Below are positions 1-62,980 of a stretch of DNA of 62,980 nucleotides, in pieces. This DNA comes from an uncultured Thermofilaceae archaeon (GTDB taxonomy: Archaea; Thermoproteota; Thermoprotei; Thermofilales; Thermofilaceae). Position 1 is the first letter of the stretch; each line of letters starts with the position of its first letter. The stretch spans positions 1 through 62,980 of the forward strand of contig CAZJJA010000001.1 in NCBI GenBank assembly GCA_964546235.1, given 5' to 3'. The notes under the pieces are model-generated. The model was not told the DNA's origin. It saw only the letters and a program-made list of their open reading frames with translations, and made no database searches. The position numbers and the translations under genes were made by a program.

Positions 1-228
1 GTAAACCTCGAAGAAATAGCCAAAAAAACACAAGGCTACACAGGAGCAGACCTAGCTGCACTATGCAGAGAGGCAGCAATGATAGCGCTTAGAGAATCAG
101 GCAAACCTACTAGAGTGTCACAAAAACACTTCCTGAAAGCTCTAGAGGTCGTAAAGCCGAGCATTACAAGAGAAGACATCGAGAGATACGAAAAAATAGC
201 TGAAGAATTTAGAAGAATGCTTGTGTAA
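1..228 (+). CDS. AAA+ ATPase, CDC48/VCP family, C-terminal fragment (5' end outside window)
   Basis: Frame 1 is open from base 1 to TAA at 226-228. Translation VNLEEIAKKTQGYTGADLAALCREAAMIALRE...REDIERYEKIAEEFRRMLV resembles the D2 lid and C-terminal tail of archaeal CDC48. Confidence 0.6.
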   Translation, partial: VNLEEIAKKTQGYTGADLAALCREAAMIALRESGKPTRVSQKHFLKALEVVKPSITREDIERYEKIAEEFRRMLV

Positions 229-265
229 ACTCATCTTTCTCATTATATTTTTTAATATTTTTTAT

Positions 266-322
266 AACATCAGCCGAGAGTTCATTCTTCACACCTCTGA
301 TTTGGTACTTCTCATCATCCAA
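266..322 (-). ncRNA. C/D box sRNA (2'-O-methylation guide)
   Basis: Minus strand reads C box AUGAUGA (318-312), 12-nt guide GAAGUACCAAAU, D' CAGA, 3-nt spacer, C' GUGAAGA, 12-nt guide AUGAACUCUCGG, D box CUGA (273-270). Lies in the spacer between two + strand genes. Confidence 0.65.
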
Positions 323-363
323 GATGTATATATTCGGCTTGGACTATTTATAGTATAAACAGT

Positions 364-1416
364 ATGTTTAGCACGAAATCTGGAAGAAGGTACTTTGCGG
401 GCATAAAGGTTAGAAGAAAAACAGGTATAAGTAGTGAGAATGTCTTTATAAAAAAGAGTTTCCTGGAAAAACATCTGGAGCGGTTTGGAATATTCTTTAC
501 ACCTACAATTTCTTACATTGGTGATTCTGACAATAGGATACGAGTACATGTAGTTTCTTTTTCCTCGAGAAATGACTATATTGTTGTGACTAGACCTCTT
601 TCATTTTCTATTAATGATGTTTTTTCTGTAATCGATTTTCTGAGAAAAGAACACGAGGTTCCTGTTATCGTTTCTATAGTGGCTGATAGGCTTTCTCGAT
701 ATAAAGAATTGATTAAAAATTTTCACGACAATGTCGACGGCATAGAGATTGACCTGGGGTTATTCTATACACTTTACGGGTATAAGAGAGGATTTGAATC
801 TTACGCCATTGATATTGTAGAAGAGCTTGTTTCATATTCTCCTGTTCCAATAATCGCTAAAATAACCCCTAACATGCCAATGAGTGTAGATTTTTTGGAG
901 GCCATTGAGGACACAGGATTGGGTGGGTTTGTCTTTTCTCCGCATCCAATTTATAGTGTTGGAAACGAAATCTTCAGAATACATTCTGTCCAGCTTTCAA
1001 CAATTTATTCCTATGTTTGGGCTGGTATTGTAGTTTCAAAAGTGAAAATAAGCACTGCTTTTATAAGTGACACAAACATACTCGAAGACATAAATACTAG
1101 TATTGCCGGGATTTTCGATCTCATTCTTTTTGATACATATCTTTTGTTTGAAGAATTAAATGAAGAAGATGTTGTTAAAAAAGGCTATGAATTTCCATTG
1201 AAATGGAGAAAAATACCAACAAATTTAAGACCAGCTCTTATTCCAGGAAGCGAATCACAAAAGTGCATTAACATATGTCCCTATAATGCATTCAACTTAA
1301 ATGAAATAGACGAAAAAACACTCATAATTGCTAATGAAGATTGCGATAGATGCGGGCTCTGCATCACATTATGCGATAAAAAAATTACGCTTGCTACAGA
1401 GCTTCTTCCCGAGTAA
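364..1416 (+). CDS. Dihydroorotate/dihydropyrimidine dehydrogenase-like TIM-barrel protein with C-terminal 4Fe-4S ferredoxin-type Cys motifs (start uncertain)
   Basis: 350-aa ORF. C-terminus has CINICPYNAF...CDRCGLCITLCDKK (two CxxCxxC-like clusters). The middle region (VDGIEIDLG, IIAKITPNM) resembles the DHOD family. The N-terminal about 60 aa are doubtful. Confidence 0.5.
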   Translation: MFSTKSGRRYFAGIKVRRKTGISSENVFIKKSFLEKHLERFGIFFTPTISYIGDSDNRIRVHVVSFSSRNDYIVVTRPLSFSINDVFSVIDFLRKEHEVPVIVSIVADRLSRYKELIKNFHDNVDGIEIDLGLFYTLYGYKRGFESYAIDIVEELVSYSPVPIIAKITPNMPMSVDFLEAIEDTGLGGFVFSPHPIYSVGNEIFRIHSVQLSTIYSYVWAGIVVSKVKISTAFISDTNILEDINTSIAGIFDLILFDTYLLFEELNEEDVVKKGYEFPLKWRKIPTNLRPALIPGSESQKCINICPYNAFNLNEIDEKTLIIANEDCDRCGLCITLCDKKITLATELLPE

Positions 1417-3799
1417 TATCCTCAAGCTTCAGGAAGAAAAACTTCAGTGCTTCCTCTTCGCTTTTCACATCTAGATATGTCTCGGAAAGCTTCTTTGCTA
1501 CATTTTTTATTTCTTTCATGGCTATTGGTGGGGCCACTCCTAAATCGTTGCATGCTACTCTCCAACTTTTTGCTTGCAAAACTTTTGCTATAAGCAGTTT
1601 TTTCTGGAAATCTGTGAACTCGGGCTTTTTACTAGACATAAAGTAGTGTCTAGCAAGTAAGGATACAACGTCCATACAGTTTTCTAGAGTCATATCACTC
1701 CATGCATATGTGAGAAAGCGCGCCTTCTGGAGTGTTTCCATCTTTAGTTCTAAGTCTTTTGTGGGTGTTGACTCCAAAATCATCTTAGCTGACTCTAGGT
1801 CAAGATCATGATAAGGTTCCGTCAGCGAGCCCAGAATCTTTTTCTTGAATTCCCAGGAAATGACGTCAATGAACCTTTTGGCTTTTTCATTAAGCGGTTT
1901 GACAACTATTATAGAATATTCACCGCTAACCGGATTTCTTTCAGGACTCATATGGACCGGCGTATAGCCGTTTCTTAGCCAGAATTTTAGCAATTCACGT
2001 GTCACCCCGAATCCAGCTCCTATCCAGTCATAGCAGTTGCTCCTAGCTTCCTCTTCTAAAAATTTTAAAGCAAGGCTTCCTAATCCCTGCCTCATAACGT
2101 CGGGATGAGTAGCTATTCTAACTATTCTTATGCCCTTTAGTTCTCCAAAGTCTATCAATTTATAATGTTTAATCAACCGGTCTGGAATTATGTTTCCCAT
2201 TATCCAAGCTCCCTTTGCCGATTCCTTGGCTATTTCTTCTCCCATCAAACCCTCTTCAGCCAGTTCTAAGGAAACAACGATTTTGTTAGATGGCAGTTTT
2301 AATGCTCGCACAAAATGGTGTGGTGCATCCATCATTATGCCTAGATCATTTGGATTGTTTCTATAGTGTGCCATTATATAAATACCGAAAAACTGCCTGA
2401 GTTCCTTTTCGTTTTCTAGGAAGAATTCTTCAAGATCTGGTATATAATACTCTACTTTCTTCTCGGCTATATATTCGAGGTCCTTTTCATCAAGCTTGGC
2501 TGGCTCGGCGTCGAGCAATAATGTATCAAATACCCATTTTTCTATGGGGTCTTCTGGAGCATATCTTATCGGCTCGCCCATTTCATACTCGTAAATTTCG
2601 ATATTCTCCATGCTCCTTAATCGCTTTAAGAATCTTATAGAAAATCCTCTCCCGGCTCCTTCATATCCGTGGACCGTTGAGGAGAAAACAACTTTATCGT
2701 GATTTTTGAGAATAGAAAAGAGCATGGGAACATGTATAGACGCGGCCTCATCTACTGCTATAATGTCGCATTTGGCTTTTGAAGCAGCCAACGGCTTATA
2801 ATATTCAATTTCTATACCCTTAGCGTAGACTCCAATGATGTATCCTTCTTTTTCCTCTATATCGACCTTATGTTTAAGCACGGCTAGAGCTCTAGCCGCG
2901 AATCTAAAGACCTCTTGAACATTTGTTTCGTTAGGAGCCGTAACAATTATTCTACATTTACCTTTTGCCCTCCTTAATTTGTGGGCGATTCCTCCGAGAG
3001 CTAATCCTATAGCTGAAGATTTCCCTCTACCTCTATCAGCTGTGAGAACAAAAACGAGTTTCTTGTCTTCAATTTTTTTATAGAAATTACCCATGATAGT
3101 CAATACATTGACTTGATCCTGCGTTAAAGCGAGCTGGAAGACCTTTCTAGGTATCTTGGATTTTTCTGGAAATGTCAACGATGTAGGTTTATACGACTTA
3201 ATTTTCTCCTTGGGAAATCTTTTTATAAATACTGTTCTATCCGCATCGTATATAGCTATGCCACTATGTTCCATTAATTTTCTCACAAATCTTTTCTCAA
3301 AATATCTCCTTAGGTCTTTTACAGTATATTGAGGCGTTAGAAGATTACTTTGAAACCTTGTAACTATCTTGAATAATGTGTCAAAGGAGGGCATCAATAA
3401 GATATATAACCCTCCACCTTCGACAACGCCCATAAGTCTGCCAATATCATTCGGCTCAAGATTGTTGAGGAGATCGATGACCGCAACATTATAGGTCTTG
3501 CCCAGAATCTTATCTAGTACATGATAGGATATATATTCGGTTTGATACGTCGACGCAATACCCTTTTCGAACATTCTTTTTCTCTCAACACCGTCTTCAA
3601 AAAAGACATGGTAAGCATATATCAACTTAGTCCCACTTCCAAAGACGTTTTTAAGTGCATGAAGCACCTCCAGAGCGCCCATTATCAGTCTAGATGCATC
3701 ATCGCTCACTATCACTAGCATACGTCTATGCCGAGCTTTTTTCGCCTTAATGACCTCTTCACGTATCTCTTCTAGATATTCATTCGTAAAGACGGCCAC
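1394..3799 (-). CDS. tmcA: tRNA(Met) cytidine acetyltransferase TmcA (Nat10-type helicase + GNAT)
   Basis: 801 aa with P-loop ADRGRGKSSAIG, DEAA box and GNAT segment IVRIATHPDVMRQGLGS. Size and order are typical of TmcA. Confidence 0.85.
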   Translation of the reverse strand: MAVFTNEYLEEIREEVIKAKKARHRRMLVIVSDDASRLIMGALEVLHALKNVFGSGTKLIYAYHVFFEDGVERKRMFEKGIASTYQTEYISYHVLDKILGKTYNVAVIDLLNNLEPNDIGRLMGVVEGGGLYILLMPSFDTLFKIVTRFQSNLLTPQYTVKDLRRYFEKRFVRKLMEHSGIAIYDADRTVFIKRFPKEKIKSYKPTSLTFPEKSKIPRKVFQLALTQDQVNVLTIMGNFYKKIEDKKLVFVLTADRGRGKSSAIGLALGGIAHKLRRAKGKCRIIVTAPNETNVQEVFRFAARALAVLKHKVDIEEKEGYIIGVYAKGIEIEYYKPLAASKAKCDIIAVDEAASIHVPMLFSILKNHDKVVFSSTVHGYEGAGRGFSIRFLKRLRSMENIEIYEYEMGEPIRYAPEDPIEKWVFDTLLLDAEPAKLDEKDLEYIAEKKVEYYIPDLEEFFLENEKELRQFFGIYIMAHYRNNPNDLGIMMDAPHHFVRALKLPSNKIVVSLELAEEGLMGEEIAKESAKGAWIMGNIIPDRLIKHYKLIDFGELKGIRIVRIATHPDVMRQGLGSLALKFLEEEARSNCYDWIGAGFGVTRELLKFWLRNGYTPVHMSPERNPVSGEYSIIVVKPLNEKAKRFIDVISWEFKKKILGSLTEPYHDLDLESAKMILESTPTKDLELKMETLQKARFLTYAWSDMTLENCMDVVSLLARHYFMSSKKPEFTDFQKKLLIAKVLQAKSWRVACNDLGVAPPIAMKEIKNVAKKLSETYLDVKSEEEALKFFFLKLEDITREEAL

Positions 3800-3800
3800 G

Positions 3801-5138
3801 CTAAAACCCCTGTCCTATTAAGTCCTTAGGTTTTATAAATTCCCTCAAAAGAACTGTAGCATACATTCCCTTTCTAAGACTAAATTCCATTCTTAAGGTT
3901 TTGTTGTCTATAAAAGTATGAGTCAGATTTTTTGGAATCATACATGCTCTTCTAAACGTGCCAGACGAAGATATCTCTGGCATTTCTTTCAAATAAAAGT
4001 CTCCTAGATCCACTCCCTCCTCCTTTAAAACTTCTCTTTCAATCTCACCTTGAACTCCGCGGGAAAGCTGTGATCTATAACCAACAATAGGTAAAAGTAA
4101 AGCAGCCTTATCTTCTCGTATTAATTTATTTACCTTATCTACCAACACGTCATTCACTCTGAGCAAACCTTTAGGCTCTGAAGACTTATCGTCGGAATAT
4201 ATTCCTACAACATCTCCTGGATAGGCATACACATAAGATAGGTCTTTTTCTATCCTACGGCTCAAAATTTTGTTAAATAAATACGCTTGATAAGCTCCTA
4301 TAAATAATCTCCTTATATATAAAGGAAGAGACCTAATTGCACCATAATAATCTTCGGGATGTGTTAAAAGATACCTTAAAACATGCCTCTCGTGGTGCAA
4401 TGTCTTAGGAAACATCTCTAGTGCACCCTTTATATCCCAAGTATCATTTAGATACCTTCTTGCCTCTACAGCTTTTCCCTTTTCTTCGGGAAAAATTCTG
4501 AGAAGCATCTCCATTACTGCCTCTTTATATTTTCTTTGAATAATGAGTTTCCCCACAATATGGGTATTAGGTCTTATAGTCCCAAAACGCTGATATCCAT
4601 AATAATTAGGTACTCCTACTTTTTCTTTCAACTCTTCAACTAAGGAAACGAGATTTTCAGGATTTTCAACATCACGAATAATTATCGAGAAAAAATTTCC
4701 ATACAACATTCCTGGACGAAGATAAAACGGTCTTCTAAACAAACAATGCAACCTTATCCTAGAATACTTGGCATTAAATCCCTCAATAAGACTCTGATTA
4801 ATCTCGTCTAAAAACGATATATACTGAAAAGTAACTGCTCTGGTATCCTTTAAACCAGCCACACTAACTCTATTTCTTCCTAGAGAAAACCATCTTGCCA
4901 CTATTCTTAGAGCCGTCACAGTATCTATTCCTCTCTTCTCTAAAACAGCCCACCAATATCCTTCTTCAGAAGAAACGTATTGATCGCACTCAGGCGATGC
5001 AAGTAAGCCGTCCACACCTATTTCTTTTACAACAAAATCTTCTAAACTCCGCCTTATCGACCCTCCAATTCCATCTTTCTCTAAAGCATAGAACTCGAGC
5101 CCTAGAAAGATATCTAAATCCAATGATGATCTTCTCAT
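3801..5138 (-). CDS. truD: tRNA pseudouridine synthase TruD/Pus7 family
   Basis: 445 aa with the TruD signature AGLKDTRAVTFQ and NYYGYQRFG. Confidence 0.85.
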   Translation of the reverse strand: MRRSSLDLDIFLGLEFYALEKDGIGGSIRRSLEDFVVKEIGVDGLLASPECDQYVSSEEGYWWAVLEKRGIDTVTALRIVARWFSLGRNRVSVAGLKDTRAVTFQYISFLDEINQSLIEGFNAKYSRIRLHCLFRRPFYLRPGMLYGNFFSIIIRDVENPENLVSLVEELKEKVGVPNYYGYQRFGTIRPNTHIVGKLIIQRKYKEAVMEMLLRIFPEEKGKAVEARRYLNDTWDIKGALEMFPKTLHHERHVLRYLLTHPEDYYGAIRSLPLYIRRLFIGAYQAYLFNKILSRRIEKDLSYVYAYPGDVVGIYSDDKSSEPKGLLRVNDVLVDKVNKLIREDKAALLLPIVGYRSQLSRGVQGEIEREVLKEEGVDLGDFYLKEMPEISSSGTFRRACMIPKNLTHTFIDNKTLRMEFSLRKGMYATVLLREFIKPKDLIGQGF

Positions 5139-5148
5139 AGCTATAACC

Positions 5149-5514
5149 CTACAACAGTTTTAGTTTACCAGTAATTTCGTCTATTTTCTTTGAAGGAGCT
5201 GGACCGATACCGACAGACGTTATAGTTCCTGGTTCTAGCTGTGTCAATCCCTTATCACTTATAAGAACCGTTGGTAAACCAGCCTCCTTGGCTTTATTAT
5301 ATATTTCTAACAATTCATCAAGACTATCAACTCTAACTACTATCTTTTTTTGTCCCTTATTAAGCCACGCGTCCACCCATTCTCTATGGGAATTTAATGC
5401 TTCAAGTAGCGCAGATACAGACGCGTGAGCAACTTGTACGGCTAATTTACCCTTACCCATTTTAATGTCTCTTCTAACTACAATGACTTGTTTAATTTCC
5501 ACAGTTGTCAACAT
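5149..5514 (-). CDS. pth: Peptidyl-tRNA hydrolase, archaeal Pth2 type
   Basis: 121 aa. KLAVQVAHASV and LISDKGLTQLEPGT are typical of Pth2. Confidence 0.85.
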   Translation of the reverse strand: MLTTVEIKQVIVVRRDIKMGKGKLAVQVAHASVSALLEALNSHREWVDAWLNKGQKKIVVRVDSLDELLEIYNKAKEAGLPTVLISDKGLTQLEPGTITSVGIGPAPSKKIDEITGKLKLL

Positions 5515-5559
5515 CTAGCCCACACACAAAAAAGAGGAGAATATATAACAGTTTAGAAG

Positions 5560-6078
5560 CTATGCTCTCTTATATCCTATCTTTCTCAGAAACTTGATCC
5601 TCTTTTTCTTATTTTCATCGTCCTCTACTCCCACCGGTGTAAAGCCGTCTACTACGCCAATAACTCCTCTGCCCTGGTCCGTTTCTACAACAATCACTTG
5701 TACTGGATTTGCTGTTGCACAGAATATGTTAACAACCTCGCTAACCCTCTTTATTTCGTTTAGCACATTTATTGGCCATGCTTCTCTTATGAAAATAACA
5801 AAAACATGTCCTGCTCCAATCTTCTCTGCAGTCTCTATAGCTGCCTTCACTAATTCCTTGTCATTTCCGTCATATCTAATCAGCCTATCTCCAGACGCTT
5901 CATTAAAAGCTAAACCAAACTTTATAGTTGGAGCGGAACTCACAAGCGCTTCAGCCAGGTCTTCTACAGTTTTTATGAAGTGTGACTGTCCTATTATTAC
6001 ATTAGATTTTTCGGGTAGCTTAACGTCAACAACCAGGATCTCGGCCTTACTCGGCATACTGTTAAAATCTATTCTCAT
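5560..6078 (-). CDS. Adenosine-specific-kinase-like protein (PF04008-type); trimmed to internal Met
   Basis: Conserved block [58 protein letters not shown]. The first 57 codons of the 229-aa ORF look non-coding, so I start at MRIDFNS (6078). Confidence 0.55.
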
Positions 6079-6142
6079 GGCTACAAAAACGTTATCCAAG
6101 TAAATGTTATTTGATACGATGTACTCTCTATCTAGGTGAAGT

Positions 6143-6370
6143 TTGGTGAGCGAACACTCAATATGCATGTATGAGAGATGCAACAGGCCTAGCGAGATAA
6201 TATTGGAGATAGGTAAAAAACAAGTATGGCTATGTAGAGAACATTTCAATCAACTAGTGTATCGTATGTCACGCGCAGCGGAAAGAAGGGGTAGGGTGAG
6301 TTTTCGAGACCTAAACGTGATTGATGTCTCCGAGGGAAAAATAAGGATACTTATTAGGAGAAAATCGTAA
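6143..6370 (+). CDS. Small hypothetical protein with a Cys/His pattern (likely start ATG 6167)
   Basis: 75-aa ORF divergent from the 5560-6078 gene. Contains [22 protein letters not shown]. No family recognised. Confidence 0.35.
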
Positions 6371-6375
6371 GCTTC

Positions 6376-6879
6376 TTATTCAACTAATGCTAGCTGTGCT
6401 TCCAATTCTTCTAGCAATTTGTTGTATGTTTCATCGTCAATTATTCCTTCTTCATGCATCTTGTTGAGTTCTTCGATCCTTTTCTTTATCTCCTCTGAAG
6501 ATAATTTTACTGGAAGCCCTGCTCTCTTGAGGTGTATTCGTGAGAGATCGTCATATTTGTTAATTATTTCTGTTAGTTGGTTGAGTTCGTTTTTCAGTCT
6601 TTCAAGCTCTGATGAGAGTCTTTCTATTTTTTCATTCACCTTATTAAGTTCTTCAAGACCGAGTTCTATCTTTACCTTCAATTCTTCTATTTCCTTCTCA
6701 TAGGTATCAACGAGATTGCGAACTATATTTAAACGCTCTACTAAAGGCAATCTTTGTTTTTCCCATTCATAAATTACCTTCAGCGCTTCTTCCCTGTACT
6801 GATTCCAAAGATCTTCTATGCGTTGGAACATTTCTTTTAACTCTTCATCTATCATGTTTAGATTTTCCATATTATTCAA
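6376..6879 (-). CDS. Coiled-coil protein with C-terminal SHOCT-like motif (paralog of upstream gene)
   Basis: 167 aa with a heptad-rich E/K/L composition. Ends in GIIDDETYNKLLEELEAQL. Overlaps the upstream gene by 8 nt. Confidence 0.7.
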   Translation of the reverse strand: MNNMENLNMIDEELKEMFQRIEDLWNQYREEALKVIYEWEKQRLPLVERLNIVRNLVDTYEKEIEELKVKIELGLEELNKVNEKIERLSSELERLKNELNQLTEIINKYDDLSRIHLKRAGLPVKLSSEEIKKRIEELNKMHEEGIIDDETYNKLLEELEAQLALVE

Positions 6880-7681
6880 CCTCCTCTTTCACTCGTTCTA
6901 ATTTCTTAATTTTATCTTCTATTTCACTTTTCAATTTCAAGTACACTTCTTCTGATATCTGTCCATCCCTATAACGTTGCTCGAGCTTTGACAAAGCAAG
7001 CCTTAATTTTGCTATTTCTGGTTTCGCCTCTGCAACCTTTACTCGCTTGAAATGAGGAAGGATGAGTCTTTCAACTTCATTGAGTTTCTTTATTAATTCA
7101 TCCTGAAGATTTCTTTTTTCTGAAATCTTTCCTTCTAAATCACTTTTTAGTTCTTGATAGAGAGTTTCATCAATTATTCCAAGCTTATATTTTACTTCTA
7201 GCTTAGAAAGCTCGTCGATATATGTATCAATCGCCTGTTGAATACTCATGATAAGTTTTTCCATTTCTTCCCTCATGCTATCCCAGTATTCAATCAAAGC
7301 ACGGGCTTCTTTATCGTAAGTATCCCATAACCTGTTAAGATCTACAGCCTTTGAAGATATTTCCTCTAGTCTTTCTATAAGTTCTTCTTCTATCGGTTTT
7401 TCCTCGTGAACCAGGACTGGTGTTTCTTTCTCTTCCTCTTCTTCCTTTAAATAGACAGGTTCTGCCTCTTCCTTAGCAACCTCCTCCTCTACAGCTACAT
7501 GTTCCTCTGGTTTTTCGATCTCTTCCTCTCTTTCTTGATAGCTTATATAGTATGGACACTCCCAATATTCTGACAAACAAGGCATAAAAGCTGGGTCAAC
7601 TTCTGTGCCACCAGCATATGCACAATAGAATTTACCTTTCTCATCACGATAAAGTCCTGGACAAACGTTTCTATCCGACAT
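6872..7681 (-). CDS. Cys-rich N-domain + acidic linker + coiled-coil protein with two SHOCT-like motifs
   Basis: 269 aa. N-terminus is CPGLYRDEKGKFYCAY...MPCLSEYWECPYY, followed by a Glu-rich tract, then a region alignable by eye to the 167-aa neighbour (LWDTYDKEARALIEYW vs LWNQYREEALKVIYEW). Confidence 0.7.
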   Translation of the reverse strand: MSDRNVCPGLYRDEKGKFYCAYAGGTEVDPAFMPCLSEYWECPYYISYQEREEEIEKPEEHVAVEEEVAKEEAEPVYLKEEEEEKETPVLVHEEKPIEEELIERLEEISSKAVDLNRLWDTYDKEARALIEYWDSMREEMEKLIMSIQQAIDTYIDELSKLEVKYKLGIIDETLYQELKSDLEGKISEKRNLQDELIKKLNEVERLILPHFKRVKVAEAKPEIAKLRLALSKLEQRYRDGQISEEVYLKLKSEIEDKIKKLERVKEEVE

Positions 7682-7764
7682 GCTCTCCCCTACTTACACC
7701 TATTAGGTAAAAACGGACGTGTTGCTAATATCTGTAATTTTTCTTTAAATCTCTCTTAATGTTT

Positions 7765-9240
7765 TTAAACAAAATCATTACCGAATATTTTCTTTTCGCT
7801 CTCAAGAATTTCTCTATATATCTCTTCGATATTTGGGAACTTCTTGTCAAGTATGTTTTTTATATCATTAACAAAATCAAAATATTGTTTAGAAAGTATT
7901 GGAGACAGGTTAATTTCCTGAAAACTATAGTATTCATCCAAGTCGATTATTTCTGCTTCTTCGCCAGGTTTTTTGACAACATCGATCTCCAAGTCTATAT
8001 ACCAGATATGTCCTATCTGATTAACGTCTATTGGCGTGTTTATGTTTATGTAGACTCCTTTGATGTTTTGGTTTTTATCATAATAGGAGTGTAAGATGGA
8101 TCTCGAAAAGATCGAGAAATAGGATACTATTTTATCTCCTTCTTCTTTTTGAATTTTTAGCCCATCATATAATCCTTCTGGTTTAGTGATTTCTCTGGTG
8201 CAAACAATTTTTGTGTCTTCTATTTTTGATATCTTTGCATTCCAGATGTAGCCGTTTTTATGAATTTTATCATGGTATATGTTTATAATATCTCTATTTG
8301 TAGAGATAATACCAAGAATCGTATCCATATATTTTTTCTTCATAAGCTTTGGAGAAATACACTTGCTGTTTTCTATTATTTCTTCTACAAAGTCGATTTT
8401 ATCCGTCACTTCTCGTATCTTTAGTGATTTAAATGTGTGATGAAATGGCAACGTGGGAATTTGTTTATTTCTTATGCGGTCTAATTCTCTTAACACATCT
8501 GGCGGAAATCTGACATAAGAAAATGAGTCTCTATGAAAAACAGTGAGAGGTACATCTGCCTCTTTTATTTTTTTCAAGATCCTCTCTCCTTCCTCTATTA
8601 ATCTAGTTATTTCATCCATAATTAACGTTAGATCTGCGTCCTTTGAAGAACTTCTGAATCTTATCCCCCATCTACCTTTAGACAATTTTATAGCTAAAGA
8701 TAATAAGTCGAATCTTTTTTCTTCACTCTTTATGAATTTACTAACTGAGTGTTTTCCTCCTTCAATTATCCTAACATAATCTCCAAACAATACTAGTCCT
8801 TCGCGCATTAGGGGGTTATTGATACTCGGCTTAATTATGTGAGCCACTGTTGTCGCACCTACTTCGTGAGGTATATGCGATATCATTACTCCGCTTTTCT
8901 TGTCAGGTAATTCCACTTCATAGGTTTTCTCGTCAATTTTTTCTTTTATTTTCACTACAAACGAGGTATACGGGCCATATTTGATATATAATACAATTGA
9001 ACTTGGAAGAATCGAAAGAATATTGTATGTAAGATTCTTTACAATATTCTTCTCACCGATTATAACTATCCCTTTTTCTTCTTCAACATCTTTTATAGTA
9101 GCTTTAGGAGGATCGTCAGATAACTTTATTTCACTCTCAAATCTTCCTCTAGTCTTATCTGATATATCAGAAAAACTATATCCCATATCGGACAAAATCT
9201 TTGTAAGAGCTGTGGCGTAGATACCACGTATTCTCAGCAT
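7765..9240 (-). CDS. fau-1: RNA-binding protein / probable ribonuclease FAU-1 (RNase E/G-like N-domain + DUF402)
   Basis: 491 aa. N-terminus MLRIRGIYATALTKIL is typical of FAU-1. C-terminal IWYIDLEIDVVKKPGEEAEIIDLDEY resembles DUF402. Confidence 0.7.
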   Translation of the reverse strand: MLRIRGIYATALTKILSDMGYSFSDISDKTRGRFESEIKLSDDPPKATIKDVEEEKGIVIIGEKNIVKNLTYNILSILPSSIVLYIKYGPYTSFVVKIKEKIDEKTYEVELPDKKSGVMISHIPHEVGATTVAHIIKPSINNPLMREGLVLFGDYVRIIEGGKHSVSKFIKSEEKRFDLLSLAIKLSKGRWGIRFRSSSKDADLTLIMDEITRLIEEGERILKKIKEADVPLTVFHRDSFSYVRFPPDVLRELDRIRNKQIPTLPFHHTFKSLKIREVTDKIDFVEEIIENSKCISPKLMKKKYMDTILGIISTNRDIINIYHDKIHKNGYIWNAKISKIEDTKIVCTREITKPEGLYDGLKIQKEEGDKIVSYFSIFSRSILHSYYDKNQNIKGVYININTPIDVNQIGHIWYIDLEIDVVKKPGEEAEIIDLDEYYSFQEINLSPILSKQYFDFVNDIKNILDKKFPNIEEIYREILESEKKIFGNDFV

Positions 9241-9341
9241 ACGGACACCTGTTTTAATGCCCTCGAATATACGCGGTCTTTATAAATTAAATCAACCGTA
9301 AATTTTTAAGCTTAGCAATCACATAGGCATAGGCGATAATA

Positions 9342-9563
9342 ATGCCTTCGGGAACAGCTGAGTTATTATCAAAATCTCTTGGAAATACAGTATTAGTAAA
9401 ACTAAAAGGCGGAAGAGAGGTCAGAGGAGTATTGCTTAGCTATGATCAACACTTGAATTTAGTACTAGAAAATGCAGAAGAAATTCGTAACTCAAAAACA
9501 CGTCAGCTAGGAACAATAATTGTTAGAGGAGATAATGTAGTAATTGTAAGTCCCGTACTTTAG
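9342..9563 (+). CDS. Sm-like (LSm) archaeal protein
   Basis: 73 aa with Sm1/Sm2 motifs ([31 protein letters not shown]...IIVRGDNVV). Confidence 0.9.
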
Positions 9564-9573
9564 GTGAGAAAAA

Positions 9574-9768
9574 ATGGTAAAAGGTACCACATCATTTGGA
9601 AAAAGAGGTAGAGGAAAAACTCACATCCGTTGTAGAAGATGCGGCCGCCATAGCTATAACATCAGAAAAGGCTATTGCGCAGCATGCGGATTTGGACGCT
9701 CAAAACGTATGAGAAAGTATTCATGGCAAAACAAAAAGATAAACAGATTAAGACTGCCAGCTAAATGA
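9574..9768 (+). CDS. rpl37e: 50S ribosomal protein L37e
   Basis: 64 aa with zinc ribbon [23 protein letters not shown]. The conserved LSm-L37e gene pair is present. Confidence 0.9.
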
Positions 9769-10228
9769 ACCTCTTTATTAAATAGAGAGAAATAGCGACA
9801 AGACCTATTGCACCTATATCTTCTTCAATATCATCCGGATATACTAGCTTTCCCATTTTCATTTCTCTCATCGACAAACCAGGCTCAGAGCCTCCAAATA
9901 TAACCAAAACCCTTTTTGCTCCGCCTACTGTGGATTCCCAGACCTTTGTCAACGCTTCTCCTCCGTACTTTTTAGGCATAACTGTTAAAACAATATCAGG
10001 ATTTACTACATCAATAACATCTTCTAAGTCTGACAAGAAAACAAGGTTTAATCCGAGCTTTAATGCTATTTTTTGTGCTTCGGGTACGCCCGACTGAGCA
10101 GCGGATCCCGAAGCCTTCGAGATTATAAATGTCTTAAAGCCTAGTCCGTATACTATTTTTGCAGCTTCCACTACTTTTTGCGCGGAAACAACGTTGTGTA
10201 ATACCGGGATAACAACTATATCCGACAT
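9761..10228 (-). CDS. Conserved archaeal hypothetical protein (alpha/beta fold, function unknown)
   Basis: 155 aa with clean coding composition. Convergent with rpl37e. No catalytic motif recognised. Confidence 0.55.
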
Positions 10229-10251
10229 ACCTTCTGTTAAACAGGCATGGA

Positions 10252-11226
10252 TTATATCTCCTTTTCTTCTTTCAGATACTTTAAAACAACTGATGCAATA
10301 GCTTTGGACAATGCAACTGGAACTGCTTCGCCAACCTGATTAAACTGTATATCACGTCCTCCGAGAAAAACATGGTTGTCTGGAAAACTCATAAGTCTCG
10401 CTTGTTCCCTTACAGTCAATATTCTGTCTTCAAATGGGTGAACAAACCTCGAAGACCCCATTACTGTAGGAGCTATCTTGTAGGGATGCAGCCGGACGTA
10501 GTTGGTTAGCACGCGCCCCCCATACCCTCTATAGTATACTAGTGCTTCTCCCCATCTCAACTTAGCCATTCTCTTCTGCTTGCTCTTGCTTACTGGAACA
10601 TATTCATGATTAGGAATTCCATAAAAGGGATCTGGAGGGGGCAAATCCCCTATAGCATCTATCACTTTAACTCTTTTTTTCAATTTTTTTGGACGTATTT
10701 TTATGTTTGATATAAAAACTCTATGTCTATGTGAAGGATTTCCATAATCTTCAGCATATAACCTGTTAAAATATATCTCCTCATAGCCTACCCTTTTAAA
10801 CTCCTCGCGTAATACTTCATCGAGCCCATCATCCATTATTCCAGGAACATTCTCCATCACAAAGACTCTAGGTCTCAAATCTCCAACAAATCTAATAAAA
10901 TGCAAAACCAGTACTCCTAGCGGATCTTCATAAAGCCTTTCCAGGGGATTTTTGCGCCGCCTAGGGTTAGCTCTAGTAAAAGCCTCACAGGGAGGACCCC
11001 CTATGATCACATCTGGACTTTCTCCAATTATATCTAATACGTCTTTAGCGTGCACTTTCTTTATATCTTCGACTATAACATGCACATCAGGAAAATTAAC
11101 TTTATAGGTTTCAGCAACAATTTCGTGATTTTCAATTGCTAATAATATCTTAAAACCCAAATCAACAAATCCTCTTGTAAAACCTCCTGCCCCTGCAAAG
11201 AGATCTATAACCGTATACATAGCCAT
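10252..11226 (-). CDS. DNA (cytosine-5)-methyltransferase family protein
   Basis: 324 aa with motif I DLFAGAGGFTRGF, motif IV GGPPCEAFT, motif VI ENVPG and C-terminal QVGEAVPVALSKAI. Confidence 0.85.
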   Translation of the reverse strand: MAMYTVIDLFAGAGGFTRGFVDLGFKILLAIENHEIVAETYKVNFPDVHVIVEDIKKVHAKDVLDIIGESPDVIIGGPPCEAFTRANPRRRKNPLERLYEDPLGVLVLHFIRFVGDLRPRVFVMENVPGIMDDGLDEVLREEFKRVGYEEIYFNRLYAEDYGNPSHRHRVFISNIKIRPKKLKKRVKVIDAIGDLPPPDPFYGIPNHEYVPVSKSKQKRMAKLRWGEALVYYRGYGGRVLTNYVRLHPYKIAPTVMGSSRFVHPFEDRILTVREQARLMSFPDNHVFLGGRDIQFNQVGEAVPVALSKAIASVVLKYLKEEKEI

Positions 11227-11254
11227 AAATGGACTATAATAGTCTAATATATGA

Positions 11255-11561
11255 GTGCCGAGGGCCGATCGTACCCCCCCTTCCGTTTAGGCGGGATCCC
11301 TCTAAGGGTCCACCCGGACCTCGCGCGGGTCTCATAGGTCCTATTTGACCCTAAACCCACGGGACGGCTCTTTCACCCCTCCCTCCGGTGTCACTCACCT
11401 TACGGGATCATTTCCATCCACCGGAGTGGGTATGTTTCTGTGCCGTTGCCACGGCTTTCGCCGTGCCGCTTGCGCGGCCGTGGGCCCGCGGATTTGGGGG
11501 AGGTTCCACAGCTCCTCCTGTCGCCAGGAGGAGCCGGCGCCCGCCCGTCGGCCCTCGGCAC
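11255..11561 (-). ncRNA. rnpB: RNase P RNA
   Basis: GC island with a terminal helix (GUGCCGAGGGCCG/CGGCCCUCGGCAC). The minus strand carries RNase P-like blocks ...CACAGAAACAUACC..., GGGGUGAAAGAGCC, GGUCAAAUAGGACCUAUGAGACC and a G-rich P4-like 3' strand. Confidence 0.7.
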
Positions 11562-11586
11562 TCATTTTATTATTATCGTAAGAAAC

Positions 11587-11594
11587 TTTAAAAA
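11587..11594 (-). promoter_or_regulatory. TATA-like box upstream of RNase P RNA
   Basis: Minus strand TTTTTAAA lies about 25 nt upstream of the RNase P RNA 5' helix, immediately after a T run that follows the SRP RNA. Confidence 0.4.
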
Positions 11595-11597
11595 TAT

Positions 11598-11925
11598 GGG
11601 TCCGGCGGGCATCCCCCGGAAGTGGCTCTTCCTACCCAGTGTATCACTATACACCCATTCTCACACCAGCTACCCCGTGAACGCGCTCCGCAGGTCTTAG
11701 GGCCGCTCCCTCCCGGGCCTAACCCGGTTCGACCTGTTCGGTGCTTCGGCCCCTCTTACGAGAGACCTAGCACCACGGAGCGCCCCACGGGACTGGTGTT
11801 CATCGTCTGAGCGTATAGTGATACACTGGGCGGTGTAGAGCGCCTCCCGGGGTTAACGCCCCCCGCCGTAAGCCCATTTGCGGTTACAGGGCAGGGCTAG
11901 CTCCCCGGGGCACCCCGCCGGACCC
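11598..11925 (-). ncRNA. ffs: Signal recognition particle (7S) RNA
   Basis: GC island closed by GGGUCCGGCGGG/CCCGCCGGACCC. The minus strand has the Alu-domain motif ...CCCUGUAACC... and the S-domain motif ...GGCCCGGGAGGGAGCGGCC.... A long helix 5 is formed by AGUGUAUCACUAUAC/GUAUAGUGAUACACU. Confidence 0.7.
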
Positions 11926-11947
11926 AAGTCTCACACTGATTTCAGAA

Positions 11948-11955
11948 TATAAAAT
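11948..11955 (-). promoter_or_regulatory. TATA-like box upstream of SRP RNA
   Basis: Minus strand ATTTTATA, with 22 nt between the box and the first G of the SRP RNA. Confidence 0.4.
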
Positions 11956-12099
11956 CTTTGTGTTACTCTGCATAAACGATAAATAATGGCAATAAAACCT
12001 GTCTTGTGTCATCTAGTTCTTTTATAGCGTCTTTGACGATACCTTATTGTATAAGTTTAAAAAGCATATTTTTATAGAGTCTTAGGGGAGGTGAATATA

Positions 12100-12663
12100 G
12101 TGTATAAGCTCATTGAGATTGAGGATATTATTCGAATACCTCCAAACCTGTTTTCAAAACCCCTTAAGGAAGCAGCCTTGGATGTTTTGAAAGAAAACTT
12201 TGAAGGTAAAGTAATAGAGAATATAGGTGTTATTGTATCCATTCTGGATGTCGATATATCGGAGTATGGCTACTTAACATTTAATGATGGTAGTCTATAT
12301 CATACAGCTAGGTTTAAGGTCTTAGCCTTTAGCCCGGTGAATCAGGAAGTCGTAGAGGGAGAAGTTGTTCTTGTTGAAAACATTGGAATAACTGTGAGAC
12401 TTGGTGCTGTTGACGGTTTTATACACAGGTCACAGGTTTTTGCTAGTAGGAACGTTATCTACGATAGAGACCAGGGTATTGTATTTGATGAACAAAGTAA
12501 GCGAGTAATAAGAAAAGGCGATATTGTTAGAGCACGTGTAACAGGAATAAGCTATGATGAAAGAAAAGGCACGTTAAGGATAAGGATGACTATGAGACAA
12601 CCATATCTTGGAAAACTAGAATATCTCAAACAAGAAAAAAGCAAGGGTGAACAAAATGCCTAG
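12100..12663 (+). CDS. rpoE: DNA-directed RNA polymerase subunit E' (Rpo7)
   Basis: MYKLIEIEDIIRIPPNLF start (GTG at 12100 preceded by GGGGAGGTGA; alternative GTG at 12091). S1 domain with GEVVLVENIGITVRLGAVDGFIH. Confidence 0.85.
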   Translation: MYKLIEIEDIIRIPPNLFSKPLKEAALDVLKENFEGKVIENIGVIVSILDVDISEYGYLTFNDGSLYHTARFKVLAFSPVNQEVVEGEVVLVENIGITVRLGAVDGFIHRSQVFASRNVIYDRDQGIVFDEQSKRVIRKGDIVRARVTGISYDERKGTLRIRMTMRQPYLGKLEYLKQEKSKGEQNA

Positions 12664-12862
12664 AAAAAAGCTTCCGCTTAAAGCGTGTGTAAAATGCAAA
12701 ACTCTTGTTTCTGAAGATGTAGAAATTTGTCCTAACTGCGGTTCAACGGAATTCTCAGACGATTGGGAGGGGCTAGTAATTATTATAGACAAAGATAGCT
12801 CTGAAATAGCAAAAATACTTGATATAGACAAAGCGGGTTTATATGCCATCAAGGTCAGATAA
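12647..12862 (+). CDS. spt4: Transcription elongation factor Spt4 (RpoE'')
   Basis: 71 aa with zinc ribbon CVKCKTLV...CPNCGS followed by DDWEGLVIIID. Overlaps the rpoE stop. Confidence 0.85.
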   Translation: MNKMPRKKLPLKACVKCKTLVSEDVEICPNCGSTEFSDDWEGLVIIIDKDSSEIAKILDIDKAGLYAIKVR

Positions 12863-13427
12863 AAATAAAATCACACTTATTTTAAAAAGGAACAAAGAAT
12901 CTCTTCAAACGCTCGGATATTCATGGGGATATATAATATTTGATGATCCGCCATCATCTGTATTTACCGTAAAAAGTTTAATTGAGGAATCTTTAGGAAA
13001 AAAAGACTATATAATTATAACAGTAGGGGACGTTGTGTCCTACAATTTTATGAAATATTTTAAAAGCAACTTAATGATCATTGATTTAAAAAATAAAAGA
13101 GAAGAAAGATTTATTTTTTCAAATCATTTAAAAAACAATATAAATATAATTCATTGCAGAAATAATCCCGGCACAATATCTTTTAACTGTATAAACGTCC
13201 TTAAAGATATACTTTCTAAATTAAAACCAGATGATAAGATAGTGTTATATGTTGAAGGGGAGGAAGATCTATTATCCTTGGTATGTTTAGCAGTTTGCAG
13301 AAATCAAAATATGTTTATTGTATATGGGAATTGGAAGGGATTTCTGGAATTATTCCCATGTAACATTATCTTTAAGAAAACAGCATTAAATTTATTAAAA
13401 AAATATTTTATTTTATCTTTTTCATAA
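12843..13427 (+). CDS. GTP-dependent dephospho-CoA kinase (DUF359 family)
   Basis: 194 aa with TVGDVVSYN and VEGEEDLLSLV motifs. Sits in the conserved position after spt4. Very AT-rich. Confidence 0.65.
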   Translation: MPSRSDKNKITLILKRNKESLQTLGYSWGYIIFDDPPSSVFTVKSLIEESLGKKDYIIITVGDVVSYNFMKYFKSNLMIIDLKNKREERFIFSNHLKNNINIIHCRNNPGTISFNCINVLKDILSKLKPDDKIVLYVEGEEDLLSLVCLAVCRNQNMFIVYGNWKGFLELFPCNIIFKKTALNLLKKYFILSFS

Positions 13428-14261
13428 AATATTATTAGATTTTATATATCTGATATTTTCTCTTAGAGTTGAAAATGATATACCTATTGTATCAGAATAT
13501 TTTTTCATCGAAATTTTTTTATCATATAGCTGTCTTATCACACAAAAAACTAAAGCCGCATAAATATTTTTCATATTTCTTCCATTAAATTTAATATTAT
13601 TTTCAAGTATTTTTTGAACTTTTTCATAAATTATTTTTCTATTTAACATGTATTCTTTAGATATTTTATTAATTATATAGTTAATGTAGTTGGTATAATC
13701 TTCCCTTCTTTTAATATATCCTATTTTACGTAGAATATGTAAACCCTCCATTAAATTTGACAATGAGAATCTATACCCATTTTGCTTGAATATATATACA
13801 AGTTGTTTTGATGAAATATAATAATTTTTACTTTTTAACCTAATATATAATATTGCAGCTAGAATAGATATATATTTTGTGGTGTATCTTTTATAATATC
13901 CTCCTTTAAAGATTCTTTGTAAAACAAAAACATACTCTCTCCAAATAGACTCAGTATATTGTGGAGAAAGATCCATGCTATAACATATTTTCTTCATAAT
14001 CTTCTCAGTTCTTAAAAGTGCAGAATAAAACGTATCATATGATGCTTTAATGTTAACATTGCTTAGATTCTTTACAACCTTATTGTATTTTGAATTAGCA
14101 TAAGAAGGCAGGATATATGAACCTATGGTATATTCTGTGTATTTTTCTCCTCTAGAAAGCTGATATACTGGAAAACCGTCGTAGACAAGCCCACAATTAC
14201 TACATACATAGTAACCTTCTGGTGCTACTATTATTTTTCCGCCACATTCTCTACACTTCAT
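13422..14261 (-). CDS. Divergent TFIIB/TFB-like transcription factor paralog
   Basis: 279 aa. N-terminal zinc ribbon CRECGG...YVCSNCGLVYD, then cyclin-like repeats (ISILAAILYIRLKSKNYYISSKQL; IYAALVFCVIRQLYDKKISMKKYS). No clear B-finger. Extremely AT-rich. Confidence 0.6.
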   Translation of the reverse strand: MKCRECGGKIIVAPEGYYVCSNCGLVYDGFPVYQLSRGEKYTEYTIGSYILPSYANSKYNKVVKNLSNVNIKASYDTFYSALLRTEKIMKKICYSMDLSPQYTESIWREYVFVLQRIFKGGYYKRYTTKYISILAAILYIRLKSKNYYISSKQLVYIFKQNGYRFSLSNLMEGLHILRKIGYIKRREDYTNYINYIINKISKEYMLNRKIIYEKVQKILENNIKFNGRNMKNIYAALVFCVIRQLYDKKISMKKYSDTIGISFSTLRENIRYIKSNNIL

Positions 14262-14344
14262 GGCATGTTTAGAACACTATTTAATTGTTTATAGAAATTA
14301 GAGGAAAAATTGGAGAGGGAATAATGTACGAAAAACTAATATAT

Positions 14345-14602
14345 TTATCGTTCAAAACCTTCTACTACAAGCATTGTAAGAGTTCTTCTTATACCTTTTA
14401 TCCTTCTTATCTTTGATAACATTACTTCACGGATCTCTTCATTAGTCTTTCCCTTAATTTTCACAATAATATCATATACACCATATAGAAGATATGCTTC
14501 ATTTACTTCAGGAACTTTTTTTATTTCTTCCAAAATTTGTCTCTCTTTGCCTATCTCACAATTAATTAATACAAAAACCACAGCTTCTTTCTCATTGCTC
14601 AT
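14345..14602 (-). CDS. Stand-alone Lrp/AsnC ligand-binding (RAM) domain protein
   Basis: 85 aa. VFVLINCEIGKERQILEEIKKVPEVNEAYLLYGVYDIIVKI is typical of RAM domains. Confidence 0.7.
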   Translation of the reverse strand: MSNEKEAVVFVLINCEIGKERQILEEIKKVPEVNEAYLLYGVYDIIVKIKGKTNEEIREVMLSKIRRIKGIRRTLTMLVVEGFER

Positions 14603-14671
14603 ACATTACATATTTCTATTCCCTAGATATATTTATAATCCCCCTCCCCATCAAACTAGAAAACAGCAGAG

Positions 14672-15184
14672 GTGTGCTATATGGAAATTTTATGGGCTCC
14701 TTGGAGAATGAAATACATAGAATACACAATTATCGAGAAAGAAAAGACCTGCTTCATATGTGATGCCGTAAAATCAAAAAACCTTAAAGAAAACCTTGTC
14801 ATATTTAAGGGACAACATACCGTCCTATTAATGAACAAGTATCCATACAATACAGGTCATCTTCTACTTTCACCTATAAAACATATAGGATCTCTTGATC
14901 AATTAACAAAAGAAGAACTTTGTTCTCTAAACATCATGTTAAAAAACACAATAAACATGCTGAAAAAAGCATTAAATCCCGACGGATTTAACATAGGTAT
15001 AAACCTTGGCCAGACCGCTGGAGCTGGACTGGAAGATCATCTACATATACACATCGTACCACGTTGGAATGGAGATACGAATTTTATGCCAGTTATATCA
15101 CATACTAAAGTGATCCCAGAATCATTAAATGACACATATGAAAAACTAATAAAATATCAACATATTCTCAGTGAAAAAGATTAA
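14672..15184 (+). CDS. HIT family nucleotide hydrolase/transferase
   Basis: 170 aa with histidine triad HLHIHIVPR. Confidence 0.8.
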   Translation: MCYMEILWAPWRMKYIEYTIIEKEKTCFICDAVKSKNLKENLVIFKGQHTVLLMNKYPYNTGHLLLSPIKHIGSLDQLTKEELCSLNIMLKNTINMLKKALNPDGFNIGINLGQTAGAGLEDHLHIHIVPRWNGDTNFMPVISHTKVIPESLNDTYEKLIKYQHILSEKD

Positions 15185-16470
15185 CCTTTTAGATAACCAT
15201 AGCCTATTAGCCGCCAACGACCAGCTATTTGGCGGCTAATAGCCACTCTAGCTCCAACATCAGCCACTATGGGAACCCTAAGCTTTAAATGAGCAATACC
15301 GTCATGTAGGCTAGTTATTATCCCTAGAGAAACAGCTGTACCCACGTTCAACATTAGGGGTTCTCGTAATCTGAGCTTTTCAACCTTCATTGGTTTATCG
15401 ACTCCCACTACCCTTTCTAATAGGTGATACTCTAGATCGATTTCGTTCCACATAGGTGGTAGGGTCCCCGGCTTCCCAACAACGTTCCCCAATAAGTTAT
15501 CTCCTTTTGTTATGCTTGGATCTAATGTTGTACCTACACCAACTAGCCCACCAGGATAAGCTATTTTTAATGGCTCATTACCCGATTTGAGACTCGTGAT
15601 TTCTGCGTATAGAGCTTCGTATCTTTCCCCTCCTTTATCCTTTATCTTTATTCCGGGTCTTATCTCTATTTCATCCCCTACGCTAAACTTTCCTTGAATA
15701 ATAGTACCGCCCAATACTCCACCAACTATATCTTTAACACTTGTACCAGGCTTGTTCACATCAAACGATCTTACAACAAGCATCCGGGGAGGCTTAGAGG
15801 TATCCCTTTTAGGCGTCGGTATATATTTTTCAATAGCCCAGACAACAGCGTCAATATTTACCTTGTGGAGAGCCGATACAGGAATTATAGGAGCATCCTC
15901 GGCCCATGTACCTTCAATAAAATCTTTAATTTCTCGATAGTTCTCCCTAGCTCTTTCTTTACTTACTATATCTATTTTGTTCTGCACTATAACAAGGTTC
16001 CTCACACCTATGGTGGTTAATGCCATAAAGTGTTCTCTAGTCTGAGGTTGAGGACATTTTTTGCTAGCATCAATAATTAGAAGTGCACCATCCATTAGTG
16101 CGGCGCCGGCCAACATTATAGCCATCAACATCTCGTGTCCAGGAACATCAATAAATGAAACCTTTCTCAAGAATTCAAGAGGAGCACCACAGTATTTGCA
16201 TTTTAGGTCTTCGCTTGCCATAGCCGAGGTGTAGTACGACCTTGGAATAGGACATTTAGGACAACGATAGATACTTGTATCAGCATATCCTATCTTAAGA
16301 GTTATTCCTCTCTTAAGTTCCTCCGAATACCTTGCCGCCCATATACCAGTAAGTGCCTCGATAAGCGTGGTTTTTCCGTGGTCTACATGCCCTGCAGTTC
16401 CAATGTTGACTAATGGTTGCTTCCTTTTTGCTTCTTCGAACTCGTCCGTCGCACTCATCATAACATCCAC
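15181..16470 (-). CDS. eif2g: Translation initiation factor aIF2 gamma subunit
   Basis: 429 aa with G1 GHVDHGKTTL, zinc knuckle CPKC...CKYCG and G4 NKID. Confidence 0.9.
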   Translation of the reverse strand: MDVMMSATDEFEEAKRKQPLVNIGTAGHVDHGKTTLIEALTGIWAARYSEELKRGITLKIGYADTSIYRCPKCPIPRSYYTSAMASEDLKCKYCGAPLEFLRKVSFIDVPGHEMLMAIMLAGAALMDGALLIIDASKKCPQPQTREHFMALTTIGVRNLVIVQNKIDIVSKERARENYREIKDFIEGTWAEDAPIIPVSALHKVNIDAVVWAIEKYIPTPKRDTSKPPRMLVVRSFDVNKPGTSVKDIVGGVLGGTIIQGKFSVGDEIEIRPGIKIKDKGGERYEALYAEITSLKSGNEPLKIAYPGGLVGVGTTLDPSITKGDNLLGNVVGKPGTLPPMWNEIDLEYHLLERVVGVDKPMKVEKLRLREPLMLNVGTAVSLGIITSLHDGIAHLKLRVPIVADVGARVAISRQIAGRWRLIGYGYLKG

Positions 16471-16562
16471 TAATACCCCTATCTTGCCTCTAATAAAAAC
16501 TACCTAAGATATCGATAGTAAATTTTAACTCTTTGATCTAGTAAGATGATACGAATATTAGA

Positions 16563-17183
16563 ATGTGGGAGGAGGAAGAAGGTATAGTTGAAAAGATTAG
16601 AGACTTTATTGATGACTTCGAAACCTATGTGGAGGTCTCACGCGTCGGTGAAATCGCCAGACGGTATTTTGTAATGAACGCCTTTGACGGAGCACTAACA
16701 ATGCTCGGCTTCGTTGTAGGTTCCTTTTTATCTGGACTTAAAGACCCGGAGGTAGTCGTCTCTGGGGGGCTGGGAGCCAGTTTCGCAATGGGTGTATCTG
16801 GCTTCGTCGGCGCTCTACTTAGCGAAAAAGCTGAAAGAGAAAGAGAAATAAAAGAATTGGAAAAAATACTTTTCACCAAACTTAAGGGAACAGGAAGTAT
16901 CGTTGAAAGAGCTAACACAATCGCCGTAATTTTGGCCGCGCTGATAGATGCTTTAGCACCAGCACTAGCTGCTATTGTATCAGCAGCACCTTTCATTTAT
17001 GCAATGTACTTTAAAATCAGCTTCTTCACAGCCATGACTGTCTCGATAACCATAACATTGACGATAGTATTTCTATTAGGATTCTATCTTGGAAAAATTT
17101 CCGGAGAAAATCCCATAAAATATGGACTAGTAATGGTCCTAGCTGGACTATTAATTTCCCTAGTAACTCTCTTCCATGTCTGA
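16563..17183 (+). CDS. VIT1/CCC1-family membrane protein
   Basis: 206 aa. NAFDGALTMLGFVVG followed by several TM helices matches the VIT family layout. Confidence 0.65.
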   Translation: MWEEEEGIVEKIRDFIDDFETYVEVSRVGEIARRYFVMNAFDGALTMLGFVVGSFLSGLKDPEVVVSGGLGASFAMGVSGFVGALLSEKAEREREIKELEKILFTKLKGTGSIVERANTIAVILAALIDALAPALAAIVSAAPFIYAMYFKISFFTAMTVSITITLTIVFLLGFYLGKISGENPIKYGLVMVLAGLLISLVTLFHV

Positions 17184-17272
17184 CACAATTTGGTAGAGAT
17201 AAAAGAATATCTATATCCACTATTCTCTAAATATTGTAAAACGGTGAAAAACTCTTGAGTGAAGAAGCAGAA

Positions 17273-17533
17273 ATGGGTATATCTAGGATAGTTATTGATG
17301 CGCAAAAACCTCGTGAAATAAGTATAGTTGACCTGGCACAAGCCTTAGTTGAAGCAGAGGGTGTATTTAAGGTAGATATTAACGTGACTGAAGTAGACGC
17401 GCGCACTGAAACTTTGAAAATAAACATTGCTGGATTCGCTGTCGATATAGACGCTATAGAAGATATTCTAGAAGAACATAGCACAGTGATTAGAAGTATA
17501 GATGCTGTTTCTGCTGAAAAGAAACAATTATAG
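17273..17533 (+). CDS. DUF211-family small protein
   Basis: MGISRIVIDAQKPREISIVDLAQAL...VDARTETLKINIAG. Commonly found next to VIT-like genes. The ORF-track start at 17255 is non-ATG. Confidence 0.6.
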   Translation: MGISRIVIDAQKPREISIVDLAQALVEAEGVFKVDINVTEVDARTETLKINIAGFAVDIDAIEDILEEHSTVIRSIDAVSAEKKQL

Positions 17534-17547
17534 GGTGGATTTTTAAA

Positions 17548-18426
17548 TTGACCTTTGACAATATAGCTTTTTATACATCAATTCCTACAATCACGTTTTC
17601 TGGCGTAGAAAACGATCCTTCTTCAGCTAAAGTTTTAATCTTAGGCGTTCCTTTCGACTCAACATCATCAAGAATGCCTGGCTCTCGATTAGCTCCAAAG
17701 CGGATACGCGAAGCGTCCTGGGAACTCGAGTCATACAACCCATATGTAGGGAAAGACCTAGAAGAACTACCAATAGCCGACCTAGGGGACATAAATCCAA
17801 CCACAAATTTTGTTCAGCTAGATAAAGTGATGAAAAAAGTCCTTGAAAAAATAGATTTTCACGACAAGATTCTTGTCACAATAGGAGGAGAACATATAAT
17901 ATCGTACCCTATACTCGACTATCTTCTTACACATTACAACATAGGCATAATAGTTTTTGATGCACATCTAGACCTTCGAGACGAATATCCAGTGAATGAT
18001 AAATTTACGCATGCTACTATCTTCAGAAGAATTCACGAGAACCATAATCCAAAAATATATTATTATAAACCTCGAGCCTTCTCAAAAGAAGAATATGAAT
18101 ATGCAATCGGAAAAAATACAATATTTTTAATAAAAAATAAAGATAAACTCATAAAAATAATTAAAAACACTACCTCTTATCTATACATCAGCATAGATAT
18201 TGACGCAATAGACCCTTCCTTCGCACCAGGTGTAGGAAATCCAGAGCCACTAGGCTTGTATCCAACGGAAATAATGAATATAATAGATTTAATCACCTCA
18301 CTGGCAAAGGACCGAATAATTGGTCTTGATTTAGTTGAAGTAAATCCACTAGTAGATGTCAACGATATAACTTCTTTTTTGGCAGCAAAAATAATTCAAG
18401 AAACAATTTTTAAACTATTCGATTAG
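17548..18426 (+). CDS. speB: Agmatinase / arginase-family ureohydrolase
   Basis: 292 aa with GGEHIISYP, FDAHLDLRD and SIDIDAIDPSFAPGVG metal-binding motifs. TTG start, so the exact start is uncertain. Confidence 0.8.
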   Translation: MTFDNIAFYTSIPTITFSGVENDPSSAKVLILGVPFDSTSSRMPGSRLAPKRIREASWELESYNPYVGKDLEELPIADLGDINPTTNFVQLDKVMKKVLEKIDFHDKILVTIGGEHIISYPILDYLLTHYNIGIIVFDAHLDLRDEYPVNDKFTHATIFRRIHENHNPKIYYYKPRAFSKEEYEYAIGKNTIFLIKNKDKLIKIIKNTTSYLYISIDIDAIDPSFAPGVGNPEPLGLYPTEIMNIIDLITSLAKDRIIGLDLVEVNPLVDVNDITSFLAAKIIQETIFKLFD

Positions 18427-18535
18427 TAGTTTATTTAAAGAAATAAAATCAAATAAATTCATAATAAAAGACTGAAGTTGTTACCCTACTTTACCGAGAA
18501 AAAGAATATAAAGGCTTTAAGTGACATAGCATTGC

Positions 18536-18694
18536 ATGTATAGTGAAGAAAAGATCTACAGATGCATGAGATGTGGACGGATATTTAGCAAAACCGAAAT
18601 GGAGACACTTCCCGGAATCAGATGCCCATACTGTGGCTTTCGAATAGTTGAAAAGGTAAGACCAGAAATACCTAAGAGAGTTAAGGCAATTTAA
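18536..18694 (+). CDS. rpoP: DNA-directed RNA polymerase subunit P (Rpo12)
   Basis: 52-aa ORF absent from the track. [52 protein letters not shown] is a CxxC...CxxC zinc ribbon typical of RpoP. Confidence 0.8.
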
Positions 18695-18749
18695 TGAGAA
18701 AAATTTAAAAAGAATAGATATGCTATAGAAAAAGGTTAAACGGGAGAAA

Positions 18750-19037
18750 ATGAGTAGCGACATACTTGAAGGGATATTAAAAGAGGTCTACAGAGAACAA
18801 GAACTCATAAAGATAAAAGTTGAGCGTAGAAAGGGTCGCAGAGAAGTTACTATAATTGAGGGCATAGATCCAAAACTATTTGATCTCCGATCCATTGTTT
18901 CTGAACTTAAATCTAAATTAGCATGCGGAGGAACTGCAAAAAACGGCCGCATAGAATTACAGGGAGATCATAGATACAGGGCGAAGGAGCTTCTAGTAGA
19001 ACTAGGCTTTCCAGAAAATAACATAGTCGTCGAGTAA
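18750..19037 (+). CDS. sui1: Translation initiation factor aIF1 (SUI1)
   Basis: 95 aa with [20 protein letters not shown]. Confidence 0.9.
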
Positions 19038-19143
19038 TTAAATAATATAGATTTTTTCTAAATTTTTATTTATTTTAAAGATAAACAGAAAAGTAATTTA
19101 TTATCGTAGAGTAAGATATACTCGGTGAGTTATATTGCAGGAT

Positions 19144-19590
19144 ATGGACAAGTTTCTCAAAGAACTAGTGGAGACAGTGGCTCGTGTTCAAAAAGAAGTA
19201 GATGAAATCTTTCGTGATTTCTGGACAAAACACTACAAGTTCTATCCAGAATCGTTTAGATCGCTAGAGCCATTGTACGACATCGAAGATGCAGGTGACA
19301 GAATTATAGTCTACATAGACGTTCCCGGATTCCGTAAAAACGAGATAAAAATCCGGGTTACAGAAGACTCTCTTGAGGTTCTTGCAGAAAAAAGCGAAGA
19401 AAGAGCTTCTGAAGAAGAGGAGAAAAATTATGTTGTTAGACAGAGGGTTTACCGCAAACTATACAAGAAGATCTTATTGCCATCAAAGGTCCGCCCCGAA
19501 CAGGCTAAAGCCAAATTAGAGAACGGGGTGCTTATAGTCTCGATACCGAAGAGTGAGGCTGAGCGTGAAGTTGAAATAAACGTGGAGTAA
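19144..19590 (+). CDS. Small heat shock protein (Hsp20/alpha-crystallin)
   Basis: Alpha-crystallin domain IDVPGFRKNEIKIRVTEDSLEVLAEK...ENGVLIVSIPK. The ORF track starts at a TTG (19135); the ATG is at 19144. Confidence 0.85.
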   Translation: MDKFLKELVETVARVQKEVDEIFRDFWTKHYKFYPESFRSLEPLYDIEDAGDRIIVYIDVPGFRKNEIKIRVTEDSLEVLAEKSEERASEEEEKNYVVRQRVYRKLYKKILLPSKVRPEQAKAKLENGVLIVSIPKSEAEREVEINVE

Positions 19591-19606
19591 ACTAAGGCTT
19601 TCAGTC

Positions 19607-20089
19607 ATGTTAGAAAATCCTAAGTGCCCTTGCAAAAAGGGTGTAGTAGGGGGTACTTTCTCTCTTTTACACAAGGGACACAGACATCTACTCGAATATG
19701 CATTCAGGAATAGCGAGAAACTTGTTGTTGGAGTGACTTCTGACGAATTCGTTCGTTCATTTAAAAAATCGCACCCAGTCGAGCCATACGAGCTTAGAGC
19801 TTTAGTAGTCCTCATCTTCCTATATTCTCTCGGAAACAAAGAGATAGAAATTGTGCCAATCGACGACATTTATGGACCAACGCTTTCAGACCCTGATATT
19901 GACTGTATATTCGTTTCTGAAGAGACTTTATATGGCGCTTTTTTGGTAAATATAGCCAGAAAAGCTAGAGGACTAAGGCCTCTAAAGATATTTGCAGTAG
20001 ATTTGCTTGGTCTGGGAAAAGAGAAAATATCTTCGACTATGTTGTGGAAGAGGCTGCTTTCTTATACAGAAGCTTTGTCGCACCTATAA
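19607..20089 (+). CDS. coaD: Phosphopantetheine adenylyltransferase, archaeal type
   Basis: 160 aa with cytidylyltransferase motif GGTFSLLHKGHRHLL. Confidence 0.8.
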   Translation: MLENPKCPCKKGVVGGTFSLLHKGHRHLLEYAFRNSEKLVVGVTSDEFVRSFKKSHPVEPYELRALVVLIFLYSLGNKEIEIVPIDDIYGPTLSDPDIDCIFVSEETLYGAFLVNIARKARGLRPLKIFAVDLLGLGKEKISSTMLWKRLLSYTEALSHL

Positions 20090-20255
20090 GCACAGCTATC
20101 CAGATAAAATACGCTACTATCCCCAGAATACTTCTTAGCACACTATTGGGTATTGGTAGTATAAGACTCTCTACGATTTTTACAATACCTATTAATAGCA
20201 TCCACGCAAACAAAACAATCATCCAGATAAAGATCAGAGCTCTCACCATTTTCAT
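20037..20255 (-). CDS. Small two-TM membrane protein (hypothetical)
   Basis: 72 aa and hydrophobic, directly downstream of the glycosyltransferase gene. Overlaps the coaD 3' end on the opposite strand. Confidence 0.35.
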   Translation of the reverse strand: MKMVRALIFIWMIVLFAWMLLIGIVKIVESLILPIPNSVLRSILGIVAYFIWIAVLIGATKLLYKKAASSTT

Positions 20256-20261
20256 AAAATT

Positions 20262-21278
20262 TCACCCCATCACCATCAATGACGCCGTTATAACGGCAAG
20301 AGCCGAAGGCAGTATCTCCGATACAATATAGAACAAACTAAGCTCTTTTTCGCTAGCTGGACCACCAATCAACAACACTATACGTGTTAGTGACCAAGGT
20401 GCATTCGGATCAACATTAGCTTTTAGCAAACCATTGTTTAATACAAGCACAGGACGTCCCTTAATCTCTCTATGCTCTTTAAAACCGCCAAAGGATACGA
20501 GTATCATAAATCCGTTAATGAGATGTGGTAAGAGCAATGTTAAGACTATAAACTCCATCTTACCTACAACAGCAACGGCGCCGAGGAGCGCTCCGATAAA
20601 CAGGCTCCCGCTATCCCCGTTAAAAACCTTAGCTGGATAATAGTTATACGGAAAATATGCCAACATGACTCCGAGGAAGATTATTGAAAAGACAAGCCCC
20701 AGGGTAGAGTTAAAGACAATCGATGCCCCGAGAAGACCTATTAATGCAACCATAGTCATACCCGGAACCACACCATTGTAGATGTCTATCATATTCACAA
20801 CATTCGAGGCACCGGCAATTGCAAAGGGTAGAAGAAGCCAGTAGATTATCGTTATCCTTATTTGACCTATGAACGGAACTACAGGTCTCCCAAGCTCTAT
20901 GATGTCAGGAAAAGTCATGTAAAACACAATTATAGGTAATATCCCGAGAACTGTTAATGCCATCTTAACTATTCCTCTAAGAATCTTCAGATCGTCATAT
21001 AATCCCACTAAAAAACACATTAATCCGGAAAAGTACACAGCCAGGAACTTTACCTTTAAGTCAATATCCCCTATGAGCAACAGAAACAATATTGTAGACA
21101 GGGTAAAGCCCAGGAAAATTATAATACCTCCAGAATGAGCAACAATAGGATTCCCGGGTTTATGCGCATCAGGCCTCACTATACCCTTCTTCTTCAAAAA
21201 ACTAATTATATATGGAGCAGAAAGCCTCACCGTTACAAATCCGACAAACGCTGACAGCAGAGCTTCATAGAACACCAA
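20262..21278 (-). CDS. Polyprenyl-phosphate GlcNAc-1-phosphate transferase (GT4, MraY/WecA/AglH-like)
   Basis: 338 aa and polytopic, with YDDLK, NMIDIYNG and VFNGDSGS motifs. Confidence 0.8.
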   Translation of the reverse strand: MVFYEALLSAFVGFVTVRLSAPYIISFLKKKGIVRPDAHKPGNPIVAHSGGIIIFLGFTLSTILFLLLIGDIDLKVKFLAVYFSGLMCFLVGLYDDLKILRGIVKMALTVLGILPIIVFYMTFPDIIELGRPVVPFIGQIRITIIYWLLLPFAIAGASNVVNMIDIYNGVVPGMTMVALIGLLGASIVFNSTLGLVFSIIFLGVMLAYFPYNYYPAKVFNGDSGSLFIGALLGAVAVVGKMEFIVLTLLLPHLINGFMILVSFGGFKEHREIKGRPVLVLNNGLLKANVDPNAPWSLTRIVLLIGGPASEKELSLFYIVSEILPSALAVITASLMVMG

Positions 21279-21292
21279 GTTTTCACCCCTCT

Positions 21293-22273
21293 TTAAACGA
21301 AACCCAGCTCTCTAGCCACGTATCCAATTACAAAGGGAAAAATAACTGTTAAGTCGCCTGGCACAGTAACATGTGCCGCAGTAGTCTTTACCTTCCCCCA
21401 GCTTATAGCCTCCCTTACACGGGCACCACTCAAACTTCCATCCCACTCAGGAGCAGAAGTAAATGACACGGCAAAATCCAGCCCTCCCCTAAACTGAGAC
21501 CACCATATCAAATGATGCTTGGATATACCTCCGCCTAGCATTATTCCACCAAGCTTGTCTGCAGATAACACGAGGTCGGAAATTACGCTCATATCGCCCG
21601 CCACATCTACCACTATGTTTGTAGGATTGGTTCTACTTCTTTGAATTTCATTAAACGTGTAAATAGCAGTACCAAAAGCCGAGTCCACAATACCCGGAGA
21701 AAAAACCTTTACCTTACGCTCATAGCTAGACCTCAAAATCGAATAGCGATCCTCAAGCCTAGTCCCACAAGCTTCTGCCAACTCGCTAGGCTTCCATGCA
21801 GTCTTCTCCCTAGAAATATCTTCCAACATTTCATGAACAAATCTCTCAACAAGCGGACCATAATTCTCGAAAGGAATCAAAATATTACCAAGCCTATGAA
21901 TTTCCAACTCCTTTAACATCACATCATCCAGTTCAAAATCGCCAACATAATAGTCGCCACCAACACCTCTAGCTATATCATGGTCAAACGTGCCTCCAGT
22001 AGTTATAACCGCATCAACCATACTGCTCCTAACCATAGAAGATAAAAGACCACGAAGCCCAGTAGCAACAATATTTGCCGGAAAAGACAAAATAACAACC
22101 GCATCTTCTGAAAACATCTTCAACAATACATCCACAGCATGAACAATATAACGTCCAGAAAAACCTCCAGCCCTTCTAAGAACATCAACATACCTCCCCG
22201 CTTCATCAGCCACATCCTTTAAATCAAGATCAACAACCTTCACACGCAACAAATCTTCTCGCTTTACCGACAA
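21293..22273 (-). CDS. dys: Deoxyhypusine synthase
   Basis: 326 aa with GGGISKHH and AISWGKV motifs. Length is typical. Confidence 0.9.
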   Translation of the reverse strand: MSVKREDLLRVKVVDLDLKDVADEAGRYVDVLRRAGGFSGRYIVHAVDVLLKMFSEDAVVILSFPANIVATGLRGLLSSMVRSSMVDAVITTGGTFDHDIARGVGGDYYVGDFELDDVMLKELEIHRLGNILIPFENYGPLVERFVHEMLEDISREKTAWKPSELAEACGTRLEDRYSILRSSYERKVKVFSPGIVDSAFGTAIYTFNEIQRSRTNPTNIVVDVAGDMSVISDLVLSADKLGGIMLGGGISKHHLIWWSQFRGGLDFAVSFTSAPEWDGSLSGARVREAISWGKVKTTAAHVTVPGDLTVIFPFVIGYVARELGFV

Positions 22274-22396
22274 GGCTCAACCCCTCATTTCACACACAAA
22301 TACTCAAGTTAATTTTTTGCCCCGCAAAAACACGTCAACCACGAGAAAAACAATATAACGTAATTACCTAGACAATTTTCATAGATCATGAAGAGA

Positions 22397-22494
22397 TGGG
22401 GCCCGGGCCGGGATTCGAACCCGGGTTCTCCGGCTCTCTGCCAGGGCTTTCACCGGCCACAGGCCGGCGTGTTAACCCCTACACCACCCGGGCC
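22397..22494 (-). tRNA. tRNA-His(GUG) with encoded G-1, 21-nt intron after position 37 and encoded CCA
   Basis: Minus strand reads G-GCCCGGG-UG-GUGU-AGGGGUUA-ACAC-G-CCGGC-CUGUGG[intron CCGGUGAAAGCCCUGGCAGAG]A-GCCGG-AGAAC-CCGGG-UUCGAAU-CCCGG-CCCGGGC-C-CCA. Confidence 0.85.
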
Positions 22495-22598
22495 TCTCTT
22501 TTCTTTTTACTATTTTTTCATGTTTTTCCGTTTATTGTATTATTGGGTGTTTTGTTCCAGGTAGATAGTGTAGGGGCTGGTCTTATTTTTTACGCGTG

Positions 22599-24404
22599 TT
22601 ATGGATACTCTATTTCTTTGCTGAATCCGAGTTTGAATTTGAGTAGCTTCTGAAGGTATTCTTTTTCTTTATCTGTTAGTTCGTTTCCCAGTTTTTCCAG
22701 GTATGTGTTTATTTCTTCTATTGGCACGTCGCTGTAGAGCATGTCTCCTTCTTTTATTTGTCTTCCGACCATTGCCTTGCTTCTGATAGAGACCGCGACT
22801 TCCATGCCTTCTTCTGCGAATTCTAGGGGTTTTTCGTGTTCTTGGATCTGCATTATTTCTCCTATTTTTCTTCCTGTTCTTGTGATGAGTGGTATGCCAC
22901 CTCTTATCTTGCCTGTTATTACTCTTACTCCGACAATTATTGGATCTCTTCTCCTGAAGACGTATCCTGGTAGTATCTGGATTACTGCGGGTGGTGTCAT
23001 TTTTTCGAGTAGTTTTCTTCTTTCTTGTTCTTTTTGCTTGTTATGCCATTCTAGGAAGTCCTCGACGAGGCGATAGATTATTCTCTCTTGGAATATCTGT
23101 ATTCCGCTGGACTTGGCTTCTTCTCGCGCATCTGGTGTCACTTTTACATTGAATGCCAGTATTGCTGCAAGCTTGGGGTCGAAGTTTTTGACCAGCTGTG
23201 CTTCAACTACGTCTCTTCTGACGACTGGTCCGACGTCGGCTAGCCTTATGGGTACTTGGTGCTTTTTGAGGTAGCCTACGAGTGCTTCGAGTGTTCCCAA
23301 TGTGTCTGCTTTGACAACGACGCCTGCGATGTCTTTTTGTATTCTAAGGCTTGAGACTTCTTCTTTAGCCAGCTTTATGTATTCTTCTAGCTTTGACTTG
23401 TCTTCGACAACGTATATGGGTGCTCCGGCGACGCTTTTCTCTAAATTGTCGGCTACTATTTTCACACCTGCTGCCGCTCTGATCTCGTCTACGTACATGA
23501 AGCGGTCTTCGGGTGATCGCATTTCGTCTAGCGGCTTTGGCATTAGAATGTACTTTACCTTGGTTACGATGGGTTCTTCTAGTCCACCGACAACTATTGT
23601 GTCGCCTTTCTTTAACACGCCCTCATATAATATAGCAGCAGCAGTCATGCCTAGCCCTGGATCCTCTTTTAGCTCGAGTATAACCGCCTTTCCAGGTCCT
23701 CGCTTTACTTTAAGCTTGTTTATGAGAAATCTTTGTGCAAGTCCGGCTAATACTAGTAGTAGGTCTGGAACTCCTTCTCCTGTTGCTGCACTTATGGGTA
23801 CGAGAGCTACAACGCGTGTAAAGTCTTTTATCCTGTCGTACCTGTCAGCACGAAATCCTTCCGATCTAAACTGTCCAATGATGTATGCTAAGAGCTCTTC
23901 TAGCCTGGCCTGAACATCGGGTGACTGTTTTTGAAAAGAAAATACAAAAGGCTGGTTCGGATGACTTTTCCATCCAGGAATTCTGTCAATCTTGTTTATA
24001 CCGACTATGAAGGGGACTTTCCTGCTCTTTAGTATCTCTAGAGCTTCATATGTCTGGTTTTCGAATCCCTTTAACACGTCGACAAGGAGGATTGCTATAT
24101 CCGCAATACTGCCTCCTCTTCTCCTAAGGTTTGAGAAAGCCTCATGTCCGGGCGTATCTATTACGAGAAAACCTGGAATTTTTATGTTGACTTTTATCTT
24201 GCTGGCGAGAACACCGCAGAGCTCTTCTAGCGCACTCCACGGCAAAAATGATGCCCCTATGTGTTGCGTGATCGTTCCCGGTTCTCTTTTGGCTACGGCT
24301 GTCCCTCTGATTCTGTCAAGGAGTGTTGTCTTGCCTACGTTTACGTGACCGAGAACAGTAACTATTGGAGCACGAATATATTCCTCGCTTGAATCTTCTG
24401 ACAC
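22599..24404 (-). CDS. infB: Translation initiation factor aIF5B (IF-2 homolog)
   Basis: 601 aa with GHVNVGKTTLLD, DTPGHEAF and NKID GTPase motifs. Confidence 0.9.
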   Translation of the reverse strand: MSEDSSEEYIRAPIVTVLGHVNVGKTTLLDRIRGTAVAKREPGTITQHIGASFLPWSALEELCGVLASKIKVNIKIPGFLVIDTPGHEAFSNLRRRGGSIADIAILLVDVLKGFENQTYEALEILKSRKVPFIVGINKIDRIPGWKSHPNQPFVFSFQKQSPDVQARLEELLAYIIGQFRSEGFRADRYDRIKDFTRVVALVPISAATGEGVPDLLLVLAGLAQRFLINKLKVKRGPGKAVILELKEDPGLGMTAAAILYEGVLKKGDTIVVGGLEEPIVTKVKYILMPKPLDEMRSPEDRFMYVDEIRAAAGVKIVADNLEKSVAGAPIYVVEDKSKLEEYIKLAKEEVSSLRIQKDIAGVVVKADTLGTLEALVGYLKKHQVPIRLADVGPVVRRDVVEAQLVKNFDPKLAAILAFNVKVTPDAREEAKSSGIQIFQERIIYRLVEDFLEWHNKQKEQERRKLLEKMTPPAVIQILPGYVFRRRDPIIVGVRVITGKIRGGIPLITRTGRKIGEIMQIQEHEKPLEFAEEGMEVAVSIRSKAMVGRQIKEGDMLYSDVPIEEINTYLEKLGNELTDKEKEYLQKLLKFKLGFSKEIEYP

Positions 24405-24483
24405 CTTTAAAACACCTCAAGTATCTGCTTGAAACAAAACCTTGTTTTGTTTAAAAACTTTAGTGTATACAGCTTTTGGCGCT

Positions 24484-24666
24484 CTACTTTTTACCATAGA
24501 ATGCCGTCCACTTGAGTTTTCTGGGGTCACGCTTGTATTTTATGGCGTTTTTGAAGCATTTTGAAGAGCAGAATCTCAGCACGCTTCCGTCTGTTCGAAC
24601 ATACATGAGACCTGTTCCTGGTTTTATCGGTTTTCCACAAAATGCACAGTGGTATAGCCTAGGCAC
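24484..24666 (-). CDS. rpl24e: 50S ribosomal protein L24e
   Basis: 60 aa. [37 protein letters not shown]. Confidence 0.9.
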
Positions 24667-24734
24667 TATATATCACCCCGACCTCAATCGATAAAATAGT
24701 ATATATTATTTATCCCCTTTTAGGGAAATATATT

Positions 24735-24792
24735 GGCGATGATTTAATTGACCTGCACTGACACGTGATGAGATGCACCTCCGTGTGAGCCC
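24735..24792 (+). ncRNA. C/D box sRNA candidate (degenerate terminal boxes)
   Basis: GGC stem, 3-nt bulge, C box AUGAUUU (24739-45), 12-nt guide AAUUGACCUGCA, D' CUGA, spacer CAC, C' GUGAUGA, guide GAUGCACCUCCG(U), D-like GUGA (24785-88), GCC stem, then a T run. A U6-G1 pair would replace the usual G6-C1 pair. Confidence 0.45.
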
Positions 24793-24794
24793 TT

Positions 24795-26030
24795 TTATTT
24801 TGCGATAACATCGTCAAAGGATGCTATTGAGAGTTCGGCAGGTTTGCGTACTATGTCACCGATTCTGGCACCTATTATGGTCTTGACACCCTTCGTGTAA
24901 GCTAGGTCTACTAGTCTCTGAGTCACGATACCATCGAAGACTATGTACTTGACGTTATCGAGTTCTTTGAGTTTCGAGGCTAGATCCTTCACGGGTACTG
25001 ATATTATCTCATTCCAGTTTTCATCATATAGGACCGCTTCAAGCGTTCCCTTAAGCTCATCTATTCTCTGTAAGATTTCTCTTGGAACTTCGACTTTCTC
25101 GGCTGCCTCGATTTTGGAGTTCCTTTTCTCTACGAGCTTGTCTGCGGGCACGACCACTTCCATTTTAACCTCTCGGTGTGGCTTTTTTTCTTTCTCTATG
25201 CTTTCTAGGAATTCTTCCACTGGAACCTTGTTCTGTAATGCTTTAGCTATTTCCTTTCCTGTAAGCTCTTCTACTTCTCTGCCCTGAGGCGCCCTAGCCA
25301 CAAAGTCGATGTCTGCGACATTGATCAGGTTTCTTGCTATGAGTTCCCCTCCTCTATCGCCATCAATAAACAGTATTGCGGTTTTTCTTTTCGACAGCTC
25401 CATTATCGTTTTAGGAATGGCTGCACCACCCACTGCAATAACATTGCGATAACCATGTTTTAGCAGGTTAATGACATCGGCTCTTCCCTCTACAATGATT
25501 ATAGCATCTGACTTGTCAATGTCAGGTCCAGCTGGTAGCTTTTCTGGACCATACTCTACCAACTCGGCCGTCCTCACACGCTCTAACACTTCCTCTAGCA
25601 ACTCCTTAGACTCTGGAATTTCATGTTCAAGCATCTTTAGAATAGAAATTGCTCTTTCAACTATCTGTTTCCTCTTTTCTGCTCGGACATCCTTTATCTC
25701 CACTATCTGTGTCTTAGCATGATACGGTCCAACACGATCGACGCTTTCAACAGCAGCCGCTATCAATGCTGTTTCAACTTTATCTAGATTAGATGGGATC
25801 TCTATTTCGGCTATAGTCTTTCCGTTGGTTTCTTTTATCTTTACTTCGATGCGGCCAAGCCTACCCATCTTTTGAAGCTCTCTCAGGTCGAGTTCTTCGC
25901 CTAGCAGACCCTCTGTTTGCCCAAACATTGCACCAATAATATCATGCTTGTCAACTATCCCTGATACCTCCATCTTTGCTTTCACTACATATTTTATAGA
26001 TGTAGGAGCACCGCCCATATTCCTCACCAC
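24795..26030 (-). CDS. dnaG: Archaeal DnaG-type primase (Toprim; exosome-associated)
   Basis: 411 aa with Toprim block IIVEGRADVINLLKHGYRNVIAVGG...DGDRGGELI. Confidence 0.85.
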   Translation of the reverse strand: MVRNMGGAPTSIKYVVKAKMEVSGIVDKHDIIGAMFGQTEGLLGEELDLRELQKMGRLGRIEVKIKETNGKTIAEIEIPSNLDKVETALIAAAVESVDRVGPYHAKTQIVEIKDVRAEKRKQIVERAISILKMLEHEIPESKELLEEVLERVRTAELVEYGPEKLPAGPDIDKSDAIIIVEGRADVINLLKHGYRNVIAVGGAAIPKTIMELSKRKTAILFIDGDRGGELIARNLINVADIDFVARAPQGREVEELTGKEIAKALQNKVPVEEFLESIEKEKKPHREVKMEVVVPADKLVEKRNSKIEAAEKVEVPREILQRIDELKGTLEAVLYDENWNEIISVPVKDLASKLKELDNVKYIVFDGIVTQRLVDLAYTKGVKTIIGARIGDIVRKPAELSIASFDDVIAK

Positions 26031-26106
26031 ACACTTTGAACCAATTTATAATAACTATTTTAATCTTCGCAGATGTTTAAACTCATTTTAAAGTTTATAA
26101 AGCCCT

Positions 26107-26205
26107 GGGTGCGCTGTAGCCGCCTGTTAACACGCCGTTTCACAGCTGTGGCGGTACATCGCCTTTTAGCTTGCGGCGCTCTCTGCAGGCGGCCTACGCG
26201 CACCC
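26107..26205. ncRNA. Unassigned GC-rich structured element (about 20-bp terminal inverted repeat enclosing about 59 nt)
   Basis: GGGUGCGC-U-GUAGCCGCCUG...CAGGCGGC-C-UAC-GCGCACCC, with two internal CGCC/GGCG mini-hairpins. A sharp GC island in an AT-rich spacer. No tRNA, C/D or H/ACA boxes. Strand unknown. Confidence 0.35.
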
Positions 26206-26443
26206 ATCCATTTATAAGTAAAGAGAGGCTGTTCTTAAAATCTTTGGCATATCAATCCATAAAAAGAGGGATCATTACTAGATGAAAGCTTACACATCGG
26301 GTCATTATAAGAACATCACATCATCCAAAAGATCCGTCACATTTATAGAAATTATCGGACGAAAAGAACATCTTGTATTCCTTATCAAGGCTTATATTTA
26401 TATTATTTTATAAATCACGAAAAATCATACAAAAATCGTAAAA

Positions 26444-26525
26444 TGGAGCCGGGGCCGGGACTTGAACCCGGGCATAACGGGTCGCCACAGGGCTTTCCAC
26501 TGCAGCTTGGGCAAGCCGCGGCCCC
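26444..26525 (-). tRNA. Atypical tRNA module: canonical T arm + acceptor 3' strand + U73 + CCA, 5' part unresolved (split, multi-intron or pseudogene)
   Basis: Minus strand ends ...GUUAUG-CCGGG-UUCAAGU-CCCGG-CCCCGGC-U-CCA followed by a T run. The upstream 45 nt are GC-rich, contain CUGCAG, and lack the GCCGGGG partner. Confidence 0.45.
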
Positions 26526-26546
26526 AGTTTATCTTTTGTCTAGAAG

Positions 26547-26554
26547 ATTATAAC
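26547..26554. promoter_or_regulatory. Near-palindromic TATA-like box, possible bidirectional promoter
   Basis: ATTATAAC / GTTATAAT. Lies 22 nt from the first G of the minus-strand RNA (26525) and 23 nt from GCCGGGUAG on the plus strand (26577). Confidence 0.4.
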
Positions 26555-26561
26555 TTTGACG

Positions 26562-26624
26562 GTGGGGGTCGCCCTTGCCGGGTAGTCCTCATGTATTCGG
26601 ACCACTGAAGGGCGCTCATCCCCC
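26562..26624. other. GC-rich stem-loop abutting the Nudix stop codon (3'-UTR structure or plus-strand small RNA)
   Basis: GGGGG-U-CGCCCUU / AAGGGCG-CUCAU-CCCCC enclosing GCCGGGUA-GUCC-UCAUGUAUUC-GGAC-CACUG. Confidence 0.3.
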
Positions 26625-27148
26625 TAGTAGTTGTTTGCAACCTTGTATAAGTAGTATGCTACTATTGTTTTAGAGTCTTTTAGCTCGTTTCTTTTTATCT
26701 TTTCCTCTATCTCTTTTTGTGTGAAAAAGACGGTTTCCAATATCTCGTAGGGTTCTTTTCGGCTTCCCAGGAACTCAAGGTCATACGCTAAGAACACCTT
26801 TATTTTTTCTGTAGAATAGCCAGGTGAAACTATAATTTCTCCCAGGTAGACCAGCTTGTCCGCTTTATATCCCGTCTCTTCTAAAAGTTCGCGTTCAGCA
26901 CATTTTCGGGGATCTTCACCTATTTCAAGAGTCCCAGCTGGAAACTCTATTATCCACTCATCTAGTGCTGGCCTATACTGTCTGACTAGGACAAGTTTTT
27001 CCTCAAGCTGTGGAACAATAACTACTGCTCCTGGATGAATGACGACTTCTTTTTCGAAAACGTTACTATCTCTCGAATACCTGTAAATTGCAAGAGAGAT
27101 CCTCTTGCCCTTGTAGATTACTTCTTTGCCGACAAGCCTCACATCCAT
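26624..27148 (-). CDS. NUDIX hydrolase (ADP-ribose pyrophosphatase-like)
   Basis: 174 aa with Nudix box GTLEIGEDPRKCAERELLEETGY. Confidence 0.85.
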   Translation of the reverse strand: MDVRLVGKEVIYKGKRISLAIYRYSRDSNVFEKEVVIHPGAVVIVPQLEEKLVLVRQYRPALDEWIIEFPAGTLEIGEDPRKCAERELLEETGYKADKLVYLGEIIVSPGYSTEKIKVFLAYDLEFLGSRKEPYEILETVFFTQKEIEEKIKRNELKDSKTIVAYYLYKVANNY

Positions 27149-27203
27149 ACGTTTCTCTTATCTGGAGGAATTAATAAAACCATTATATACGAAATATCTC
27201 TAG

Positions 27204-28421
27204 ATGGAGTACGTTAAGCGGGTATACGATGCTATTCACGGTTTCATCCGTCTAACAGACATCGAAGTCAAGGTTATAGACACATGTATCTTTCAGCGGT
27301 TGAGACGAATAAGGCAGCTGGGACCAGCGGAATATGTGTATCCTTCGGCTACTCATACGCGTTTTTCCCACTCTCTCGGCACTCTATTTTTAGCCAACCT
27401 CATGCTTGAACATCTAAACATTAATGACAGTACAACAGTACAATCTGTTAGACTTGCAGCACTGCTTCATGATATAGGCCATTTCCCCTTTTCTCACGCA
27501 GTAGAGCCTGTAAGTCACGAAAAAGTCACTCGTACATTGATACGAAATTATTTGGTTGACGTTTTGTCCGACTATACAGATGATATAATTAAGCTTTTAG
27601 ACAGGAGACATCGATTTTATGGCATTGTTTCTTCCGAAGTTGATGCAGATAGGTTAGACTATCTTGTTAGAGACGCGTATTTTACCGGGTTAAAATATGG
27701 GATGATAGATGTTGAGAAAATAATTGAGTCTTTAACGCTTGTCGACTATATGGGAAGAGAAGTTCTCGCATTCAAAAGTGACTCGGAAATAGCTATCGAA
27801 AATCTACTGATCAGCAGGTACCATATGTTTCGGAGAGTCTATTATCACAACGTGGTCTCAGGTTTTGAAGCATTGTTGTCTAAAATCTACGAACAACTCG
27901 TCCATGACAATTTTTTGCCATCACTTGATGTACTCTTAAATGATAAAGAGAGATGGTGTACATTTGATGATTGCAAGTTTTTAGAAATCTTACGTAAGGC
28001 AAAAAGAGAGAGCGAAAACATCTGGCTCAGGGAGGCTAGCAAATTGTTTCTCGAAAGGATTCCTTTGAAAATGATTGTGGAAATACCCATTTATGGGAAG
28101 GGATATATAAATGAAAATTACGCGAAAATATATGCTTTATGGAAAAAGGGGGAATTGGAAGATTACCTTGCAGATAAAGCAGATGTTCCTCGAGAGTGGA
28201 TAATAGTATACAAACCACGGGTTGCTGTAGTCAAAAGGCCAGGGGAATTGCTTGTTGTGAATGAAAACGGTAAGGTTGAAAGGATAGGGTCGCGCCACGA
28301 CAGAATAATTGACAGAATCATGAAGCTTTTCTATTCACCACTAAGGATTTATACAGACCCCAGACATAGAGACAGAGTAAAAACTGCGATAAACAAAATG
28401 ATTAACAACTCGCCCTCTTGA
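27204..28421 (+). CDS. HD-domain phosphohydrolase (dNTP triphosphohydrolase/SAMHD1-like)
   Basis: 405 aa with RFSHSLGT, LLHDIGHFPFSH and DADRLDYLVRD. Confidence 0.8.
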   Translation: MEYVKRVYDAIHGFIRLTDIEVKVIDTCIFQRLRRIRQLGPAEYVYPSATHTRFSHSLGTLFLANLMLEHLNINDSTTVQSVRLAALLHDIGHFPFSHAVEPVSHEKVTRTLIRNYLVDVLSDYTDDIIKLLDRRHRFYGIVSSEVDADRLDYLVRDAYFTGLKYGMIDVEKIIESLTLVDYMGREVLAFKSDSEIAIENLLISRYHMFRRVYYHNVVSGFEALLSKIYEQLVHDNFLPSLDVLLNDKERWCTFDDCKFLEILRKAKRESENIWLREASKLFLERIPLKMIVEIPIYGKGYINENYAKIYALWKKGELEDYLADKADVPREWIIVYKPRVAVVKRPGELLVVNENGKVERIGSRHDRIIDRIMKLFYSPLRIYTDPRHRDRVKTAINKMINNSPS

Positions 28422-29952
28422 TGCGAGGCTTGGAAGGCACGGCTATTATTTTCCAAGGTAATTCACCGTCAATATAGCCTAGATATCTTTCAACGTTGAA
28501 GCCTGTCTTCCGTAATGCTTTTCGCCAGCCACCAAGAGTCCCACCTTCAAGGGCCCATTGTAGTAGAAACCCACTCAACTGTCTATCACCCCTGGAAATT
28601 ACTGTCTGGATCATAGCCCACCGTGGATCATATTCTCTCACGTCGGCTAGACCCCTCAATTTCTTTTTTATGTACATTATCCTCTTTCTAGCTTCATCTA
28701 GACCTATCCAAGGAATACGCTCTAGAGGTGTATGCGGTTTAGGAACGAGGGGGCTAACTGTTATCTTCAGCTCACGAACGCCCTTAAACCCGCTATACTC
28801 GGATACTCTCCTAATATACTCTACGGTCCTGTCAAGATCCTCTAATGTCTCTCCAGGCAGACCGACCATAAAATACATTTTCAGTCCACTAAAGCCTTTC
28901 TTTTTCGCCATCTTGGCAACCTCGATAGCCACGTCTTCTCTTATAAGCTTCCTAATGTACAGAGCGAGCCTGAAAGATCCGGTCTCTGGCGCTATGGTCA
29001 CTGTCTTCTGTCCAGCCTTCTTCATCAAGTCAAGCCTATGCTCATTAAGCGTCTCAGCTCGTAACGAAGGTATTGAAACCTTGAATCCTCTAGAAACGAG
29101 CTCTTCTAGTATTCTGTCCGACATATTATGGTCAAAAAAGGACAAACTAACAATGCTGACTTTATCGGTCATGTTTAATCTTCGTCCTCCTTCTGCTATT
29201 CTCAATATTTGTTCAAGACACCGTTCTCTCATATAACTGAATATATGTCCCTCCATACAGAAACTGCACATTCTAAAACATCCTCTTGAAGCTTCGATTA
29301 ATGTAGCATCAATCCATCCCCTCTTTCTTTCAGCCGGTCTAAATTGAGCTATAGGGTGAAATTTTTCATCAAGATTCTCCGCATAGTTGATAAAAACTCT
29401 CTCCGACACAGAAATGCTAGGCACATAGAACCCTTTGCTCGGGGGCAAACTTTCAAGCAATCCTATCGGATTGTCGATGTACTCAAAGAATTTCTCCATA
29501 AAGAACGGCATTATGCTCTCTATCTCTCCAGCTACCAATACATCTATGAATTTAGACACAGGTATAGGATTTGATATAATTGGAGGCCCCCCTGCAATAA
29601 CTATAGGCTTACCCTTTCTTTTCTCCGAAAAAGGGCTTATCCCACCTTTTATAAACATTTTTAAAATATTAACTAGATCCGGTTCGTAATGGACAGAAAC
29701 CACAACAAGGTCAAAATCTTTCAGAGACGATCCCGTCTCAATACTATAAATTCCCGGCTGGTAGAAGTCATCAGACAGTACAAACCGCTCTGCATACACT
29801 TCCCTATACGAGTTTAGAAAATAGTACAACATCTGATATGCAAGAGAACTTGCAGCAACCTCATAGTATGAGGGATATAGCAAGGCAACTCTAATAGTAT
29901 CTTTACCTACATTTTTCTTTACAACGTTTATTTCCTTTAGACGCGTCCTCAT
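28402..29952 (-). CDS. Radical SAM enzyme with N-terminal B12-binding-like domain
   Basis: ASRGCFRMCSFCMEG (CxxxCxxC). Trimmed to MRTRLKEINVVKK, since the first 24 codons of the ORF look non-coding. Overlaps the HD gene 3' end by 20 nt (convergent). Confidence 0.8.
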   Translation of the reverse strand: MRTRLKEINVVKKNVGKDTIRVALLYPSYYEVAASSLAYQMLYYFLNSYREVYAERFVLSDDFYQPGIYSIETGSSLKDFDLVVVSVHYEPDLVNILKMFIKGGISPFSEKRKGKPIVIAGGPPIISNPIPVSKFIDVLVAGEIESIMPFFMEKFFEYIDNPIGLLESLPPSKGFYVPSISVSERVFINYAENLDEKFHPIAQFRPAERKRGWIDATLIEASRGCFRMCSFCMEGHIFSYMRERCLEQILRIAEGGRRLNMTDKVSIVSLSFFDHNMSDRILEELVSRGFKVSIPSLRAETLNEHRLDLMKKAGQKTVTIAPETGSFRLALYIRKLIREDVAIEVAKMAKKKGFSGLKMYFMVGLPGETLEDLDRTVEYIRRVSEYSGFKGVRELKITVSPLVPKPHTPLERIPWIGLDEARKRIMYIKKKLRGLADVREYDPRWAMIQTVISRGDRQLSGFLLQWALEGGTLGGWRKALRKTGFNVERYLGYIDGELPWKIIAVPSKPRIKRASC

Positions 29953-29971
29953 ACAATATGTCTGGAAAAAA

Positions 29972-30748
29972 TTGAAATGGAACAGTATATATCTTTGTAC
30001 ACAGAGAGGAATGTTTAAAAACATCTCCCTTACAGGATTACTTCAAGATTTTGTTAACGAACGTTACAGTATGATACTATTTGTTGGAGAAAACATTTTT
30101 ATCGAAGAAATTTTTATAGAAAACACTCTAAAATTCATGCTAAATTCAAATAAAAAAATTATTTATATTGATAAAATACATAATTTTATCAGAAAAAATT
30201 TCTATATCAATGAAAAAGAAATCTTCAAATTAACCAAAGAATATTATATGATGAAAAATAAACAAAAGAATCGACAAATAATTTTAAATTACATAAAAGA
30301 GTTCTCCAACTACGATATATATACTATTTCTAAGATCACTCTGAGCGAAAATTCCTCAAGAGCATTACTTGCGTCGACGATACTCTCTTTATACAATGCT
30401 TTGGTAAAAGAGATGTCTTCTTATGTTGACTCAGATACTTTAGATATAATATATCATGCAGCTCTAAGAGAACGTATTTGTGTGGACTGTATAAAGATTG
30501 TTAGAAAAGATCAGTTAGAATATACAGATTTATTTATGATAAAATCTAAATATATTTTATTTTTAAACAAATATAATAAGAATTTAGAAAAAGTTAAGAA
30601 TAACATAGTGTGTATTTTTTATGATACATTAAAAGAAAACATTAAGACAAAATATCACATTAAGAAAAGAGCTGACAAAATTATTATCTTATTTCCAGAA
30701 AAAACCGAGGAAATAACAATCGATAAATTTCTCACAAACCAAACATAG
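29972..30748 (+). CDS. Hypothetical protein, extremely AT-rich, no recognised domain (start uncertain)
   Basis: 258-aa ORF rich in K/N/I/Y. No antisense alternative. No motif recognised. Confidence 0.4.
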   Translation: MKWNSIYLCTQRGMFKNISLTGLLQDFVNERYSMILFVGENIFIEEIFIENTLKFMLNSNKKIIYIDKIHNFIRKNFYINEKEIFKLTKEYYMMKNKQKNRQIILNYIKEFSNYDIYTISKITLSENSSRALLASTILSLYNALVKEMSSYVDSDTLDIIYHAALRERICVDCIKIVRKDQLEYTDLFMIKSKYILFLNKYNKNLEKVKNNIVCIFYDTLKENIKTKYHIKKRADKIIILFPEKTEEITIDKFLTNQT

Positions 30749-30754
30749 GCAACA

Positions 30755-30762
30755 TTTTTATC
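30755..30762 (+). promoter_or_regulatory. TATA-like box upstream of the tRNA-like 5' module
   Basis: TTTTTATC, with 24 nt between the box and GGGCCCG at 30787. Confidence 0.35.
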
Positions 30763-30786
30763 ACTAACATTCAACCTTGAAAATGA

Positions 30787-30862
30787 GGGCCCGTGGCCTA
30801 GAGGATATGGCGGCGGCCACCTTCAACTAGAAGGCCGCAGTTCGGAAGGGCTCCCACCCCCC
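30787..30862 (+). ncRNA. tRNA-like 5' module (acceptor 5' strand + D arm) fused to a non-tRNA GC-rich tail; no T arm
   Basis: GGGCCCG-U-G-GCCU-AGAGGAUA-UGGC-G, then hairpin GCGGCC-ACCUUCAACUAGAA-GGCCGC, then AGUUCGGAAGGGCUCCCACCCCCC. 76 nt in total. No CGGGCCC partner strand. Confidence 0.35.
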
Positions 30863-30871
30863 AATTTATAT

Positions 30872-31090
30872 TTATGGAACTTCTAAGAGAGGCTTTACTA
30901 CACGTAATATATCGTTTAATATAGATTTAGCGATAAATGGATTGTCAGCGTCAACTGTATAGACTATTTTACCTCCTTCATAACGAGAACCAAGAACAAC
31001 TTTATCATCAATATAATCGTCAGCTCTTAATGCCTGATAAACTTCTCGCGACGCCTCGATTAGTAGTGTTATCCTAATCTTCATGATCAA
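30872..31090 (-). CDS. Possible KEOPS subunit Pcc1-like small protein
   Basis: 72 aa. The pattern ITLLIEASREVYQALRAD...IVYTVDADNPFIAKSILNDILRVVKPL fits the Pcc1/CTAG family layout. Kae1/Bud32 lie 2 kb away. Confidence 0.4.
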   Translation of the reverse strand: MIMKIRITLLIEASREVYQALRADDYIDDKVVLGSRYEGGKIVYTVDADNPFIAKSILNDILRVVKPLLEVP

Positions 31091-31092
31091 TT

Positions 31093-32541
31093 CTACAAAT
31101 ATTCGTATAGTTTCTGTATTTTGTTTTTCTCAATAAATATTCCCCCCGCTGCTGGGTGTCCTCCACCCGTGCCGCCAATTTTTTGGGATAAATCATACAG
31201 TAGTCTACCGACGTCTATTTCATCAACAAGTCTTCTAAATGATATCTTCACATACTCTTCATCAAATGAGGTTAAAACTCCAATAATTTTGACCCTTTCT
31301 CTATATTTGCTCGGTATTAGAACTGAGAGCATAGAAGCTAGGGGTCCTGTAAACTTTGGGGGAATCATCTCGTCTAGGTTGAGAATCAGGCTGTTTTTTC
31401 CCATAAAGGCTAATTTATCCATGTTATCCAGTACAGTGCTTATAGCTTTAGATAGTTTACGTCTATATTCCCTCAGCGCGTCTAGAGCTCTAACAAAATA
31501 TTGTCCTCTAATGCCGATGTTCAGTGCAACCGCTGTCTCATAATATTCCATCCTACCCAATGCGTTCAACATGTATGCATATTCCCTGAGATCTCTCAAT
31601 GGACTCGTTGGAGGTTCTTTCGTCAGATAATAGCTGTAACCAAATATTCTTTCGGCTTCGTGCAAAGGCACACCATTCGTGAGAAGGTATTTTATTAGTT
31701 CTGTTGCGAGCGTTTTTATCTCTTCGAGTGAAAGAGATTTATAGTCTCTTAGTTTATCTCCTTGTTTAGGCTCTATATTGATTTTTTTCAAAAAATTATA
31801 ACATGCTGCCTCGTTTCCAGATAGCCCTGGGATATATGGATCCATCGTATACGCTAGTGCTCTAACAAGAGGACGGTGAGATATACCAAACAGTCTTAAA
31901 CCTAGATATTCTTCTACAATGCCGTAGGATTTTGCCTCCACAAGAATATCCTTGTTTAATCCGGAAAGCGAAAATTTTGGTCCATTATCCTGTCTATCCC
32001 CTAGGGCACCCACTAGAGCTAAATGGACAAAGCTCCTAGCAATGTAAGAGTTTTCTTTGAAAAACATGTATACTAGCCCCGAAGCACTTATCTCTGTAGA
32101 AGCATCTACTCCATGTTTATACGGATTTATCTCAAGCACTTTATCCGACTTTATCTCTCCCTGGGGAATATGATGATCAAATATAACTACCTGTTTGTTA
32201 CTCATTCTTTCCAAGAGAAAATCCTTATACCCACTACCTAGATCCACCAATATTATCGTGTCATAATCCTTTAGAGAAATTTTATCCAGAACTACTGGAT
32301 AAATTTGCTCAACAAACTTTACTTGAAAAGAAGCTCCTTTTTCCACTAGGTATTTTATGAAAAGTGACACAGCAGATAAGCCGTCTGCATCATAGTGTGA
32401 AATCACTAAAATATTGTCTCTATTTTTTATCGCATTACCTATAATTTTATCCGCTTTTATAAAAAGAGCTCTAAGTCCCTCAACATTCGACATAGACTCC
32501 ACAAATAAAGATAGAAAACCAAAGATATAATTAGCCGTCAC
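31093..32541 (-). CDS. DHH-family phosphoesterase, RecJ/Cdc45(GAN)-like (alternative start 32493)
   Basis: DHH motifs VISHYDADGLSA and VIFDHH, and DHHA1 motif GGGHPAAGG. Confidence 0.75.
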   Translation of the reverse strand: MTANYIFGFLSLFVESMSNVEGLRALFIKADKIIGNAIKNRDNILVISHYDADGLSAVSLFIKYLVEKGASFQVKFVEQIYPVVLDKISLKDYDTIILVDLGSGYKDFLLERMSNKQVVIFDHHIPQGEIKSDKVLEINPYKHGVDASTEISASGLVYMFFKENSYIARSFVHLALVGALGDRQDNGPKFSLSGLNKDILVEAKSYGIVEEYLGLRLFGISHRPLVRALAYTMDPYIPGLSGNEAACYNFLKKINIEPKQGDKLRDYKSLSLEEIKTLATELIKYLLTNGVPLHEAERIFGYSYYLTKEPPTSPLRDLREYAYMLNALGRMEYYETAVALNIGIRGQYFVRALDALREYRRKLSKAISTVLDNMDKLAFMGKNSLILNLDEMIPPKFTGPLASMLSVLIPSKYRERVKIIGVLTSFDEEYVKISFRRLVDEIDVGRLLYDLSQKIGGTGGGHPAAGGIFIEKNKIQKLYEYL

Positions 32542-32987
32542 TAGACGTATATAGCCATCTTCTCTGGCTCGTACTTCCAGTCAGGCGGAAGAATACCCTT
32601 CCTCTTATAATACCTTGATAGCTTGTAGATCTTACTTTCAATTAGCTGCAAACCTCTCTTAGAATGATAGTCCTTTGGATGTTCCTCTAAATGCCTTCTT
32701 ATACGTATCGCCCTTCTAATGAGATTATAGAGATCCTCTGGTATCTCTGGAGCCATTCCCCTCTCTTTCAGTATCCTAAGCATCTTTTTGCCAGTTATCG
32801 CTTTAACCAAAGGAATACCATATTGGTCGCGAAGAATAATCCCGATCATAGACAAAGAATATCCTTTCTTATAGAGGTTGACAACAAGCTCTTCTACCTT
32901 CTCGGGAGGCATGTCAATCCATTCCGGCTTCACTATTTTCGGGGGGCGTGTTGAATGAGATTTACCTCGCTCTTTTGACTTCCTCAT
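32541..32987 (-). CDS. rps15: 30S ribosomal protein S15 (uS15/S13e)
   Basis: 148 aa. [16 protein letters not shown]... with C-terminal [15 protein letters not shown]. Confidence 0.9.
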
Positions 32988-33039
32988 TACTATCTCCTTT
33001 TGCGTAAGACATAAAATTCTATTTAAGTTTTTGCTACGC

Positions 33040-33756
33040 TCACATCTTCCAATAAGTTTTCCTACGCTCCTTCACGTATCTTCCTCTGCTTCTAATATCT
33101 TTCACTTTTTCTAGCACTTTTTCGGTTTCCTGTCTCCCTCTGACACTTTTATAGCCTTCGAGAAACTCTGTGAAGAACTCTGATGAACGATTCGGGTGTG
33201 TACTTTCTAGGGCTCGTAGGAAAAGGTGGAGGTCGACGCCCCTGTCTTCATTTTTTGTTGAGAAAAAGCTTAGTCCAAAGTCTATCAAGACGGGCTCTTT
33301 TGTTTCCTCTCTGATTATAACATTGCTTGTTGTGAGATCTCCATGTATTATTCCATGACTATGTAGCAACCCAACATTCTTGCCCAATTCGAGAAAATAT
33401 TCCTTTACATAATGGTCATTATTCTCGATTGTCTTCTTTAACTTCTCGCCACGCACATATTCAACTAATATGAGACCATCTTCAACCGCAACAAAGACTA
33501 CTTGGGGCACAGATACCCCGATAAGATAACTTTTAGATAAAACACGGGTCTCCAAGACTGTCCTCGATTCGCGTAAATATCTGTCAAGCTCTTTGTGTCT
33601 ATAATTCTTTGGTACGCGAAACTTTGCTACTACCGTTTCTCCAGCATATATACCTTTTATCAAAACTGCCTCTGCGCCCACACTTAGAATTTCCGGGTTT
33701 TCTAGCCCAATAACATCCTTTAGATGCGCTAAAGCTCTTGCAGCTATTCCCTCCAT
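33040..33756 (-). CDS. bud32: KEOPS kinase/ATPase Bud32 (PRPK)
   Basis: RIO-like kinase fold with [10 protein letters not shown] and LIDFGLS. Start set at the second Met. Overlaps the kae1 3' end. Confidence 0.8.
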
Positions 33757-34733
33757 AGTATATCGACCTCGTCTATCCTCCACATAGGCCTAATGGAGCT
33801 CTCCTCCACGTCAATAACTATGTTTTTTGCGAAAGCTAGAGCTCCCGTGTAGGCTATCATTGCTCCGTTATCTCCAGCATATTCGGGGCTAACTGGCTTA
33901 TACTTTATCCCACGGTCTTGTGCCATAATCTGTAGTTTCTTATTTAATATCTTGCTTCTTGCCACTCCTCCAGTAAGTGTCAGTTCATTTTTACCTATAT
34001 GGGCAACAGCCCTTTCTGCCACTTCGACCAGCATAGAGTAGGCGTTTTCCACTAAACTTAGGCATATGTCTTCTAGGCTGTATTTTTTCTCCTTGTATAC
34101 TCTTAGAGCATACGTTAAAAGCCCTGAGTATGAAAGGTCCTGTCCCTTAACGATATATGGCATGCGTATGTATCTTTTTCCTTTAAGAGCGAGTTCTTCT
34201 ACTTTTGGAACACCCGGATGACTCAATCCCACTTCTCTTGCAAACGTGTCTAGACAGTTGCCCAGAGGCATATCCAGTGTCTCGCCGAAGACCCTGTATC
34301 TACCTTCGACGAGAGTTACGATCATTGTATTTCCGCCAGCAACATATACTATAATGGGGTCATGAAAACCCGTAGTCAACCTCGAAATCTCTACATGAGC
34401 AACGGCATGATTTACAGGCACCAGAGGTTTCCTATACCTTAACGACAAGTATCTGGCTAGAGTTGCTCCAACTCTCAAACAGGGCCCCATTCCTGGTCCC
34501 AACGCTACTGCCACACCGTCGATTCTATCAAACCCTATTCCAGCCTCCTTTAGTGCCCTTTTCAGAATATCCACAGCCACCTTACTGTGGTGTTCAGCCG
34601 CTTCAGTGGGCTTTATACCGCCACCCACAGGAACGTATGTATCATTAACGTTGGCCAGAATATCTCCCTTATCCGTAGCTATGCCTACTCCAAAAGTGTG
34701 TGCAGTACTCTCAATACCTAGTACAACAACCAT
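33744..34733 (-). CDS. kae1: tRNA N6-adenosine threonylcarbamoyltransferase Kae1
   Basis: 329 aa with LGIESTAHTFGVG, HHSK, NHAVAHVE and GDNGAMIA. Confidence 0.9.
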   Translation of the reverse strand: MVVVLGIESTAHTFGVGIATDKGDILANVNDTYVPVGGGIKPTEAAEHHSKVAVDILKRALKEAGIGFDRIDGVAVALGPGMGPCLRVGATLARYLSLRYRKPLVPVNHAVAHVEISRLTTGFHDPIIVYVAGGNTMIVTLVEGRYRVFGETLDMPLGNCLDTFAREVGLSHPGVPKVEELALKGKRYIRMPYIVKGQDLSYSGLLTYALRVYKEKKYSLEDICLSLVENAYSMLVEVAERAVAHIGKNELTLTGGVARSKILNKKLQIMAQDRGIKYKPVSPEYAGDNGAMIAYTGALAFAKNIVIDVEESSIRPMWRIDEVDILWRE

Positions 34734-34770
34734 TTCAGATTACACTAAGAATGTGCAAGAAAATATTGTT

Positions 34771-34932
34771 TTAGCCGACGAACTCTGTATAGCCGCACTT
34801 TCCGCAATGCCATCTCTCAACAGGTTTCAAGTGGTGTGCCATTATAGATCCGCAACGGGGACATTTTTTGTTCTTTAACTTTATCTTCCCAGTCTTGTAG
34901 TCATACTCATACAGCTTGTGAACATGAGCCAT
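34771..34932 (-). CDS. rps27ae: 30S ribosomal protein S27ae (eS31)
   Basis: 53-aa ORF absent from the track. [53 protein letters not shown]. Lies directly downstream of rps24e. Confidence 0.85.
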
Positions 34933-34934
34933 AC

Positions 34935-35237
34935 TCACTCACCTTTTTCTTCACCAAAATTTTTCTTTATAACATGTTCTGGCTCTATTTTTCTTAATCT
35001 CTCTTCCGAGGAATATATATAGATCAAAGCTGTAGAAAAGTTCAGCCCATACTCTGTTTCAAGCTTCCTGACAATCACAAGGTTTACAGGCACTTTTAGC
35101 ATCTCGGCAATCTTCTCACGTATCTCGCTTCGCGTCGGCGTCCCGCTACCGAAATGGTCTATCTCGACCGTCAGTTCACGCCTCTCCACAAGCTTGTTAT
35201 CCCTGTCACTTATGATCTTCAACTCACGTATCACCAT
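34935..35237 (-). CDS. rps24e: 30S ribosomal protein S24e
   Basis: 100 aa. [32 protein letters not shown]. Confidence 0.9.
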
Positions 35238-35405
35238 AGCAACGAATACAACACCCTAAATTATATATTTTTAAGTCTTCAACAAAAAGGACCAAACGGT
35301 CTTCGAGTAACAATATGCAACTACCAATAGGGAACTTATCAAAAATACTCCTCTCGCATAAAAAATAAATTAATCCAATGTTCTTTCTAGAATTAGCCGA
35401 CAATT

Positions 35406-35480
35406 GGGCCCGTAGTCTAGTGGAAGGATGCCGCCCTGACACGGCGGTGGTCCCGGGTTCGAGTCCCGGCGGGCCCACCA
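35406..35480 (+). tRNA. tRNA-Val(GAC), no intron, CCA encoded
   Basis: GGGCCCG-UA-GUCU-AGUGGAA-GGAU-G-CCGCC-CUGACAC-GGCGG-UGGUC-CCGGG-UUCGAGU-CCCGG-CGGGCCC-A-CCA. Confidence 0.9.
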
Positions 35481-35713
35481 TTTCTATGTTATTGTTGATA
35501 ATTGTTTGTATATTTCTTCTAGAATTATCTGTTCGTTAGATATTTTGTTTTTGTATTTTTCTGTTTTTTGTGTATGATTTATGCGTTTTAGCTGGCTATT
35601 GATCGTGTGAATGACATATAGTTTTTTTATTTTTAGTTGGAATTGTCTTATTATATTCATCTTCCCAATAGTTATTGGTAACTGTTTAAAAGGATGTACT
35701 GTGGGTGATTTAA

Positions 35714-36772
35714 TTGGAGGGTGTTGTTGTTTTTGATGAAAAGTTTTTTGATATAGCCTTTACACCTTTTTCGTTAAGAGATGCATGGACTAGCCGTGTT
35801 AGGATTTTTATGGAAAAGTTTTTTCCCTTACTTAGGAAATCGAGAAAAATTAAGTTAGTTGATGTTAAAAGTTTTGGTGACGATATTCTTCTTTTGGCGC
35901 ATGAGAGCCGGTATGTCGAGTTTGTTAAAGAGATGTCTCGTGTTGGTAAGGGTTTTTTGGACTATGGAGATACACCAGCATATCCTGGCGTGTTTGAGGA
36001 CGCTCTATTTGCTGTTTCGGGAACTTTGACTCTTGCAGATTTTGTGTTAGCTGGAGAAAAAATTGTTGGGTTTAACCCTCAGGGAGGTTTTCACCATGCA
36101 CGTAGTAGCTCAGCAGGAGGATTCTGTGTTTTCAATGATCTCGCGATCGCTGTAAGATATCTGAGGAAAAATGGTATCAAAAGAATCGCTGTCGTGGATA
36201 TAGATGCACATCATGGCGATGGTACAGAAGAAATACTTTATAGAGAAGATGTTTTAAAGATAAGTATACACGGCTACGGGTATGGCTTTTACCCAGGTAC
36301 TGGGTGGATCGACGAGTTAGGAGAAAATGGGGGATATTGTTACAACATTAACATTCCCGTACCTCTCAGCTCTGGTGACGACATCTTTAAACTAGCAGTG
36401 AGTGAGATAATTATACCTGTTTTGTCAAGGTATAAACCAGAAGTACTTATCGTTCAAAACGGTGCGGACGGACATATGGGCGATCCTCTTGTAGGACTTA
36501 ACTACAGTGATAACTCTTATACATTATTTGGAGAAATTTTACGCGGGTTTGCGGAAAAAGGTGTCCCTATTATTTTAACTGGTGGTGGAGGTTATGTCCC
36601 GCAGGAAACAGCCAGAATATGGGCTTTAGTAATTACTAAAGCATTAGGACTAGATATTCCCGAACTAAGACCTCGTGAAGATGAAACCGTTTCAACGCAC
36701 AAAATAATGAGTATAGTGAAGGATCGTGTCTATTATCTAAAAGGTATGCTTGAAAACTGTGAGAAAATTTAA
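35714..36772 (+). CDS. Histone deacetylase-family enzyme (acetoin utilisation/acetylpolyamine amidohydrolase-like)
   Basis: 352 aa with GGFHHA, DIDAHHGDGT and GGGGY motifs. TTG start. Confidence 0.85.
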   Translation: MEGVVVFDEKFFDIAFTPFSLRDAWTSRVRIFMEKFFPLLRKSRKIKLVDVKSFGDDILLLAHESRYVEFVKEMSRVGKGFLDYGDTPAYPGVFEDALFAVSGTLTLADFVLAGEKIVGFNPQGGFHHARSSSAGGFCVFNDLAIAVRYLRKNGIKRIAVVDIDAHHGDGTEEILYREDVLKISIHGYGYGFYPGTGWIDELGENGGYCYNINIPVPLSSGDDIFKLAVSEIIIPVLSRYKPEVLIVQNGADGHMGDPLVGLNYSDNSYTLFGEILRGFAEKGVPIILTGGGGYVPQETARIWALVITKALGLDIPELRPREDETVSTHKIMSIVKDRVYYLKGMLENCEKI

Positions 36773-36808
36773 GTCGATTTACCTATATAGATTGTTTTCA
36801 TTTAATAT

Positions 36809-36870
36809 ACGAATGACGAAGTCCGCTCCCCACTGATAAAAGAATGATGTAACGAATCCGGACTGATCAA
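36809..36870 (+). ncRNA. C/D box sRNA
   Basis: C box AUGACGA (36813-19), 13-nt guide AGUCCGCUCCCCA, D' CUGA (36833-36), C' AUGAUGU (36844-50), 12-nt guide AACGAAUCCGGA, D box CUGA (36863-66). Lies in a convergent intergenic spacer. Confidence 0.6.
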
Positions 36871-36876
36871 AAACTA

Positions 36877-37134
36877 TTAATATATTTCTAACTCGATACC
36901 GTAGGCTACGCCTTGTATTGAGATGATGACGTCGGCGTTTTTTGTGTTGCTTATCTTGTTTAACCCTGAAACAAGGTCTCCAATTTTCTCGAATAGCGTG
37001 GTAATGTCTTCGCCTATGCCTTCTATCGATACTTTTATTCCCTCCTTTTTTACTTCTACTTCAAACTCTGCGTTCTTAAAACTTGTTTTAAGTTTTTTCT
37101 CAATAACGCTCTTATCTATCATACAATATTTCAA
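36877..37134 (-). CDS. Small hypothetical protein
   Basis: 85-aa ORF with reasonable composition. No motif recognised. Confidence 0.4.
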   Translation of the reverse strand: MKYCMIDKSVIEKKLKTSFKNAEFEVEVKKEGIKVSIEGIGEDITTLFEKIGDLVSGLNKISNTKNADVIISIQGVAYGIELEIY

Positions 37135-37271
37135 CCAGACCTTCTTTAAAAATCCTTAGCGCAAAGGCATTTATAAAAGTCTTTCTCTAATCTACGCATA
37201 ATATCATATGTATAGAATAATAGGATAAACATTATAGCTTGATATTTTATATAATAATTAGAAAATATTAG

Positions 37272-37583
37272 GTGATTCTTATGACTGGAAAACGAGGCAT
37301 GAAAGGTCTTGATATAGAAAGTCTTCCTTACAGAATAAGGGTATATTCTAACAATCAGGTTCTTATTCCAGCGAAGCTTATAAGGCGTCTGGGGATTCAG
37401 GATGTTAAGGAAGCATATGTTGTTTTTAAGTTTAGAGAAAACTCTATTAAGATTCATGTAAGACTTTTGAGAACAAAATATACAGACTCTAGACAGTTTA
37501 CTATTCCTAAAGATATTCGAGAAAAATATAATATTCTCCCGGGAGATGAAGTAGAAATTATTGAAATCACGCCTGTTAAGTGA
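37272..37583 (+). CDS. Tandem SpoVT/AbrB-like (swapped-hairpin) DNA-binding protein
   Basis: 103 aa with two repeats: NNQVLIPAKLIRRLGIQDVKEAYVVF and QFTIPKDIREKYNILPGDEVEIIEI. Confidence 0.55.
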   Translation: MILMTGKRGMKGLDIESLPYRIRVYSNNQVLIPAKLIRRLGIQDVKEAYVVFKFRENSIKIHVRLLRTKYTDSRQFTIPKDIREKYNILPGDEVEIIEITPVK

Positions 37584-37632
37584 ATCGATACTATTTTTAG
37601 ACCATAGACAAAATAAGATACCAGGAATTGTC

Positions 37633-38058
37633 ATGACATCGACATCAATCAGCGAGCTTAACGAGAAAATGAAAAAGTTCTCACAAGAATTTTCACAATC
37701 ACTCGAGAGAAAAGACTTTGATCATGCATTAAAATTAAGTATCGAAATTCTCGAAGAACTCATATTAATCGCTAGAGAAGATATAGTTTCTATTCTACAA
37801 GACCCTTACGTGAAAAGCATTGCGGACGATATAATCAAGGGATACGAGAAATCTCTCTCTTATGTAAAGGGAATAATAGAGGGGCTCAAGTACGTATCAC
37901 CTATCTACTCGATAGGCGAAAAAGAGAGACTTGTACAAGTAGTTGCCTCATCTATCAATGAACTTTTCAGTTTTATAATGGGAGCGCTCATTATAGTAGC
38001 CGAGCTATCTTCTTCTAATAAGAGAGAAAATAGAGGAATTACACCGGGAGTAGTTTAA
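37633..38058 (+). CDS. Hypothetical helical protein (ATG at 37633)
   Basis: 141 aa starting at MTSTSISELNEKMKKF. Follows the AbrB-like gene. No family recognised. Confidence 0.45.
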   Translation: MTSTSISELNEKMKKFSQEFSQSLERKDFDHALKLSIEILEELILIAREDIVSILQDPYVKSIADDIIKGYEKSLSYVKGIIEGLKYVSPIYSIGEKERLVQVVASSINELFSFIMGALIIVAELSSSNKRENRGITPGVV

Positions 38059-39407
38059 TCTAGAACTAAAATATTTAGATTCTCTTCATATGGTTCCAGA
38101 TATTTGCGAAGCACTCTCGGTACGTGAACAAAACCTTCTTCATCCTGGAAGTTCTCTATGATCGCTGTGATAGTTCTTTGTGTAGCTATTGCAGTACTGT
38201 TGAGAGTGTGAACATAACCCTTAGAAGGTGCTCCTCTAGACTCTGCAAACCTTATGTTTAGCCTATAGCTCTGCCAGTCTGTACAGTTGCTACAAGATAC
38301 CATTTCTCTATATCTTCCCTGGGCTGGCATCCAGGCTTCTAAGTCATATTTTTTGGCCGCTACTACACCTAGGTCTCCCGATGCAATATTGACTATTCGG
38401 TAGGGTATACCGAGCTGTTGCCAGAGTTCTTCGGCGTTTGATATAAGCTTTTCATGCCATTCCCAAGATTCATCTGGATGTGAAAAGACGAACTGTTCAA
38501 CTTTATTGAATTGATGAACCCTAAAGATCCCTTTGGTATCTTTACCATGCGCGCCTGCCTCTTTTCTAAAGCATGGACTAACTCCTGCGTAAAGTAAAGG
38601 TAGATCCTTTTCAGGTATAACATCATCCATATGTAAAACGGCGAGTGGGTGTTCTGCAGTCCCTATGAGATATAGGTCTTCCCCCTCTATCTTGTATATC
38701 ATATCTCGAAAGTCTTCAAAACTCACAACACCTTCGAGCGCCTTTCTTCGCAACATAAAGGGGGGCTCTACTATGGTAAAACCCTTTTTTGCCAAGCTTT
38801 CAAGCGCGAACAAGATTAATGCAAGGTCTAACCAAACTAAATCATTGAACAAGTAGTAGAATCTTGTTCCAGCAACCTTTGCTGCTCTAGCAGTGTCAGC
38901 TATATTTTTCAGCTCCACAAAATCTGCATGACCTATAGGCTTCCAATCAACAACCTCATACTCGACGTTAAAGCCCTTAATTTCTTCCTTAAACCTTTCG
39001 AGATAGCCTTTCCATACTTTAGGTTTTCCCCAGAACCTCACTGGTACATTATATGTCTCGTCAGGACCAATAGGTACAGATTCATGTATAATATTTGGTA
39101 TTTTCCTCAAGACTTCTTCTCTACGCTCTTCAATCTCTTTTAACTCTCTTTCCATTTCACTAAGTCTCTCCCTAAGCCTTCTAGCCTCCTCGATAAGTTT
39201 TCCTCGCTCATTACTCTTTGCTCTGGGAATTTTAGAAGAAAGAACATTAAGCTCATGTCTCATCTCGTCTATCTCTTGTTTCTTCTTTCTCCAAAGATTA
39301 TCTAATCTTACAGCTTCATCAGCCAAAGCATCATCCATGAAACGTGCACGAAGATTCCATCTAATTTTCTCGGGATCGTTCCGAACATAGTAAAGTATAG
39401 ACCACAT
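38055..39407 (-). CDS. serS: Seryl-tRNA synthetase
   Basis: Coiled-coil N-arm plus class II motifs (GTAEHPL, FRKEAG, TLNSTAIATQRTITAIIENFQ). Start at MWSILYY. Confidence 0.9.
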   Translation of the reverse strand: MWSILYYVRNDPEKIRWNLRARFMDDALADEAVRLDNLWRKKKQEIDEMRHELNVLSSKIPRAKSNERGKLIEEARRLRERLSEMERELKEIEERREEVLRKIPNIIHESVPIGPDETYNVPVRFWGKPKVWKGYLERFKEEIKGFNVEYEVVDWKPIGHADFVELKNIADTARAAKVAGTRFYYLFNDLVWLDLALILFALESLAKKGFTIVEPPFMLRRKALEGVVSFEDFRDMIYKIEGEDLYLIGTAEHPLAVLHMDDVIPEKDLPLLYAGVSPCFRKEAGAHGKDTKGIFRVHQFNKVEQFVFSHPDESWEWHEKLISNAEELWQQLGIPYRIVNIASGDLGVVAAKKYDLEAWMPAQGRYREMVSCSNCTDWQSYRLNIRFAESRGAPSKGYVHTLNSTAIATQRTITAIIENFQDEEGFVHVPRVLRKYLEPYEENLNILVLD

Positions 39408-39479
39408 AAGCAACCCAGCCATAAAATAATTCTCCGAAGTATAACAATATTTCTTGAAGTGTTCCCGTATTTATCTTAT

Positions 39480-40430
39480 CTATTTTCCCTGTATCCATTG
39501 GAGATATTTAGAACTTGGCTTTTCTACCTCGTACAATATGTCACGGTAAGCCTCCAAACCTGTGAACTTCTTGTTTAAAATATCAGAATATAGTTTTACG
39601 TTGCTTTCTTCTATCCCATACTGTGAGAGGATTTCCGTCCACTCTTTATCTCTCAACAAATGGTGAGAAATAACGATTTGTCTTCCTTCCCTTTTTAGCT
39701 CATGCACCAAAGTTTTTAGGTTTTGCAACCCCTTGAGAACATCTTTTTGCTTAACTTTGGTTCCGGACAAGTATGTAGGTGGTCCACCAACAACTAGTAG
39801 ATGTGGCTTTATTTCTAAAACTTTTTTTAGGACATTTTGTGAGATAGGACCCTGAACATCTGGCAAATACATAACCACTGGTTTATTATAGACCTTTACT
39901 AGAAAACCTAACACCCATCCTAATTTGCTATCCTCAGCACCATGTGGAGAAAGAAAAGCCTCAATTCTAGTCTCTCCAATTATATACTCTCTATTGTCTG
40001 CAAAGACTATTTCTTTGACCTTGTCACTAAGTTTTTTGAACAAAACATATGCTCTCTTTCGTTGATTATAGTTTATACTATGAGTATAGTCTTTAGCAAG
40101 GATTGTTTTTCCCGAATAAATTTCTAGGAACGTATTTTCAGTCGTATGTTCAAACTTACTTTCGTACGGAGGGGTATAATGATCCCTGTGATAATGAGAA
40201 ATAGTCACTATGTCGGCATCTTCAACTTCTAACAAAATCTTCTCTCTAAGTTGCGATGCCGCTTCCATCTCCACTGGATGGGGAGGAAGGCCATACCTTC
40301 TTGGAGCAAGGCTAAGACCAGGGTCAAAAAATATTTTAACATCGGGTGTTTTCAGCACTGCTGCCATTGACCTTACTCCCAAACTTTCATCCGCGATAGG
40401 AATAAACTTGATGTTTTTGCCTAGATTCAA
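39480..40430 (-). CDS. Metallo-beta-lactamase-fold hydrolase (UPF0282-like)
   Basis: 316 aa with ISHYHRDH. Confidence 0.7.
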   Translation of the reverse strand: MNLGKNIKFIPIADESLGVRSMAAVLKTPDVKIFFDPGLSLAPRRYGLPPHPVEMEAASQLREKILLEVEDADIVTISHYHRDHYTPPYESKFEHTTENTFLEIYSGKTILAKDYTHSINYNQRKRAYVLFKKLSDKVKEIVFADNREYIIGETRIEAFLSPHGAEDSKLGWVLGFLVKVYNKPVVMYLPDVQGPISQNVLKKVLEIKPHLLVVGGPPTYLSGTKVKQKDVLKGLQNLKTLVHELKREGRQIVISHHLLRDKEWTEILSQYGIEESNVKLYSDILNKKFTGLEAYRDILYEVEKPSSKYLQWIQGK

Positions 40431-40440
40431 TGCTGATCAC

Positions 40441-42030
40441 TTATCCGGTTTTTGTTTGAAATTGTTGATTATATCTTCTTTTTAGCTCCTCTAATGTAGT
40501 TATTTCTCGAGGATCCATATCCCATCTAATCCTTTTTATTCTAGCAAATCTAAGAGCAAAACCCGACTCGTATCTCGGGCTTTTCTGAATCTCAGAATAT
40601 TCAACCTCTACCACTATATGTGGAAGAACGTAGACCACGTATCCTTCCTCCTTAACCTTTATCTCTAAAAGCTTTTTAGTGATTTCTTCAAACTCGGCAT
40701 CAGATAAACCTTTGAATGTTTTACCCACCCTAACGTAACGTCCAGTAGCTTCGTCTAGTACTGCTAGGTGATAATCACTAAGCCATCCCCTTCTCCTGCC
40801 ATGACCCCACTCGGCGGCCACAATAACACAGTCTATCGTATCGGATTGCTTAAGTTTAAGCCAGCTTCTACCCCGTATGCCAGGCTCATATCTGCTGTCT
40901 AGTCTTTTCGCTACGACACCCTCATGCCCCTTTTCTAACGCTTCTTTATAGACTCTTTCAGCCTCAACTATATCGTGCACGACCGTTCTTTCAGCCAAAA
41001 TGCGTTCACTCCTTACAATTTTTTCCAAAATCTCTCGTCTTTCATTGTAAGGTTTATCTACTAAGACCTCATCATTAAGATAAAGTATGTCAAATAGGTG
41101 GAGGGTATACGGTATCTTTTTCAAGAATATGATAAAATCAGCCTTTCTCCTAATTCTTCTAACAATTTCCTGAAATGGTAAAGGCTTACCCTCAACGATT
41201 CCCAAAGCCTCACCATCTAACACCACGCTGTCGGCAACAACATTCTCTTTTACTTGTTCTACAATATCGGGGACATATTCTGTAATATTACTAAGTCTTC
41301 TTGAGAAAACTTTGATCTTGCCGTTTTTTAGATGGATCTGTACACGAAAACCGTCATATTTATACTCTAAAGCCGTTACTCCACCATGTTCCGATAATAT
41401 CTCTTTAACAGAGTAAGCCATGTCTGCAAGCATAGGTTTTACTGGGCGAAAGATTTGGAGAGAAATCTCTTTTATCTTTTCGCAACCTCCCTCAACGGCG
41501 ATTCGAGCCAAATCTCCGATGTCTGATAAAAACATATATGCGCGTCTAACATCGTCCAGCGAGCATTTAGTAAAAACCGAAATTGCCTCAAGCAAAAGCC
41601 CTATACTTGCACCTATTCTGACCTCTCCAAATATTACTCGAAGCAAAAACTCTATTTCTTCTTCATTCATTCGCGAAAGAAGGCTATAAATGTAAGATAT
41701 TTTCTTCTGCCTAGAACTCTCACCACTAACTCTTGCCACCTTGTTTAAAACATTATAAACTTCTTCAAGAGTCGGCTTGCTGGTGTTTAGAAGAAGGGAT
41801 GTTGTTTTCGTCAACGACAAAGCATTCTTTATTGTTGACCAACCAACACCCAAAGACAAGTCTTCATATTCTCTGAAAATTCTTCCCGATAAAAATCTGG
41901 CTGCAATCACAGCTTCATTGGGAGACAGTTTGCTGATAAAAGTAGATAATATTCTCACTTTTTCTTTCCTACTCTTTACTGACTCTATATTTTTTGCAAC
42001 ATTTACCAATTCGGCAAATAATGTAGCCAA
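40441..42030 (-). CDS. lig: ATP-dependent DNA ligase
   Basis: 529 aa with adenylation motif I EYKYDGFRVQIH, motif EGVVAK and OB-fold domain. Confidence 0.9.
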   Translation of the reverse strand: MATLFAELVNVAKNIESVKSRKEKVRILSTFISKLSPNEAVIAARFLSGRIFREYEDLSLGVGWSTIKNALSLTKTTSLLLNTSKPTLEEVYNVLNKVARVSGESSRQKKISYIYSLLSRMNEEEIEFLLRVIFGEVRIGASIGLLLEAISVFTKCSLDDVRRAYMFLSDIGDLARIAVEGGCEKIKEISLQIFRPVKPMLADMAYSVKEILSEHGGVTALEYKYDGFRVQIHLKNGKIKVFSRRLSNITEYVPDIVEQVKENVVADSVVLDGEALGIVEGKPLPFQEIVRRIRRKADFIIFLKKIPYTLHLFDILYLNDEVLVDKPYNERREILEKIVRSERILAERTVVHDIVEAERVYKEALEKGHEGVVAKRLDSRYEPGIRGRSWLKLKQSDTIDCVIVAAEWGHGRRRGWLSDYHLAVLDEATGRYVRVGKTFKGLSDAEFEEITKKLLEIKVKEEGYVVYVLPHIVVEVEYSEIQKSPRYESGFALRFARIKRIRWDMDPREITTLEELKRRYNQQFQTKTG

Positions 42031-42036
42031 GCAATA

Positions 42037-43074
42037 TCACCCTTTACTAAAGTATCCATCAAGTGTTTTTTGAATAGATGAAAGAGACGAAATTTTCGCT
42101 AACCTTTCAATAACCACACGAACCCTTTTAGGGGAAAAGTCTCTTTCGTCTACAAGAAATTTATAAATACCGTCTAGGTCTGGTTCTCTAAACTCTATCC
42201 TATAGTTTTTCGATATAGGAGGATTTAGAAACAGTTCCCGAACCTCTTTCCAATTTTCTGGTAACTTTTCTTTATAAAATCTAGGAAGACTCTCAATGCT
42301 CCCATACGTTTTTATAAGTTTGAGAGCAGTTTTAGGACCAATACCTTTGATACCTTCGTTGTAGTCTGTTCCCACCAAAATAGCTATATCTATTAATTGT
42401 TTTCGCGAAATTCCCAACGTATTTAACACAGTATCTAGCTCGATTATCTCGGGTAATAATTTCCTAGCAATACCCTTACTGGGGAGCCACTCAAAGCCGG
42501 TCAAGGTTATATACCTTACAACCCTATCAGCTCCATATAACAACGAATCCCAATCCATAGTATTTACAGCCCAGGCTTCGCCTCTAGACACGATGTAAGC
42601 AGCCTGGGCTTCCGCATCACTGGGGGCATCTATAACTGGCAATCCCATCAAACGCAACAACTTTTTTGCGTCAGATATTATCTGTTCGTTAACACTTATA
42701 GCAACAACTGCCTTAGAAAAAGCCGTTTCAAGATCCCCCCTGAGTAATGCATTCTTCCACTCGATTTCAGCTTTCTTCCTTAACTTTTTTCTCCGTTCTA
42801 ATTCTTTCCTCTTTAGAGGATGAGGCGGTCCATCAAAAACAAAAATAAACCTACAGCCAAATTCGAACATAAGTCGTGAAAAGCGTGTACTCAGCCCGAT
42901 TAGGTGTGATGTTATATTTCCCTGCTTATCTTTGAAAAATTCTCCATTGGGAAGACGAATCAAAGCCAAAAACTGGTATATAACGTTTAGAGCATCTACA
43001 ACGAATATCTTACCTCTTATGCCCGCTAAACCTATTTTCTTGCGAGGAATTATAGGTGTGAGATAAGTTCCCAT
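42037..43074 (-). CDS. fen: Flap endonuclease FEN-1
   Basis: 345 aa. VFDGPPHPLK, PSDAEAQAAY and GTDYNEGIKGIGPKTALKL (H3TH). Confidence 0.9.
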   Translation of the reverse strand: MGTYLTPIIPRKKIGLAGIRGKIFVVDALNVIYQFLALIRLPNGEFFKDKQGNITSHLIGLSTRFSRLMFEFGCRFIFVFDGPPHPLKRKELERRKKLRKKAEIEWKNALLRGDLETAFSKAVVAISVNEQIISDAKKLLRLMGLPVIDAPSDAEAQAAYIVSRGEAWAVNTMDWDSLLYGADRVVRYITLTGFEWLPSKGIARKLLPEIIELDTVLNTLGISRKQLIDIAILVGTDYNEGIKGIGPKTALKLIKTYGSIESLPRFYKEKLPENWKEVRELFLNPPISKNYRIEFREPDLDGIYKFLVDERDFSPKRVRVVIERLAKISSLSSIQKTLDGYFSKG

Positions 43075-43130
43075 TCAAATACACCTACAGCCAAAAAGAT
43101 ATAAGCCTTATACCACGATATAGTGAGAAG

Positions 43131-43463
43131 ATGTCTTTGCTCGATGTAGGAACAGAAATAAAGGAATATTTAAGTAGCAAAAAGATAATTATTGCTGATT
43201 TTTGGGCAGAATGGTGTATACCCTGTAAAGCAGTAGATGATGCTATTAAGAGGATAATACCGTTTTTCAAAAATAGCGAAGACATAGTTTTTCTTAGAAT
43301 AAACGTAGACGAACATCCCGATATAGCTGCTGACTTTGAAGTATTCAACCTACCCACAGTGATAGTTTTTTTTAATGGAAAAGAGGTTGAACGTATAACA
43401 ACGCCTCATGGTTTAGAGTCAAAAATGTTTAAAATTATAAAAAATCTTCTTAAAAATCTATAA
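43131..43463 (+). CDS. trx: Thioredoxin
   Basis: 110 aa with active site WAEWCIPCK. Confidence 0.8.
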   Translation: MSLLDVGTEIKEYLSSKKIIIADFWAEWCIPCKAVDDAIKRIIPFFKNSEDIVFLRINVDEHPDIAADFEVFNLPTVIVFFNGKEVERITTPHGLESKMFKIIKNLLKNL

Positions 43464-43697
43464 TTTTTTAATCAATGTTATAACTAATGTCACTATAAAA
43501 ACTATCGCTGCTATCTTTATATCTCCGAAAAAGATGTACACAATCCATGCTAAAATGAAGGCGGGTAGCGCCAAAATTATTATCTTAAACACCAAGTACA
43601 GTAATAAAATAATGACGAGAATAACTAGCCCAATAATTAATGCTTCTAAAACCCCTCCTCCGAACATCTTCATTTTAGTACAGTTAAAGACACTCAT
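43458..43697 (-). CDS. Small membrane protein (hypothetical)
   Basis: 79 aa with two or three hydrophobic helices. Confidence 0.4.
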   Translation of the reverse strand: MSVFNCTKMKMFGGGVLEALIIGLVILVIILLLYLVFKIIILALPAFILAWIVYIFFGDIKIAAIVFIVTLVITLIKKL

Positions 43698-43780
43698 AAA
43701 TGATTAGCGTATCAAGATGTAAATCGTTATATAAATGCCCGTCAAACTAAACCTGACCATATAAAAACTAGGAAAAAACC

Positions 43781-45571
43781 ATGGAATACTCAATACTTGA
43801 TGAACTACTACCTTATAATGACTGGCGTCCGGGACAGCGTGAATTAGCGAAGATTGTCGAAGAAACTGTTCTCGATTCAAAAATATTGCTTGCCAGATAT
43901 CCCATTGGCTTGGGAAAAACCATTGCGGTTCTTGTTGGAGCAATTGCATCAGGAATACCGAAAATAATATATCTAGCACGCACAAAAAACCAATTTCAAG
44001 CTCCATTTAGGGAGCTTGCTCGCCTCGCTGCCTCAAAGATAAACATTCCAGCCGTAATGCTTGTTAACAAAAAAGAACTGTGTCTTTTACCGATATCCGA
44101 CGACATGTCTTATCGTGATTTCCTGGTTTTTTGTTCTAAAGCAAGAAAAAGCGGACAATGCAGATATCGGTCAAATGCCTTGCCAGAGGAAACTCCTCTA
44201 CTAGTGGATGTCAATACAGCAAAATTGCTCGGAAAAAAACTTCTAGCATGTCCTTTCGAAATATCATGGAAGCTTATTTCACGATCTCGCGTGATAGTGG
44301 CTTCCTATTCTTACCTCTTTGATCCAGACCTTTTCAAAGTTTTTCTTTCAAAAAGCAACATTAAACTAGAGGAAGCCTTACTAGTCGTCGACGAGGCACA
44401 TAACCTTCCAAGCTATATTGCTAGTATTTCACAAGCAACTCTAGACGAATACACATTAATTATGTCTAGGAAAGAGATACAGACATTAAAAACGCCTAAG
44501 ACTAACAGCGTATTGAACAGGATTTCGATGTTTATAACATATATTAGGAAAAAATCAAAACAATCCAATGAGACGGAAAAGGAAATAGACATAAGTGAAG
44601 CACTATCAATACTACCTTCCTCCAAAGATCTCTATTATATAGCGAGTCTTCTCGAGGAAAATAATATCCTTGAAACAAGCTATACGAGAAAGGTTGCTGA
44701 CTTTGTGTCCATGCTGGAAAAAGCTTCACATGACCACCTACTATCTCTACGAGACACATCGTTAGGATTTGAGGTAAACCTTATTGCTTATAATGTTTCA
44801 AGAATCGCTCAAAGCGTTTTTTCCAAGATAAGATCGGCCGTATTGATGTCAGCCACACTTCCTCCTAAAGAATACATGGTAGCACTTTTGGGTCTAACCA
44901 ATAGAGCAATTGACGAAGTGGTATACCCATATTTGTGGGCTGAAAACGCTTCAATCAATATTGTGCGCGGACTAACATCTCGATATGTTGAAAGAGAGAA
45001 AATGACCTTCAAAAAATATGCTCAATTCATCGATTATATTTTTTCTAAAAATGGTAACACTCTAACAGTGTTTCCCTCATACAGCTTTCTAAAGAATGTA
45101 TATGCCCATATATCCTCTACGCCAACGATAGTTGAAGACCAACATACTGTTCTTAAGAATGTTATAAACATACTTCTAAAAAACGAGAAAACACTCATTC
45201 TGGCAGTTGCTTGGGGAAAACTTGTCGAAGGAATCGAATTTAGAAATAGAGGAAAAAGTCTTTTAGACACAATTATTATAGCTGGTCTACCTGTTCCAGA
45301 ACCCTCACTGTATAATAAGAAACTGTTAAACTATCTAACCTTAAAGCTTGGAAATAGAGACAAAGCTTGGAAGATAGTTTATCTCTATCCCGGCCTGATG
45401 AAAATAGTTCAGGCTATAGGTAGGGGAATACGCTCAGAAAAAGACAAGATCAAAGTATACATCCTTGATGACCGTGTTTTAAGTGAAGGAGTAGATTATC
45501 TATTATCCTACGGATTCAGAATAAATATTGTTGAATTAGACGAAATCTTTGGTTTTGATAAAGAACAGTAG
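43781..45571 (+). CDS. xpd: XPD/Rad3-family 5'-3' DNA helicase
   Basis: 596 aa with Walker A PIGLGKT, Fe-S domain Cys (CLLP...FCSKARKSGQCRY...ACPF), DEAH box VVDEAHNL and C-terminal QAIGRGIR. Confidence 0.8.
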   Translation: MEYSILDELLPYNDWRPGQRELAKIVEETVLDSKILLARYPIGLGKTIAVLVGAIASGIPKIIYLARTKNQFQAPFRELARLAASKINIPAVMLVNKKELCLLPISDDMSYRDFLVFCSKARKSGQCRYRSNALPEETPLLVDVNTAKLLGKKLLACPFEISWKLISRSRVIVASYSYLFDPDLFKVFLSKSNIKLEEALLVVDEAHNLPSYIASISQATLDEYTLIMSRKEIQTLKTPKTNSVLNRISMFITYIRKKSKQSNETEKEIDISEALSILPSSKDLYYIASLLEENNILETSYTRKVADFVSMLEKASHDHLLSLRDTSLGFEVNLIAYNVSRIAQSVFSKIRSAVLMSATLPPKEYMVALLGLTNRAIDEVVYPYLWAENASINIVRGLTSRYVEREKMTFKKYAQFIDYIFSKNGNTLTVFPSYSFLKNVYAHISSTPTIVEDQHTVLKNVINILLKNEKTLILAVAWGKLVEGIEFRNRGKSLLDTIIIAGLPVPEPSLYNKKLLNYLTLKLGNRDKAWKIVYLYPGLMKIVQAIGRGIRSEKDKIKVYILDDRVLSEGVDYLLSYGFRINIVELDEIFGFDKEQ

Positions 45572-45572
45572 A

Positions 45573-46196
45573 TTATATAAACTCCACATTGGCATGCCTC
45601 TCTTTAAGGTCTTCTTCTTCTAGACCCAAAATATCCATTAAAGCCCATACGATGCCATCTAGAAATACCATGGTTGTCACTTCAAAGAGTGTTCCCAGTG
45701 GTGCCAATGGCTCGTAGATTCCAAGAACCTGTCTTGCAAAGTAGTCACTTTCTTTTGCTATCTTTGTCCTTCCTGGAACCCTAACTATGTGATCGCTCAT
45801 TTTTCCGAGAGGAGAATCCCTGTAGGAGGTTATTGCAACTACTACGGCTCCAGCTCTTCTAGCTGCAGACGCTACGGATAGAACAACTTGTGTACTTCCA
45901 GATCCTGAAACTGCGATTAAAACATCACCCTTGCTTATAGAGGGTGTTATTGTTTCGCCAACTACATACACATTAAAGCCTAGATGCATCAGTCTCATAG
46001 CAAAGGATTTTGCAACCAACCCGCTTCTACCAGCTCCAGCAACCATTATTTTCCTCTTGTTAGCTAGGGCTGATGTGAGAATCTTTAGGAAACGAGATAT
46101 TTCTTCCTCACTTATTTCGCTAGAAGCTCTTTTAATAAAATCAGCGATATAATTCATCGCCTTGCTAACATTCTCTGACAAGTCCCACCTAAGCAT
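45573..46196 (-). CDS. SIS-domain sugar-phosphate isomerase, 6-phospho-3-hexuloisomerase-like
   Basis: 207 aa. VAGAGRSGLVAKSFAMRLMHLGFNVYVVGE...AVSGSGST. Confidence 0.7.
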   Translation of the reverse strand: MLRWDLSENVSKAMNYIADFIKRASSEISEEEISRFLKILTSALANKRKIMVAGAGRSGLVAKSFAMRLMHLGFNVYVVGETITPSISKGDVLIAVSGSGSTQVVLSVASAARRAGAVVVAITSYRDSPLGKMSDHIVRVPGRTKIAKESDYFARQVLGIYEPLAPLGTLFEVTTMVFLDGIVWALMDILGLEEEDLKERHANVEFI

Positions 46197-46233
46197 TCAC
46201 ATCAGCTAAAGAAAAGCTTTACGATTCTAAGCC

Positions 46234-46710
46234 TCAGTCTATTTTTATCCTTGTTTCTTCTTTAATTATCCGCAACACAAACATTGTCTTCGTGCTTTCA
46301 ACGCCCTCAATATTTCCTATACTATCGATTAAACGTGCCAGCTCTTCCTTATTTCTAACTCTAACTTTTAAAATTGTATAATATTCTCCTGTGACATCAA
46401 ATATCTCATAGACATCAGGCATTTGTTTTAACTTGTTTAAAACATTCGAATACTTTTGAGGTGTTGCGGTAACAGCCACGATCGCCGTAACTTTTTTCCC
46501 GACCTTTTCTGGGTCAACTATTGCCTGAAACCTTTTAATCACGCCTGCGTTCAACAACTTTCTGATTCTCAGATGAATCGTGGCTTCGGAGACTCCAAGG
46601 TCTGCAGCAATTTGAGAATAGGGTGTTTTTGCATTGTCCTGAAGATATTGGAGAATCTTTTTGTCTATATGGTCAAGTTTTACATCACTAGAAGACATTC
46701 TTATCTCCAT
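46234..46710 (-). CDS. lrp: Lrp/AsnC-family transcriptional regulator (full length)
   Basis: HTH LDHIDKKILQYLQDNAKTPYSQIAADLGVSEATIHLRIRKL plus a RAM domain. Confidence 0.85.
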   Translation of the reverse strand: MEIRMSSSDVKLDHIDKKILQYLQDNAKTPYSQIAADLGVSEATIHLRIRKLLNAGVIKRFQAIVDPEKVGKKVTAIVAVTATPQKYSNVLNKLKQMPDVYEIFDVTGEYYTILKVRVRNKEELARLIDSIGNIEGVESTKTMFVLRIIKEETRIKID

Positions 46711-46774
46711 TAATATAGATAAAAATACTAGGTAAAAAAGTATTATTATTGTTTCTCTAAAAAATCAAATAAAA

Positions 46775-47440
46775 TTAGACAGTAATCCTCTCACCAGGTT
46801 TAAGAACTATAACCTTTGTGGGTATATTTCTTTTAGAGACTTCCTGGGCAAATTCTTCGGCTTTTCCATATAAGACTGGAAATGTTCCAAAATGCATGGG
46901 TATAGCAAACCTCGGTTTAAATAATGATACAAATAGTCCAGCTTGGACCGGATCCATCGTAAAATGACCTCCTATAGGCACAAATGCATAGTCTATGGGA
47001 TAAAGCTGTGCATACAAGGCAATATCATAAAAGAGCCCTGTGTCACCCGCATGATATATTGTAGCTTCTTTCCCAATCAATATTACACCTGTAGGCGAGC
47101 CCTTTTCACTGGAATGAACCGCAGGTGTTAAGACTATCTTTATTCCCTTTACAACAGCGGGGCCCCCAATGTTCATTCCCACAGCTTCCAATCCCTTGCT
47201 TTCCATTTCTGATGCTATCTCATATATTCCTACAGTTGTAGCTCCAGTCTTTTTAGCTATATCAACCGCATCTCCAACGTGATCGCCGTGATAGTGTGTA
47301 ATGACAACTATGTCTGCTCTGTCTATATCTTCAAGAGTAATGGGAGATTGGGGATTATGTATCCAAGGGTCTACATATATTCTCTTTCCATCCAACTCTA
47401 TCTCAAATGCAGAATGTCCTAGAAAACGTATGTAACCCAT
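46775..47440 (-). CDS. Metallo-beta-lactamase-fold hydrolase (UPF0173-like)
   Basis: 221 aa with ITHYHGDHVGD. Confidence 0.75.
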   Translation of the reverse strand: MGYIRFLGHSAFEIELDGKRIYVDPWIHNPQSPITLEDIDRADIVVITHYHGDHVGDAVDIAKKTGATTVGIYEIASEMESKGLEAVGMNIGGPAVVKGIKIVLTPAVHSSEKGSPTGVILIGKEATIYHAGDTGLFYDIALYAQLYPIDYAFVPIGGHFTMDPVQAGLFVSLFKPRFAIPMHFGTFPVLYGKAEEFAQEVSKRNIPTKVIVLKPGERITV

Positions 47441-47490
47441 ACCAAAGAAATAATTGTGGCTTTATAAATAAAAACTCCTCCAGAAAAGTT

Positions 47491-48372
47491 CTATAGTCCC
47501 AGCTTTGAGAGGAGAACAGGTATTTCTGGAATCGTATGCGCCACTTGGATGCCTGCCTCCTCTAGGCTTCTGGTCTTGCTATAGTAGGATCCCATATGGC
47601 CAAAGACTATAGCGCCAGCATGACCCATTTTTTTACCCGGAGGTGCGGATTTTCCAGCAATATAGGCGACTACAGGTTTTTTCTTTTCGTCTGGAAGGGT
47701 TCTATAGAATTCTGCAAATTTTTCTTCTTTTACCCCTCCTATTTCACCGATTAGAACCACAGCCTCTGTACCTTCATCTTCTGCAAACATCATGTAAATA
47801 TCCCTGAAATCCAGCCCGACTATTGGGTCTCCCCCAATGCCTACAGCTGTAGATGTTCCAAAACCGTTTTTCATTAACACAAGTGAAACTTCATAGGTTA
47901 ATGTTCCGCTTCTCGACATTAATCCAATCTTTCCCCTTTTGAAATATTCTCCAGGCATTATGCCCACTTTAGTTTCTCCCGGCGAGATGACTCCTGGAGT
48001 ATTTGGTCCTATGATGTTTGCTTCATTACATTTAGCATAGTTTACCATCCTAAGAGTTACATGAACCGGTATGTGCTCTGTTATGATGACTATCAATTTT
48101 ATGCCTGCATCTATGGCCTCTATCACAGCATCGAATATGAATCTGGCTGGGACAAACACAATAGACGCGTTTATCTCTGGGTGCTCTCTTACTGCGTCCT
48201 CCACAAAATCGTAAACCCTTATATCATGTACTTCTGTGCCTCCTTTACCCGGGGTAACGCCTGCAACAATCTTTGTGCCATATTTTATCATCTCTTGTGT
48301 ATGTAGACGACCCTGTCTTCCTGTAATCCCCTGGACGAGAAGACGAGTATTTTTGTCAACAAGGATTGTCAT
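47491..48372 (-). CDS. sucD: Succinyl-CoA synthetase alpha subunit
   Basis: 293 aa with VQGITGRQG, SRSGTLTYE and the GHAGAIV phosphohistidine loop. Confidence 0.9.
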   Translation of the reverse strand: MTILVDKNTRLLVQGITGRQGRLHTQEMIKYGTKIVAGVTPGKGGTEVHDIRVYDFVEDAVREHPEINASIVFVPARFIFDAVIEAIDAGIKLIVIITEHIPVHVTLRMVNYAKCNEANIIGPNTPGVISPGETKVGIMPGEYFKRGKIGLMSRSGTLTYEVSLVLMKNGFGTSTAVGIGGDPIVGLDFRDIYMMFAEDEGTEAVVLIGEIGGVKEEKFAEFYRTLPDEKKKPVVAYIAGKSAPPGKKMGHAGAIVFGHMGSYYSKTRSLEEAGIQVAHTIPEIPVLLSKLGL

Positions 48373-49490
48373 TACCTTATCACCTCTTTTACAGCGTATA
48401 TAAGGTCGCTATGAGTATAAAGTCCGTGTTCCTGTAAAATTCTTCTACCTTCATCTTCGTAAAGCCCTGAAAGTCTAACAACAACTTTTATCTCTTTTCT
48501 ATCAGTTTCCTCTAAAGCTTTTACTATGCCCTTGGCGACTTCGTCGCACCGTGTTATACCTCCCAGGACGTTGACTAAAACTCTATCTATGTTTTCGAGA
48601 GAAAAGACTATTTTTAGTGCTGAGAAAACTCTCTCTGCGCTTGCACCACCTCCAAGGTCTAGAAAGATTCCAGGGTTTCCGCCATACTCTTTAACCAAAT
48701 CCATTGTAGCCATTGTTAACCCAGCTCCATTCCCGATAACGGCTATATTTCCTTCTAGCGTCACTAGGTTGAATCCCTTTTCAAAACTAGATTTTTCAAC
48801 AATACTTAGCTCGTTCAGATATCTCTCAGCAATTCCCCTTAGGAGCGGATTTTGCATTAGTGCATCATCATCGATTATAGCCTTTCTATCTACAGCAACT
48901 AATTTTTCTCCTGTATCTATTAGAGGATTTATTTCGAGAAGCGTCATATCATATAACGTAAATATGTTATATAATCCATATAACAAGTTCCTAATTTCTT
49001 CATAATTTTTTCCAAAAAATTTTGCTATTCTTCTAACCATGTATTCCCGAACCCCCTCAAATGGTTTGATAAACATTTTCAAGATCTCTGCATCATCCTT
49101 TGCAGCCTCTTCAACATCAATTCCGCCTTTAAGAGATGCAAGCAACATAATTGCCTTCTTATCTTGATCAACCATTAAGGAAAGATATAACTCACGTTTA
49201 ACGTCGACTTTTTCCGAGACTAAAACATATTCTATTCTTTTTCCCTGATAGGTGGAATCGAAAATCTCACTAATAGCCTTATCAATCTCATCCTTGTTTT
49301 TAACAAATTTTACAAGCCCCAGTTTTCCTCTTCCCCAGCCTCTGACCTGGGCTTTGACGACTAGAGGGGGGCTTAGACTTTCAAGACATAGGGCATAGTT
49401 CTTATCTTTCCTCGACACTAGACAAGATTTTTCAACCGTTATGCCAGCTTCTTCAAGCATTTCTTTTACTTCAAACTCATAGGGTATCAT
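48372..49490 (-). CDS. sucC: Succinyl-CoA synthetase beta subunit (ATP-grasp)
   Basis: 372 aa with ATP-grasp N-domain and C-terminal IGNGAGLTMATMD...GGITRCD. Start/stop coupled to sucD. Confidence 0.85.
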   Translation of the reverse strand: MIPYEFEVKEMLEEAGITVEKSCLVSRKDKNYALCLESLSPPLVVKAQVRGWGRGKLGLVKFVKNKDEIDKAISEIFDSTYQGKRIEYVLVSEKVDVKRELYLSLMVDQDKKAIMLLASLKGGIDVEEAAKDDAEILKMFIKPFEGVREYMVRRIAKFFGKNYEEIRNLLYGLYNIFTLYDMTLLEINPLIDTGEKLVAVDRKAIIDDDALMQNPLLRGIAERYLNELSIVEKSSFEKGFNLVTLEGNIAVIGNGAGLTMATMDLVKEYGGNPGIFLDLGGGASAERVFSALKIVFSLENIDRVLVNVLGGITRCDEVAKGIVKALEETDRKEIKVVVRLSGLYEDEGRRILQEHGLYTHSDLIYAVKEVIR

Positions 49491-49508
49491 TTTATCTTCA
49501 AAGAAAAA

Positions 49509-50471
49509 TTATAAGCGAAGCTTAAGACTCTTTGGTTTATAATCGGGATTTGCCTTTAAAGCAATTTTACAAAAACTACAGGTGACCCCCCGGGAAGGCA
49601 TTCCACAAACACTACATGATCGCAGTTCCTCGTTTTCCTTAGAAATAAAGCTAGAAACTATAGGACCCAGTTTTTTGTAGATACTGTTTGAAAACGCGAA
49701 CTTCGAGGATGGACTTTCTTCTTCAAGCATGTTGAGTATATGCTTCAGTCTAAGACTTCTTGCTCCTCGAGCATAAGGGCACTCTACTTTAACGAACTTA
49801 AGGTTTTTAAACATGGCATAGAGAAGTATGTCTTTTTCTCTAGTCTCTGCTAAAGGTCTTATACGTGTTATTAGTTTATCTTTTCCTTCAAGTTTTGGAG
49901 AAACTTTAGCTAAACCTTCTAGGTCGCCTAAAACTATACTCGAGAATCCTTGATAAAGCAAATCTTCTAGGTTATGTCCTGTAGCGATCGAGTCAAAACC
50001 GTTTTCGACGGCAAATCTATTGATGATATACCTCTTTATGGTCCCGCAAAGAGAACAAACCCTCCGCCACCTGGCAGCTAAATCATCTACTGTAAAACCG
50101 TATGTTTCTCCAACCTTTATAATCGTGTGTTCAACGCCAAGACGCTTGTAATGCTCATTTGCAACTTTTACATATGCTGGCGAATACGAATGAATCCCCA
50201 AATCAATTGTAAGTCCATGTATATCAAGATCATATACTTCGGATAAACGATATAGTATATCCAATAAAACTACGCTATCTTTCCCTCCACTCACAGCTAC
50301 TAGTATTCTGTCCCCTCTATTGATTAGCTTATATTTTTCGATTGTTCCCTTCACACGGTTCTCAATAAAATTTACAAAATGGTCTTTACACAACCTAAGG
50401 TTAGCATACCTTAGGTATACAGCTGCTTGTTTGTCACAAAACCTACATTTTGACGGCATGAACGACGACAC
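49509..50471 (-). CDS. PP-loop tRNA 2-thiolation enzyme (TtuA/Ncs6/TtcA family)
   Basis: PP-loop VAVSGGKDS. N- and C-terminal zinc fingers CRFCDKQA...CKDH and CSVCGMPS...CSFC. Confidence 0.75.
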   Translation of the reverse strand: MSSFMPSKCRFCDKQAAVYLRYANLRLCKDHFVNFIENRVKGTIEKYKLINRGDRILVAVSGGKDSVVLLDILYRLSEVYDLDIHGLTIDLGIHSYSPAYVKVANEHYKRLGVEHTIIKVGETYGFTVDDLAARWRRVCSLCGTIKRYIINRFAVENGFDSIATGHNLEDLLYQGFSSIVLGDLEGLAKVSPKLEGKDKLITRIRPLAETREKDILLYAMFKNLKFVKVECPYARGARSLRLKHILNMLEEESPSSKFAFSNSIYKKLGPIVSSFISKENEELRSCSVCGMPSRGVTCSFCKIALKANPDYKPKSLKLRL

Positions 50472-50724
50472 CTTTCAACGGAAAATTCTCTTTAAAAACA
50501 CGAATTATTTCCATAGCCTCTTCCTTGCTAGAAAAAGGAGATGAAAAAATCTCTAAAATACATTTTTCTGGTCTCAACATGAATATACCAACTATTTTCT
50601 TACCGTTACCTATTACATACTCATATGCATGTAACCTAGCAACAAATCCCATTTCTCTAAGCTTTATTAACATTTTAACCCTGTTCTCAGGCCGTATAAT
50701 CTCAAAGTTGCATCCATGCGTCAT
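50443..50724 (-). CDS. Hypothetical small protein upstream of the thiolation enzyme
   Basis: 93-aa ORF overlapping the next gene's start. No ubiquitin-like GG terminus. No family recognised. Confidence 0.4.
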   Translation of the reverse strand: MTHGCNFEIIRPENRVKMLIKLREMGFVARLHAYEYVIGNGKKIVGIFMLRPEKCILEIFSSPFSSKEEAMEIIRVFKENFPLKGVVVHAVKM

Positions 50725-50788
50725 ACTTTCTGTAGATGTGGATATAAAGAGATATATATTATCTTATCACCCATGCTCTGGGATACAA

Positions 50789-51022
50789 ATGGTATCGGCG
50801 GATACACTTGGAAAGTTCAGAAAAATTCTAGGACTATTCACCATAATATTAGGGGCAATAGGCATATACGAAGCCTATGAAGTTGCACTATATATATTGA
50901 ATTTAAAAACAGGAACTTTAGAGACCTACAGCTTCTCGATGACTGTCATGATATACAGCCTATTCATACTCGCTATATTATTTGTGATCTATAATCGCCT
51001 CGAAAAAAGGGCTACAAAATAA
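50789..51022 (+). CDS. Small two-TM membrane protein (trimmed from the 165-aa ORF)
   Basis: Starts MVSADTLGKFRKILGLFTIILGAIG.... The upstream part of the ORF is antisense to 50443-50724. Confidence 0.35.
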   Translation: MVSADTLGKFRKILGLFTIILGAIGIYEAYEVALYILNLKTGTLETYSFSMTVMIYSLFILAILFVIYNRLEKRATK

Positions 51023-51047
51023 CAACTTCTATATCACATCTTTTATC

Positions 51048-51566
51048 TTACCAAGGCACTTTCTTTAAACCAAGATAATATGCTCCAACATTCGTTGCAA
51101 TATGTAAAATAGGCGTTATCAAAACCAGCAAAACAAAAATCTCAACCTCAATATCGTCGAAGACCAGCCAATATAGTCCTAAAGCACCAAGCAAAAAGTC
51201 CAGCTGGTCTAGCAAGAATATAGGGTCCCCACGCTTATACCCAAGTCTACGCTTTATAAATGATCCCACCATGTCGCCAAGCAAGGCCCCTATTGACAAC
51301 ACGCTTCCTCCAAAAAGACTATGTAAACCCCATTCCTCCAGCACGGTCGCTACTACAATCCCTGCCAAGACGCCTCCAACAAAACCTTCAATCGTCTTCC
51401 CGTCACCAAGCACCCTTCTACCGTCAAAAAAATTTTTTCCAAAATCTATAGGATGCCCGTCTCCAAGAAGTCTTCCAATAACAACTGGTGCACCATTGGC
51501 TACATATGCTGGAAGTATAAAGACCAGTGCACGATAGAGGAGGCCAAACACACAGAAAACTACCAA
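51048..51566 (-). CDS. carS: CDP-archaeol synthase (CarS, DUF46)
   Basis: 172 aa membrane protein with LPAYVANGAPV and KRGDPIFLLDQLDF. Confidence 0.7.
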   Translation of the reverse strand: MVVFCVFGLLYRALVFILPAYVANGAPVVIGRLLGDGHPIDFGKNFFDGRRVLGDGKTIEGFVGGVLAGIVVATVLEEWGLHSLFGGSVLSIGALLGDMVGSFIKRRLGYKRGDPIFLLDQLDFLLGALGLYWLVFDDIEVEIFVLLVLITPILHIATNVGAYYLGLKKVPW

Positions 51567-51702
51567 GCCATAATTATATCAATTATGCTTATACTCTCCC
51601 ATCGAAAAAGACTTTTAAACGCTAAATAAAAGGAAACATATCAGATACATAGAGACAAGATTAATAAAAACATGTTAAACTTGTATCTTGATAAGCACCC
51701 AA

Positions 51703-51804
51703 GGGCCGGTAGCTCAGGCTGGGAGAGCGCCGCCCTCGCACGGCTCTAAGAAGGGGGTTCGGGAGCGGCGGAGGTCGGGGGTTCAAGTCCCCCCCGGTCC
51801 ACCA
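51703..51804 (+). tRNA. tRNA-Ala(CGC) with 25-nt intron after position 37, CCA encoded
   Basis: GGGCCGG-UA-GCUC-AGGCUGGGA-GAGC-G-CCGCC-CUCGCA[CGGCUCUAAGAAGGGGGUUCGGGAG]C-GGCGG-AGGUC-GGGGG-UUCAAGU-CCCCC-CCGGUCC-A-CCA. G3-U70 pair present. Confidence 0.85.
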
Positions 51805-51805
51805 T

Positions 51806-52606
51806 TTATCTTTTGAAAGATATTGCAAGTAGTACTGCCGTATATATGGTTATTACTAGCCAAAGCAGTGATGGTATTAGGTGCCATGGGTATAGTGGCG
51901 CTGTAAGTATTGTGAAGAGCGTTAGTATTGCATATAGTGTGAAGTATCTCCTTGTTGCTATTAAGGGATCAGAGGTTCCTGTGATTATGGAGAACACTTT
52001 TGCTGTGAAAAGCGAATAGCCTAATTCTGCGAGTATTTTTTCTGCTATGTCTAGGCCTTTTTCCGTTAACTTATAGTCGACTAGTTCTTCATCTAGTGTT
52101 TTTTTCATCACGTACTCTGTTAGTTGTGTATCGAGTATTCTTTTCACATCTTCTACTGGTAATTCTGATAAAATTGATATTTCTTTTAAGGAAAGCCATA
52201 CCGGTCTTAGTTCTTTGTAAACTCTTTTTCCTTCTTTAATTTTTAGTTCTTTTGTGCCAGCAATAGCCATTACTAGTAGGACTCTTAGCGCTTGGAAGGA
52301 TCTATAAATGTTTATGCCCTTTAAACTTAGTAGATCATTTCTTAGCGACTTGCCTTTTAGTGTTAAAATATATTCTCCTTTCCGTTTTATATCTACGAGA
52401 CCCTTTGCCTTTAATTTCTGTACAGCATCAACAATCGCTCGTCTGTTTGCTTTTATTTTATCAGATAATTCTGATATGCTTGTCGGCTTATCATCGCTCA
52501 TTTCAAGCAATATGTCCAGCTGAACATCGCTTCTAGCAAAATCGACTATTCCATCTATTCTTTTAAGCTTCCCTACTATGTTTTTGAGTTCATTCTTTTT
52601 TTCCAT
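51806..52606 (-). CDS. Membrane-anchored protein with two winged-helix (MarR-like) domains
   Basis: 266 aa. LDILLEMSDDKPTSISELSDKIKANRRAIVDAVQKLKAKGLV plus a second wHTH-like segment. Two C-terminal TM helices. Lies directly downstream of the secretion ATPase. Confidence 0.55.
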   Translation of the reverse strand: MEKKNELKNIVGKLKRIDGIVDFARSDVQLDILLEMSDDKPTSISELSDKIKANRRAIVDAVQKLKAKGLVDIKRKGEYILTLKGKSLRNDLLSLKGINIYRSFQALRVLLVMAIAGTKELKIKEGKRVYKELRPVWLSLKEISILSELPVEDVKRILDTQLTEYVMKKTLDEELVDYKLTEKGLDIAEKILAELGYSLFTAKVFSIITGTSDPLIATRRYFTLYAILTLFTILTAPLYPWHLIPSLLWLVITIYTAVLLAISFKR

Positions 52607-52625
52607 TAAATGAAACCTCTTAAAT

Positions 52626-54668
52626 TCACTTCATGTTCTTAGCAAGCTCTAACCCAGACTTTGACAACTTATATCCTAGATGGGGTTTTCCGTCCAGGTA
52701 GATTATTGTTGGGATCACGTACTTTTTGTTTACAAGAACTTTTACTGCTTGGATAAACTCTTTTTTAGGCAAGCCCGTTAACTCTTGTACCGAAATGTGA
52801 TCACCTTCTCCTCCCAGGGTGTATAATGCTTTAATTATTGCAGCCTCTTTACCATCTACTTGTAAAAATGACTGTTGAACGTTTCCGTATTTCTCCTTTT
52901 TTTCTTTCTCAGTTTTGAGTGGTATTTCAATACTTGCAGAATTTCCAATTTTATGCTTTTTCTCTGTTGAAATTTTTGTTTCTTTTTTCACTATAGGTAT
53001 ACTGGGTGCAACAGTGACGGAAATTTTTGGTTTCAATTTTATTGGTGGCGGCAATGCATTATTTTCTCTTAGATCACTATAGGCTTGTCTAAATGTCTCT
53101 TCCGGATTCATATAATATCTATTTATGTTCTTAAATACCTCCATTGTTTCTTTGATGCCTTTATACCGCATCCATTCAAGAAAGATTCGTCGACGGGCTA
53201 TTTCTTCATATATTTCTTCAACGGTTTTTCCTAGCCTTTGTGCCAAATATTTGATATGATAGCTTTCTGCTACTATTTGGTGACGATCGGTTGCAGGATC
53301 CCATCTAACTATCTCTCTGTATTTTTCATAATCCTCTATTTCCCAGACATATCTCACTCTTCTCGCAAATTTCCCTGTGGGAAGAATTGTTCTCTCTGAT
53401 AAAAGCGCTAAGTTTAGTGAAGGAATATATGCTGGTGATACATTCATGGGGGGGCTTATCAGCCTCTTTATAGCCCGTTCTAGGGAGTCCGCGTGCATTG
53501 TGGACATTCCTCCGTGTCCTGTACTCATTGCTTGGAAGAGAACAAATGCTTCTTCGCCTCTAACTTCTCCGACAATTATATAGTCGGGCCTATATCTAAG
53601 AGAAACCTTTACCAGGTCATAGAGAGTTATCTCTCCGGCTTTTGTTTCGCCAAGTCCATAGCTCTCTCTGCTCACTAGTTGAACCCAGTTTTCGTGAGGC
53701 AGGTTTAGCTCTGGTGTTTCTTCGATCGTGACTATCTTAAATCCAGGTTTAAAGAAATTAGCAATCGCATTAAGTAAGGTTGTTTTTCCAGCAGCTGTTG
53801 CACCTATAACCATTAGTGTCATTCTATTTTGTACTAAAAACCAAAGATAGGCTGCTGTCCATGAGTCCAGGTTTCCCATGTCGATTAAATCTATAATTGA
53901 AAATGGTTTTTCTCTGAACTTTCTAATAGTAAATGTACTTCCTTTTGGAGAAACCTCTTCTCCAAAGGTTGCTGCAAGCCTATGACGTCCAGGAAGCATT
54001 GCGTCTACAATCGGAAATGCCGCGGAGATGTGTTTTCCAGACATGTGAGCAAGCTTAACTATGAATTCCCTAAGATACTCCCTGTCTCTAAATACAATAT
54101 TTGTTGGTATGCTCTCATAGTCTCTGTGCCAGACATGTATTGCTCTATCTACGCCGTCACAGCTTATGTCTTCTAGCTTGTAGTCCCTCATGAGTACTTC
54201 TATTGGACCATATCCTAGAAGGTCTCTCTCGATATAATATAGGATTTTGTCCCAGCTCTCATCGCTTATTCCTCTTATAGATTTTCTGTACTTGTTTGCA
54301 AGCCTTCTAGCCTCCTCTATCACGTGTTTTCTTAATTCAACCTCAAACGACTCAGGGGGTTCGAGTTCGACGCTTAAAATATCTATGAGTTTGTCTACCG
54401 CTTTTCTTTCTTCAGGTGTTAGTTGTACTTCTTCTACAAAGTATACCCGTTGGTTTCCCATCTCGGGGATCTCGGCTATAATAACTTTTGCATAAGGTTC
54501 GGTAACCCAGTATTCTTCAACTATCTTGTAATGTTCTTGTAATGGAAGATACGTTATCGCTTCTTTCTTTTCTTCATCCTTTTCTTTCTTTTTTTTCTTT
54601 TTTCTTTTATTTTCTTCTTTATTTTTCACCTTTTTGTCTTTTTTAACCTTCTTAGGTATAAAAGGCAA
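52626..54668 (-). CDS. Type II/IV secretion-system ATPase (FlaI/ArlI/PilB-like) with Lys-rich N-tail and C-terminal winged-helix-like extension
   Basis: 680 aa with Walker A GATAAGKTTLLNA, Walker B/Asp box DYIIVGEVRGEEA and His box STGHGGMSTMHA. N-terminus is KKVKKDKKVKNKEENKRKKKKKKEKDEEKKE. Confidence 0.85.
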   Translation of the reverse strand: MPFIPKKVKKDKKVKNKEENKRKKKKKKEKDEEKKEAITYLPLQEHYKIVEEYWVTEPYAKVIIAEIPEMGNQRVYFVEEVQLTPEERKAVDKLIDILSVELEPPESFEVELRKHVIEEARRLANKYRKSIRGISDESWDKILYYIERDLLGYGPIEVLMRDYKLEDISCDGVDRAIHVWHRDYESIPTNIVFRDREYLREFIVKLAHMSGKHISAAFPIVDAMLPGRHRLAATFGEEVSPKGSTFTIRKFREKPFSIIDLIDMGNLDSWTAAYLWFLVQNRMTLMVIGATAAGKTTLLNAIANFFKPGFKIVTIEETPELNLPHENWVQLVSRESYGLGETKAGEITLYDLVKVSLRYRPDYIIVGEVRGEEAFVLFQAMSTGHGGMSTMHADSLERAIKRLISPPMNVSPAYIPSLNLALLSERTILPTGKFARRVRYVWEIEDYEKYREIVRWDPATDRHQIVAESYHIKYLAQRLGKTVEEIYEEIARRRIFLEWMRYKGIKETMEVFKNINRYYMNPEETFRQAYSDLRENNALPPPIKLKPKISVTVAPSIPIVKKETKISTEKKHKIGNSASIEIPLKTEKEKKEKYGNVQQSFLQVDGKEAAIIKALYTLGGEGDHISVQELTGLPKKEFIQAVKVLVNKKYVIPTIIYLDGKPHLGYKLSKSGLELAKNMK

Positions 54669-54834
54669 TAACTTCCCCTGTTATATAACATAATATATTA
54701 TATTTGATATTTTTATCGTGTTTAATGAAGTATATACAGCATTGATTTACCTAAACAAAAATTTTGACCAATTTTAATATTTAAATATTTATTCTAAAAT
54801 ACTAAGATAAAAAAATATTCAAATTCAAATTAAT

Positions 54835-56694
54835 TTGAAAGCGAATCAAATATTATCTTCTATATTTAGATATAAAATTGTGAACATTTCTGGCTACGCG
54901 TATGCTTTATTCGGATGGGCTGGAGATTTGTTAACTAAGGTGTATCCTACCTTATATGATGACATCGTTTCAGCAGATATGAAAATTTATCCTCCAGCAT
55001 ATGCTTCTCTGGTGATTTTTGTTTCATTTTTAACCTTCATAATTGGTTTGATTGTAGGAATCCCAGTTATTGTATTATCATCAATAATGACGCTTCCTGC
55101 GATCAGCAAACTAGGATTAATAGTTTTATCTATCGTTGCAATGTTTGTTCTCCCATTTATAGTTTTTATAATCTTTTTATTCCTTCCAAAGATAAAAGTA
55201 ATTTCGCGTCAATCAAAATTCGATCTAGAAATACCGTATCTTTCAGTATACATTACAGTTATGGCTACTGGAGGCATCTCACCTTATGTGAGTTTTGAAA
55301 GACTAGCAAAAGCCCCAAAACTTCTCTTTCAGGAGATAAGAAAGGAAGCACAAAGATTTTATCTTAGAGTAAGAGCAATGGGTCTAGATCCTCTCTCAGC
55401 TATAGAGGAGTCTGCGAAAAGAGTTCCACATAACGGATATAAACAATTGATGCTGGGTTACGCTGCCACCTTAAGGGCTGGAGGCGATGTTGTCCACTAT
55501 CTAAATAGACAAACAGAAATAATGTTAAGGGATAGAATCTCTCAGATCAAAACTGTAGGAGAAAGAATAGCAACTTTAATGGAGGCTTATATGGCTGTTG
55601 TTCTTCTCTCGTCTCTAACTATGTATGTACTTTTTGTTGTTAACATGGCGTTGTCGCAAGCTGGTCTAGGACTCGGTGGAGGGTCTATGCAGTTTGTTCT
55701 AATGTCTTATATCGTCATGCCAATGTTATCTGGCCTCTTTATCTACCTAGCTGATATTATGCAACCAAAATATCCAGTATACGACAAAACACCATATTAT
55801 GTTTATTTTGGAATAAGTTTGCCCATCACAATATTCTTTTTCTTTGCAATGGTTATGCCTTTCATTGTTCCCCCACCACTGTCAAACATATTTAAGAGAA
55901 TATTCCTACCCTTCGTACTTTTGATACAAAATATTACATACAACTTTGGTATGGAACAAGGTTATGAAGCTGGTGTAGGCATGATAATTGCTCTTGCAAT
56001 AGGGTTAATCCCAGCTATCATTGTAGAAACAAGATCTTCGCTTAAATACAGCGGAATACAGTATGGGCTAACCAGATTCCTTCGAGACCTCGTAGAAGTA
56101 AGGAAGACAGGTATGGCTCCAGAAAAATGTATCATAAATCTTAAAGATAGAGACTATGGTAGATTTACAAAATATCTCAGAGAAATCGCACTTCAAGTCG
56201 GATGGGGTATTTCGTTACAGAAAATTTTCGAAAAGTTTTCTAAAGGTATGAAAAACTGGTTTGCCCTGATATCAATGTTTTTGCTCGTAGAAAGCATCGA
56301 AGTTGGCGGCGGTACGCCAAGAACCCTAGAATCACTAGCAAACTATGCTGAAACTTTAGAGATGGTAGAAAAAGAGAAAAAGTCAATGATGCGCCCCCTC
56401 ATGCTTATCCCATATATTGGTGCACTAATAATTGTCATCGTCGTACTGATTCTAGTAAGCTTTATGAGATATATCCTTGGCTTTGCTGGTGCCAGCATAT
56501 CTTCTGCACGACTTGTTACGATGTTTCTCCCCCCTGTAATAATTAACAGTTATCTAATGGGATTGGTTGCAGGTAAGATTAGCTCGGAAAGAGTAGCTGC
56601 TGGCTTTAAACATGCCTTTCTCCTTCTCCTCGCTAATCTATTCGCCATGATAATAACGCCATCAATAACTGTAAGTCTTATACCTAGACTATAG
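54835..56694 (+). CDS. FlaJ/TadC-like polytopic membrane platform protein (T2SS-F domains)
   Basis: 619 aa with about 9 TM segments and two cytoplasmic helical domains. Divergent from the secretion ATPase. TTG start. Confidence 0.7.
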   Translation: MKANQILSSIFRYKIVNISGYAYALFGWAGDLLTKVYPTLYDDIVSADMKIYPPAYASLVIFVSFLTFIIGLIVGIPVIVLSSIMTLPAISKLGLIVLSIVAMFVLPFIVFIIFLFLPKIKVISRQSKFDLEIPYLSVYITVMATGGISPYVSFERLAKAPKLLFQEIRKEAQRFYLRVRAMGLDPLSAIEESAKRVPHNGYKQLMLGYAATLRAGGDVVHYLNRQTEIMLRDRISQIKTVGERIATLMEAYMAVVLLSSLTMYVLFVVNMALSQAGLGLGGGSMQFVLMSYIVMPMLSGLFIYLADIMQPKYPVYDKTPYYVYFGISLPITIFFFFAMVMPFIVPPPLSNIFKRIFLPFVLLIQNITYNFGMEQGYEAGVGMIIALAIGLIPAIIVETRSSLKYSGIQYGLTRFLRDLVEVRKTGMAPEKCIINLKDRDYGRFTKYLREIALQVGWGISLQKIFEKFSKGMKNWFALISMFLLVESIEVGGGTPRTLESLANYAETLEMVEKEKKSMMRPLMLIPYIGALIIVIVVLILVSFMRYILGFAGASISSARLVTMFLPPVIINSYLMGLVAGKISSERVAAGFKHAFLLLLANLFAMIITPSITVSLIPRL

Positions 56695-56704
56695 GCTGAG
56701 AACG

Positions 56705-57250
56705 TTGGCTATACTAATAACGGGAACACCAGGTGTAGGAAAAACTACGGTTGCTAAGCTTTTAGCTAAAAAAATTAATAAAAAATATATTTCGCTAAGG
56801 GACATTATTCTACAAAATAAATTATATACACAATATGATAAACAACTTGATTCATATATTGCTGATATAGAAAAAACCAAGAAATTTATGAAGCAACTTT
56901 TATCTTGCGAGGAAATTGTAGACACACATCTCGTTGAAGCACTACCACCATCAAAGATAAAATATGTGATAGTATTAAGACTAAATCCAGATATTCTCTA
57001 TAAAAGACTAAAAAACAGAGGATATGCTGACGCTAAGATTAAACAAAATGTTGAAGCTGAAATTCTAGATCTTATTCTTGCCGATTCTGCAGCAATGTTT
57101 GGGAAAGATAAGGTATTTGAAATTGATACAACAATGAAAAAACCTGAAGAAACGGTGGATATAATACTTGATATAATAAATACTGGTAAAGGTCCAAAAC
57201 CTGGTTCAGTTGACTGGCTTGAAAAATATAGCAATTATCTTAGCATTTAA
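56705..57250 (+). CDS. Adenylate kinase-like NTPase (AK6/Fap7 family)
   Basis: 181 aa with P-loop ILITGTPGVGKTT. Size and layout fit Fap7. TTG start. Confidence 0.75.
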   Translation: MAILITGTPGVGKTTVAKLLAKKINKKYISLRDIILQNKLYTQYDKQLDSYIADIEKTKKFMKQLLSCEEIVDTHLVEALPPSKIKYVIVLRLNPDILYKRLKNRGYADAKIKQNVEAEILDLILADSAAMFGKDKVFEIDTTMKKPEETVDIILDIINTGKGPKPGSVDWLEKYSNYLSI

Positions 57251-57445
57251 CTGTTATTTTTCAATTTTTAGAATAAAAGTAACAACAATTTCCTGTTCTA
57301 ATTTCTAATAAAAATAATCGATCCAGAAAAAATCACTAGAATGTTAAAATAATGGTTATTCTTTTACTTTGTTTCTAGCTTTAATTTATATATCTTTCTA
57401 TGAACCTTTTTATAACATTAATATCGGCTTCATTATCGATAAGGC

Positions 57446-59602
57446 ATGTCTAGCGAAATATACGAACTTATAAAATCTGCAAAACCAGAAAAGCTACCAT
57501 CACCTCCGCCCGTTCAAGATCATGCAAGTTTAGTAGTATTCACGGCACTAAAAGGACATGTATATCTAGCAGCAGATCACTTGCTTAATCCCGCGATATC
57601 TGATACAATTACAGATGTCATAGGACAAATTTGCAGACAATTACATCTGGAAATCTTGAACAGTGATTTAAGAATAAATGAGGATATAGTTAAGTTATCA
57701 AGAGCTTATGATCTTCTCGTAGAGATTGCATTAAACCTAGTTGGAGTCGAAAGGCTATGGTCTGGCGTTAGTGAAGAAGATAGACACCGTGCTCTAGAAA
57801 TCATCATAAGCGAACTAGAAGCATTAGAAGATATTGAGAAGAAAAAATATGATAACAAGCCCATCGCAAAGTCAGTCATCAAATTGAAGATAGAAGACAT
57901 GAAAAAGGTCATGGCTGGAGATCCAAAGAGAGTTGGAATGGTAGCATGGATGGGTGAAAGGATAGAAAAGCGGCTAAACTGGGATAAACCCACTATTTCA
58001 TTTATCAGAGAAGCAAAGAAAGAAATAGAAGAAAACGCGTATTACCGAATGACCTTACAAGGTCTATGTAGGTTTGGAAACGACTATGCATTAGGTTTAC
58101 GCTGGCTTAGACGCCTAGGTTATGTCCAGGTTTCAACAAATCCCCAGCTTGCAGCAATAGCATATAGAGACGACCCATCCTTATGGGAAAAGTTTAAAGA
58201 ATATCTTCGTTCACATCCCGAATTACTAGAGAGTCCAGAAGAAAAGGGCGATGAACTAGCAATGGCCGCTACTCTTATAGCATTATGGCCCAACATGGAA
58301 GTCTTTAGACCCGTTGCATATCTGCTCGACTTCAACGACGGCATGATAAGTTATCAGCTCAACCCTAATGTTGCTGACAATGTCGACGAAAGCGTTAAAG
58401 ATGCTCTAAAAATCTATGATCTTTGCGAGAAGTATTTCGCAAAATATGACGAGTACCTCCTATGGGGCTGGCCTAGAACTATTGAAAGAAAAAGACCAAA
58501 CATAGTATTTAAAGTAGCCGGATCAAGCCCTGCTGCTATAGACATAACAAGAATACTTGAATCATTGGGAATAGGTACAAATAACACAGTTACGTACACA
58601 GTGGCCCAAGAAGCGCAATTAATCCTTGCAAAAATCGAGGGACGGGCTGAGGCAAAGCATAGGGGGCTTAAAGTTACGAAAGTTTATGAAACCAATATGG
58701 GAGGAAGACTTGAAGGTCATTTGAGAGAAGTAAAGGCAGCTGAACTTATTCGTGAAGCTCTCAGCCACTTTGATAATCCTGAAGAAAAACTTGCAGAATT
58801 AGCGAAAAAATTAGGGGTCCCCGAGGTTGAGGTCGGCAAGGTTTGGAAAGGACCTTCTGGCTGGGGATTCGACATAGAAGCAAAGACACTTGATGAAAAA
58901 ATAGAACTAGTATCTTCTAGAGCCTACCTAAGACCGTTGACAAAAGAAACATTCGCCGAATTTCTAGCCGAAGCAGGCGTCTGCGGCGGAACGAAGGAAG
59001 AAGTCATGGAATGCCTTAAAGTATGGGAAGAAGCTATCGGAATGGCCGGAACACTAGTAGCACAGCGTGTTTGGTGGCTCTTCTTCTCTGATGAAAACTG
59101 GCATAAATGGATCGGATATATTGTAAAGAAATACGGTGTTACACCAGAGGATGCAGAAGAAATATTAGGAAATATAGATGTTCTTCCAGCCTCAAAGCGC
59201 AAACCCATGGATACCTATCTCACCCTATCTAGCAGAAACATGACTAACACAGAGTTCCCCAATCACCAGTTAAACGTTCATAAACTATATCTTGAAAACA
59301 AGCTACGGCTAGAGGATTACGCAGAATCTATCACACGGACCCATGACTCTAAATACGTAGAAATACTAAGCAAGATAGAAGACTTCCGAAAAGCCTACGA
59401 ACTGACCCCAGAACTCATTAAAATCTTCAAGGAAGTAGGAATTGACGTGGAGAATTGGGGTACAGGTGGCACACGACCCGAAGATTGGGTAAAGTTCGGC
59501 TCACAAATAAAAACAATGAAGGGATTCAAAAACGCATACAACAAGTTTAAAGAGCAATGTATAAAAATTGCATTAGAAGTTAAAGAAGAGCTAAAGAAAT
59601 AA
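57446..59602 (+). CDS. Large protein with embedded transaldolase-like (class I aldolase) domain
   Basis: 718 aa. YVQVSTNPQLAAIA (compare the TTNPS motif), ISYQLNP, and IVFKVAGSSPAAIDITRILESLGIGTNNTVTYTVAQ (compare the IKIPaT...GI.cN.TLlFs..Q Schiff-base Lys block). Confidence 0.5.
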   Translation: MSSEIYELIKSAKPEKLPSPPPVQDHASLVVFTALKGHVYLAADHLLNPAISDTITDVIGQICRQLHLEILNSDLRINEDIVKLSRAYDLLVEIALNLVGVERLWSGVSEEDRHRALEIIISELEALEDIEKKKYDNKPIAKSVIKLKIEDMKKVMAGDPKRVGMVAWMGERIEKRLNWDKPTISFIREAKKEIEENAYYRMTLQGLCRFGNDYALGLRWLRRLGYVQVSTNPQLAAIAYRDDPSLWEKFKEYLRSHPELLESPEEKGDELAMAATLIALWPNMEVFRPVAYLLDFNDGMISYQLNPNVADNVDESVKDALKIYDLCEKYFAKYDEYLLWGWPRTIERKRPNIVFKVAGSSPAAIDITRILESLGIGTNNTVTYTVAQEAQLILAKIEGRAEAKHRGLKVTKVYETNMGGRLEGHLREVKAAELIREALSHFDNPEEKLAELAKKLGVPEVEVGKVWKGPSGWGFDIEAKTLDEKIELVSSRAYLRPLTKETFAEFLAEAGVCGGTKEEVMECLKVWEEAIGMAGTLVAQRVWWLFFSDENWHKWIGYIVKKYGVTPEDAEEILGNIDVLPASKRKPMDTYLTLSSRNMTNTEFPNHQLNVHKLYLENKLRLEDYAESITRTHDSKYVEILSKIEDFRKAYELTPELIKIFKEVGIDVENWGTGGTRPEDWVKFGSQIKTMKGFKNAYNKFKEQCIKIALEVKEELKK

Positions 59603-59759
59603 ATTTCATAATTTTATCGATTTTAAATTTTTGATTTTTTATTTTTATAAATAACAAATTCCTTGATATAGATCATTTCAGTATAGTTTATTCGGGAGAC
59701 TTAACAAAAAATCGAAGTGAATAATTTATATTCAGCCTTTTAATGATGAAAGTAGAGAG

Positions 59760-60194
59760 ATGAACAAGAGAATTTTTGGGGTGGGAGTAGGCCGACATCT
59801 TATAGTAGAAATGTTCGAATGCGACCCAAAGGCTCTTGATAGCTTAGATACTGTCAAAAACGCTCTCATAGACGCTACGGTAGCTTCTAATAGCACAGTA
59901 GTAGGTTTTGATTTCTATCGTTTTAAACCCCATGGAGTCAGCGGCTATGTTCTTATTGCAGAATCACACATATCCATACACACATGGCCAGAATACGGCT
60001 ACGCAGCAGTTGATGTTTTTACATGCGGCGAGCACACAAATCCTTGGAAAGGACTACAAGTTTTAAAGGAAAGATTCAAGGCCAAAAAAGTGACAATAGT
60101 AGAGATAACACGTGGCGTTGGTGTAGAGCAGTATAAAGGATATTGGATTCCGGAAGAAGAGAAAACCATCAACATCATTTCAAAAACAAAATAG
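59760..60194 (+). CDS. speH: S-adenosylmethionine decarboxylase proenzyme (SpeH type)
   Basis: 144 aa with self-cleavage/pyruvoyl motif LIAESHISIHTWPE. Confidence 0.85.
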   Translation: MNKRIFGVGVGRHLIVEMFECDPKALDSLDTVKNALIDATVASNSTVVGFDFYRFKPHGVSGYVLIAESHISIHTWPEYGYAAVDVFTCGEHTNPWKGLQVLKERFKAKKVTIVEITRGVGVEQYKGYWIPEEEKTINIISKTK

Positions 60195-60333
60195 TTTTTT
60201 TATTTTTAATAAATCATATAAAACTTAATTTATATATTAAAAGTGAAAAGCCGACAGTATGAAACATTAGATAAAGTAGTTATCAGAGCAAAAACCTTAA
60301 TTTAACGTCGCCATTCCACTAAAAGGGATATGT

Positions 60334-60687
60334 ATGCCTGAGTTTAAAGTCGTAATTTCAGATCCAAAAACTGGAAAAGCAGAGCAAGTTGAGGTAAAAG
60401 GTGAAGCCGCAGCCAAACTAGTGGGTCTTAAAATTGGGGACACATTCAACGGCGAAATAATAGGAAAACCTGGACTTGTATTGAAGATCACTGGAGGTTC
60501 TGGAAGAGCCGGAGAACCCATGAGGCCTGATGTTCATGGTGGTGTAAAGAAATATGTATTGCTATCTGGTCCTCCCGGCTTTCATCCCAGAGAAAAAGGT
60601 GAGAGAAGAAGAAAATTTGTTAGAGGAAATACTATAACTGAAGACATTGTTCAAGTAAATACAATAATAGTACATTCTGAATCATGA
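60334..60687 (+). CDS. rps6e: 30S ribosomal protein S6e
   Basis: 117 aa. [21 protein letters not shown]...[18 protein letters not shown]. Confidence 0.85.
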
Positions 60688-60858
60688 TCCGAAAACGTGC
60701 TTTTTATTAACTGATAACTTTTACTTATATTACCCATATAAATTTAAAATAATTTTAACAAATTTTCTATTGATAAAGATAAGTATTTTCTAATTCAACA
60801 TTTTATTTGAGTCCTTTGTTGTCTTTTTAATAAATTTGCAACAAAGAAAAGGGTAAAT

Positions 60859-61263
60859 ATGCGAAGAACCAAGATAAATGTTCTTGAATGCAACGTCATG
60901 ATACTGTATCATGAACTCTACTTACAGCAAGAAAACTTTGAAAAATTTCTTAGTAACCTTTTACAACCGTTTGTAGATGTAATTGCATTTCTTACAGCGC
61001 TTGCCTTTGCTCTAGGAGTTTTAGGGTTTATTTTTCTGATTCTTCAAGGAGTCTTCAAATGGACTGTTGGTGGTAGTTTTGGAAGGAGCATGGCTGTTCA
61101 AACATTTATCAAGGCAGCAGAGACCTTAGCTATTATTCCTATAATCTTCTTCATATCAAGCATACTAAAGAGTATAGGTATAGAAGAGTTCACCCAAATT
61201 GCTGAAATAATGGATCAGCTCTTACAACGAGGCTGGAAACTACTTATATCCGCGCTTGGATAA
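60859..61263 (+). CDS. Small two-TM hairpin membrane protein (VirB2/CedA1-like architecture, hypothesis)
   Basis: 134 aa. TM1 VIAFLTALAFALGVLGFIFLILQGVF, loop KWTVGGSFGR, TM2 TLAIIPIIFFISSIL. Overlaps the next gene by 8 nt. Confidence 0.5.
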   Translation: MRRTKINVLECNVMILYHELYLQQENFEKFLSNLLQPFVDVIAFLTALAFALGVLGFIFLILQGVFKWTVGGSFGRSMAVQTFIKAAETLAIIPIIFFISSILKSIGIEEFTQIAEIMDQLLQRGWKLLISALG

Positions 61264-62053
61264 CGCGGGGAAATCAATGAACATATACGAAGCCACGATT
61301 ATTTCTCTAGGATTTACAGCCTTTCTCTCGTATTCGGCTCTTCTCTGGACAATTGGGAAAAGAAAAGAGGCAATATACTACATATATGACGCCTTTACGA
61401 TTTTGTTTTTTATCCTTATTACTCAATTAATAATGTTTTTTACAATAAAATTTGCCAATTTTATAGGAATAAATCTAACATCATTGCCAGACCGTCAGAG
61501 CTTAATTGATGCATCATATTCAATGGACCAAATAAGGCTTTATTCAGTAAACTGGATAATTGCCATAGCTAGTTTTCGAGCCGCACTTCTGTTAACCCCG
61601 TTTACATCTCCTTTCTCATATGTCCTAGGCAGTGCAACTAACTGGAGTCTAACGATATTTAACCTTTCAGCGATAATCTTTCTTTTCTATTCAATATTTA
61701 CTCGAGTCTTCGCTGAAGCATATCCATATATGTTATTCTTAGGTTCAACGCTTACACCAATACCCAAGCTGAGATCTTTGGGTTCCGGCTTATTATCCGC
61801 AACAATTACATTGTCTATAGCACTATTATACATAGAACACAGAGTGAAGATATTTCAGGCATATCTTCCACTCCCACCTAGTTTTAATCCTATAGATTGG
61901 CTAAATATAGCTACTCTGGCATCCGATGCCGCGATAATTCTAACACACTTACTTGTTGAAAGTGGATTTGCATTCTCTATAGCTACTACTGTGACAATTG
62001 CACTAAGTCGTATGCTTTCTGGCGTTGCACTGATGGTGAAAACCACAATATGA
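61256..62053 (+). CDS. Polytopic (6-7 TM) membrane protein (CedA/VirB6-like architecture, hypothesis)
   Basis: 265 aa and almost entirely hydrophobic helices. ATGA overlap with the downstream ORF. Confidence 0.5.
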   Translation: MDNAGKSMNIYEATIISLGFTAFLSYSALLWTIGKRKEAIYYIYDAFTILFFILITQLIMFFTIKFANFIGINLTSLPDRQSLIDASYSMDQIRLYSVNWIIAIASFRAALLLTPFTSPFSYVLGSATNWSLTIFNLSAIIFLFYSIFTRVFAEAYPYMLFLGSTLTPIPKLRSLGSGLLSATITLSIALLYIEHRVKIFQAYLPLPPSFNPIDWLNIATLASDAAIILTHLLVESGFAFSIATTVTIALSRMLSGVALMVKTTI

Positions 62054-62980
62054 TTCCGAAACTTTTTTTCCTAATAATAGCATTAGCGATTGTATATTTT
62101 TTAGCTAAATTCGTCTATGAATATTTAATTAGAAAAAGATTATCATTAGATACTTTAGTTAAAGATATTCTTATAACCATATTTTTTTCAATTATATTAT
62201 ACTTTTTAATAAATCCAAGTGATATATTACTAAAATTAAACATAAACCCATCACTATTTGACGCCAACTTTGCACTGGATAAACTAAATCTCTATTTCCA
62301 GCAGTCTAAGTTATATCTAGACTTTATTGTCTCTACGTCATTTTTTATAGCTATAACAGATTTAATAATAAGCATCACGGCTTTAATGTCACTTTCAGCA
62401 TTGAACATCTTATCTGTATATCAATTCTATACACATCAAATCCTTGGTGTTTTAGAAAGCCTAGCCTCACTCTTAGGTTTAATAATTATAATTATACATG
62501 CTCTGACATATCTTCTAAAAATATCATTAAATCTAAAATCTATACTAGACATTTCTTTATTATCATTAATTCCTCCAAAATTCAGACATTTAGGCAAAAT
62601 CATTCTCGTTTTCTACATTTTCTTATATTTTATTTTACCATTTATAGTGAATTATTCGATAAATTATAGTAATCTATCCTATTTTTCATATAACTATCCT
62701 AGTAACTTTACAGCTATAAAAGTTAGGGTAAAAGACTATACTAACAGCCCTGTATTATTGCCAGTATTACTACATTTAAAGGGAGAAAACTTTTCAAAGC
62801 ATTACATTTTGAAAGTGTATGATTCAAAGCAGATCTATCTTTTTACGAGAGAATATAAAGCCTCATCAGTCTACATCTATTGGCATAATTTATCAAATAG
62901 TGGGTGCTGTTATAATAGAGAAAGTTATAGTTATTGTTATAACTGTTTTATAAGTCCAGCAACCTTAGATTTAAGAAATA
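62050..62980 (+). CDS. Membrane protein with Cys-rich extracytoplasmic C-region (3' end outside window)
   Basis: Frame +1 is open from ATG at 62050 to the window edge (not in the ORF track). MIPKLFFLIIALAIVYFLAKF..., several TM helices, then ...NLSNSGCCYNRESYSYCYNCF. Confidence 0.5.
   Translation, partial: MIPKLFFLIIALAIVYFLAKFVYEYLIRKRLSLDTLVKDILITIFFSIILYFLINPSDILLKLNINPSLFDANFALDKLNLYFQQSKLYLDFIVSTSFFIAITDLIISITALMSLSALNILSVYQFYTHQILGVLESLASLLGLIIIIIHALTYLLKISLNLKSILDISLLSLIPPKFRHLGKIILVFYIFLYFILPFIVNYSINYSNLSYFSYNYPSNFTAIKVRVKDYTNSPVLLPVLLHLKGENFSKHYILKVYDSKQIYLFTREYKASSVYIYWHNLSNSGCCYNRESYSYCYNCFISPATLDLRN

Follow-up and report, generated by a model that had tools for sequence, protein, structure and literature searches.

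The minus-strand unit at positions 26444-26525, hereafter RNA B, is probably the 3'-half gene of a split, trans-spliced tRNA-Cys(GCA), with its junction between tRNA positions 30 and 31 and with an extra intron at 37/38, as far as this can be read from its sequence and from those of its relatives. The call of a split gene is strong but incomplete, because the 5' half was not found in the window, i.e. the whole stretch of 62,980 nucleotides that was analysed, or within 10 kb in a relative. A split tRNA had already been suggested in an earlier note on this DNA, and it is also the best reading at which we arrived for a unit with its own promoter and a tRNA 3' module that has no 5' half.

The archaeal source of the window is indicated by its SRP RNA and RNase P RNA, both of archaeal type, and by its intron-bearing tRNAs. 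The G+C content is 38%, the DnaG protein shares about 65% identity with its counterparts in Thermofilum and Infirmifilum, and the DNA is also present in hydrothermal-vent metagenome assemblies and in one MAG. The RNA B locus itself was found in the MAGs GCA_053989335.1, GCA_053991295.1 and GCA_027027955.1 and in the JGI contigs Ga0256833_1000018 and Ga0256835_1000036. In the window it lies in the gap between a Nudix gene (27148 to 26624) and dnaG (26030 to 24795), both on the minus strand. This gap is AT-rich and contains three GC-rich islands, all read on the minus strand: island A (about 26564-26624), RNA B, which is a unit of 82 nt, and island C (26103-26206, in the sense of dnaG).

Several other RNA genes of the window give the setting of this gap. 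RNase P RNA (11260-11556) and SRP RNA (11603-11920) lie head to tail on the minus strand with 46 nt between them, and two further short GC-rich islands were seen at 10074-10119 and 10488-10522, the former of which contains CUGA and could be a small guide RNA. The window has three ordinary tRNA genes, and the CCA is encoded in all of them. In the case of the tRNA at 22397-22493 (minus), which has a 21-nt intron with a clean bulge-helix-bulge (BHB), ARAGORN gave the label tRNA-Thr(tgt); tRNA-His(GUG) fits the sequence better, on the basis of the G at -1, C73 and the loop C-U-GUG-G. The tRNA-Val gene (35406-35480) and a deacetylase gene are found 9 kb from RNA B. In relatives the tRNA-Val ortholog (L011 117-229, which is L140 9606-9718, and L012 83-191; L numbers are our handles for the related loci) is longer by about 40-50 nt, apparently through two introns, and the window copy has no such insertions. 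Intron gain or loss within the Thermofilaceae-like group is rapid.

Island C is a long hairpin of about 100 nt with TTTATAA-like boxes on both sides, and in each case dnaG follows directly. Its orthologs are found in L010 (2558-2661), L011 (2845-2948), L012 (2830-2932), L136 (about 5545-5621) and L137 (about 2020-2125). Compensatory changes occur at five pairs over four sequences, and there are several G:U pairs that could form in the dnaG sense alone. The modelled layout, with a 9-bp stem, an internal loop, an upper stem and an ACA after the inner stem, may recall an H/ACA guide RNA; no Rfam family matched island C.

The 3' end of RNA B is that of a tRNA. On the minus strand, the T stem CCGGG/CCCGG with the loop UUCAAGU (26471-26455) is followed by the acceptor 3' strand CCCCGGC (26454-26448), by U73 (26447), by CCA (26446-26444) and then by TTTT, so that the earlier reading of the strand from 26525 to 26444 is exact in the sequence. 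The T-rich tract after the CCA, UUUUACGAUUUUUG (26430..26443), is a likely terminator, and such tracts follow the CCA in most of the orthologs. Hence a contiguous tRNA 3' portion consisting of T arm, acceptor 3' strand and discriminator is present, and the 5' acceptor strand in cis is absent: no GCCGGGG partner occurs upstream on the minus strand, as had been noted before, and scans with ARAGORN and with the Rfam tRNA model gave no gene at this place. An alternative acceptor, GGGGCCG/CGGCUCC with G3:U70 and A73, which would be tRNA-Ala-like, was rejected, since CCC would be left over between T stem and acceptor and the gene would have no CCA of its own. The 3' end given above is favoured over this one because the CCA is encoded by all three ordinary tRNA genes of the window.

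At the other end, RNA B appears to have its own BRE/TATA promoter. The TATA-like element ATTATAAC lies at 26547-26554, at the distances previously described, i.e. 22 nt from 26525 and 23 nt from 26577, and the BRE/TATA-like element AAAGTTATAAT (26547..26557, minus) as a whole stops 22 nt short of the first G of RNA B. An A/T box stands 22-25 nt upstream of GGGG in six of six orthologs, the variants being AAAGTTATAAT, AAAGTTATTAT, AAAGTATAATA and CTTATTAATAT.

The orthologs were obtained by BLAST against loci that were fetched through the neighbouring proteins. Six were found in Thermofilaceae-like vent archaea (window, L137, L139, L011/L140, L012, which equals L013, and L136), and they occur in two genomic contexts. 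One context, shared by the window, L137 and L139, runs from Nudix through island A to RNA B; the other, that of L011/L140, L012 and L136, runs from S24e through tRNA-Val and RNA B to a deacetylase gene on the opposite strand, with 5.5 kb between the Nudix gene and RNA B in L140. Next to the deacetylase genes of T. pendens and I. lucidum, nothing comparable to RNA B was found. The promoter box, the leader or 5' block, the exons and the tail are kept in all six orthologs, while the intron varies and the flanks do not align; the flanking proteins DnaG and Nudix are only about 59-73% identical across these genomes. Conservation of an 82-nt unit with its promoter in six genomes with unalignable flanks places the feature beyond chance, and the retention of promoter and RNA B within unalignable intergenic surroundings indicates one unit under selection that moved as a unit. 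As judged from these alignments, RNA B is a conserved gene and not a relic.

One parse fits all six orthologs. From its 5' end, RNA B starts with the GC-rich leader GGGGCCGCGGC of 11 nt (26515..26525), which is invariant in the six sequences and which we propose to pair in trans with the trailer of a separate 5' half, forming the helix h'. Then comes a linker of 1-2 nt, in which this trans helix probably ends; it reads UU in the window (26513..26514) and AU, AC or A in orthologs. The next four nucleotides, GCCC (26509..26512; GUCC, GCCU or ACCC in orthologs), are the putative 3' strand of the BHB central helix and would pair with positions 25-28 of the 5' half. Their three substitutions are all transitions that would preserve the pairs, and a purine at the first and pyrimidines at the second to fourth positions are kept. 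The following 3-nt bulge A-N-G (26506..26508; AA/G, with the slash at the proposed cleavage before G31) has an invariant A and an invariant G, and its middle base is A, C or G among the six orthologs. It is followed by the exon G31-C32-U33-G34-C35-A36-G37 (26500..26506), which is again invariant in all six and carries the anticodon GCA at 26503-26501.

After G37 an intron is placed at the canonical 37/38 site, with 17 nt in the window (26483..26499) and 15-17 nt in orthologs. It contains GUGG plus 2 nt, which would pair with C32-C35. The intron sequence varies, yet three to four of these four pairs are kept by the versions GUGG, GUAG, ACAG and GCAA. The geometry is the same as that of the intron in the window tRNA at 22400-22493; some orthologs have a weak h' helix at the 37/38 intron, and the motif is therefore a relaxed one. 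In other organisms' contigs of run X9, the match begins from A38 (26482/26483) on, and the divergent part upstream ends in GUAG plus 2 nt. The last exon, from A38 to the CCA (26444..26482), comprises positions 39-43 (CCCGU here; CCCGU, CCCGC or CCUGC in orthologs), the variable loop UAUGC, the T arm, CCCCGGC, U73 and CCA. It is identical between window and L011 at 35 of 39 positions, and the variable loop has 5 nt, or 7 nt in L136.

The interruption on the 5' side of the anticodon loop is what points to a split gene. The strand that should pair with positions 39-43 (GCGG-G) is not contiguous with C32; in its place, upstream of the exon that starts at G31, stand the bulge, the 4-nt strand and the invariant GC-rich leader. 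By their sequence and order, these three elements are the putative 3' side of an hBHBh' motif. Only the 3' side of a BHB is visible at the leader/exon boundary, and the conservation of the 4-nt strand and of the A-N-G bulge fits it. In addition, the 4-nt strand and positions 43/42 each place a demand on positions 27/28 of the 5' half, and these demands are compatible in all six orthologs: position 27 should be G (A where both partners are U) and position 28 should be C or U, namely U in L012 and L136. This agreement, seen in the alignment, is a consistency check and not a proof.

The identity of the tRNA follows from the same exons. The combination of the GCA anticodon, G37, U73 and CCCCGGC is what we take to be archaeal tRNA-Cys, and the assignment to tRNA-Cys(GCA), which had been raised in the earlier note, is borne out by the CUGCAG motif together with U73 and CCCCGGC. 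With the intron removed and a generic 5' part added, ARAGORN returned tRNA-Cys(GCA) in four of the four orthologs tested, and on RNA B alone it made no call. Scans with the Rfam tRNA model and with ARAGORN, introns allowed, gave no complete cloverleaf in cis at RNA B, and neither program folded 26444-26525 with its neighbours as an ordinary intron-containing tRNA. That no anticodon arm could be built in the earlier note is explained by the ordinary intron at 37/38, which had been overlooked. The self-fold that had been drawn for the 5' part (GCCGC-GGCUU...AAGCC-CU-GUGGC) has no conservation in the orthologs.

Other ways of completing the tRNA were tried and rejected. Anticodon readings GGC, GUG or loop-GCC come without matching stems. 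Taking positions 27-30 from the leader GCGG in cis requires an insert of 8-9 nt at 30/31 that is unable to form a BHB, and it was discarded because no leader would be left for joining positions 1-26. A circularly permuted gene does not fit either: behind the CCA comes AT-rich sequence with T-runs, in which no GC-rich 5' part is found. In L140, ARAGORN reported a 'tRNA-Thr with a 131-nt intron', which is spurious, as it borrows antisense coding sequence and is not conserved.

Altogether, we propose the following course of events. RNA B would be transcribed from its own BRE/TATA promoter, yielding a transcript with a GC-rich leader of 11-13 nt, the 4-nt helix strand, the 3-nt bulge and then tRNA positions 31-37, continuing with the 15-17 nt intron at 37/38 and with positions 38-76 including the encoded CCA. 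By analogy to known split tRNAs, a separate 5'-half transcript would supply positions 1-30, starting with GCCGGGG and ending at about GGGCGG, followed by 1 nt and by a leader-complementary trailer of about AAGCCGCGGCCCC. The two RNAs would anneal to form a bulge-helix-bulge at 30/31, where the archaeal splicing endonuclease is expected to cut both bulges and also to excise the 37/38 intron, and an RtcB-type ligase would join the exons to a tRNA-Cys of 76 nt.

The 5' half to be expected would thus read GCCGGGG...GGGCGG with a GCCGCGGCCCC trailer, or, as a pattern, GCCGGGG-N(16-24)-GGG[CU][AG]G-N(1-4)-GCCGCGGCC with a TATA box before it. In the 63-kb window, no GCCGGGG-led GC-rich unit and no leader-complementary trailer was detected when G:U wobble was allowed and all GC-rich islands were covered. 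The predicted 5' half was likewise not seen in L140, a relative of which 21 kb were covered, about 10 kb to each side of RNA B, nor in the other related loci examined. Thus the check that had been suggested earlier, a search for a GCCGGGG-led 5' half with a trailer complementary to 26482-26525, returned no candidate in the window, in the L140 flanks or in the other loci. A genome-collection search with DnaG gave only distant bacterial Toprim fragments. A metagenome pattern scan, in which the pattern was used without the 1-2 nt linker, gave, among the matches listed, chance ones in GC-rich bacteria, and in the vent metatranscriptomes no run with coverage of the RNA B locus was found.

Another GC-rich RNA of the window was observed at 30786-30865 on the plus strand behind a TATA-like box, with an ortholog in L140 at about 7190-7275 (+). 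It has a tRNA-like start, GGGCCCGUGGCCUAGAGGAUAUGGC, consisting of an acceptor 5' strand and a D arm with GG, then a 6-bp stem GCGGCC/GGCCGC with a loop of 13-14 nt, and it is without T arm. Neither Rfam nor ARAGORN gave a match. It contains GCGGCGGCCAC, which is off the exact complement of the RNA B leader at 2 of 11 positions. Judged by its sequence, this RNA may be tRNA-like or a further piece of a disrupted tRNA.

The DNA on the other side of the TATA box had been interpreted as one member of a divergent pair of small-RNA modules around this box, with GCCGGGTAGTCC at 26577 on the plus strand. Taken literally, the plus-strand module that starts there (GCCGGGUAGUCC...) would be the 5' half of the tRNA, divergently transcribed from a shared promoter. 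Its GCCGGG complements six of the seven acceptor bases, its UAGUCC is similar to positions 8-13 of a tRNA, the distance to the TATA box is suitable in either direction, and its place beside RNA B is kept in the window, L137 and L139. Nonetheless we consider this reading very improbable, as the element is a minus-sense structure. In the three helices of island A, 97.1% of the cells are paired in the minus (Nudix) sense versus 88.2% in the plus sense; two pairs change on both sides in the minus sense (C:G to G:C and G:C to U:G) versus one in the plus sense; a G:U pair found in four of four sequences becomes an unpaired A.C on the plus strand; and the fold z-score is -3.07 for the minus versus -0.89 for the plus strand. 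Because the helices are better in the Nudix sense, GCCGGGUAGUCC is best seen as the strand opposite an invariant part of an RNA read on the minus strand, and the divergent pair does not hold, as GCCGGGUAGUCC sits inside this structured RNA. Furthermore, the position of island A is bound to the Nudix stop codon: in six genomes (window, L137, L138, L139, L140 and L141) it directly follows the Nudix gene, RNA B comes next in only three of these (window, L137 and L139), in two RNA B is 5.5 kb away or absent from the sequence examined, and three RNA B orthologs have no island A beside them. The module also has no G7 and no G18G19, it would give a '5' exon' of 39 nt and a C30:C40 clash, and its patchy pairing with RNA B contains 2x6 and 6x9 internal loops in place of a BHB, with only CCCC pairing to the invariant leader. 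ARAGORN made no call when the plus strand of island A was supplied as the 5' part of RNA B, and Rfam rejects the module as well.

Island A itself (26564..26624, minus) does not belong to the tRNA. It is a conserved, structured RNA and begins at the Nudix stop codon or directly behind it. Its motif order is GGGAUGA...CCGA...RUGAGGA...GYGA/CGGA, and the second and fourth motifs (D'-like and D-like) are each immediately preceded by an invariant stretch. By its sequence it resembles a box C/D guide RNA that may be co-transcribed with Nudix; the D box is off consensus, the spacers have 15 and 13 nt, and the two 'guides' pair with each other. No Rfam family matched and no guide target was found in the sequences examined. 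The invariant putative guide stretches are CCUUCAGUGG and UACCCGGCAAGG; if island A acts as a guide RNA, CCACUGAAGG and CCUUGCCGGGUA would be the sequences to expect in the rRNAs or tRNAs of the organism. GGACUACCCGG of island A is complementary to CCGGGUAGUCC, which we take to be a universal 16S segment, and it is not positioned as a D-box guide requires. In L138 (4600-4678), a Nudix relative with 76% identity, the conserved TATA box after island A is followed by a sequence other than RNA B, which ends ...CGCCCCGGCCCCGGAGCGTTCGGG at the contig end; this could be a different arrangement or a chimeric contig end.

Two further explanations have to be weighed against a split tRNA-Cys, and we regard both as unlikely. 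RNA B could be a leftover tRNA-Cys 3' fragment, e.g. an attachment-site duplicate or the product of a rearrangement, which is non-functional or redundant with an intact gene elsewhere. Integration into tRNA genes does leave tRNA fragments behind, according to a review (PMC4033280, citing Sugahara 2012). RNA B lies at a synteny breakpoint, on the Nudix side in one sub-lineage and beside tRNA-Val and the deacetylase in another, and the failure to find the 5' half in the window and in the relatives' loci examined would be explained as well. A leftover of this kind would be expected to decay, whereas the 82-nt unit, the spaced promoter box and a 19-nt leader that is not tRNA sequence are conserved, next to intergenic DNA that cannot be aligned and to proteins with the low identities given above. 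Moreover, the intron still pairs with the anticodon loop although its sequence changes, promoter and unit moved together, and no integrase gene is nearby. At a slightly lower probability, RNA B alone could be a tRNA-like, minihelix-type RNA with a non-decoding role, in which GGGGCCG pairs with CGGCCCC or CGGCUCC to form an acceptor-like helix stacked on the T arm. Minimum free energy and consensus folds do pair the 5' end with the 3' region, the length of 80-83 nt is near that of a full tRNA, and the tRNA-like domain of the Rfam tmRNA model, in a permissive scan, uses the pairing of GGGGCCG with CGGCUCC plus A; this match is sub-threshold, with 20.9 bits versus a gathering score of 47 (E 2e-6 in a 701-nt search). 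The leader can also pair in cis with the exon 31-35 (GCGGC/GCUGC), as well as with CGGCCCC, and these cis pairings are not assessable by covariation, since both partners are invariant. The columns of the proposed helix on the T arm likewise show no covariation, the fold z-scores are modest (-2.5, -0.95 and -2.0), and the cis fold either disrupts the T stem or leaves CCC between T stem and acceptor. Nor would this reading account for the encoded U-CCA, for the anticodon loop with GCA or for an intron that can be spliced.

There is also a small chance that the missing 5' part is itself in pieces, so that the tRNA-Cys would be tri-split, or that RNA B is never joined and stands alone with an acceptor-like helix closed by the leader. 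Either case, if true, would be a tRNA architecture not yet described. The RNA with GCGGCGGCCAC at 30786-30865 is a weaker hint in this direction.

Split tRNA genes are rare, and they have a central place in the controversy over an ancient or a recent origin of tRNA fragmentation; a review of 2014 counted 29 of them, for 12 anticodons, in seven genomes (PMC4033280). [quoted passage not shown] 2011, PMC3218864; Randau et al. 2005). In Staphylothermus and Nanoarchaeum, the split tRNA-Lys has a 30/31 junction, a canonical BHB (hBHBh') and a perfect trans helix of 13 nt, and its 3' precursor of about 65 nt holds a mature part of 43 nt (PMC3218864). Like these genes, RNA B has its own promoter, a putative 30/31 junction, a leader region of about 19-22 nt (here 19) whose GC-rich part would serve a trans helix of 11-13 nt beside a putative BHB, and a mature part of 43 nt in addition to the encoded CCA. 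Unlike them, it would belong to Cys(GCA) in a Thermofilaceae-like lineage, as opposed to Lys in Desulfurococcales and Nanoarchaeota, and its 3' half carries an ordinary 37/38 intron. The Staphylothermus 5' half is 4.5 kb away, whereas the partner of RNA B was not found within the searched sequence.

In the case of the recently split tRNAs of the T. aggregans type, the halves keep their promoters, as RNA B does, and they are adjacent on opposite strands, which is the arrangement that the earlier note had in mind. These genes have a 37/38 junction, adjacent halves and a trans stem of 14 bp; RNA B has a 30/31 junction and no partner nearby, and its neighbour on the opposite strand is the antisense of an unrelated minus-strand RNA, island A. 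Caldivirga maquilingensis, which in a broad sense is also a crenarchaeon of the Thermoproteales, has split and tri-split tRNAs from fragmented genes that are joined at a BHB; their isoacceptors and junctions differ from those of RNA B (Fujishima et al. 2009, cited in PMC4033280).

The closest cultured lineage, Thermofilum, is already known for permuted and multi-intron tRNA genes. The permuted tRNA-iMet and tRNA-Tyr genes of Thermofilum pendens share with RNA B the disruption of the gene, the encoded CCA and additional canonical introns (PMC3218864). In T. pendens both parts are in one transcript and are joined at 59/60, whereas in RNA B the CCA is followed by a T-run, with no 5' part downstream. 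In the literature that we searched, no report of a split tRNA-Cys, nor of a split tRNA in Thermofilaceae, was found. Because standard tRNA finders miss RNA B, automated annotation would report these MAGs as lacking tRNA-Cys. Owing to the orthologs in two genomic contexts, the 3' half is visible as a promoter-plus-gene unit that has moved, which is unusual. Split tRNAs are a known kind (PMC4033280), and the Cys isoacceptor and the Thermofilaceae-like lineage would be new. If true, this would be a new split isoacceptor in a lineage with only permuted genes so far, a second independent use of the 30/31 junction, and a split tRNA-Cys that is conserved across several uncultured Thermofilaceae-like genera.
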